Source: Salpingoeca rosetta (lineage: Eukaryota > Protista > Choanoflagellata). From it: 64,000 bases of DNA. The notes beneath the pieces were generated by a model that saw nothing but the letters and a program-made list of their open reading frames with translations, was not told where the DNA came from and did no database searches. The position numbers were made by a program, and so were the translations under genes. The DNA lies in contig JAWQFM010000006.1 of assembly GCA_033442325.1 (NCBI GenBank), positions 957,200-1,021,199 on the forward strand, in the 5' to 3' direction. Shown piece by piece: positions 1 through 64,000 of this stretch (position 1 is the stretch's first letter; each line of letters opens with the position of its first letter).

Positions 1-661
1 CACACCACCACCACCACCGTCACTGTTGCCGGAATGCAGCTTCCCCTACCGCGGGCTGCCGGTGCTGCACACGCTGCTGTGCATCTGCCGCTGCCACCAC
101 CGCTATGCAGACAGCGGCGACGACGCAGCCGCACAGCTCGTCGAAAAGGTGATGGCTTCTCTTTTTTATGCATGTACGCGTGTGTGTGTGTGTGTGAATG
201 TGAGTGTACGTGTGCGTATGTGTGTGCGTGCGTGATATACTTCACTCACCATTCCCTTGTCCACCCTTCGCCCACGCGTGTACACACGAATTGGCTCAGG
301 TCACGGCGCTGCTGGCGAATGTGCCGGGCTTCACATACGAGAGCTCCACCACCGAGTGCGTCTGCCTGTATGCTTCCACGATGCGCCTTGCTGTTACGCT
401 GTTGTCCCTTTCCTCTGTGAACCTTTTTGTTATGGCACAGCACTCACGTGTATCATGCATGCCCACGTTCATTTGTGTGTATGTGTGTTGCACTTGGTTG
501 TGCAGCGAGAACAAGCTCTGGATGCGTGACACGGCTGCCATCGACGAGGTAGACACCAATCCACCGCCGTCTCTTCCAGTTGTACCTCTGTCTGTTGGAC
601 CGATGATTGCTGCTTGACGCCTCAACCCTCACCCATCATCGCACACACACGCGCGCGCGCG

Positions 662-694
<33 letters not shown>

Positions 695-2479
695 TATCCC
701 CCGCGTTGTTGTCTGCACAGGAGATGCACGTTCGGGCCCTTCGCGACTTTGACGTCACATTCGGTGCGATGAAACACCAAACGTGCGCTGCTCGTGTTTC
801 TGCAATCACACAGGCACTAGACCACACGTTCATACATCCAAAATACACACCCCCGCCCTCAGCTCACACCGATACACATTTTCTGTGCATGTGTTGCAAA
901 CGACACGTTGTCAGGGAGCATCGTTGTTCCGATCACTGCGGGCACCGCTGGTCGAATCCTCACACAGCGCGACAACAACATCCTCATCGAGGTGCGTATG
1001 TGCGTGCAGCGTTTTTTTGGATCGGTGTCAAGTGCGCAGTTGTGGCGAGTTCCGTTGGTGCACGCCAACACTTGGTGTTTGTGCTTGATGGGCACATCAG
1101 CCATGCTCCGCATTCACCACCACCACCACCACCATCATCATCATGACAATGGTCTCCTCGCGCGCTGCCAATACGACTGCTGCGGCTGCTCTGTAGTGGT
1201 CGTGCCCCCACAGTGGCTGGTTCTTTCTCCTGCAGCTGGCGCAGGATGCCCTCTGCAACGGTGAGTTTGCCCCTCTGATCATGGCGTGAGCGTGTGCACT
1301 CCTCAACACATGCATACATCTGCTGCCACTCCACCCCCTTGGTGTACCTATCACGCATATTTCGTTCTCATCATCCTCATCATCATCACCACCACCACCA
1401 CCATCTCCACCACCACCTGCAGGAACACCGCTGGTGCAGCAACCTGTCGACTTTGTGGAGACGCTCGTGCAAGTTCTCTCCCTCCTGTGCGAAACCAGGT
1501 CTGGGAAGCCGCTTCTTTGGCGTGCACAAAGGCACACACACACACACGCACGCACGCACACACACACCGCGCACTTATACACAGACACTACAAAGCAACA
1601 CACACACAACCACGAACCCCGACACACACACGCACGCACACATAATCCTACCGAGCGCCCGCTCACGACCCCCCCCCCCCCCGCATGCGCCCCTGTGATG
1701 TGTAGGTCTGGCCTTGTTGCGCTGACGTCGCACCTGACGGCGGTGACAGCTGCTATTGGCCAGCCAGATGACAACATCCTCCTCAACTTCGTGTTCAGGT
1801 CAGCACCAAGTGCCGTGTGTCTCTCCTCTGTTGCTGTGTGAGGCCGTGAGCATGCCATGCCCGCCTCCATTGCTCGACGTGCTATTACACCGACCTGTCT
1901 CATCCCTATCCCCTGCCTCCCCCTCCCCATTACTCCTCGCTCCTCTTCATTGCTGTTTGTGACGGTGTCCGCCTCAGCACGCTGAAGAGTGCCCTGGGAG
2001 TGGAGTGGCCGCCGCTTGCGCTCATTGCCAGCTGCTTTGATTTCCTGCGCGCATACGCCGATTTCGACCCCGCGTGTGTGTGGGAGCGACTGCTTGAGGA
2101 CGGCCTCTACATGAGCCAGGGCGGTGAGTCACACAACGTATCACGACCACTCACCCTTGCCCTACGACCTGCATCGTGTCACTACCACGTGACTTCCGCT
2201 CATGTCACCGGAATCCATGAGCCATATCACCTGACCTCCTCTCCTTCTCTTCCGTTGCACTGTCACCCACTACCTTTTTGTTGCCCCTAACGCGTGCCAC
2301 TGCCAACTCACCCCATCACTTCCCTCCAGTTGCGACGCCACTCCGCGGCGTTCTCTTCAACTACGAGCAGCGCGAGGGCGCCTACCCAGTCACGACAGCA
2401 TATGTTGAGCTCATTGCAAAGCTGTTTGCCGTCGCCCACGTCACATCAGAGTACGCAGATGGCTGGTGTTGATGTGCAG

Positions 2480-2556
<77 letters not shown>

Positions 2557-2582
2557 GCTGTTGCTGTTGTTTGTTTGTTTGT

Positions 2583-2667
<85 letters not shown>

Positions 2668-4150
2668 GTGTGTGTGTGTGTTTGCGTGTGCATATACTTT
2701 TGGTTTGGTGCATTAGTGGGGTAATCCATGCCACCACTTGAGACCATCACGTCCCACCCTCTCCGCTCTGCAACCGCTTTTTCAAGTGCTCACAGCGAAC
2801 CACCCTGCTGCTGCTTCTGCTTCCTTGCAATTGTGCGTGCACTAGGGCGGATAGCCCCGTTGACTGGATGCCGATGCTGCCCATGGCGCAGTTTCTCCTG
2901 CGAGAGGCGTTCAGGGAGCACGTCGCGTGGTACTTCAAGGTCCCCACAGGTCAGCACCATCCTGGTGTTCGCGTGCACGTTGTGCCTTGAGTGCGGCCCT
3001 GGCCTCTTTGTCTCACGGCAATCGCTCGAGGATCGTGTCCTTGATTTGTCATCCTTCGGTGTTTTGCCATCATTGCCTTCTGCCCCCCCCCGCAACCATT
3101 GCCTTCTCATCCTACCGCTGTTGTGTCTCCCTGTCCTCAATGGATGACAACAGACAAGCAAGCGCTGGCCGTCCGCCTGTTGCGCCTAGCACGCCTCATC
3201 CTCAACTCTTACAAGGACAAGACAGCTGACATCACCCCACAATGTACACGGGCTTGTCGGGTGTGTGTGTGTGTTTGCCCATGTCGCACTTGTTCTCTCC
3301 CTCATACCGACTGCACCTTCCACTGTATGCTGCTGCTTGCTGCGCTGGCGAGCAGGCCGTGCCATGGTTGATGCGTTGGCGCAGCAGCTGCTGGAAGATG
3401 TACTCGACAACCCGCACTTTGCAGTGACCGTGTTCGCGCACGTCGGCAAAGGCCACAACGCCCTTGAAGAGCTGTTTGCCACCTGGCGCACGCTTGAGGC
3501 CCAGCTCACCATCAAGGTCTGTTTTGTTCATGCGTGTGTGTGTGTGTTGCTTGCGGACGTCGTTGCTGGTGTGATGCTACATGCTGGCTGCTTTTTTCAT
3601 TGTTTATTCCATTGTTGTTGAAGATCGGCATTCTCTTTCAATGCTTTCTTTGACCCTACTAGACACACACACACACCTCGCTCACCATACAATATGTGTG
3701 CATGGACTGCAGGTGCTGTTTGACGGACTGTTTGTGATCCACTCTGCGCTGGCGGCGGCGTCGCGGGATTCGGACCGCACGTCCGCTACCGCCCTCGAGC
3801 TCCTCTTCCTCCACAGACACAGCACCGCTGCAACAGCAACCACCGCCGCCACAGCAGCAGGCGCCGCAGCGTCAACGGCAACGGCAGCTGTGGCGGCGAC
3901 AACGGGCGCAGGCGGGTCCTCGCGTGTGCGTAGGACAGAGCACAGCCTCATCTTCTCGCTGGCGTCGCTTGTGCAGACCACCCGCTCCACAGATCTGCCC
4001 ATTGTGTGCACGCGCATCCTGACGCTGCTGTGCCACAGCACTGCGCGGTGGGGCATTGCCTCCCTCGCCAGCGCGCTCGGCCCGCACCTGCCAGACCTCA
4101 GAGACTGCTTCCTTCGCAGGCTCGAGGACCCGGTATACGCCACACCCGCG

Positions 4151-4198
<48 letters not shown>

Positions 4199-5373
4199 AT
4201 TGTTTGATTGTTTGTTTATTTGTGTTAGTGTGTGTCTGTTTGTATGCAAATGTGTTTATTTGTGCGTGTGTGCCTTTGACTCTGTTTGAATGCAAATGTG
4301 TTTCTGTGTGTATGCAAAGTGTTTGTGATTGTGTGTGTGCGCGTGCTTCAGTGTATGAATGTTGGCTGTTCCACTGCCCATGTGTCTTGATTTCTCGTAC
4401 TGAGGACAGTGGCTGACGTGTTCTTCACCTGATCTCGCATGCAGGAATCATCTGCCAGCATCTTAACCGCAATCTTCGAATTTCTGAAGGAGGTGGCAAA
4501 GTCACAGGTTCGTGCTGCTGCACCCATTGCTTCGTGTTGTTGTGACGACCACGCGGTGGCCTTGATGCACTGCACAGCATGGATAAGTAATCACACAGCT
4601 CACACTCAAATGTTTCGCCTCGCCAATGCACACAACGCACGCCGACACAACATCCACGCGATGCCGCACACTGTACACAACACACACTCCACCGCGCATC
4701 GATGCAACACACACACCTACATACACACGCACGCACACACACACACACACGCACGCACACGCACACACACACACGCACGCACACGCACACACACACACAC
4801 GCACGCACGCAATACCGATGCACCGCGCGCACTGCAGCCGAGTCTGACGCGGCAGTTTGTGGACTTCAAACGCAAGTCGGCGCCAAAGGAAGATGCCAAG
4901 GGGTCGGCAAAGACATCCACTGTCCAATACGGCGAGAGAAGGTCCGTGAACTTCCGTGTCGTGGACATGTACCCGTTGTACGTCCATGTGCGTGGCAGAC
5001 GCAAGCACACGCACACACAATGAAGCTCAGTGCGTTTGTTGGCCACCTCCTTGCCCTCATCAACGTTCCTGCATCATCATGGAGCCACCTGCACTCATCG
5101 AATCTTCTCTCTCCACACCACCACCACCACCACCATCGACGCCTTGCAACGCCATCCACCGCCATGACTGTTCCAACCCACCATTGCACGTTTCAAGTTT
5201 CATCCCAAAGTTGCTGCAGGTGCTTGAGGGCCGCGATCAGTGGCTGCAGGCAGAACCAGCGCTGTACCTCGCAGCAATGGTTCGGCCCATTTGTTCGTGT
5301 CGTGGTAGTGGAGAAGCGCCACGATGGGAATGATGTTGCTGTTGTGTGAATCTTGTGGTGTCGCCGTTCCGTT

Positions 5374-5448
<75 letters not shown>

Positions 5449-8400
5449 ACACCACACCACACAAACGGTTGCGTCAACAGGAGCTTGTGGGCGCAATTTG
5501 GACGTCGCAGGTGGCGACGCTGCTGCGGCAGAATGCAGAGTTTTGGAAGGCCGTCATGTTTGTTGTCGAGGACAAGGACTGCACGAAGCAGTACACATAT
5601 CGCGGTGGCGATGATGGTGATGATGGTGATGGTGGTGCAGCGGCGATGAGTGAGCAGGACAGGCGCCGCAAGCTCGTGGTCATTCCACGCTGCCAGGTGA
5701 GACGCCCTCACAAGCAGGGTCTTGAAGGGTTATGCTGCCAGCGTTTGCATGTGTGCGTGAGTGTTGGTCCAGTTGGAAAAATTTTGTAGTGTCACACTGG
5801 TACAATGTCCCGTCATTTCTTTTCAACTGAGTGGTCATCGTTTGCGTGCTTGCAGGCAATTGCGTTGGGCATCATCACGCTCGAGTGCTACAATGCGCAG
5901 GCCAGCGAGAAGCACTTCAAGGCGCCGCTGGACATTGCCGTGAGTGGTGCTTGATGCGCGACTGTGTTACCACAAAGATACGCGCATGCACGCAAGCACT
6001 CGCGCAGTTCCGCTCTCTATCTTTCAGCTGCATATTCATTCGCGCTTGTGTTCATGTGCTCACAGGTTGACTTTGTGGAGACCTTTGAGCTGCATCCACG
6101 CATTGATGACAACGAGACGGGCGTTGCCGCTGTACGTGGGACAAGGGATAGTTGGGTTTGCTGTGTCTGCTGAGGCTTTTGTTTGATTTGGGCGTGTTTG
6201 GTGATTTGGGCGTGCTTGGTGATTGGGTTGTCGCTGACATTGAAAGCAGACGGTGCTATTGCTCGACGTTTTGCTCGCACCACCTCACCACCTCCATCTT
6301 CGTGGCCTTTGTGTTGTGATGTTTTGTGTTCCACTTCTCGTGTAGCTGCTGTTGGTGTCGGCGTGGTGCGACTTTTGCAGCACCGTGTATTTCCCAAAGC
6401 ACTACAGCCCTGCGCCGTCATACCACGTGTTGGAGGCGCGGCCAGCCACGTACTCTTTCCTTCTCACCCACATGCTCAAGGTGATTGACTGGGTATCATT
6501 GTCCCATGCCGTGGGATGTAGTTGCTCCTCCTCTCCCTCAGAGAGGGGAGAGGGAGAGACAGAGACAGAGAGTGTATGTGTGAGAGAGGAAAGAAAGAGA
6601 GTGTGTGTGAGAGAGAGAAAGAAAGAGAAAAAGTCACACACACACACACGTATGTGCGCACACACATTCACACACTCATACACTCATACACTCACCGGGT
6701 ACCTTCACCGCCATCTGTGTTCTTTCTTTTCACTGGACTTAACCCCCTCCCTCGGTTCACACCCCACTCACCTTTTGCACTCCTTTGCCCGTGGGTTTTC
6801 TCCTTGCAGTGCATCCGCGACCACATGCACGACCTCTCTGTTCAGGTGCAATCAAATGGCAAGGCAGGATGGACACGTAAGTCGCCGTACACCCTCATGC
6901 ACTTGAGTGATGATCACGTGTTGCGGTGACGCGGCTGTGTGCGCTCTTCTCGTTGCCTCCTACTTTTCATGGCTCACGCGCGTGTGTGTGTTCATGCCTT
7001 TGTGTGCATGTGCGTGTGCGTGCGTGTGTGTGTGTGTGTGTGTGTGTGCGTGCTGTGCCGTGAAGGCGCCAAGTATCACCGCGCCATTGCCGTCCACTTG
7101 GCAGAAGTCTTGATCATCTTCTCGCGACGCCTCGGTATGAACGTTGCATTGTGCTTTCGAACGTGCGTTGTATGTCCGACCAGACATTGTGCCTTCCGTA
7201 ATGATTGTGCTGTTGTCACCAGCACACTGTTGCTGGTACATCTTTTCACGTGCCGCCGCTGTTGTTGCCGTTTCAGACTCGAAAGTCCACGGGATCAAAG
7301 CAGACGCCATTGTTGAGCTGTTTAACTTGTACGTGTCTGTGTGCGTGTGTTTGTATGCTTGTGTGGCTGTGTGTTTATGCGTGTGTTTATTCTCGTCTAT
7401 CTGTCTGTGTGTGTATGTGTGTGTGTGCCTCTGATGACAACGGTAAAGGAACTTGTGCCCTTGCGTTTGCAGGACTGTTGTTCCTTAGGGCTACACAACA
7501 GCCACAGCAGTGCATAACCGCTGTATTTGTTTGCATGTGTGTGCACTTCGCTGCAGGATGCGGGTTGTGCTGGCGCGGGCGTGCGATTACCAAGAGGAGA
7601 CGACGGAGTTGCGTGTGCACTTGTATGGCGCACTCATGATGATGCTCCAGCGGTTGCATTGCAAAGAAAAGGTATCATGCGCTGGCAACCAGCCCACCCC
7701 AACGCTCCCTTGTCTGTTGCCCACATGGGCAAGGCATGGGGATTGCATCACGATGGCTCCTTGGTTGTGTTTCGATTTTTCTTCGCTTTGTTTCGTTTCA
7801 TCGCGTCACTCACAGCCTCTGCCCCACGCGCGCGCATTTTGTGTACAGGCAAAGGAAGATGCGATTGCAGATGCGTGCACGGGCATGTTCCCGCTGGTGT
7901 GGGAGGCGTTTCTGCAAGACATGCGCGACCACCAGATGCTGCAGCTCACGGCGTCCGCTGACCAAGCCCTCATGAAGAGGAAGAAGCAGCAACAGGAACA
8001 ACAACAGCAGCAGCAGCAGCCAGGGCAGCAGCAGGCTTGGGGTGACCAAGGCAAGCAGGCCACAGATCAGAAACATCAGAAGCAGCCGTCGACCACCCAA
8101 CGGGCGCTGCCTGTGCGTGATGCCGGGCTGACTGTCCTCAGTGTTCTGATGCGGCGTGCGGCAGACAAGTCGCTGGTTGCCCAAACGATGCGGGAGAACG
8201 GAGCTCTAGACCTGCTGCTGGACGTGATGGCCGATGCTATTGCCACACAGCGCAACGCGAAGATGGCACACTCCCTCATGCACCTGTTTGTCGCAGCCGC
8301 GCTGTCGCCGGACACAGCAGCCGCCCTCTGCTCAACGCCACGCGTGCGCGGGCACGGAGGCCTGGTGTGTTGAGAGTGTTGCTCTTGCTTGCTTGCTTGT

Positions 8401-9574
8401 TTGTTTGTTTGTTTGTTTGTTTGTTTGTTTGTTTGTTTGTTTGTTTGCTCGCGCGGATACATTCCTCTTTCTCCAATTCACTCACACACTATCACCCACT
8501 CTCACTCTCACTCTCACTCTCACCCACTCACCATCACCCACACACTCCCTCTCTCTTTTGGGTGCCGCTAATCATACCACCTCTCCGCCTCCTTCTTGCG
8601 GTTGACAGCTGTCTCGTGTAACACAGTCGTTTGCAGTGCTGTGGGAGCAGCACAAGTCAACCCGCATCATGGACCCGTACATCACAAAGGTGATTCCATC
8701 TGCGTGTGTGTGTGTGTGTGTGCGTGTGTGTGATTGTCTGTGTTTGTCTGTGTGTCTGTCTGTGCGTGTGTGTACCTGTGGTTGTGTGTGAGTACACTAC
8801 GTTTGCCGTTGAAGTGTGCCAAGTGACACGCGCGCCCATGCTTATACGCTGGTGTTGTTGCTGTATCCGACAACGCTCTTCAGAACGGAGAGGTGTCTGT
8901 CAACGAGTGGCATCAGCTGTGGTGTCGCTTCATCGCGCTGCAAGGACGCTTGGTCCAGCACGTTGGTCATGCCTGGCACTGCCTGCATGATGCAATCCGC
9001 TTCCTGCGCATCTTCGACAGCATCCTCTTCTCTGCGCTCAGCAGGTGCGTTGATTGAAAGAGGGCGTGGTGGTAAATAAGCAGGCGTTATCGGCACCGCC
9101 CCTCTGCTTGTTTCGTCGATGCCATGGCAATGGCGTGGCTTGTATCAAACAATCACCATGCCACGTATTTGCTCGGCAACTGGTCATCGTTGTTGTTTGA
9201 TGTCGCTCAAAGCGCTGTGGTCGGTTTTCTCCCCTCACCAGCACACACACACACAACTCTGCCTCTCACGCTTACTTTCCCTAATCTGTCTCTCTCTCTC
9301 TCTCACACACACACACAAACACACACACTCTCCCTCTCTCTCTCTCGCTCGCACACCGCGTGACATTCAGCTTCCCGAGCCAGCGGGTGCAATTGCAGCA
9401 GCTTCGGCAAGTGGACACGATGTTGGAGTTCCTGGTGCACCTGGGCCTGCATCGTGACGCGTGGGTGAAGGCCATGCCAGCGCTGCTCGACCCATCTGGC
9501 TTCCTTGCGCTCCTTGCAAACATCTACCAACGTGCGCTAATTTGTCCCTTGCCGCATGTGTCGTGGGGTTGTGG

Positions 9575-9618
<44 letters not shown>

Positions 9619-9929
9619 ACCCTTTTGTGTTTATGTATGTGTTGTGTGTATGTGTGTACATTTGTGTGTGTGTGTGTGTATGTGTGTGACCAGGACGCTT
9701 CTTGATAACTACTTCTTGATCTCTTGTTTAACACCATTCACCGACATTATTCACTGCCGTCATTCATGGTGTTCCCAGATGCGGTGCACGTGGCTCGCTC
9801 CCCGTATCGCTGCAACGAGTTTGTCGTGCCCACAACCGCAGACGAGAAGGACCTGCAAGGAAAGGTGCGATGCGTGCCGTCATCACTGCATGCTCGCCCT
9901 TTCGAGCTTGTTTCCGCTGGCATGTATCC

Positions 9930-10025
<96 letters not shown>

Positions 10026-10173
10026 ATAGGGGCTTCTCTTGTAGTTGAGTGCGTTGTATGTATATCCGTCTTCNNNNNNNNNNNNNNNNNNNNNNNNNNN
10101 NNNNNNNNNNNNNNNNNNNNNNNNNNNNNNNNNNNNNNNNNNNNNNNNNNNNNNNNNNNNNNNNNNNNNNNNN

Positions 10174-10212
<39 letters not shown>

Positions 10213-11623
10213 GTGTGGGCTGCTCTTGTGCTGCGTGCGTTGCATGCTTATCCGTCTTCTCAACCCCTGCTCCTCCCTTCTTCTGTTTTCTCAACTTCGC
10301 AAACACGCATTCCCGCCCCCGTCCCAATCGCTACCTCATCTTTCCAATGCCAGCGCGGCGCGCGGCCGGTGTCGCCGCTCACGCCGACGTCCTCAGATTC
10401 GGAGATGCGCGTGCAGCTCTCGCACTTGGGATCTGTGAGTGGCGATGCCTTGTCACTGTTAGGTGTTCGAGTTTGTGCTGGGCAGCTGTGAATGTGGAAT
10501 GCGTGCTCCAAGCTCACAAACGCGCAGTTACACGTGCACACAAGTGTAGCCCTCACTCATCTCATCGCTGACACGATGCTTGCTGCGTGCCTGCTCCTGT
10601 ACCTGCGTGTGTGTTTCAGCAATGCGCGGACCGACTGCTCAACATCATCGTTAACAGCAGCACGCTCATTCGTCTTCTCACGAGCAGGAAGCGCCTCAGC
10701 GAGCCAGCGGATGTCATGGTGAGTGCATCTCGGGTGTGCCGTTGCCCCTTAAGTTGTGGCGTTGCCAATACGCTGTGTCAGCTTGGCAGTGGTTGCGTGC
10801 CTTTCAGAGCAACCCATGGCAAGCGTATTTCATGCATGTAACACGTTGTGTGGTTCCTTTTTCTTTTTCCTTCTTTCCTTTTTTATTTTTATTTTCAGGC
10901 AACATCGTCGGTGTTTGCGACGGAGCTGACGTCGAGTACATCAACTCAGCCCTCTCTGGGCACCCTGCTCTCCAGCATGGTGTGTGTGTATGTGTGTGTG
11001 TGCGTGCGTACGATGTATGCATGCATGAACCGCCTTTGCTTTTGTGACGTACGTGCATGACGTGCACTAGCTTTGGTAGTGTGCATGCATGACATGCCTT
11101 TCGTGCAATTCACGGTGCGCACGACACCTCGTTGTGGCTGGTGTTTGTGGTGATTTCTTTCAGGATTTTGCAAGAAGAGCAGCGGCGCAGTTTGGCGGCG
11201 AAGACGTGAGGGCTACATGCAATGGCGTCACGCCTTTTTGCTCGTCGTGCATTCTCGTCGCGTCTCGGTATCAACAGCCACTTGTTTTGTTATGAAATGC
11301 CTGCTGTCGCTCCCTTTCAACTCCTGCTGCTGCTGTCTTGTGGTGTGTTGCGTGTCCTTCCTCAGGGTGAGGAGAAAGACAAGCTGTTCAACTTGGCGTT
11401 TGACAACGCCCTCTACCTCTTCGTGTCCCAGGTGCGCAATGGCAAATGCAAGGTGTGCAGCCGAGCTGAATGTTTACGTTTGCCACGCGAAACTGCCATG
11501 TCGGTCGATCTATGTGCCTGACCAAATGCATTATCGCCCTGCTTCCAGGCATTGTGGTATCAGTTGCACTTTCCCGATTCTCTACACCCCTGTGCGGTTG
11601 TCTCCACCCTCAAGACGCGACTC

Positions 11624-11711
<88 letters not shown>

Positions 11712-13122
11712 GTGTGGGCTGCTCTTGTGCTGCGTGCGTTGCATGCTTATCCGTCTTCTCAACCCCTGCTCCTCCCTTCTTCTGTTTTCTCAACTTCGCA
11801 AACACGCATTCCCGCCCCCGTCCCAATCGCTACCTCATCTTTCCAATGCCAGCGCGGCGCGCGGCCGGTGTCGCCGCTCACGCCGACGTCCTCAGATTCG
11901 GAGATGCGCGTGCAGCTCTCGCACTTGGGATCTGTGAGTGGCGATGCCTTGTCACTGTTAGGTGTTCGAGTTTGTGCTGGGCAGCTGTGAATGTGGAATG
12001 CGTGCTCCAAGCTCACAAACGCGCAGTTACACGTGCACACAAGTGTAGCCCTCACTCATCTCATCGCTGACACGATGCTTGCTGCGTGCCTGCTCCTGTA
12101 CCTGCGTGTGTGTTTCAGCAATGCGCGGACCGACTGCTCAACATCATCGTTAACAGCAGCACGCTCATTCGTCTTCTCACGAGCAGGAAGCGCCTCAGCG
12201 AGCCAGCGGATGTCATGGTGAGTGCATCTCGGGTGTGCCGTTGCCCCTTAAGTTGTGGCGTTGCCAATACGCTGTGTCAGCTTGGCAGTGGTTGCGTGCC
12301 TTTCAGAGCAACCCATGGCAAGCGTATTTCATGCATGTAACACGTTGTGTGGTTCCTTTTTCTTTTTCCTTCTTTCCTTTTTTATTTTTATTTTCAGGCA
12401 ACATCGTCGGTGTTTGCGACGGAGCTGACGTCGAGTACATCAACTCAGCCCTCTCTGGGCACCCTGCTCTCCAGCATGGTGTGTGTGTATGTGTGTGTGT
12501 GCGTGCGTACGATGTATGCATGCATGAACCGCCTTTGCTTTTGTGACGTACGTGCATGACGTGCACTAGCTTTGGTAGTGTGCATGCATGACATGCCTTT
12601 TGTGCAATTCACGGTGCGCACGACACCTCGTTGTGGCTGGTGTTTGTGGTGATTTCTTTCAGGATTTTGCAAGAAGAGCAGCGGCGCAGTTTGGCGGCGA
12701 AGACGTGAGGGCTACATGCAATGGCGTCACGCCTTTTTGCTCGTCGTGCATTCTCGTCGCGTCTCGGTATCAACAGCCACTTGTTTTGTTCTGAAATGCC
12801 TGCTGTCGCTCCCTTTCAACTCCTGCTGCTGCTGTCTTGTGGTGTGTTGCGTGTCCTTCCTCAGGGTGAGGAGAAAGACAAGCTGTTCAACTTGGCGTTT
12901 GACAACGCCCTCTACCTCTTCGTGTCCCAGGTGCGCAATGGCAAATGCAAGGTGTGCAGCCGAGCTGAATGTTTACGTTTGCCACGCGAAACTGCCATGT
13001 CGGTCGATCTATGTGCCTGACCAAATGCATTATCGCCCTGCTTCCAGGCATTGTGGTATCAGTTGCACTTTCCCGATTCTCTACACCCCTCTGCGGTTGT
13101 CTCCACCCTCAAGACGCGACTC

Positions 13123-13200
<78 letters not shown>

Positions 13201-13635
13201 GTGTGTGTGACGCAGGGGTAGGGGCAGGGGTGAGGATGCCTGGCTCGTTGTGATGTCATGTTGTTCATGGAGCACTGACGTCCTCCTCTCACAATGTCTA
13301 ATCAACGACAGGCATGAGAAGCGGCATGCGCCAACACCACATGGAGCCACTGTGCTGCCACCAACGTCCCCTGTACACGCGAAACCGCTCGTTGATATTT
13401 ATCAGGGCGAAGGTCAGTAGCAGCGCTTGGGAACACGTGCTCATGGGTGTCCGTGTGTGTCCGTGTGTGTGCCCGTGTGTGCGTGTGTGCGTGTGTGTGT
13501 GTCACATTACCCTCTTTTCTCTTGAGCTGTGGCTGACCGTGGTTTGTGACGAATGTGTCTCGCTTGCTTCGTGGTGCAGACTCGCTGTACAAGTTGACAT
13601 GCAAGTACTTGGACACGATGATTCGACGCCGCTGA
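1..13635 (+). CDS. NUP188: Nucleoporin Nup188, multi-exon, 5' end outside window
   Basis: Spliced exons give [69 protein letters not shown] and [13 protein letters not shown]. These parallel recalled vertebrate NUP188 motifs (EQPQGEYGVTIAFLRL, PSFGTLL, ENCFYLLISQ). Last exon [18 protein letters not shown] ends at TGA 13633-13635. Exon boundaries were set by eye. Confidence 0.8.
10074..10173. other. Assembly gap (100 N)
   Basis: Run of N in the sequence. Confidence 1.
10174..13171 (+). repeat. Near-identical 1,499-bp tandem duplication containing six NUP188 exons
   Basis: The ORF track repeats at a constant 1,499 offset (10260/11759, 10492/11991, 11222/12721). Three substitutions were seen outside the TG tracts: 11102C/12601T, 11292A/12791C, 11592G/13091C. 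Both junctions lie in (TG)n. Confidence 0.95.
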
Positions 13636-14191
13636 TGCAACGTGCCCACGACCTGATGCCATTGGATTGGCTGCTGTGCGCAGCGCCTCTGTGTGGAGCG
13701 AAGGTTGAGTGGCGGGAAGTTGTCTGTCGTGGCAATAGTTTGCGCTACTCATCGGGGAGTAAACCGTGCTGCTTGACACTGGAGCAACTGAGACGAACGA
13801 AGCTGAGACGAACAAATACGGGGGTGGGGGCACATGGTAATCACATCGCGCACATGTGCGCGTTATCTGAGACTGTGCGGGCGTACACCGATAACTGAGA
13901 TCAAACGATGAGCCTGCGCCTGATTGATTGTGAGAAGAAGAGCGCCAGTCAATGCGTCGTCGACAAATCAGAGAGCAAGCGTCTGCAAAAGACTTCCGTT
14001 GAGATTCCCTTGCAATAAAAAAACGTGGCTGTCGTCCACTTTTCTATGTCACCTGGTTCATTCGTCTTGGTCATACGTCTGCATCACTCGACCACGCAAC
14101 ACAGCACAGCAGCAACACACACGCCGAGCACGCACACGCACGCATACAGACACGCAGTACCGCACAAGACCACACGACACACACATCGACC

Positions 14192-16610
14192 ATGAGCAGT
14201 TCTGCTTCAGAGTGGGCACTGGTTGCTCAACGTCTCCTTGAACGACCGGCTCCTCACCAGGATCCTGACAACATGCGCATTGGGGTTCACTTGGACAGCA
14301 CACTTGCTGCACGAGACACGGCGCGCACGTTCTTCAACTTGATGTTCACTTGTCGCGGGCTCTATCACGACCTGCCGTGGGCCATGCCCAAGTGGTGCCT
14401 GCCGGACGCCTTCGAGTACGCCCTTCCAGTCGCATACAATTGGCTCGACACATTCCAGCAAGACGTGTACCCGCTGTCTCGCCCAACTGAACCGACCCAA
14501 GCCAGAGACGACAGTGCTTTCGACATGACAGCGTGGCTGGAGGAGCGCTGCCTGGCCTATTCTTGGATCGGCGTGACATGGCGCAGCAGTTTGCCCTTTC
14601 TTCGTTCTCGACTGGCAGGTCCCCTGTCACAGACCCACGCTTTCTGGGACAAGTTTGCTCGCTGTGGCCGTGTCAATTTCATCAGCCTTTCGGAGTTGGA
14701 AGCATGGGCTGCCGCCATATCAACAGCAGCCACGGACAGTGCCTCGACAACATCGCTTCTCACCAGCACACCGACACCATGCACCCAGAACGCTTCTGTC
14801 GAAGGTGTCATGCATCAACGTGAACTGCAACAGCCCTCATCCACGCAGGACCAGGACCAGGACCAGGACCAGGACCAGGACCAGGACCAGGACCAGGACC
14901 AGGACCAGGACCAGCAACAGCACCAGGACCAGGACCAGGACCAGGACCAGGACCAGGACCAGGACCAGCAACAGCACCAGGACCAGCACCACCACCACCA
15001 GCACCACCACCACCAGGACCAGCACCAGGACCAGCACCAGCACCGGCAGCAGCAAGGACAACAGCAACAGCCTCCGCGACGACTGGCACTGTTCCAATTG
15101 ACCGCAGCCATTCACAGCCAAGCAGAGGCAGACCGACTCCAAGCCCTGCAGTCAACCGTCCTGCACGGGTCTCACGGAGCATGGGTCACCTTGCAGTGTC
15201 ACACGCATCTCCGTTCCCTGAGTTTGAGCAACATCAGCAAGCTGAACATTAGGGATTCCCCGATTGATCACGTGACGCTGCATGACATCGAGCAGCTGTA
15301 CTGGGACAAGACCCAGGAACAAAGTACCATCAGGGGTGAATTGCGCAACGTGCAGAGGATGGAGCTCAAATGTCGTCGAAGGATTGCACCAACACACTCA
15401 TGGATGCACATTCCCAACATCCAGGTGTGCTTCAACGGGGAGGACGTCGATGCTGCATCGCTGGCAACTCGAACACAACTCGCCCTTTATCAGGCTGACT
15501 GGGATGACACCTCACCAGTGAGAGTTGACGCCGATGATCTTGATGCTGCCAAGAAAGCAGAGCATGATCGCGTGATCTCCCTGGCGAGCGAGGTTTCGCT
15601 GAACCAATTGCCCCTGGAAGTCGACATGCTACGAGCAACAGTGGCCCGGCTTCGAGAAGTCGAAGCGTCAGGGCGGGTTCAGCTGCCGAACGCAATCGAG
15701 GTTTACGTGAGTTTTCTTGGGAGTGTGGATCCGATTGATGTTGTTGTGCCCGGGACGGCTGAAGTCTCTCACGGTCTTCGACAACGCGAGTGACGATTTG
15801 GTGGCTGGCTTTGAACATGCATCAGTCGCGCACTTCAACGTCGATCTTGATTTATATCTTCATTTGGAGGCATTGACGTCTCTGGAGACACGTGTCGACA
15901 GGCTGGAGCTTGCCCACCCCTCATTTCCTGAACGCTTGGGTGCCCTTAGCTATCTCGACTATCTCTCAGATGATATGTGCGTGTGCATCGAAGTGCTGGG
16001 GTCTCAAGTGGACATGCGCGTTCCTGCATGTGTGAACGAGCTGATCGTCGATTCATGTGCACATAGGCTGCGGACTGGTTTTGTGGTCAATGTGCCACGC
16101 GTGCGGATCGGACGTGAGTTTGGCTCCGAAATGAGTGTGTTGCGCGACGTCCATCTCCTTGCTGGTCGGCAGCGCCTGGAACTCCGGGGCTGCACGCTGG
16201 ACGGCGAGGTCTTACGCTGCAATGAAGTGGACGTGCGCCGCTGCTTGGGGCGCTTGGCGGTGAGCTCGAGCGAGCGCGTGGATGCCGCCAACGCTATGGT
16301 GGGTGAGCCGACCGACAGCAACGGCAGCTCCAGCGAGCCGGGTTGTATCGTGCTGAAGCGCTTGCAAGACGTGACACACTGCAAGCTGGTCCACACAGTC
16401 ATCAACGACTTCAGCTGTCTCCAACACATTCGGCGCCTTGTGCTCAGCAAGTGCAAGTTCGACGACGTGACACACCTGCCACCCGTCGCCTGCCTTGTGG
16501 TGCGCGACTGCTTCACTCGCGCTGGCGGTGCATGGCCCAACGTTACTTTCATCAACCGGCCGCTGGAAGCAATGACAGCCTGCCTCCTCGCAGGGAAGCG
16601 TATTCGTTGA
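14192..16610 (+). CDS. Intron-poor hypothetical protein, F-box-like N-terminus and degenerate LRR-like C-terminus, split over two frames
   Basis: ORF 14192-15793 overlaps ORF 15717-16610 in the +1 frame. It has a (QD)n tract and LRR-like periodicity (LQHIRRLVLSKCKFDDVTHLPPVACLVVRDC; LRSLSLSNISKLNIRD). FFNLMFTCRGLY resembles the end of an F-box. The family call is weak. Confidence 0.55.
14846..15045 (+). repeat. Coding hexanucleotide repeat (CAGGAC)n encoding (QD)n, grading into His/Gln runs
   Basis: Directly visible caggaccaggac... tandem array. Confidence 0.95.
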
Positions 16611-16828
16611 ATCTGACTGGATGAGACGAGGCTCAGTGTGTTTCAGTGCTGTGCTCGTTGGGTTGATGTTTCGTGGGAGGTGCGGTGAAGGAGAGGTTGG
16701 GATTTGGTGCGAGCGGGTCGATGCGTGTGTGCGTGAGTGTGTGAGTGCGTGTGTGCGTGGAAGGGGGATTTGTTGTACATGCTCGAGTGCAGTTGAGCGG
16801 AAGAAGATTGTGTATGCATGTGCTATGC

Positions 16829-16982
<154 letters not shown>

Positions 16983-17254
16983 TGCGTCGTTCTGTTTGGA
17001 CAAGAAATCAAAAAAGCGATATGCAACAGTTCATCTTTTCAAGTCCGTCACAGTCATCATCACAATGTCAAGGAAGACAGAGAGAAACGGAACGGTTACA
17101 TGATACGGGTACAGTGTCCTAGGCATGATCTACGGTGGCATGTCTCGCATTGGTGAAGCAAGGACGCATGCCTGAGAAAAAGGCCACATACACATACGTA
17201 TCAGCTGCTTGTCAACAATCAAAAGCAGGTGCCGCGAACACAGTCGCCCAACAA

Positions 17255-18024
17255 TCAATCCATGTCAAACAGCAAATCATGTTGGAAGGCGAGCGGGGTT
17301 CTTGCGGTGGACGCAGGCTGGTCTTGCGGTTGTTGTTCTGGTGGTGCCGTGGATGGATCAAGACTCGCCGGCGACGCCGATGACACGTCTGCCACGTCTG
17401 ACACGCCTGCTACTGCAGGTGTACGCGGTGTCTCAACGACGGTTGCACTCGGTGTCTCATGTGCACCGGGCGAATCGGCCTGCTTCATATCCAGGTCGAT
17501 CTCTTTCGTGTTGTCTCGTTCGTCAATCGGCACCACGCCTGAATTGGTTGTGGCCATACTGCTGTCCTCCTCGTCCCCGCCAGTGTCGCAGCCACTGGTA
17601 CTTGCACTCGTTACCGCGCGCTCGGCACTGGGCTCCGTCCAGGGGTCAGCCATGGCCTTGATATCCTGCTTTGTCTGCACGAGCAGCCAATCAAATGATG
17701 CAGCGACAGCCATGAACGACAGCCATGAACGACAGTTGAGCTGTTTCGACAGGCCAAGCATACAATGAAATCCAAACACACAAAGACGCACACCCGCACA
17801 CACAAACGTGACAAACTCACGTTTTCCTCGGTGAAGAGGAGACGCTCGCGCAAGGTCTTTTCGTCATGACCGTACCGCACACGCTGCCACGAAATAGCGG
17901 GTGTCTGTTGAACAAGCAGTCATCCACAGGCACAAGAGACCGTGAGACAACGCACACAACTGAACAGTTATGGCAGCAATAACGAGGAAGAGGTAAAAGT
18001 TCGGGCAGGAGAAGACGGCACAAC

Positions 18025-18115
<91 letters not shown>

Positions 18116-19916
18116 CTCAAACAACCAGCACTTAAACGACGGGTAAGATACACCGGGTCATCACCTTTGTGAGTTTGATAACGACATTCTCTGGCGAGAC
18201 GTCACATGCGGGCTGATCCTCCTCGAAACACGAGTCAAACCTGCACCAAAAGCAACAAACAGTTATGTCAGCGCGCACCTGAATATGAACACGCACGAGC
18301 TTCAGGTGCCCTGCGCAAGTCAGATGTGAGCATGTCGTCACCTGAAGAGAAGAGGTGGTTGAGAGTCGCGGAGGGTCACGTCCAGGCCGTGGATGTCAAT
18401 GCCAGTCGCAACCGTTGTCACGTGCTTGCAAGCACTCACATTGCTGCTGTTCAAACCGGCCTCATCAATGATGAGGCTCAGCTTGGTTGGTGTCTGCACA
18501 AACGTCACATGTGGTACGTGCTTGTTCACAGTGTTGTCTGCATTGTTTGCGGCGCTGTCGTTGGTGTCGCCGCTCATGCTGTTGTCGATACTGCTCTTGT
18601 TGTTGCTGCTGTCATCCTCACAGGCACCATCCACGTTCGCTGTATCTTGGGTTGCCGAGAGGGCAGAGGATGTGCTGTCTGGAGCGGCAGCATCCGCTGC
18701 CTTTCCGATGGAACTGTCGTCTCGGCTAACCTCAGTCACCGTGCCAAGCTGCTGCGGTTGCCCTTGCTTGTCATCAATCGTCCCTTTCTTCCCCTCCAGT
18801 GCGCGGCTCTGTGTCTCTGCAACACGGCCCAGCATCGGGTGGGGTGCCACCTGCGCGTCGTCGTCTTCGCCACCTCTGGTCGCCGGCAGAACAGGCAGCG
18901 TCACCGTCAGAATGCGCTTACTCTTGTCAAACTTGGCAGTGCCGTTCTCCTGCGTGGTGGTGGTGGTGGCGGCGGCGGTGGTGGCGGTGGTGGTGGTGGC
19001 GGCGGCGGTAATTGGGGCGCCAGTACGTGCGATTTCGTCATGCGTCAGCGGGTCGCCAATGGAACAAAACATCGTGATAAACCAAAAAGATACGCGGGTA
19101 GAAACGCAGACGTTACACACATATATACAGGCAAGTACACACATATACACACGCATACACACAAATACACACGCATGCAGGCAGAGACACACAGAAACAC
19201 ACTCACAAACACAGCCACACACGCGGTCAAGTGTACCTCGTCCACAGGAAATGAGAGCGGAAGTGAGAGGTCGTACGGGCCGTCAGGTGAGGAGAGGGCA
19301 AGCAGTCGCTCCTCTACATCAAGATCAACGCTGGCAGCAGACTTGCACTTGGGCAGCTCCACGCTCACGACAATCGCCTGAACGTGCAAAAACCAAATTG
19401 GGCAAGGGTGCAAGCAAGGAACAGGGTCAGCAACAAGCGGACATTGTGTCACGTTTCGTTTCGTTACACGTGCAACCGCCACCGCCTCGCAACAACACTC
19501 CTAGTTCCGTTGACCCTCCAGCACCACGATCACACGACCTCCACCACCACCTGACTCCACGCCCTCTCGGAGCAGCACCTCAGGACGGGTGGAGGTGCCG
19601 GCGTCAGGGGCGTCACGGACATCGCTCATATCAAACGCGCGGCGATACACAACACGGTGCGCGGGTGTCCTGTCATCGGGCTGCTTGGTGGACGAATCGT
19701 CCGTGTGCTTGTCTGTCTCCACTGCGGGTTTCTGTTTGGGCTGGTTCTGCTGGTGCTGCTTGGCCTGCTGGTGCTGCTTCTGTATCTGGGACTTGACGGC
19801 ACCCACCACGTCCTCACCCGCCGCCGCATTCGAACCGCTGGCAGATGTGCGAATCACAGACCGGGACGGCATGCCCTGCACACGATCATGTCGCAGTCGT
19901 GGCAGTGGTTGTTGTC

Positions 19917-19948
<32 letters not shown>

Positions 19949-21291
19949 GGTGGTGGTGGTGATGATGGCGGTGGGACATGGGAAAGCGACGGCGCGTAAA
20001 CCGAGTGTCACACACATGAAGTGAGACACTAGACAGGCACGCACATACGCACGAGCAACCCTACTTGTTTACGCACCTTGAACTTCATCTTGAGGTGCTT
20101 CTTGGTGGAGCGATCGAGCTTGTGGTAGGAGAAGCGCTGCTCAATGCCGTCAAACGCGGTGCCCACCACCATCTGAAGCAAAGCAGGACGTCGTGGTGCT
20201 GACATGTGTGAGTGCCAACACTCGTGCACAGGAGTACGAACACAAGGACACGAGCACGCTAGAACGCACGCAGGCGCCCACCGGCCAGCAAAGGAACATG
20301 CCACGCGAACAAACAAGTAGAGGAACTCCACAAAACCGCACACACACACAACAAAAAGAAAACACCGCACACACACACACACACAACAAAACAAAAACCC
20401 CGCACACACACAGACATCGTACACACACACATAATCACACACTCGCACGCACTGACCTCCTTGAAGCGGGCGTCCATGTTGGCAAGTCGCAATGCCTGTG
20501 GATGAAACACGACGTCGTACACGATGCACGTGTTGCCTGCCTTGTCCAGGTCTTCGCGGTGCTTGGTGATGCTGTGTGGTAGGGACCAGCGCACTCCGCG
20601 CTTGCTGCCTTCGGTCGCTGTCGTCGACGTCGGCTTGTCAATCACCTCCGACTGCGCATATCCGGGACCATGCAGGTGCGCGCGTGTGTATGTGTATGTG
20701 TGAGTGTGTGAGTGTGTGTATGTGCGAATGGGTATGTGGGTGGGTGCGAACGAGAGTGGGTTGGTTCAGGTGCGCGTGTGTGCAATTGAAGGTGCGCGTA
20801 TTTGTGCGTGATGTTTGAAAGAAAGCACGTTGCGTGTGTATGGTGACAAGCAGTGCATTCATGGTTTCACATTTGTCAGTACCTGGCAAATGTTCATGAA
20901 GACTTTGGTGTCAGAGTCCTTGAGCTTGCTCTTGACCACGAACCCGGGCTGCGAACATCAAGCAAGTCGTTTAATGGTCAACCAGAACTTTACACTTGAT
21001 GTCACCAGCACACACACACACGCACACGCACAAGAGGCATACACACAAACATACATACACACATACATACATACATACATACATACATACATACATACAT
21101 ACATACACATACAAACCTCGGGGTTGATGAACTTGACATCGTTGCCTTGCATGGCCTCCATCTGTCGCAGCTCCTCCTCATATCGCTGTCATTTATAGCA
21201 AGGAAGAAGTGAGCTGGAAGGCACACGCACACACACACACACACACGCAAGGACACATACACACACACGCACGCACACACACGCACACACG

Positions 21292-21326
<35 letters not shown>

Positions 21327-21648
21327 GTCATCACAATCAAAGCAGGGTTTTCCGATGAACACCATCGCCAACACGGCATGATATTGTCAACCTTGCGGTT
21401 CTCCGGGTTTGAAATCTCCTCGGCATACTCGGCCAGCAGCTTGCGGAAGTTTTCGTCCTTCATGGCATTGCCAATCGCCTCCAGCTCCTGCAATGGACCA
21501 CAGGCATGACTGTAAGCGAAATGCAACAAGAATGAATGCAGCTTTTCCTTCGCGGAACGTGACGCTGTGATGTGACGTTGTCTGCCCAGGCACGACCACT
21601 CACCTCTGCCGTTGGCACAAACTCCTTGTCATCACTGGTGGTCGCCAT
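17255..21648 (-). CDS. DNAAF2: Kintoun/PF13, PIH1-domain axonemal dynein assembly factor, multi-exon
   Basis: Exons encode [99 protein letters not shown] and C-terminal DLLFDMD*. Confidence 0.92.
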
Positions 21649-21916
21649 CGCTTCGTTGCTATGTGTGTGTGTGTGAGTGAGTGCGTGTGTGTGTGTATGT
21701 GCGTGTGTGTGTGTGTGTATGTGTGTGTGTGTGTGCGTGTGCGTGTGTATGTGTGTTGGCAGAGTTGGTCGTCAATGCTTCGCGGCGGTTACGTAAGAAA
21801 ATTAACACACACACCAACAAATGTTCACAACTTCACTTTGCCTGATGAGGAAGGAAAGCGACTTTGCTTGCTTCTCATCTGTCTTCTTTTGTGCTCAAGC
21901 CAACCATCCACGAACG
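21649..21916. promoter_or_regulatory. Putative bidirectional promoter between DNAAF2 and YIPF6
   Basis: Head-to-head ATGs are 268 bp apart. GAAAATT at 21797-21803. Confidence 0.5.
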
Positions 21917-23361
21917 ATGATGAACAGTACGAGTAGCGGCGGCGGAACGGATGATGTCTCCTTGCCGATGGAGGGCATGGAAGAAATGGAGGGCGTGCTG
22001 TCGGGCAACATTGACATGTCAACCTCAGAGTCACAGGTAATGCAAGCGGTCATGCTTCCAATGGCATGGTGGTCTTGTTGTGCATGAAACCAAAGGAGCT
22101 GGTGTTCTTGCGTGCTTGCGCAGCAAGTGCTTGTTGATCCTGTGCTGCCGTGCCATGCGTGCCTTCTGACTGGCCACGCTTTCTATTGCTCTGTGTCACA
22201 TACACAGGACACGCTGGACGAGCCTGTGTGGGACACGCTGAAGCGAGACTTGGGGCAGATCATCAACAAGTTCACGCATGTGATTGTGCCGAGGAAGGGA
22301 AACCGTGAGCTGCTGCGGAATTGGGACCTGTGGGGACCAATGGGCCTCACCATGACACTTGCTCTGCTACTTCGAGAAACCGCAAAGGAAGACCAACGAA
22401 CAGAGGTGTTTACAGGCACCTTCTTCATCATCTGGTGCGTCTTCTGTTGGATGCAAAGAATGCATTGCGTCTCGCCATATCGTGAGGCAGGACCATGTTA
22501 GGCACCATGCAACTGTGCGCCCGTGGGTGTGCGTATGTGCGTGTGTGTATGTGCGTGTGCGTGAGTGTACATATACGTGCACGTGCGTGGTTGCATGTCA
22601 ACATTCATGCGTGCGTGAATGTGTGAATATGCTGCAAAACTGACTGTATGTCCTGCACATCCATAACCGCACCAGCTTACAAAGGCGCCATGTTCCCTGC
22701 TGCTTCGTGTGCTCTCTATCTCCCTCCTCTCCCTGCCTCCCTCTGTCTTTCTCTCATGTGTGCAGTGCTGGGTCGGCGATTGTGACTGTGAACAACCAGC
22801 TGTTGGGTGGCACTCTGTCCATTTTCCAGGGCATGTGTGTGCTTGGGTATTGCATGTTCCCGCTTGTTTGTGCATGCATTCTTCTTCGCTTCGTGGGTTA
22901 TCTCACCACCCACCTCGCCGTTCGCTTCGTTGTTGCTGGCCTCGGCCTCGCGTGGAGTATATACGGTGTGTATTTGTGTGTGTATGTTGTGCGTTGTGCG
23001 TTGTATGCTGTGCGTTGTGCGTTGTGCGTTGTGCGTTGTGCGTTGTGCGTGCACGGGTACCTTGCACCATGCACCTTTGATGTGCGCACTTCTTTACCCA
23101 TTGCAGCCCCACCTCAATTCTTCGTTTCAACCCCCCCCCCCACCATCACCATCACCATCACCAGCGAGTGTTGGCTTCGTTGCTGCCAGCAGTCCCGTTG
23201 CTCGCCGCGCCCTTGTTGTGTATCCAATCGTGCTCTACTACGTCTTCATCGCGTGGCTCATCCTCAACGACGTGGGCGGTGCGCCATCTGCATCCCCGCC
23301 ATCGCCGACCACCGCAACACCTCAACCACCACCAGCAACCACGACACAAGCGCCCGCGTGA
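21917..23361 (+). CDS. YIPF6: Yip1-domain Golgi membrane protein YIPF6 (4 exons)
   Basis: DTLDEPVWDTLKRDL, LLRNWDLWGP, IVTVNNQLLGGTLSIFQGMCVLGYC, RRALVVYPIVLYYVFIAWLI. Confidence 0.92.
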
Positions 23362-23425
23362 CCCCTTTGCAGCACTCAGGCTTAGGATTGAACTGAACGC
23401 GCGTGTGTGAACGTGTGAACGTGTG

Positions 23426-23563
<138 letters not shown>

Positions 23564-24141
23564 GCATAAAGTTACGGGTGCGCGCGTATGTGCATGCGTG
23601 CATGTGCATCGCACACATTGTTGAATGAAACAAGAAGGGCGGTTTCCTGTTACCACAAACCGCGTCTTGTCCTTGCAATGAACATGTATTTGCCACACAT
23701 TGGCAACTGTCGAAACGACATCTCAGTACACAAACAACTGAAGTCAACAGAAACACAATGACATAAAAGTGGGAAGCAGGAAGCAAGCAATGCAGACCAG
23801 GCACGCGTAATGTAACAAATCAGAATCAAGGCATCCAGCAATCAAACGTGCGTGCGCGTCTGAAACTCAAAAGTTGCCAACGTTGTTTGCACGTTGTCGT
23901 CAGCGTCAACGGCAAAAAGAATGAGACGCAAAAGGTGAAGAATGAAAGGAGAGGGAAGCAAGAAAGCAGAGAGGAAGCTAGCAATTTACCGCACATGGAA
24001 TAGTTGTCAACAGGCCACAAAACAGTGTAACGAGCAACAAAGTTGGGGTGCGCATCATGTCACATGTGCACACGCGCGACCAGCCCCACTGTCACTGTCA
24101 CGGACGACGACAATGCAGTGAATTCATTCATGACACTCATC

Positions 24142-31963
<7,822 letters not shown>

Positions 31964-32562
31964 GTCTGCTGCGTTTCTTTGCTTTCGTTCTTGCTTGCTT
32001 CTCGGCGTTTGTCTTGAACACCAGCTCAATGGACTCACCTCACCAACAAGACCAGCTCACCAGCTGCTGTCACTCACGCAGTCAGTCAGCCCAGCCCGTC
32101 TTCGTCTTCGTCTTCGTCTTCCTTGTCCCTCCTTATCTCAACAACTCGGCAACACGGCAGGTAGGGTGCTCTGGCTGCTCCCTGCTTGCATCCACTCACT
32201 CCTCTTTGCTTGCTGCCTGCTGTCGATAAGTTCTCTCGCTGCTGTCGTGGCGATGTGATGATTGTGACAACCAAACCCACCAACAAGCAGCCGACCGCAA
32301 CAAGCAAACACCACCCCTCACTCAACAAGCACGCATTGTTGTGTGGCAGGCTGCTGTGGCACACAGGCACCCCCACCCCAAAACAGACCAACAAAACCGC
32401 GCACTGGAATGCCATGTCCTGCTGTTCGCGGCACCGTTTCAAATTGCTTCGCAGGCCTCCCGTCCATTTCCCGTTCGTCAGGCCAATCGAACGAAAAGTG
32501 CTGACTCAGCAACAGACATCAAAACGGTGTGAGGAAGGACGAGCAAGCGAACAAGCAAAATA

Positions 32563-32713
32563 CAGGTCACGCATGGTTATAGTGCCGTCGGGTGAAGTGG
32601 CAAACGAGCTAAAGTGACCCTAACTTCAGGAAACAGTCACTTACATGTTTATAGTGATGATTTTGGACTCGAGTAGTGACCGGTGCTCTCTCTGTGTGTG
32701 TGTGTGTGTGGAA

Positions 32714-32787
<74 letters not shown>

Positions 32788-34684
32788 ACACGGCCAGGAA
32801 GACGGTTTACTGTGCAGACCCATCGACAGAAGGGTCAACAGTGAGAAACCCATGAAGAGTAAGCTGTGTTTGAGGCATCACAATAAAGTCAAGGGCCGAA
32901 CGAAGGGAAACCAAAGAGTCACGATAGTTGGCGAGCTTGTGCGGGTGGAATGTAATGAAGCGGCGAAGTAGAGTGGCCGCCTCTCTTGCTTGCTTAAGCG
33001 TTGGTGGGGGTGCGTTCACTTTCGGGACTGCCGGGCGCTGTGACGATGATGGCACGTCGTCAAGACAAATCACATCACCCTCCCCATCGTCCCCTTCGTC
33101 GTTGTCGTCGATTCCACCCACACCACCCATACCACTGTTGTGGTCCCCGTCATCACCCACATCACACGTGCCGACATGCCCAGCCTCCCGTCCGTCAGAA
33201 CCCTCAAGGTGATCAGCCATGGCTTGCAGATCACCAAGCTCATATGGTACCTCGGTAACATTTTCCACCGGTAAGCTCAGCAAAGCCTCGGCAGTTGGGG
33301 TCTCCTTGCCGAAGCGCGAGTCAAAAGCGAGCGGTTTTAGCAGTGCGTTCAGCTCGTCGATGTGGTCGTCTCCAGGGAGAATGTCGGCGTGATCCCAGCA
33401 ATGGCGGATGGTGTCAACACTGACGTCCTTCCAAGCATTCTGGCACCAGTCAAACGCAACGTCGAGGGGCACATGCAGCCGTGCAGCCGTGGCGGTGGTG
33501 TCCTCGAGCTCCTTTGACAGCCAGGTAAGGTGACGCACTCGGTATTTCGCTTTGAAGGAGCGAATGATGCCAGCATCCAAGGGCTGCACATGGGACGTCG
33601 TGTTGGGCGGAAGGAAGACCACGTTCACCGTTCCGATACTGACACCCTTCAAGCCAAACCATGTGCCTGGTGTGCCATCGTCAATGCTGTGGGAGCGAGC
33701 ATTGTCAACGATCAGCCACACAGGCCGCTGGACATGGTGGGTGAAGTCTTTGAGGAAGTTGTTGAAGATTGTGGAGGTCATCCAAGCGCTGCTGTTGTAG
33801 TCGTAGTGAACACCGGAATCACGCAATGGCCGCCAGCCTTTTGGAAAACAGCGAGGGCGCGCTGCCTTGCCAATCACGTACAACGGTAGCTTGTCAGTAC
33901 CAGAAGCATTGCAGCACAGAGCAACGGTCAGTCGCTGCTTGTTCGTGACCGCTCCCGCACGTTGGTGAGATGCAAGAGTGCGGGTTGGGAGCTGTCTGTA
34001 ATACAGAGCTGTCTCGTCCAAGTTGTACAGGTCATCACGGGAAACGTGCTCGAGGAGTCTGGGCAGCGCCTCACGTGCAAGCGCAACGCCATCCATGTCC
34101 GCGCTTGCCGCCTCTCCGTATAGCTTGCGCTTACAAATGCCATGACGATGTTTGAATCGAAGCAGCCATGAGTGGCTGAAGTTGAAATGGTCTGGTAGAG
34201 ATATGTGCTGCCCAATGGCATGCGCTTTTGCCAGCAGTGTTTCGTCTGTCAGCGGGAAGTTTTGAGCCTGCTTCTGCTCAACCCAGGCGGCCAAAGCTGC
34301 TTCGAGACCTGCAACTGGGCTCGGTCGAAGCTTGGCACGCTTTGCTGTGTAAGGATCACTTGCTGCTTCCTCCCAGCGTTTTGGATCCTTGAGGATGTTT
34401 GTGATGCATGCTGGCGACGGACGCTTGCCAAACTTTGCACTGCAGAACTCGATGAGTTGCTCTCGAGTCAGCGATGCATCTCTGCCCTTCTCATGCACCA
34501 CTGCTGCCTTCTCCGCTGTGGTCAGAGCCACTCGTTTCTTGGCGGTGGACATGGCGCCAGTGTTTGCAATTTGCACATTGCAATTGGCAACCGTCATTGG
34601 GCTAAAGTGACTTCCGGACACAAAGATTTTATAGTGACCCCAAATTCAGGGAACCAAATAGTCACTATATCCATGCGTGACCTG
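32563..34684 (-). mobile_element. Full-length pogo/Tigger (Tc1/mariner superfamily) DNA transposon, 2,122 bp
   Basis: Left TIR CAGGTCACGCATGGTTATAGTGCC (32563-32586) versus reverse complement of right TIR CAGGTCACGCATGGATATAGTGAC (34661-34684): 22/24 match. TA flanks both ends (32561-62, 34685-86). Intact transposase inside. Confidence 0.95.
32807..34597 (-). CDS. pogo/Tigger transposase (CENP-B-type HTH + DDE_1), DD42D triad
   Basis: Intronless ORF with KRVALTTAEKAAV, FSHSWLLRFKHRHGI, YNLDETALYY, RLTVALCCNASG, AWMT, LIVDNARSH and FLPPNTTSHVQPLDAGII. Start is ATG 34597 or 34552. Confidence 0.95.
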   Translation of the reverse strand: MTVANCNVQIANTGAMSTAKKRVALTTAEKAAVVHEKGRDASLTREQLIEFCSAKFGKRPSPACITNILKDPKRWEEAASDPYTAKRAKLRPSPVAGLEAALAAWVEQKQAQNFPLTDETLLAKAHAIGQHISLPDHFNFSHSWLLRFKHRHGICKRKLYGEAASADMDGVALAREALPRLLEHVSRDDLYNLDETALYYRQLPTRTLASHQRAGAVTNKQRLTVALCCNASGTDKLPLYVIGKAARPRCFPKGWRPLRDSGVHYDYNSSAWMTSTIFNNFLKDFTHHVQRPVWLIVDNARSHSIDDGTPGTWFGLKGVSIGTVNVVFLPPNTTSHVQPLDAGIIRSFKAKYRVRHLTWLSKELEDTTATAARLHVPLDVAFDWCQNAWKDVSVDTIRHCWDHADILPGDDHIDELNALLKPLAFDSRFGKETPTAEALLSLPVENVTEVPYELGDLQAMADHLEGSDGREAGHVGTCDVGDDGDHNSGMGGVGGIDDNDEGDDGEGDVICLDDVPSSSQRPAVPKVNAPPPTLKQAREAATLLRRFITFHPHKLANYRDSLVSLRSALDFIVMPQTQLTLHGFLTVDPSVDGSAQ

Positions 34685-34690
34685 TAAAAG

Positions 34691-36525
34691 ATGGATGCTG
34701 GTGGTGTGCTGATGAGGATGACGACGGTGCTGGCGCTGATGGCGGCGCTGATGATGATGGCGATAGTGACGACGACGACGATGATGACGGAGGCTGCGCC
34801 GACGTGTGGGTTTGAGCAGCTGGCAGAGCGCGGTGGCCGAACACGGCGGGATATTGTGAGCGGGCTGACGCCCACGGTGGATAGCCGCTTCGCGTTTCCC
34901 TCGGACGACAGCTCCGCCGATGTTGCACCCAGCAAATGCACGGTCAAGGACGATGTGGCCAGCATCTTCGGCATTGGCTATTCGGAGTGCTACAGCCCAG
35001 AGGTCACCGCACACTACTCAAACCTCGAGTCATGGCCAGACACCACTCTCAAAGTCAAGTTCAAGACCATCACAAACGGTATAGAATATGAAGCAGAAGG
35101 AGTGTCCTGGGTTGTCTTGTTTAGATTTCCTTCCATGTGTGCATGCGCGCGTGTGAGTGAGTGAGTGAGTGTGTGTGTGTGTGAGTGAGTGAGTGAGTGA
35201 GTGTATGTGTGTGAGTGAGTGAGTGAGTGAGTGTGTGTGTGTGTGCTGGACCTTGACCTTCTTGGCTCACGCGTTCCGCTGGTCCTGCCATGGGTTGAGT
35301 TGATGTCATGTTCCTGGTGAAGGTAATGCTCATGGTTAACCTTGTCCACCAACACATGGTGGTGTTGTTTGTGGGGCATGCTGCCACCTCACCCACACGT
35401 CCCCTCCATTCACGGGCCTAACTAACTTGCTGGCTGTGATTGCCTCAGACACCGGGACCGGGTTTGTGACACAGGACGACTTTGAGCACGCCCTTGGCCT
35501 GCTCAACTCATCGTACGCCAACGCAGGCATCTCCTTCACTGGCGACGCAGACTTTGTGGTGCGTTTGCGCGTGGGCCGGCGATGCTGGCACAGACGCACA
35601 TCTGCCGTTCATGATGATGATGGTGATGCATTCATGTCTTTTGACGTTTCAATGTATCATACGCAGAACTCACTCTCTCGCTCTCACATGCACCCCCCCC
35701 CCCACACACACGTGCGCGCGCGCGCTCTCTCTCTCTCTCTCTTTCTTATGCACTGTATCAGGCGAGCCAAACCATCTTTGATTCCATGGTGAACACGGCG
35801 GGGTACACGTCCTCCAACCTGTTCGGTGTGCTGGATCCGTTGTCGCAAGTGCTGGGCATCGACCAAGACCTTGAAACGCGCGATGTACACTGTAAGTTGA
35901 TGGGCACCCACTCTGCTCACAGCCCCAGCACACGCATTGCATGTCCCCGCTTTCGTTTCAGAGCAGCACACCACCCGATGTAGTCACCTTTGCCAGCCAC
36001 ACGCACTCACCTCCCCTCCAACGCCACTGCATGCCTGTCACTGTCCGTCAGCGTACATTGTCGTCCTCAAACTTGACATGTCGGAGATTGTCGGCGTCTG
36101 GTACGCGTTGTGTGTGTGCGTATGGTGAAGTGTGCGTGTCAGTGTGCATGCGTGTGTCAGTGTGCTTGCCTGAATTGTATGCATGTGCATCTGTGTATGC
36201 ATTGCAGCTATGCATGCTCATTCTAAATGCGGCTTGTGCCTTCACTCACTCCCGCGTTATCACCCCTACATCATGACCACCATCACCACCATGTTGTGAC
36301 CGCGCAGTGTGCCTGAGACGGGCATGCTTTCTGCCCGCGCGCAAGTGTTGAAGGATGCGAGTGGCGTCCCCGATTGGTGGGGAAATATCTGCTTCCTCGA
36401 CTACAGGTGTGGCCACATGCTCAGCGCTGGTGTGTTGTGACAAATAGACAGCGTACAAGTGATGTCGGGTGGCTTTGGCGGTTGTTTCTACACTCAACCT
36501 GCACTCCCTCAACACACGCACACGC

Positions 36526-36579
<54 letters not shown>

Positions 36580-36901
36580 GCACACGCACACACACACACA
36601 CACACTCCAACAGGTGGTTCAGCGTCCGCGGCATCAATGCGCTTGCCGATGCGCGCTCCAACGGGCTATACACAATCCACGAGATGGGCCACTCGCTCGG
36701 CCTCCTCCACACGTTCCAGGCCGCTGCGTACAAGTTTGCCAACGGCGCGTGTGTTGCCCCAGATTACGTCGGCTCTTCATGCTTCGCGGAGGATGTACGC
36801 CGCACAGTTTATGCTTTGATGGGCCGTGCTTGTGCGCACATGTGTGCGTATGTGCGTATGTTCGTGTGCGTGTGCGTATGTGCGTGTGCGTGTGCGTGTG
36901 C

Positions 36902-36953
<52 letters not shown>

Positions 36954-37209
36954 ATGTGCGTGTTTCCACGCGTGCAGCTGTCACATTCCCAATCACCCAG
37001 TGCTTACCTTCAACCTTAACCACCACCACGAACACCACCACCGCCACCAACACGATCAGGACTCGTTTGAGAACGGCGATTACATTGCGGACACGGCGGT
37101 GATGGTGTCAAGCACGGTAGCCTCTCCGGGTGGCAGCATCTTCGACAACGCCACATGCATGGCCGGTCCCCGCTACCCGGGACACTGCAACGGCAACCCG
37201 TTTGCGTGA
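34691..37209 (+). CDS. Secreted M43 (pappalysin/ulilysin-like) zinc metalloprotease, 3' end uncertain or truncated
   Basis: Hydrophobic signal-like N-terminus, LLNSSYANAGISF, zinc motif HEMGHSLGLLHTF, GDYIADT. No NxMxY Met-turn exon found. Confidence 0.75.
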
Positions 37210-37224
37210 GTGTTTATGAATGTC

Positions 37225-37327
<103 letters not shown>

Positions 37328-38013
37328 ACACGTGTGGTGTGATGCTGTCGTGCGTGAACTTGGATGAGTGAGGCCACAGCTTTTGTTATTGCGTCTTGTT
37401 CTTCTTCCTCCTTTTCCGTTGGGGCCCCTTTGCTTCGTGTTGCTCCTTCTCGGGCGTTTGTTCCCCCGTTTTGCCACTCGCCCCCCTCCCTCTCTTCCTT
37501 CACTGAAGCTGTTGGCACGCGAGCACCATTGATTGAGTTTGGTATTGGAGTAAACGCGATGTGAGACACCAGTCGTTTACGGATGGGCGGGCACAAAGCG
37601 CCCAACGAACAGCAACCAGTAGCAACAGCAACAAGAACACCAGATCAACAAACGACGGCAACAATAACCACGACGACGACGATGATGATAATGGTCAGAG
37701 ACAAGGGGGAAAGACAGAAAGACAGGACAGGACAGGGACGCACAGACATGCACATGCACGCTTACATGCACACGCATGTGCAGAATGGGCTACAACACTA
37801 CATACCACAACGCACACATACACACACACACACATTTGAAGAGCAGCACGAAGGCAACACAAACCCGCAGACTTGCAAGTGTTGCCTGTGTAGCCGGCTT
37901 GGAGTGCGCACACTGTCGGCGTCATCATCACTACTACCACCACACAATCATCACACCCACCACAACCATAACCCATCTTAACACACGACGCTCTTGTGAC
38001 GGGCATGCACACA

Positions 38014-39553
38014 TCAGTTCTTGCGCGGGATGGCGAGTGCGAGCTGTGTTGGAAGACGGCCCACATTGCCCGAGTAGTGGGTGATGAGGTCTGGCAGGTA
38101 CGGAAAGCGCGGACCCTGGTCAAGCCCAAACGACACGCGCCCGCCACTACCCTGCACCTGCATCGCGTGGTGGACGAGAAGCAAGGGGAGGCAGGCAAAG
38201 GAAGGACGTGGGGCGAGGTTGTTGTGATGAGACAATTGTGGTGAAAGGGAAGCATCGGTGAGGGTGGGGGCCGCGTTTGAAGTGGATACGTGTGACGCGG
38301 AAACGAGAGAAGCGACACAGGACAAGTGGAATATGCTGCACTGACACGTCAACAACATTAACATAACAGTGCCACACAGCAGCAGCAGCAGCCTCGCTCT
38401 TTCTTCCCACCTTCTTGACTTTGTAGTGATGCGGCTTGGACTCGAAGCAGAGCGAAATGACGTAATCGCCAGGATGGCTCGTCGATTCGCGAACAAGATA
38501 CGCCCCTTGCCTGCAGGCACAATGGCGACCCAGTGAAAGGAGCAATGAGTGGGTAAGGGGGCGAACGCTCGCGCGCGTGTGTATGTAGGTATGTGTATGT
38601 ATGTATGTGTATGTATGTGTATGTATGTGTATGTATGTGTATGTATGTGTATGTATGTGTATGTATGTATGTGCGTGCGTGCGTGCGTGCGTGTGTATGT
38701 GTATGTGGGGGGGGGGAGGCTTAAGCGCAAAGGCGGCAAGATCACCATGTCAACTCCATCCTTCACCCCCACCCTCACTCGGCACAACCACCATCACTTA
38801 TGCCAACAAACGCACGCGAAGTTGTAGTCCCTGAGCAGGGCCTCGGCCGCGTCGCGCGAGAGAGCGCCGTGGAACCAGGCGTGCTGCAGCAGCTGCGACG
38901 TGATGGAATCTTTCTCGCCGTTCTTGCCGTCGCCGCTCTTGCTGTCGTCGGCAAAGTCATCAAACTCGACGCCAGTGGCGGCGGAGACGTTTGGCGAATC
39001 CGATGACGCAGCGCGCATGCTTTGCCACTGGTAGTGGTGATGGTGGTGATGGTGGTGGTGTCGCAAGGACTTAGCGGTTTCACAATGCGCAAGCAAACTT
39101 CAGTGCATGCAAAGAGAGACAAAACGCACACAGAGAGATACAGAAACACAGACAGGCACGCATACACACACACACATACATACAGACAGACAGGCACGCA
39201 TACACACACACGCATACACACACACAGACGCGCATACACACTCTCTATTCCTGGCCGACTGCACGGCACACCTTTTGCACGAGCTTCTTGTTCACGTGGC
39301 GGACATCCTGTCGCGTGGGCGCCTTGAACTGCTTGGCCGTGTCAGGGTTGAACTCGCCCAGCTCAGCAAGCTTGTCAAAGCGCTTGCACGTCTCCTCGTA
39401 CCCTTCGCGCAGGTTCGCGCCAAACACGGCAAAGCGGATGCCGGCTAGCCAGATGTTGCGGTCGTCGTCGCTGCTGAACGTCATGGTCGGAATATCCTGC
39501 GGCTCAAACCGCCGCTTGCGGATGTTGGGCTGTGCACACACACACACACACAC

Positions 39554-39614
<61 letters not shown>

Positions 39615-40001
39615 GCACGAGGTGTTATGGCGGTACCGAGATGAGCAAGAAGAATGGGGAGGAGGTGTCACTTCGTGCTGGATAAGAACAATACGAGGGC
39701 AGATGTGCGATAATTTCATGCACGGAAGCGACGACTTACGCGGAAGGCAATGGCAAAGTGTGTCGGCGCCTTGAGTTTGGTGAGGAACGCCGGCAGCGGC
39801 GTGCATACGTAGTGCTCATCAAACTTGACGTACACTTGCAGATCGCGAGAGGCCTGCCAAAGACGAGGACAGGGAGTGACGGAAGGTTGTACCAGAAGGA
39901 TAGGTGGCGTGCTGACGCACATTGTATCATGATGCACGTGGCGCTCGTGGCATGCATCAGATACAAGGGCAACACTGACAGCAATCTTGTATTGTTCGAT
40001 A

Positions 40002-40061
<60 letters not shown>

Positions 40062-40607
40062 CACACCTCTGATTCGCCCTTTGCTGAGAAGTAGACGCCC
40101 GACGCGCGGAGCACGCAGAACCGCTTCTTCCACTTCTTGCCCTCCTTGATCTGCGCAAATCCCTTCACGTCCGGCACGCGCGCCGTGTTGCTGAAGTACT
40201 CCTGCCAGGGTGCGCCAGTGGCGATGATTGTGGCGGTGGTGGTGGTGAGGGTGAGATGCATTCGAATCGCGAGAACACTCTACAACACACACACACATAC
40301 ACACACGCACACACACACACACACAATCAAGCACAGCATGTGCGTGACTGCGGCACCTGGAAGAGTCGGCGTTTTGCATTTCCGGCGAGCTGTGACGTCT
40401 GCGCAGTCGCCTCAATGTCCGCCCGCACAGAGTGGGGGAAGTATTTCTTGGAGAAGAGGGGGAGGAGGGATGGTGGAATGGAAACACCACGTTGAGGTTA
40501 GAAGAGCTTGGAAGACGGTGACAAGTAACACTCCAGAAGCAAGTTGGTATGTACATGCATGCACACCCACACACACACACCCACACACACACCCACCCAC
40601 ACACACC

Positions 40608-40700
<93 letters not shown>

Positions 40701-42094
40701 GGGTGAGGCGATTGAAGGATTGATGTGGGCAGATGTGTGCGAGTGAGCGAGTGCATGAGCAACATCGTCAACCAAACAATCGTCGCGAGTGCACGGCTCA
40801 AGGGAACAGCGCACTAACCTCGGTTCCAAAACTGCAGAGGTCGGCAAGCAGGTCATCAAGATCGGAATCTTGCATGCCTGTCAGCGTCAGCGCGCGCGAG
40901 AGCGTGTGAGAGTGAATCAGTGTGTGCGTGTGTGGTTGTGGTTGTGCGTGAGTGCGTTTGGGCGTTTTGCACTGTTAGCACTTGCACTCGCGTCACACAC
41001 TAACACTACCACCCCCCCCACACACACACACGCACACATGACTTGGTCTCTGCTTACTTGAGAGGACGGCGACGCTGGATGCCATGCCTGTGTCTGCATT
41101 GTGTTCATAATCACCATCATCGATGTGCTTGGTGCTTTGGGCTCCGTCGTGCCCCTGCCCTGTCTCCTCCGCCATGTGCGGGCCATCCAGGTCGCCCAGC
41201 ATGTTTTCGATATCGCCAAGGATGTTGTCCAGCTGATCAATGGTTTCCTCTTTCGTCGACGCAGCCCCCGTGTTCTGTGCCGCGACCGGCTCTGGGTTTG
41301 CTTGCTCTTGCACGTCATCTTCTTCAGATTGAGCCCCGTGCTGCACTTGCTGTTCTCCTTCCTGCTGCTGTTCTTCTTCCTGCTGCTCCTCCTGCACATG
41401 CTGCTGTTCTTCTTGCTGTTGCTGCTGTTGCGTGGGTGTACCGTTGTTCTCGGCTGCAGGTGGCTGCTCAGCGGACAGGGAGTCCGTGCGAGGTTTTGGT
41501 TTCGGCTTTGGTTTTGGTTTTGGCGCGGGCCGAGGTGGGGCCGGTGCAGCCTCTGGGCCGGCCTCTGCTTCGTCTTGCTGCTGCTCGGCGGGTGCTGCTG
41601 TCTGCGGCTGTGAAGGTTCTTGGGGCTGTTCCTGCTGTTCCTGCTGTTCCTGCTGTTCCAGCTGCGCCTGCTGCTGTTCGTCTGTAGCACCCGCTGAAGG
41701 CAGGTGCTTCAGAATGCGGTTGCGGTGGCCCTGGAGTGTGATGCCCATCTCCGTGAGCTTGTCGCTCGTCAGGGCGCCAGCTTTCTCCTGTGACCGAACA
41801 ACGTATTTGATGATGTGCCGTGATTGTCAGAACCGAAACGAGTCTTCTCCTTTGCACACAGCAGAATCATTGGGGAGATGCGTGGGAGCGCACACATAGA
41901 GACAGAGACAAACAGACAACCTCACGCACAAACATGCACACAGAACGTGGACGTGCACACACAGAGACAGACAAGCACACTCACCGACACAAACACACAT
42001 ACACACAGACAGACACATACAAACACATACACATACATACACAAAAAAACACAAACGCACACACAGCACACATACACACACACACGCACAAACA

Positions 42095-42138
<44 letters not shown>

Positions 42139-42268
42139 AACACACACACACACACACGCGCGCGCGCACACAAGCAAATCGCACCAGTGAATCGACGCCA
42201 TGGTCCGCAAACACTTGGATGTACTTGGTGAGCTTGAGCCCCGTCAACCACTCCTCCACATCCGCCAT
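38014..42268 (-). CDS. SAM-PH-SH2 adaptor related to Grb7/10/14 and MRL (RIAM/lamellipodin) families
   Basis: SAM: [36 protein letters not shown]: [47 protein letters not shown]2: [49 protein letters not shown]. Confidence 0.88.
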
Positions 42269-42654
42269 CGCCTCTTCTGTCTTCTTCACTTCTGTGTTGT
42301 TTGTTGTGTTGGTGTGCTGGAAGGCAAAATTGCCTTTGTCTTTCCTGTCCTTGAAGGATTTAGAAACGTCAAAATTGCCTTCACAGCGACAACGACGACA
42401 ACGACACACAAACAAAACAAGAGGAAAGAGCAAGCAAGCAAACAATCCATTCTTCAACCGCCACAGCACCTCACCCTTCTTGACCTTTGCTCCTTCCCTG
42501 GTTTGTTCTGGCATCATCGTGGCTGCCTTGTTCCAGATCCCAGATCCCGCCGCTCCCTTCTTGCCACTGCCCTCCCCCTTCCTTCTGCTCCACAACAAAC
42601 CACAGTTCGTCTCCGTTGTGTCTTCTTGCGCCTTCAAGAGCAATACAAGGTCTC
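42269..42654. promoter_or_regulatory. Putative bidirectional promoter between the adaptor and PDK
   Basis: Head-to-head ATGs are 386 bp apart. The 12-mer CAAAATTGCCTT occurs twice (42325, 42370). Confidence 0.45.
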
Positions 42655-45936
<3,282 letters not shown>

Positions 45937-46180
45937 GCGCCACACCCCACACTCTGTTTGTCCTCTCGCCTTTCTTCTCCTCTCCTCTCCTTTGTCGTCT
46001 CGTCTCTGCTCGTTGTCCTCTGGCCTCCTGGCCTCTCGTTCCTTCTTCCATGCCTTTTCTAATTGGGCAGGTGGAAGCATGGCTTGCTGACTACTGCAAC
46101 ACCACGCGGTTTTGCTGCTGCCCCCTTCCACTCTCACCTCTCATGGCGTTACTTTGTGGGCGGCGAGCATGTTGCTCTCG

Positions 46181-46240
<60 letters not shown>

Positions 46241-46739
46241 TGCCTTTCTCTCACTCACACACACTCATTCACACACTGTATCATTCACCCTTTCTTCTGC
46301 GACTGTTACGAGTTTGCTTTGGAAGCACCAGCTTGTGTGTGCAAGGTCAGCGGCGAGTAAGCGTGCAGTTGCTGACAGTAAACAAACGCAATATGGGATG
46401 CGATGAGGAAGAGTGCAGGAGAGAACGGAGCTGCAGAGGGAGGAACGTGCGCGGGCGGGGTGGGAATAACTGGCCACGAAGCGCACGTACACAGTCGCAG
46501 AGACAAACGAAGTGACGGGCGTAGACACAGACAGGCAGGCATGCATGCATGCATGCAGTCAGGCAGACCGACACACAGACACACAGACACACAGACACAC
46601 ACACACACACACACAGGCACACAGACACACACACACAAAAGCACACACAGAACACACACAAAAGCACACGCAGACATACAGACACACACAGACATACAGA
46701 CACACACAGACATACAGACACACACACACACACACGGCG

Positions 46740-47633
46740 TTATGAGCTGTATCCGACCCATGGCAAGAGCTTGCAGTCGTTGCCGTACATGCGTCCGTTC
46801 TGGATGTCCTGGCGCGGCGCCGTTGCCAGCCAGACAGGCGTGGCGGCTCCCTCCTCCGGGCTCTTCTTGGTGCTGCTGCCCGTGTAGCTGGCCACCATAT
46901 CCGTGTCGACAAGGCCGGGCGTGCAGCAAGTGACGAGCAGGTCCTTGTTGTCGCGTGCCCAGATGTGCGTGAGCGCGTTGACGGCGGCCTTGGAAAACCC
47001 GTACGCCTGCAGCCACCAGCCAGTGGGCGACGCACACGGCAGGGTCGTGGACGCCTTGGCGCTCTCATCCACGGCCTGTTTGTACTCCGCGCTAAACTCC
47101 TCCACGAGCGTGTCCAGCGTGTCTTCGGTCAAGTCGTCGGCAAGCAAGGTAGCCTGTCGGGTCTCGCTTGTCTTCTCCATGTTCATGGGACCCGCACCGG
47201 AGGAGACGTTCACCACCCGCGCGTCCTTGGCCAGCAAGGGCCGCATTGCATGGAACACGCGCTGCACGCCGCGCACGTTGACCGCCATGGTCGTGTCGCA
47301 GGTGGCAGCGGTTGGAGGGTGCTTGCTCCACGGCAGGTCCAGGGCCACGCCGGCGTTGTTGACGAGGACGTCCAGTGTGACGTCGTGCGCCTTGAAGTAG
47401 GCAGCCGCCGCGTCCACGGACGCCTGGTCTGTCACGTCCAGCTGCACGAGGTGCACGCGCTCACGGGCGCTCTCATCCACGCCACTGCTCTTCCATGTTG
47501 CCAGGGCCTCTGCTGCGCGCTCGGGGTTGCGTGCGCCCATCCACACCACGTTGTCTTTGGAGCGCTCCACCAATGCCTTGCAGATTGCCAGCCCAATCCC
47601 ACGGTTCCCGCCAGTCACCAAGCTCACCGTCAT
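46740..47633 (-). CDS. Short-chain dehydrogenase/reductase, carbonyl reductase (CBR)-like, intronless
   Basis: VTGGNRGIG, LDVTD, LVNNAG, VNVSS, YGFSK (YxxxK), PGLVDTDM, KSPEEGAATPVWLA. Start at ATG 47633. Confidence 0.92.
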   Translation of the reverse strand: MTVSLVTGGNRGIGLAICKALVERSKDNVVWMGARNPERAAEALATWKSSGVDESARERVHLVQLDVTDQASVDAAAAYFKAHDVTLDVLVNNAGVALDLPWSKHPPTAATCDTTMAVNVRGVQRVFHAMRPLLAKDARVVNVSSGAGPMNMEKTSETRQATLLADDLTEDTLDTLVEEFSAEYKQAVDESAKASTTLPCASPTGWWLQAYGFSKAAVNALTHIWARDNKDLLVTCCTPGLVDTDMVASYTGSSTKKSPEEGAATPVWLATAPRQDIQNGRMYGNDCKLLPWVGYSS

Positions 47634-48386
47634 CTCCTCTGTGCGTGTCTCTATGTGTCTCTGTGCGTATCTCTGAGCGTGTGTCTGAGCGTATCTCTGA
47701 GCGTGTCTCCGTGCGTGTCTCCGTCTGCGTGTGAACGTATGGTGCACCTTTCTTCTGTTGTTCTGTCGTCGTCGTTTGGGTTGTTGTGTCAGTGGAAGAA
47801 GTGAAGAACACAACAGCAAGCAAAACAGCTGCGAGCGCAATTAGGTGTGTTTGTAGAATTTCATGTATATTTTAAACCACTTTTCGTGCTCATCCAGCAA
47901 CCAGCCACTTCCCACCACAACGAACCAAGCACAGCAGGCAGGCGTCCTTCGTCTTCCGCCCATCCAATTTGGTCCGCCACCACCAAGCCACACCACACCC
48001 GTACCGCTTTGTCACGCCGCGTACGCAACCAATACGGCGCACAAGCGAGCAACAAGCAAGCGAGTGGGCAAGCAAGGTTGTTTTATTTCTGTGACACACC
48101 AGGCCCAAAGCACGGCGCAACACCAGGGGAACAAAAGCAGCTCTCTGCGAACGAGCGAACGAGCGCGCAAATAGACAGACCGTTCTTGTTCATCAAGGCG
48201 CACACGCACCACACGCAACCAAGTGCACGAAGCACAAGTGCAGCAGCAACAACAAGGAAGCGAGCAATTGTTCAGGCTCGAACAAGTGTCGGCTTGTTCC
48301 CGAACACAACAGATTCGTCGCAAGCGCCACGGAGGCCGCCGTCCCACCCGCAACCATCCACCATTCTCAACCACACGTCGCCAGCC

Positions 48387-48661
48387 ATGGACGCGAATCC
48401 AAGCACGGATGACGATGGGTTTTGGGATGAGGAGGCGATTGTGCATCAAACGGCCGACTACCTGCAGGCCATGATGCAGCACAACACCTACTTCCCACCA
48501 GAGACCAAGGAGGATCCGCGCCTGTTCCACAACTTTTACCTCACCCGGCCCGTGCCCATCTCCTTGCGGGACTACATCATTCGTATGTGGCGGCTGGCAA
48601 AAGTCGGCACGGAGGCCGTCCTCTGCATCCCTTCCTACATTCGCGCCCTCTACCAGGTTAG

Positions 48662-48727
<66 letters not shown>

Positions 48728-49076
48728 CGTTGATGTGGGTTGATGTGGGTTGATGTGTGCTGAGTGAGTGTCTGTGTGTATGCGTTGATGTGTTGTGGTA
48801 GACTTGTGTGCATCGCAAAGCTCTTTTTTTTTGCGTGCACTGTGGCGCACTACAGCCTCGTTCCATGTGTTCGCTGACAGCTTTGCGCTGCGTTGCTATC
48901 TTCACTGCGTGTGTGTGTGTTTGTGTTGACTTGTTCCGTGATCAGACACACAACATGGTCTTTTCCGATAAGTTGGCGCATCGCATCGTCGCCACCTGTC
49001 TGCTCATCGCCATGAAGATGTGCAATGATGTCCTCTACACAAACGTACGCGCCGTTTGTGTGTCTGTGTGTGTGTC

Positions 49077-49107
<31 letters not shown>

Positions 49108-49613
49108 GTTTGTGTTTGTGTGTGTCTGTGTGTGCTTGTGTTGATGTGCCGCCTGTCTGCTTGTTGCGTGCCTCTCCTTTGCACATCTCGCCTCACTTCA
49201 TGCCTTTGTTCGCGTGTGTGCGTGTTGTCCCTCAGCGCCGCTACTCCAAGATCGCAGGCCTCTCCGCGGGCACCATGCTCCTTCTCGAACTCGTGAGTCG
49301 CACAACACACACACACACACATGTACACATCCAACACGCTCATGTGCATTCAACACGCGCGCATGTACTCGTTCAACACACAGCTACAGCCTCACGATTG
49401 ACACACACACATGCAAATGCACACATCTGCACGTGCGGTCCCATCACACGTGCACAGGAGATGCTGAAGCTGCTGGAGAAGAACGCGTGTTTGCCGCCAG
49501 CACAGCTCGTTTCCGACAGAAGACATGTGAGGTGTTCGTGTTGGTTGGTGGAGCGATTATGATGCGTTTGGCGGACACGCTGTTTCGCCACACATTCACA
49601 CACACACACACAC

Positions 49614-49657
<44 letters not shown>

Positions 49658-49662
49658 CACAC

Positions 49663-49699
<37 letters not shown>

Positions 49700-50207
49700 C
49701 ACACAACACGCCTGGCGTGTACAGCTGCAGCGGTTTGTAGCGGGGGAGGTGGCGGCGTGGGAGCAGCCGCCGGAGGTGGACCCATCGTCGTGGGTGCGGG
49801 TTGGTCGCGTGGAGCGGTTGGCACTCGAGGCAACGGAGGTGCTGAACAGGCTGTGCAGTGAAGACGAAGAGGAGGATGGTGGTGATGATGGTAGTGGTGT
49901 TGATGGTGGTGATGATGGTGAGTATGTTGATGGTGATGATGGTGGTGGTGGTGATGATGATGATCAGCAGAAGCAGAAGCTTGAGAAGGAAAGAGGGGTG
50001 AGTGGTGGTGACGGTAGCAATAACGTTGAGAGAGAGATGAATGGCGAGGGTGCAAGGAGCAGTGGTGGTGGTGGTGGTGGTGGTGGTGGTAGCGATGGTG
50101 ATGATGTTCGTGGTGCTCACGCACCACAACATGACACAGACAGCGCCAACCAACAACACCAGCACCAACACCAACACCAATCAAATCATGACGCACAACA
50201 TGCCTGA
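48387..50207 (+). CDS. PHO80/cyclin-P(U)-like cyclin, multi-exon, acidic/Gly-rich tail
   Basis: PISLRDYIIRM, AHRIVATCLLIAMKMCNDVLYTN, RYSKIAGLS, LLELEMLKLL. Confidence 0.85.
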
Positions 50208-50747
50208 ACCACGCACCCTTGTCCTCGCGTGTTGACGTGTTACAACCATCTTGTTGCCCTGTTGTATTTCCTCTCGATTAGCACGTTGTTACAATGTGCA
50301 CCCTCCATTGTGGAGTACTTCACCTTTGCTTGTGTTATGACGCACATTTGCACTCTCACACGCACGCACGCACGTGTGTTCTGCTGTCAATCAACCCCCT
50401 CTGCCCGCTTCCTTGCTTTTCTTGTGCATACCCCCTTGTCCCCTCTTCCAGCTGTTCGATCGAAGCATTGGTTACGGGTGTACTGTTGATCAAACATCAC
50501 GTAAACGCAGCCAGGCACATGCGCACACACTTAACCGAGTGCACAAGTGCCCACAACACTTTGCATCACATCGCACACGCATGCATCAACATCGACTGAA
50601 CAAATCAACACACACGCTTTCGATAAGCTGTGGCGCGTTGTTCTCCTGCCACAACGTGATCCATCCATCCGTCCATCCAATCAAACTACTTTGCTTGTTG
50701 CTCGCACAAGACTTGGCTGGTTGTCCTTACTTGTCATTGGGGGCTGC

Positions 50748-51813
50748 TCACATGCCTTGCTGGGCCATGGTCGCCGCGTGTGCTTGTGCCTCCTGGAACC
50801 TCTGACCAATACGCTGTGATGCAACGAAGAACTTGCCCACGCAGTTCTCCACACACGATTTCTACAGACGGGCACACACGAGTGCAAAAGAATGAGTGTG
50901 TTGCGAGGTGAATGTGTGTGCGTGTGTGTGCGTGTGTGTGCGTGTGTGTGCGTGCGTGCGTGCGTGTGCGTGTGTCGGGTGCGTGCGTGTGCGTGCGTGT
51001 GTGTGTGCGCGCTTTTGATAAGGATGAAAAAGAGAGAAAAAAAAGGAGAAGGTAAGAAGTGGACCAGCACAAAAAAGAAGTGGTGGTGGTGTCTTGAAGC
51101 GTTCCAAGAGGACATGGCACGGGGAATCAAGCGCAGGCCTCTAGGATAATTGCTCCAAATTGATCTCACAAGAAAGCGAACCATCCGCAGTCACTCGATT
51201 AACGACGGGAATGGATTAGTACTTGTTTCAGACGGAAGAAAACAAAACAAGGACGAGAGGGGAAAGGGGTGGGAAGAGAACAAACAGCACAAGTGACAGA
51301 GAGCGAAGGAAGCAAAAAGGACGAGAGAAAGGGAGGGGGAGAGAATCGAACCAAGAAGGAAAACCAAGCGCCAAGCGCCTTCGCTGTCAAGGGTGAACCA
51401 TAATGTGCTTGAGGCATTGAAATCGCATGGAACGCACACACACACACACATGAGCATGGTAGAAACACACACCTGCTGGCCCGTCAGTTTTCTGGACGTG
51501 AATTCGTTGCAGCAGGCGTTGAAGCACTGCTCTGTCAGCCGGTTGTACAAGGAGATAAAGTCGGAAACCTGCGACCATTCCAACGATCACGTGCGAGCAC
51601 AATCACACGGTCGCGTCAATCAAACATAGCATGTTTGTGTGTGTGTGTGTCTCGACAACACTTTCCAAGCCAGAAGCGGAGTATGTGCACCTACCCCCCC
51701 CCCCAAACACACACACACGCTTTCTCCCCCTTTTGTCGCAGGCTGACCTGTCGTCGCTGCAGCTGGGCCTCAATCTGGGCACGCTGCTCCGGGGGAAGTT
51801 GGTTCAGGTCCAT
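50748..51813 (-). CDS. TIMM9: Mitochondrial small Tim chaperone Tim9 (3 exons)
   Basis: VSDFISLYNRLTEQCFNACCNEFTSRKL..KSCVENCVGKF..SQRIGQRFQE, with the twin CX3C motif. Confidence 0.92.
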
Positions 51814-51995
51814 GATGGTATGTGATGGGTGCTGGGGTGGTGCGCTCTGTGATAGGTGAAAATGCTTCCCCCTGCCTGTTGCCTGTTGCACGCGGTTGCG
51901 GAAAATTTACTATGTAACTCACAATTTTCAGCAACCCAAAGCAAGCAAGAAAGGCACAGAAAGGATGAAGAAGACATCATGCAAAGCAGGTGTCG

Positions 51996-52052
<57 letters not shown>

Positions 52053-52200
52053 GTACGAACAAACACACACACAGACGTACACACACACACACACACAACA
52101 TACACTTGCTTTATGAACAACGACGTAACACGCAAGCAAGGAGAAGGAGGACGAGGACGAGGACGAGGAAGGGGAGCGCCAACCCCCCCCCCCCGGCTGC

Positions 52201-52519
52201 TCACACGGCGTTAGTGCGGTGCAGGAGGGAAGACGTGACACCAACAACGGCACCAGCCACAAGCGCGGCGGTGACAACAACGGTGAACAGCGACGGCTGC
52301 TCCTTGCCGTTGCCACCGCCATTGCCGGTGCCTTGCCGCCCTTGGTTTTGCTGCGCCTGCTGCGCCTGCTGGCGTGCGGGGAATGATGGGATGCTTTGCG
52401 AGGAGCGCCTGAGGTCCTGCTTGAGCGAATCAACAGCAGCCAGCACGCGGTGGGCAACGCGCTCAGAGTATTCTTCCATCTGGTGATACACATGCTGCAA
52501 GGAACATGCGCGCGCGCGC

Positions 52520-52550
<31 letters not shown>

Positions 52551-54010
52551 TGCGTGTGTGTGTGTGAGGGAAGGAAGAATGTGTACGAGCAGAGAACGTA
52601 CAATGCGTGATCATGCATCTGCATAATCAGTGCATGGAGGGCAGTGGACAGACCAGCGTCCAGCGCAAGAAACGTCACCACCACTGCCGCAGATGCAAGA
52701 CACTAACACAGCTGCACCACCATTCAGTGCGGCAGACGCACGACATTGCATCTCGCGCGCATACCTGGGCCTCGTGGGTGATGGGTCGGACAATGCGATC
52801 AATGTGCGACGCATGCGGGTGCAGGTCCTCGTGCGCGGCGCTGAGCTCATCTGTCACGTGCGACAGCTGGCTGCCGGCCTACGGTAGTGGCAGCAGCACA
52901 GGGAGAGCGTGAGCGCACACTGGCTACTTGGCAGTGGAAACCCTGCGCAGACAGCATTGTGTGCAAGAACAAGAAGCAATAGAAGGGGAAGGAAGGAAGG
53001 AAGGAAGGAAGGAAGGAAGGAAGGAAGAACAGTGACGAAACAACAACAACTTAAACAACTCAAACAACAACAACTTCAACAAAGCCAAAACTACTTTACC
53101 TGACGCAACAGGAACGCTGTCGTCGCCTTTGTCATCTTGTCATCACCTTCGCTCACCTAGCGTGCATGCATGCAAACAGAATGCAAGATCGCAGTTTTGG
53201 AGGTGCATGAGGTTGTGCTGAAGTGCATGTCCCATAGATAGGCACCAGCACACAACCACAAATAACATCAAGCGACAGTTCTGCGGGGACACACACACAC
53301 ATATGCACGCACTTGGTGGGCATATTCGAGGGAATGGCGAAGGTTGAGCGTGAGCTGCTCCAGGTGATCGAAAAGCGTGCGCGTCCCGCCAAGGTTTGCA
53401 GTAAACCACTCTGACGTGTTGAAAAGAGGAAGGGGCAGGGAGATAGAAGAAATGCAGAACATGGTTATCAAGCAGCAACGCGGGCAAGTGATGTGTACGC
53501 GTGAAAAAGCAAACATCAGCAGTGAACAACATCAACAACTCACAACTCAACCATCAACTCAACCATCAAATCAACCACCAACTCAAACACCAACCACAAC
53601 TCAACCATCAACTCAAACAACACCAACTGAACGCACGGGCGAGCTCGGTCGTGTCGATGTAGCCGTTGCCGTCCGTGTCAATGCGTCCAAAGAGCTCCTT
53701 CATCTCCTCTTCTCCCAGGCTCTCATCATCGAAGAAAGCCACAAACTCGTCGTACGACAAGCGGCCATCATCTGCGTGCACCACGTTCGACAAACAGACA
53801 ACCAACACACACGCCAATGACACGTCAAGATGAGAAACTCAATCCCACCTCCACCACAACACACGTGCGATCAAGCACACGTATTCAAGCAACACCGCTT
53901 CACCAACACAGCACACAACGTGCAAGGGCCATCGCACCGTTTTTGTCTGCCCTTCTGAACATGTCCTCCAGCAGAGCATGAGGCCCATCGTGTGCTGCTT
54001 GCTCGGCCAT
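52201..54010 (-). CDS. NECAB-like EF-hand protein with C-terminal transmembrane anchor
   Basis: Spliced FRRADKNDDGRLSYDEFVAFF..ELFGRIDTDGNGYIDTTEL.EWFTANLG..TAFLLRQ resembles the recalled NECAB N-terminus. It ends LFTVVVTAALVAGAVVGVTSSLLHRTNAV*. Confidence 0.8.
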
Positions 54011-54356
54011 GGTTGTTGTTTGTTGTCGCTTGCTTGGTTGCTTGCTGCTGCTTGTTGTTGTCGTCAGTGTTGCTTTTGTTTGTGGTCGTTGTGGATAAAT
54101 GGTACAAGATTTCAATCAATTTTCATGCGAAGGTTTGCGCGCTGGCGCCGCTGGTTTGAGTTGTTGTTGTGTGTGAACGAGCGAGTGTCAAACAACCACC
54201 GCAGACTCAGCCGCACCGCCAGCCACCACCAGCCACCACCAGCCACAACCTCCCTGTTCCTGCTTCCATCCCCCCAACACCCTGCCTCACTCCCTCCGCC
54301 CACGCCACACCCAAACACACCCTCCCTCACACCGTGTTGGCTTGTCGACATCAGAC

Positions 54357-55362
54357 ATGGCAGAGTCGACGAGGATGAATGAGGAAGGGCTGTTTGTGCT
54401 GGAGGTGGTGTGTGCGGATGTGAAGGTGGACGTGAGTGCACTGCAGGCCCCGTTGCGCGCCCCGCGGTTGTCGGTGCAGCTGCTCGACTATCCGCCTCTG
54501 ATCCTCCCAGCACAGCGACGTGCACCAGCCACAAGCACAAGCAACACCGACGCCAACACCGACACCGGCCGCGGTGGCAGTGGTGGCAACAATGCTGCTG
54601 TAGATGCTGCTGGGGCGACGGAGCGCCTCGTGTTCGCAGAGGGCGCATCGGCCCTGTTCAAGGAGCAGCCTGCCAGGTTCACAAAGGCGCTGCAAGGCGC
54701 TCCCCTCTATATCATGCTCTTGGACATCCCACAGGCACCCTCCACAGGCAGTGGACTGGTGCATGTCGCTGGCGTTGCGCTCGACTTGAGGGGATGGAAG
54801 AACGACACGCAACGCCTGCATGGCTTCGTGCCCGTGGTCATGCACGACGTCTTTGGAACACAGGTGGCCACAACAACCCTCAAGCTGTCCATCAGCGCGC
54901 TTGGCCCAGAAATCCTGCGGCACATGGACCCAAGCAGCCTGCGCCTGCAGTCGGCCGACCGGAGGCAGGACGACCTAGTTCGCATGCACCGCGACAGAGT
55001 CTTCCACTCGGCACCCACCACAAACGTGCACCTCCAGGCCGATAACAACGTGAAGAACACCAATGCCACACATGACACACCCGGGCACAGCGGGATTGGT
55101 GGCATGAGCGGCGTTGACGAAGAAGCAGATACGATGGCGGCATCAGGGCATGAGCCACAACTCGTCGTGTATCGTGGCGCGTCCACGGGCGCTGGTCAGC
55201 GCCTCACTCGCGTCGGCTACGTCACGTCTGCACTGTCGGCGCGCAGACACCGCGGGCCAAAGGCAAACAAGAGCTACCCACCCCCGCTCCGCTTTGAACA
55301 CCAGCCGCAACCACAGTTTCCGCCACACGAGACAGAGGCCAAAGACCAGACAGAGCACAAGC

Positions 55363-55439
<77 letters not shown>

Positions 55440-56516
55440 GAGGAGCTGCGTGTGCACGAGTCCCTGATGAGCCTGCCCGATTTCGACGGGAGCGGGTCGC
55501 TCATATCGCCGCTGATCACAACAGCGGACATGGCGGCCGACCCTGCGTTTGGGGGCATGGCAGCGCTGCAGGAAGAGGATGAAGATGAGGACGAAGAAGA
55601 CGAAGACGAGGAACAGGAGAAACAGGGCAGCGGTGGCACTCGTGCTGACAACACCCATGGAGGTGACGCATACACTGGCACTGATGAGAGCGAGAGCGAG
55701 GGGTACGGCGATGAACAAGAGACAGGCGCCAAGTCAGTGGCGGTGGAGGAAGGAGCAGAGGATTATGAAGAGAGCTTTGAGTCTGCCAGCCAATCACCAG
55801 TGTCGGAGGGAGGTGAGACGACGAGCGGAAGTGCTGGTAATAATAGCAGTGGCGAGAGAAGCGTGTTTGCAACTGGTGAAGAGAGCGAACACATGCAGGA
55901 TCGGCACCAGCAGCGGCGGCGGCGGCGACACACGCGCGAATCACAGCAGCACGGCGCTGATCACAGCAGTGGAAGCAGCGGGGGCAGTGGTGCCGACAGC
56001 GATGCGGAGAACGTGCGTGAAGGCGATCGGCCGTACACACACGCGCGGCGCGAGTCATCACGCTCAAGCACGCGCACGCGAGATGAGGAAGCAAGACGCG
56101 TGCTCAGCTCTCGGGAGAGCGCTGGGCCAGAAGGAGAGGTGGTTGGAGGCATGCATCGTGTGGTCAGCGCAACAACGCCAGCAGACCTCTCAGAGACACT
56201 TGGCGACAGTTTCCGCGACAGGTGCGTCGGACATATGTGTGTGTGCGTGTGTGTGTGCGCGCGCGTTTGTGTACATGTGTGTGTGTGTGTGTGTGTGCCA
56301 CAGTGCAGTTGCGCCTCGAAGGTTGTTGCGAATCTCATGCTGAAACACACACGCACATACATGCACACATACACGCGCCAACCACTAGGCCGACATCAGC
56401 GACGAATGCAGCCGACTTTGATCGGGCAGCGATGTGGGAGCACATGTTGACGCAGCAGAACGAGCAAGAGGAACAAGAAGAGGAGGGGCAGGGTGCTTCA
56501 GACACCTATGATGATC

Positions 56517-56556
<40 letters not shown>

Positions 56557-56935
56557 GGAGGAGGAGAAGGACGAAGAGGAAGAAGTCTCTGCCGTGTCTG
56601 CAGCTCCAAGGTACGCACGTGTATGAATAACACTGGCAACGAAGTGGCACATACTTGTGCTGTATTGTGCGAACACTGGGCTCACCTGCACCTGCTGCTG
56701 TGTGTGCTTGCTCGTTCGTTCACAGGCCGACACAGTCGCGGCCGCAATACGATGATGAGCAGCCCTGGGGTGAATCCATCGTCGCTGACAGGTGTGCACA
56801 CGCGAAGAGGTCCTGGCATGAGATGCGCTCACTGGTCATTGGCTTTGCACCATCTCACTTGCACGCTGACACACAGAAACACGCTCACCCTCATACACAC
56901 ACACACACACAAAACACACACACACACACCCTCTA

Positions 56936-56985
<50 letters not shown>

Positions 56986-57185
56986 CAAACACACCCTCAC
57001 ACACACCACGCAACACGACACACGACACACAACACAACACAACATGCAGTCTGGAAGTGACAGCAAGAGCAGCGCCCGCGTCTCCACCGCCAGCGGCGAC
57101 AACAGCGGCGTCGACATCGACTAAACTGAGCATTCTCGAACGCATTCGGCTCGCGCGCCAGAGCTTAAACGTCAGCAAGGACTGA
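54357..57185 (+). CDS. MAP10: Microtubule-associated protein 10 (KIAA1383)-like
   Basis: GLFVLEVV..SVQLLDYPPL..LVFAEGASALF..LQGAPLYIMLL resembles the recalled MAP10 N-terminal domain (LFSLELLV..FRLLDFPTL..FGRGKSCLF). A long acidic/polyQ tail follows. Confidence 0.7.
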
Positions 57186-57592
57186 AGCGTGCGGGAGTGC
57201 TGTGACTGTGAGCTTCTTGTTGTATATGCGTACGACCATGGCTGCGTATTCACGCTTGTGTGTTGAAAGTGTGGAAGTGTGCACCATGTTATCCCTCTGC
57301 TTCGCCGGCCCACATGCGCTTCCTCATCCTGAGATGGAAAGCATGAACACTGTATTCACTGCTACATGAGCGCCAACGCCGCACACGCGTGAAATCGACC
57401 AGAGAAGCAACTGCACGCACCACTCATCATTCATCATGGCCACAGCAGGAGTGAAGAGTACATTGGTAGAGCATCAACATTCAACATCCAACCACACCAC
57501 ACAAAACCTCAATTGCATCAAACATCAGCAGAAGCGAAATCATCACCACATCCCTGTTGAACATTGTCATCATGCTGAAGACATGGGTCGCA

Positions 57593-58382
57593 TCACAGCT
57601 TGCTCTGTCCGCCAAAGATGCGACGCGTTGTCTGCATGAGCGGGAGCAGGTGCTGCTCAACAGCGGGCGACACCTGCGATGGATGGAAGCGAGGGTGGAG
57701 AGGAGGGAGAAACGAACGGGTGAGGGGCGCGTAGCGTGTGCTGGCATGTGCAGGTTGAGACAACGATGAACGAATGATACACAGTGATGATTCACAACGA
57801 GCCTCAAGGCCACAACAACTGATGTACACAAGCACAAAGCACACACACATGCATACACAAAGCACGTACACATACACACAAAAGACACACAGGCACACAC
57901 ACATACACAAGACACACGCGCACACACATACACAAGACACACGCACACACACACACATGCGCGCGCACACACACACAAAAGACAGACGCGCACGCGCACA
58001 CACACACACAAGACACACACGCAACACCACCTCGTGCTGGTTCATGGGCTCCTTCTGCGCGTATTCATAGAGCGCCTCGTACACGCGCCCGTCAGCGCGA
58101 CCGAGGGCGGAGTTGAGGAAAAAGTCCGAGAGATCAAACGCATCGACAAGAGCAACGGCGTTGCGTCGGATCACAGTCCGCTCATCCTCGGCCTGCACCG
58201 CAGACGGAGTGGGTGGCGCATGTGTTGGTGGCACGTGAATGATGTGAAGATGATGATCTGCAGATGATTATTGCAGCAGCAGCGATGTGAAAGCAACTCG
58301 AACGCACACGCCACATACACTTAACGCGCGCACACACAAACATCACACACACACACACATCACGCATCAAACACTCACACAC

Positions 58383-58436
<54 letters not shown>

Positions 58437-59184
58437 GACCGCGCACCGCTTGCTTCATGTTGGCGATGGCTTGGCGCGTGAGCACATCTGTCTCGACGAC
58501 GTCGTAGGAAGCGAGACGAAGGCCGTAGAACCGGGTCAGCGACACCAGCACACCTGACGATGACAATTGCCAGGCGCGATGGTGGTGGTAAATGGTGGGT
58601 GGGGCGCTGAAAAAGAATGAAGACCAGTTGGAGGCGGGAAGAGAATGAAGAAGCGCTTGAGGTGGGAACAAAAGGAAACAGCACGAGACATGCGTGCATG
58701 GACTGACCGTGTGTCTTGTCATCGAGGTGAGCAGCACGAACGCCTTCCAGCAGATAGTTGAACACCATGATCTGATACATGACATTGGGTACGAGCAATG
58801 AAATGAAGTGGCGGTGGTGACGAAAGCATTACATGTGCGCTCAATTCTCGAACAACAAGCAACGCCCCGCACATCAAGAGTCGTCACAAATGAACGTAAA
58901 CGCAGACATGCACACACACATGCACAGAAAGGTTCGGAATTTCAGCAACACCGCTGCCGCCCAAAGACTCACCCTGCAGTGTGCCTGTGCAGCCTTCATG
59001 AGGACGGGAGCACACGCGTTCCAGGCGCGCCCGCTCGTAGCGTACCGCTGCTGCGCAGAGATGAGCGCCCCGTGCGCCTCCATGATGCGGCTGATTCGCG
59101 GTGCCGATGGTGGTGATTTGGCAGTTTGAGGAATGGAAGCATGAGGGCGTGTGAGACACAGTGTGTGTGTGTGTGTGTGTGACA

Positions 59185-59248
<64 letters not shown>

Positions 59249-61999
59249 TGTTCGTTCACAGTGCGCAAGACACTCACACGACGGCGATTGCGCGAAGAAT
59301 GAGGAGAAGATTGTCCAGATTCTTGACACCCTGTCAATGGCAACGGCAACGCAGCCATGTGATGTGATGTGAACATACAATGACATGATGCAGTCACGCA
59401 TGTGCGATTGCATGCGTGTATCTTGGCGCACATGCCCACACGCAAACGTTTCAAGACAACCACATGTAATATGAACCCAAAGTTGCGTACGTGTGTTGAC
59501 GTGAGCTTGCGGGCTGCCGCTGCCAGTGAGCGATCACCAAGATAGGCCAGATCAGAGGGCACGGGATCCTTTGCGGTGGAGAGTTGGTTGGTGGCAAGGA
59601 ATGTGTGTGTGTGTGTGTGTGTTGTGTGGGGTGTAAGTGAATGAGTTGTGCGTGCGTGAGAGTTACGTGTGTGAGTTGTGCGGGGGTGTGAGAGTTACGT
59701 GTGTGTGTTTTGCGTGTGTGAGAGTTACGTGTGTGTGTGTGTTGAGTGCTTTGTGGGTGGGTTGATGTATCAAGGTTCATGGTACTACGTGGTGGTTTCC
59801 AAAGCTGAGGCCATAAGTTGCACAGCTCTGATGCAGGTAAAACATGAATGGAGGCACGCCCGACACGACGGAAGCGGCCTCACCTTCTGCTCGATGGCGG
59901 CGACCATCTTCAGGAGATAGCGCGCACACTGCAGATACATGACGACATTCTCGCCCTGTTGCAAGGCAGCGAGAGGGAAGAGCAAGTCGAGGAGAGCGGA
60001 AAACGATAAGGGATGTCACAGCAGCGACAGTGTCAGCAGCGAGTTGGTTGAGCGAGCAAAGACAAGCGCTCGCGCACACACACACACACACATACACACA
60101 CACACACGCACACACACACACACGCACACACACGCACACCTCGTATGTGCATGCAGGGACGTAATCTGTGTAGAGATCGGGAAGGCCACTGAACTTGCTG
60201 TAGCCGTGGCCGCCACAGCACCGCCTGCACGCCTGCACACGACAATGACAACAGCATGGCGGTGGCGAGGCGATGATGGAGGTGGTGGTGATGGGATAGA
60301 ACCCCGCATGTTCACACACACATGCAAACACACACACAGAGACACGCACACACACGCACGCACGCACCCTCGCACACACATACTCACTCACTCACACACA
60401 CCTCGATGCCCTCAGAGGTGATGGTTGAGCAGTAGGCCTTGAGACCGGAGGTGGTGCCGTGGGTGTAGCTCAGCAGACTCAAATCGTTGGACGAGAGGGA
60501 CGCCTACGGTGCGTGATGTGGCCGAAGCAGTGAGCAGCACGCTGGCTGTTGTGCTGTATGTATGTGTGTGTGTGCAGAGGAACCTGGCCAGCTAGGAAAC
60601 CAAGCAAAGGAACAGAAGAGCAAGGAACAAGCAAACAAGCAAGCAAGCAAAGCGATCAAACGCACAATCAAACGAACGAGCGGATCACAGCAGCAGCAGC
60701 GACCTGAAGACGGTGGTAGAGGTCTGAGAGGATGCGTCCTGCAAAGTGGAATGCAAACGCCGCACCAAGCAGCTCAAACAGTGTCTCCTGCTGCACGGTG
60801 TAGTCGAGGATCTTGGACTCGGTCGTGTCCGTCTCGTCCATCAGCGACTGGCGGCGGACGGCGCCGTAGCGCACAGCAATCTGTTGAGGCAACGGCAGTG
60901 GTGATGGCAGTGGGAAGGTGAAGGTGGCGGTCGTCGTCATTGTTGTGAGACAGAAAAGTGATCGAGAACAAGGAAGCGGAGAGGCTGCAAAATGACAGTG
61001 GAAGAACACACACAAACACACACATACACATATACACATACACATGCACATGCACACGCATACACATACACTACACACACACATACATATACACATACAC
61101 AATCTCACCGTTGTTGCTGCCTTGAGGTGGAGGGCTGCGTCCATGATCATGTGACTTCGCACAAAGATCATCGTCCCATAGCTGCAGTGTCAGCGCGGAG
61201 ACGTTGAGTGCGCACATGCGTAAGCGAATGAGTGGGTGAGCGTGAGTGAGAGAGTGTGAGAGAGTGTAGTGTGAGTGAGTGTGTGTGTGTGTGTGTGCTG
61301 TCGGTGTGTGAATACTTCTCTCTCTCGCTCCCCCTCCGTATCGTGGCTGTACATTCACTCGTGCCCAACCTGAGTTTGGTGTTGAGGGGCTTGGAGTAAG
61401 AGCCATCCACAGCAACCTGCAGGCCATCACGATTAAGACTGGATGAGCATCATATTGGTGATGCAATATGTCGCACGCACACACACACACACACACGCAC
61501 AGATACATGTGCACAGATACATGTGCACACACACACATACATCACGACGAAAGCACACGCACGCATGACGCTTGCCTTTGCATAGCGGGAGAGGAGGTGT
61601 GCACGAGGGATGGCCACGGAATCGAAGCGGAGGAAGCCATTGTCCATGCTGTCGTAGCCAAACTTTGGTCCAATATCACCCACGGTGATGCCCTTGAGTG
61701 GGCGGTGCGTGTCCAGATCGCGAATCTGCACAATGAACGCGTGTGTGCCGTAGTCCCTGCCTTTGGTAATGAGTCGCGCCATCACCACGCAGTGCGTCGC
61801 TGTCTTGCCGAGTGACCCCGGCCACCACTTGGTCGACGTCAGCGTCGGGCTGTTGAGGATGAACGATTCGGTAGCCGGGTCGTACGTTGCCGTTGTCTCC
61901 AGCCCGCGCAGGAACGTGCCGTGCCCAAGCTCCGTCTGGCATTGTTGGTGGTGGCGGTGTGATGTGGTGTGCATTGCATGTAAGAAAGCGCGCGTGCGC

Positions 62000-62075
<76 letters not shown>

Positions 62076-63217
62076 TGCGTGTACGCAAGTGAAAGAGAGC
62101 GTGTGTGTGTGTGTGTGTGCGTGTGTGCGTGTGTGTGTTGTGTATGTGTGTGTGTGTGTGTGTGTCGACTTGCACTGCGTTGTGTTTGTACCATTGTGCC
62201 ACAAATGACCCACGCCAATGTGAACAGAGCTCTGTAACAGTTGTGACAAGTAGAATCAAGTCACCCCTAATCACCTGAGCATATGTGCCGACAATCTGCA
62301 TGGTTTCTGCGAGCGGAAGCCACTTGGCCTGCTGCTCCTTTGTCCCTTGCCCTTTGATGCAAGGAATGAACATGGCCTGCCAGCAGATTTGTGATTACAC
62401 CACAGAGCACGCGCGGCAGAATGAGAGACCCACGCTTGTGTGTGGGCAAGAAAACAATAAAGTCGAGTGGGAAGAAACCACCTTCTCACTTGGGCAAGAA
62501 GGCGCGTGGCATTGTGGGTCTCCCAGTATCAAACCGCACGGGAAGCATGCGCACATTACCCAGTGGAGCCCGACAGGCAGCTGTTCCCGGATACAGCGGC
62601 GAGCATAGATGGCGTCCTGGTCCTTCCACCCGTGCATGCGCACCAGCTGTACGAACCGCACGGTCTTTTCAAGCGCCCGCTCATACCTAAGGCGCCACCA
62701 CGCAATGTAGGAAAGGAGAGGGTGATGTTGCGTGTGTGAGTACGTGTGTGAGTTGCAGGGGCCACAAAGATTGCACGCAGCGATGGAGAACGCACGCAGC
62801 GATGGAGAACGCACGCAGCGATGGAGAATGCACACAGCGGCAGTGAGAGCAGTTTACAGCGGTGGGTAGTCCACACAGTGATGAGGAGTGCAAAACAATG
62901 ATGGGGAGTGCAAAACAGTGATGGGGAGTGCAAAACAGGAATGACGGGAACTGTTACGTGGTGGATAATTCATGTACACTGCCTTCACGATGCCACAGAG
63001 CAAGCGCTGTCACTGACCTGCGAGTGCGATCACAGAAGTAGTAGTCGTCCACGCTCATGACTTCGTCTGCTTCGATGACCCGGCGAATCTGCCTGCGCTT
63101 CTCCACAACCTCTGGCGATCCAGCGAGGAGAGCCATCACAGCATCCACATCCATCTCTGCCCCTTTCCTTTCCTCATCCAGTGGGCCCCTTCCGCCCACA
63201 CCAACACTGCCATCCAT
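57593..63217 (-). CDS. ACOX1: Peroxisomal acyl-CoA oxidase, multi-exon
   Basis: [93 protein letters not shown]-terminal PTS1 SKL*. Confidence 0.95.
62773..62937. repeat. Two intronic minisatellites: 19-bp (GCACGCAGCGATGGAGAAC) x3 and 20-bp (GTGATGGGGAGTGCAAAACA-like) x3
   Basis: Directly visible in the first intron of the acyl-CoA oxidase gene. Confidence 0.8.
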
Positions 63218-63388
63218 CGTCGCTTGCTTTGCTTCTCGCTTCTTGCCTCGTTTGTGCTCTCCTCCACACACGCAACAACAGTGGTCCTGTGTGCGGAAAA
63301 TTACAGAAAGATGTGCCCATTCTTCACGATCGATGACGAAGCAGCCAAACAAGCGAGGAAGAAGAAGGAAGACGATCAACACAGAAGA
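63218..63388. promoter_or_regulatory. Putative bidirectional promoter between ACOX1 and VPS45
   Basis: Head-to-head ATGs are only 171 bp apart. GAAAATT at 63296-63302. Confidence 0.55.
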
Positions 63389-64000
63389 ATGGACGTGGTG
63401 AAGGCAGTGCGGCACTACATCACCAAGATGGTGTCGGAGCATGAGGGCATGAAGGTGCTGTTGCTGGACAAGAACACGGTGCGTAGGAACTGGCGCTCAG
63501 TGCTGCGTATGTGTGCTTTTGTTTGAAGTATTGTGTCGTTGAATGGGGGTGTGCCGTGCTGTCAGCGCATCATATCGGCGCGTCACACGAACAGAGCGTA
63601 TCCTTTTGTAAACAAACGACCATGTTTTTCCAATGGAGCCATGCTGTTGTGCTGCTCGTGCTCACGATTGCGGTGATGCGATGGCCTTCTCCTTATGGCG
63701 TGATGCGATGGCTCTTTGCTCTCCTTCTCATGGTGTGGTTCCTTTGCGCGGGTAGACCACCATTGTGAGCATGGTGTTTTCCCAGTCCGAGGTGCTGCAG
63801 AAGGAAGTGTACCTGATTGAGCGCGTGGATGTTGCCCAGCGTGAGCCCATGAACCACATGAAATGTGTTGCGTTCCTGAGACCAACGCAGGTACGATGAA
63901 CATGTATACATGAGTGAGTGTGTGTGTGTGTTTGTCTGTCGGTGTGTGTATTTGTGTTTGTCTGGGTTTGCCACTGTGTTTGTGTACTTACTAGGGTACG
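63389..64000 (+). CDS. VPS45: Sec1/Munc18-family protein Vps45, first two exons (runs off window)
   Basis: [64 protein letters not shown]. Confidence 0.93.

What the first reader, a model, noticed from the sequence alone, without database searches (positions are those of the whole stretch)
38014..42268. Possible pre-animal hybrid of Grb7-family and MRL-family adaptors with an added SAM domain
Seen: SAM, then short acidic amphipathic helices ([16 protein letters not shown]; [12 protein letters not shown]), then a PH domain, then a C-terminal SH2. Established: Grb7/10/14 are RA-PH-BPS-SH2. MRL proteins (RIAM, lamellipodin, MIG-10) are talin-binding helices-RA-PH-polyproline with no SH2. The helices resemble recalled RIAM/Lpd motifs (IDQMFSTLLGEM; DLDALMADL). 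Inference: the gene may preserve an ancestral state linking phosphotyrosine signalling to talin and actin.
Basis: partly seen in the sequence, partly recalled or inferred. Interest (0 to 1): 0.72.

Follow-up and report, generated by a model that had tools for sequence, protein, structure and literature searches.

The report
Choanoflagellate adaptor joining RIAM-like and Grb7-like halves
This expressed Salpingoeca rosetta gene encodes one protein that pairs the talin-binding-type front end and Ras-association/PH core of RIAM/lamellipodin with a Grb7-type SH2 tail and a SAM domain. The same build occurs in other choanoflagellates and in a sponge, so it probably shows what the common ancestor of these two animal adaptor families looked like.

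Summary
Window 42268..38014 (minus strand) is one expressed, GT-AG-spliced gene, Salpingoeca rosetta PTSG_11649, annotated only as a hypothetical protein. It encodes a SAM domain, two acidic LD-type helices, a Grb7/MRL-type PH domain and an SH2 domain.

The mRNA carries about 702 further bases (about 234 codons) between exons 3 and 4, and these are absent from the whole assembly. Their two ends, and every orthologue, show that they encode the MRL coiled coil and the RA domain.

The true architecture is SAM, helix 1, LD helix, coiled coil, RA, PH, SH2. It is conserved in at least seven other choanoflagellate proteins and in the sponge Oscarella lobularis (named 'Grb14-like').
- The N-terminal motifs and coiled coil match MRL proteins and not Grb7/10/14.
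- The SH2 domain matches Grb7/10/14 best.
- The BPS region of the Grb7 family and the Ena/VASP-binding motifs of MRL proteins are both absent.

The RA-PH tree is compatible with one ancestral gene of this build, but it is unrooted. Binding of helix 1 to S. rosetta talin R8 has only weak predicted support. I found no paper describing this family.

The parts
42185..42268 (-). Exon 1: start codon at 42268 and the N-terminal half of the SAM domain. The 5' UTR reaches at least 42317.
   Evidence: Pfam SAM_2/SAM_1 profile positions 8-32. Contig X6 record 8 joins 42184-42317 directly to exon 2. Identical to residues 1-28 of P0001.
41058..41787 (-). Exon 2: C-terminal half of SAM, a Gln/Glu/Pro-rich disordered linker, and helix 1 (TBS1-like, [20 protein letters not shown], at 41185-41244).
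   Evidence: Pfam SAM profile positions 36-61. RNA depth of 25-76. Helix 1 is conserved in the orthologues and predicted helical in the model of orthologue P0002.
40819..40877 (-). Exon 3: LD-type helix (S)[19 protein letters not shown].
   Evidence: The exon 2/3 junction is seen in 22+19 split reads. The motif [DE]LDxxLx[DE]LC occurs once in every choanoflagellate and full-type protein and in most MRL proteins, and in no Grb7-family protein.
40447..40818 (-). Apparent intron 3 with a long (GT)n/(GGGT)n tract. This is where about 702 nt of coding exons (coiled coil and RA domain) present in the mRNA are missing from the assembly.
   Evidence: Transcript contigs of 2535 and 2536 nt (X4, X6) hold about 702 nt more than the exons between exon 3 and exon 4. 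Reads run off at 40818 and 40448 into sequence not in the stretch, and no read joins exon 3 to exon 4. The loose ends read GDKVVERDPV and EKYGIFVNPE. They are absent from the window and the genome. No RA match at this locus or elsewhere.
40357..40446 (-). Exon 4: linker between RA and PH ([30 protein letters not shown]).
   Evidence: The exon 4/5 junction is seen in 91+58 split reads. Aligns with the RA-PH linker of the orthologues and of MRL/Grb proteins.
40067..40201 (-). Exon 5 (RNA-defined start at 40201): end of the linker and first PH strands, with the basic [14 protein letters not shown] signature.
   Evidence: The RNA junction is 40201/40357. The eight best PDB matches are lamellipodin, Grb10, Grb14 and RIAM RA-PH at E 5e-06 to 2.5e-05; the next match is at 0.14.
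39740..39853 (-). Exon 6: middle of the PH domain (ASRDLQVY...[11 protein letters not shown]).
   Evidence: Loose ends at 39855 continue into the end of exon 5. Identical in P0001. The RDL and KAPT motifs align with all family members.
39272..39529 (-). Exon 7: C-terminal part of the PH domain and a helical extension.
   Evidence: Contig pieces cover 39272-39525. Pfam PH spans residues 340-438 of P0001.
38816..39027 (-). Exon 8 (RNA-defined start at 39027): conserved motif WQxxRA...[13 protein letters not shown], then the start of SH2 (WFHG...).
   Evidence: The contig continues from 39272 into about 39027. Pfam SH2 positions 1-17. The motif is conserved in choanoflagellates. No BPS match.
38411..38510 (-). 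Exon 9: SH2 core with the phosphotyrosine-binding Arg of YLVRES.
   Evidence: Pfam SH2 4.9e-10, profile positions 21-53. Junctions on both sides are seen in 44+39 and 60+29 reads.
38014..38157 (-). Exon 10: C-terminal part of SH2 and the stop codon (38014-38016). The 3' UTR continues to at least 37700.
   Evidence: Junction reads and depth. Identical to the C-terminus of P0001.

Best explanation
The gene is S. rosetta PTSG_11649. Its true product is about 875 residues: SAM, helix 1, LD helix, coiled coil, RA, PH, a conserved SAATGVEF linker, and SH2. The annotated 641-residue protein lacks the coiled coil and RA domain only because their exons are missing from the assembly.

It belongs to an undescribed family found in choanoflagellates and at least one sponge. 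The family carries in one chain the features that animals later split between MRL adaptors (RIAM, lamellipodin, MIG-10, Pico) and Grb7/10/14 adaptors. The most economical reading is that it descends, with its architecture kept, from the single gene that gave rise to both families. On this reading MRL proteins lost SAM and SH2 and gained Ena/VASP-binding proline motifs. Grb7/10/14 lost SAM, the helices and the coiled coil and gained the BPS region.

Inferred mechanism:
- The SH2 domain docks on a tyrosine-phosphorylated protein.
- The RA-PH unit detects Ras/Rap-GTP together with phosphoinositide at the membrane.
- The coiled coil and SAM domain promote self-association.
- The two LD-type helices recruit four-helix-bundle partners such as talin R8 or TLNRD1.

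Shown: the gene structure, its expression, the domains, the motif conservation and the family relations. Inferred: the ligands, and the direction of evolutionary change.
For: Gene and expression: GT-AG exons in one frame, stranded RNA coverage and split reads, and identity to NCBI PTSG_11649.

Missing RA exons:
- Transcript contigs hold about 702 nt more than the exons.
- The ends of that segment translate to GDKVVERDPV and EKYGIFVNPE, which match orthologue P0002.
- The segment is absent from the window and genome by word, protein and profile searches.

Architecture in relatives: Pfam finds SAM, RA, PH and SH2 in P0002, P0005, P0007 and P0014. It finds the same in Oscarella lobularis XP_065839887.1 and in P0067 and P0068.

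RA-PH kind: the best PDB sequence matches and the 15 best Foldseek matches (TMt 0.83-0.89) are RIAM, lamellipodin, Grb10 and Grb14.

MRL-like N-terminus:
- hhalign of the choanoflagellate N-terminus against the MRL N-terminus gives 98% probability, E 2.5e-13, on the coiled coil.
- The same comparison against the Grb7-family N-terminus gives nothing.
- The LD motif and the K.EKIRIA.EK motif are shared with MRL proteins only.

Grb7-like SH2:
- The family profile scores Grb10 at 102.8 and Grb14 at 99.7 bits. The best single domains of ZAP-70 and SYK score 70.5 and 67.8.
- With a choanoflagellate-only profile, Grb14 (85.6 bits) is the first single-SH2 chain.
- In Foldseek, 28 of the 35 matches at ranks 16-50 are Grb7, Grb10 or Grb14 SH2 domains, at 30-35% identity.

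Tree: the choanoflagellate clade (100/100), the MRL clade (100/99) and the Grb7 family (split off at 100/98) are separate. Full-type proteins lie on the backbone between them.

Partners exist: S. rosetta has a talin with an R7R8 region. TLNRD1 is reported in S. rosetta and binds RIAM TBS1 with Kd 0.25 uM (bioRxiv 10.1101/2020.05.19.103606). Predicted complex of helix 1 with S. rosetta talin R8: score 0.56, best of 3 controls 0.10, rated weak support. That mark was reached by 51 of 78 solved complexes and 2 of 108 mismatched pairs. At 0.60 or under it was reached by only 5 of those 78 and by all 4 passing mismatches. The runs agree in at least 88% of contacts and the partner's pLDDT is at least 64.
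Against: - The tree has no outgroup, so the direction of change is argued from taxon distribution and is not shown.
- The backbone branches around the full-type proteins are only moderately supported (89/87 and 93/78).
- The origin of several full-type proteins (P0068, P0122, P0100, P0067) is unknown. The animal side therefore rests on one named sponge gene model.
- With the S. rosetta SH2 sequence alone, Grb7 (54.6 bits) does not beat ABL2 (59.0).
- The short helices alone are not significant in profile comparison (E 0.04).
- A RIAM-talin complex has been solved, so the weak complex score may reflect likeness only.
- The S. rosetta coiled coil and RA sequences themselves were not seen, apart from 10 residues at each end.
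- Filastereans and ichthyosporeans could not be surveyed.
Confidence: 0.72

Rival explanations
1. Lineage-specific domain shuffling. An MRL-like gene picked up an SH2 domain (and a SAM domain) in the choanoflagellate/sponge stem or in parallel. Under this reading the hybrid is derived, and it says nothing about the ancestor of Grb7/10/14.
For: Choanoflagellates are known for many unique SH2 combinations: 123 SH2 proteins combined with 53 other domains in M. brevicollis (PMC4342544). The tree is unrooted. The single-sequence SH2 search is ambiguous.
Against: Profile and structural searches place the SH2 domain nearest to Grb7/10/14 SH2, and it sits in the same C-terminal position after RA-PH. 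The identical order of seven elements is kept in choanoflagellates and in Oscarella. Grb7-family RA-PH domains sit next to the sponge protein in the tree.
Confidence: 0.15
2. It is simply the choanoflagellate orthologue of Grb7/10/14, as NCBI's name for the sponge protein implies. MRL proteins would then stem from an older, separate paralogue that choanoflagellates lost.
For: The RA-PH-SH2 order and the SH2 affinity. Oscarella lies next to the Grb7 family in the tree, with 89/87 support.
Against: The BPS region is absent even at E 10, while the hemichordate control scores 1.7e-14. The coiled coil and LD motif are shared with MRL proteins and not with the Grb7 family. Choanoflagellate RA-PH domains group weakly with MRL (93/78), and RIAM and lamellipodin outrank Grb10 and Grb14 in Foldseek. 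No second RA-PH gene of this type is found in the S. rosetta assembly.
Confidence: 0.1
3. Gene-model artefact: two or three neighbouring genes (a SAM gene, a PH gene and an SH2 gene) read as one.
For: None beyond the long repeat-filled introns.
Against: Single transcript contigs of about 2.5 kb run from the 5' UTR and exon 1 to exon 9 in two independent studies. Split reads link exon 9 to exon 10. Orthologous transcripts from other species encode the same chain.
Confidence: 0.01

Closest known systems
MRL adaptors (RIAM/APBB1IP, lamellipodin/RAPH1, MIG-10, Pico)
   Same: N-terminal LD-type helices (TBS1-like helix and the DLDxLLxDLC motif). The K.EKIRIA.EK coiled coil directly before RA. A tightly coupled RA-PH unit with the basic PH signature. 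These are the best structural matches.
   Different: This protein has an N-terminal SAM domain and a C-terminal SH2 domain. It lacks the proline-rich tail with [FLWY]PPPP Ena/VASP and profilin sites.
Grb7/Grb10/Grb14 adaptors
   Same: RA-PH followed by a C-terminal SH2 domain. The SH2 domain is most like Grb7/10/14 SH2 by profile score and by structure.
   Different: No BPS region. Carries SAM, LD helices and a coiled coil that the Grb7 family lacks. A different conserved linker motif (SAATGVEF) lies between PH and SH2.
Oscarella lobularis XP_065839887.1 ('growth factor receptor-bound protein 14-like')
   Same: The same seven-element order: SAM, helix 1, LD helix, coiled coil, RA, PH, SH2.
   Different: About 36% identity in RA-PH. 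It has a proline-rich stretch between PH and SH2 and lacks the SAATGVEF motif. It sits nearer the Grb7 family in the tree.
LD-motif ligands of talin R8 and TLNRD1 (RIAM TBS1, lamellipodin, DLC1, paxillin, KANK)
   Same: Acidic amphipathic helices that fit LDxLLxxL. S. rosetta has both a talin R8 region and, by report, TLNRD1.
   Different: Binding has not been measured. The only test here is a weak-support prediction: score 0.56 against a best control of 0.10.

Membership tests
Grb7/10/14 | RA domain directly before the PH domain | tested here: inconclusive
   Absent from the assembly. The mRNA holds about 702 extra nt at that place, and the ends of that segment match the orthologues' RA flanks. 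All orthologues have RA. The S. rosetta RA sequence itself was not seen.
Grb7/10/14 | PH domain of the Grb/Mig (GM) type | tested here: met
   The eight best PDB matches are lamellipodin, Grb10, Grb14 and RIAM. Foldseek TMt is 0.83-0.89 for the orthologue.
Grb7/10/14 | BPS region between PH and SH2 | tested here: not met
   No PF08947 match at E up to 10 in seven family members. The hemichordate Grb14-like control scores 1.7e-14.
Grb7/10/14 | C-terminal SH2 domain of the Grb7 type | tested here: met
   Pfam SH2 9.8e-19. Grb10 and Grb14 are the best single-domain profile matches. Grb7/10/14 SH2 domains dominate the Foldseek SH2 matches. The single-sequence search alone is ambiguous.
MRL (RIAM/lamellipodin/MIG-10/Pico) | N-terminal talin-binding LD-type helices | tested here: inconclusive
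   The motifs are present and conserved. Binding to S. rosetta talin R8 is only weakly supported by prediction: 0.56 against a best control of 0.10.
MRL (RIAM/lamellipodin/MIG-10/Pico) | Coiled coil immediately before RA | tested here: met
   Met in the orthologues: hhalign 98%, E 2.5e-13 against MRL, and motif table. In S. rosetta it lies in the segment missing from the assembly.
MRL (RIAM/lamellipodin/MIG-10/Pico) | RA-PH tandem | tested here: met
   Pfam RA and PH in the orthologues. RIAM and lamellipodin are the top structural matches.
MRL (RIAM/lamellipodin/MIG-10/Pico) | Proline-rich C-terminus with Ena/VASP (EVH1) and profilin sites | tested here: not met
   No [FLWY]PPPP motif and no run of five or more Pro in any of the eight choanoflagellate-clade proteins with a species or EukProt source. 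Such motifs are present in most MRL proteins sampled.
SAM-domain proteins | SAM fold | tested here: met
   SAM_1 1.4e-12 and SAM_2 1.2e-11. pLDDT is about 90 in the orthologue's model.

The most novel reading that the evidence does not exclude
This family is the surviving form of the single ancestral gene of both MRL and Grb7/10/14 adaptors. In choanoflagellates, one protein couples tyrosine-kinase signals (SH2) and Ras/Rap-GTP plus phosphoinositide (RA-PH) to talin or TLNRD1 (LD helices). On this reading a phosphotyrosine-to-talin relay existed before animal integrin adhesion and was later divided between two gene families.
Probability: 0.4. Interest if true: 0.78.

Novelty: new variant of a known kind. 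Interest (0 to 1): 0.64.

Why it matters
MIG-10 and the Grb7 family have long been known to share an RA-PH core (Manser et al. 1997, listed in the references of PMC2674303; I did not read that paper). I found no paper that describes a protein linking the two families. This family is such a link. [quoted passage not shown]

That makes three questions directly testable in a transfectable, CRISPR-ready organism:
- How the two adaptor families arose.
- Whether the talin/TLNRD1-LD-motif interaction predates animals.
- How tyrosine-kinase and Rap/Ras signals were wired to the cortex in a unicellular ancestor.

There is also a practical point. The reference S. rosetta assembly and the protein PTSG_11649 lack about 234 codons, including a whole RA domain, and no gap marks the spot. 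Domain censuses based on this annotation misclassify the gene.

Tried and rejected
- **First exon model.** Acceptors at 40279 and 39069 gave Thr-rich and His-rich inserts. RNA junctions rejected them.
- **No joined model was searched.** I joined the exons only inside a local script, to check the frame and length, and sent that joined model to no search tool. Exons were searched by reference. Whole-protein work used the database protein P0001.
- **PDB searches with exons 6, 7 and 2 alone** gave nothing useful.
- **The word-indexed protein search** reached only close relatives. With alignments it was swamped by low-complexity words, so the taxon range of the full architecture in animals is undersampled.
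- **RA_2 Pfam hits in the genome** are F1 lobes of MyTH4-FERM myosins, not the missing exon.
- **The weak RA_2 hit at G000:C6:1373736** does not match orthologue P0002 and was not pursued.
- **A second RA-PH gene noted earlier (s1-435946)** was not found by my RA-PH profile at E 0.01. I could not place it in the tree.
- **BPS search:** negative.
- **Profile comparison of the short helices alone:** not significant.
- **The single-sequence SH2 search** did not single out Grb7.
- **The organisms behind P0068, P0122, P0100 and P0067** could not be identified.
- **Papers.** None mention PTSG_11649, or Grb7 together with Monosiga. None of the papers retrieved on MRL or Grb proteins together with choanoflagellates that I opened describes such an architecture.
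Full report
**What is there.**
On the minus strand between 42268 and 38014 lies a ten-exon gene. Its introns are full of CA/GT microsatellites. All exon borders are GT-AG, and the exons give one open frame. Exon-by-exon Pfam scans find three domains:
- a SAM domain split between exons 1 and 2 (contiguous profile positions 8-32 and 36-61);
- the start of a PH domain in exon 5;
- an SH2 domain in exons 8-9.

I joined the exons only in a local script, to check the frame. Later whole-protein work used the database protein P0001.

**Expression and gene model.**
Two stranded RNA-seq runs and two transcript-contig runs, from three studies in all, cover the exons and leave the introns empty. Split reads confirm four junctions in X21 and X22:

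| Junction | Split reads (X21 + X22) |
|---|---|
| exon 10/9 | 60 + 29 |
| exon 9/8 | 44 + 39 |
| exon 5/4 | 91 + 58 |
| exon 3/2 | 22 + 19 |

Transcript contigs of about 2.5 kb run from the 5' UTR to exon 9. The RNA moved two acceptors: exon 5 starts at 40201 and exon 8 at 39027. The corrected model equals NCBI's Salpingoeca rosetta PTSG_11649 (P0001, 641 aa, 'hypothetical protein').

**A missing piece.**
The transcript contigs hold about 702 nt more than the exons between exon 3 and exon 4.
- Reads run off the genome at 40818 and 40448 into other sequence, and no read joins exon 3 directly to exon 4.
- The loose ends translate in frame to ...CSFGTE|GDKVVERDPV and EKYGIFVNPE|KYFPHS.... These match the closest orthologue, P0002, at ...CSFGAENDSVIERQPE and KYGLFVKPEDYFPHS.
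- The sequence is absent from the window and from the whole 55.4-Mb assembly by 17- to 30-mers.
- It is also absent by a search with P0002, which finds every other exon but nothing for its residues 66-343.
- The RA_2 Pfam model and a family RA-PH profile both miss it. The profile matches only its PH half, positions 128-254.
- The only N run in the window is at 10074-10173.

This is therefore an unflagged collapse, most likely across the (GT)n tracts of two introns. The real protein has about 875 residues.

**The family.**
An exhaustive HMMER search with exon 5 returned full-length relatives. Pfam finds SAM, RA, PH and SH2 in P0002, P0005, P0007 and P0014; one search's precomputed domains list SAM, RA and SH2 for P0099, where the PH domain is not called. 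These proteins come from EukProt or ENA transcriptomes and group with S. rosetta and M. brevicollis at 100/100 support.

The M. brevicollis model 31043 (P0003) is the same gene fused to a neighbour. The same architecture occurs in several other proteins:
- Oscarella lobularis XP_065839887.1, which NCBI names 'Grb14-like';
- P0068, encoded without introns on a 994-kb ENA contig;
- P0122, P0067 and P0100, of unknown origin.

The alignment shows seven elements in a fixed order: SAM, helix 1, LD helix, coiled coil, RA, PH, SH2. An AlphaFold model of P0002 predicts helices at all three N-terminal elements. It gives confident SAM, RA-PH and SH2 folds.

**Which half resembles what.**
- *RA-PH.* The best PDB sequence matches of exon 5 are lamellipodin, Grb10, Grb14 and RIAM, and nothing else comes close. 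The 15 best structural matches of the model are the same four proteins, with RIAM and lamellipodin first.
- *N-terminus.* Profile-profile comparison of the choanoflagellate N-terminus with the MRL N-terminus gives 98% probability (E 2.5e-13) on the coiled coil. Comparison with the Grb7-family N-terminus gives nothing.
- *Motifs.* [DE]LDxxLx[DE]LC and K.EKIRIA.EK occur in the choanoflagellate, sponge and MRL proteins, and in none of the Grb7-family proteins sampled.
- *SH2.* A family profile scores Grb10 at 102.8 and Grb14 at 99.7 bits. The best single domains of ZAP-70 and SYK score 70.5 and 67.8. With choanoflagellate sequences only, Grb14 (85.6 bits) is still the first single-SH2 chain. In Foldseek, 28 of the 35 matches at ranks 16-50 are Grb7, Grb10 or Grb14 SH2 domains at 30-35% identity. 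The S. rosetta sequence alone does not discriminate.
- *Family-specific additions.* The BPS region is absent. EVH1-binding proline motifs are absent.

**Evolution.**
The RA-PH tree uses 33 rows and 255 columns under LG+C20. It has three well-supported groups:
- a choanoflagellate clade (100/100);
- an MRL clade of cnidarians and bilaterians (100/99);
- a Grb7 family split from everything else at 100/98.

Oscarella and the other full-type proteins lie on the backbone between these groups, where support is 89/87 and 93/78. The tree has no outgroup. A root on the choanoflagellate branch is allowed and fits the species tree. With that root, the ancestor had the full architecture. MRL proteins then lost SAM and SH2, and the Grb7 family lost SAM, the helices and the coiled coil.

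No second RA-PH gene of this type was found in the S. rosetta assembly.

**Mechanism (inferred).**
- The SH2 domain keeps both phosphotyrosine-binding arginines (invariant).
- The PH domain keeps the basic KKxWKKR..LR signature.
- RIAM and lamellipodin bind talin R8 through their N-terminal LD motifs. TLNRD1, a talin R7R8 paralogue reported in S. rosetta, M. brevicollis and sponges, binds RIAM TBS1 with Kd 0.25 uM (bioRxiv 10.1101/2020.05.19.103606).
- S. rosetta talin has an R7R8 region.

I ran a predicted complex of S. rosetta talin R8 with helix 1. It scored 0.56, against 0.10 for the best of 3 controls, and the verdict was weak support.
- The mark was reached by 51 of 78 solved complexes and 2 of 108 mismatched pairs.
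- At 0.60 or under it was reached by only 5 of those 78 and by all 4 passing mismatches.
- The runs agree in at least 88% of contacts, and the partner's pLDDT is at least 64.
- A like complex has been solved, so this result shows likeness rather than binding.

**Literature.**
No paper in the library mentions PTSG_11649. No paper retrieved, and none that I opened, connects Grb7 or MRL proteins with a choanoflagellate architecture of this kind. Papers outside the library, such as the SH2 censuses of 2008-2011, could not be checked.

**Verdict.**
What remains open is the root of the tree, the taxon range in early animals and other unicellular relatives, and every ligand.

Noticed in passing
window 40447-40818: The reference assembly lacks about 702 nt of coding exons of this gene, and no N gap marks the spot. 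The NCBI model PTSG_11649 joins exon 3 to exon 4 directly, a junction that no RNA read supports.
   Followed up: yes
window 10074-10173: The only run of N in the window (100 bases). It is an ordinary scaffold gap, far from the gene.
   Followed up: no
window 41638: T>C difference in RNA, in 18 of 40 and 14 of 46 reads and in two contig runs. It lies inside the Gln-rich part of exon 2. It could be an allele or cross-mapping of CAG-rich transcripts.
   Followed up: no
window 42376-42700: Plus-strand transcription begins about 100-200 bases upstream of this gene's start, which points to a divergent neighbouring gene. Many reads at 38375-38392, 41399-41430 and 42385-42405 are CAG/GTT-repeat cross-matches from other transcripts.
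   Followed up: no
P0052 (Glandiceps talaboti Grb14-like), residues 1-22: This hemichordate Grb14-like protein begins with FDQMLDNLNEMVADLQ. It resembles helix 1 of the family and might be a remnant, but the profile comparison is not significant (E 0.1).
   Followed up: partly
G000:C2:1035187-1040916 (L017-L020): S. rosetta talin gene with very long exons. R7R8 aligns to human talin-1 residues 1401-1870 within one 629-codon open frame.
   Followed up: partly
L002:2400-2480 (JGI contig encoding P0100): A retained GT-rich intron of about 75 nt separates the proline-rich region from a downstream SH2 open frame. This environmental family therefore also has the full architecture, plus a proline-rich stretch between PH and SH2.
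   Followed up: partly
G000:C2:681931-685215, C3:180676-185739, C17:1036566-1039811 (L010-L013): The Pfam RA_2 model hits the F1 lobes of three MyTH4-FERM myosin-tail genes, two of them with SH3 domains. They are unrelated to this gene.
   Followed up: yes
P0003 (M. brevicollis MONBRDRAFT_31043): The annotated M. brevicollis orthologue looks chimeric. It loses the SH2 domain and continues into a RING-variant, membrane-protein-like tail.
   Followed up: no
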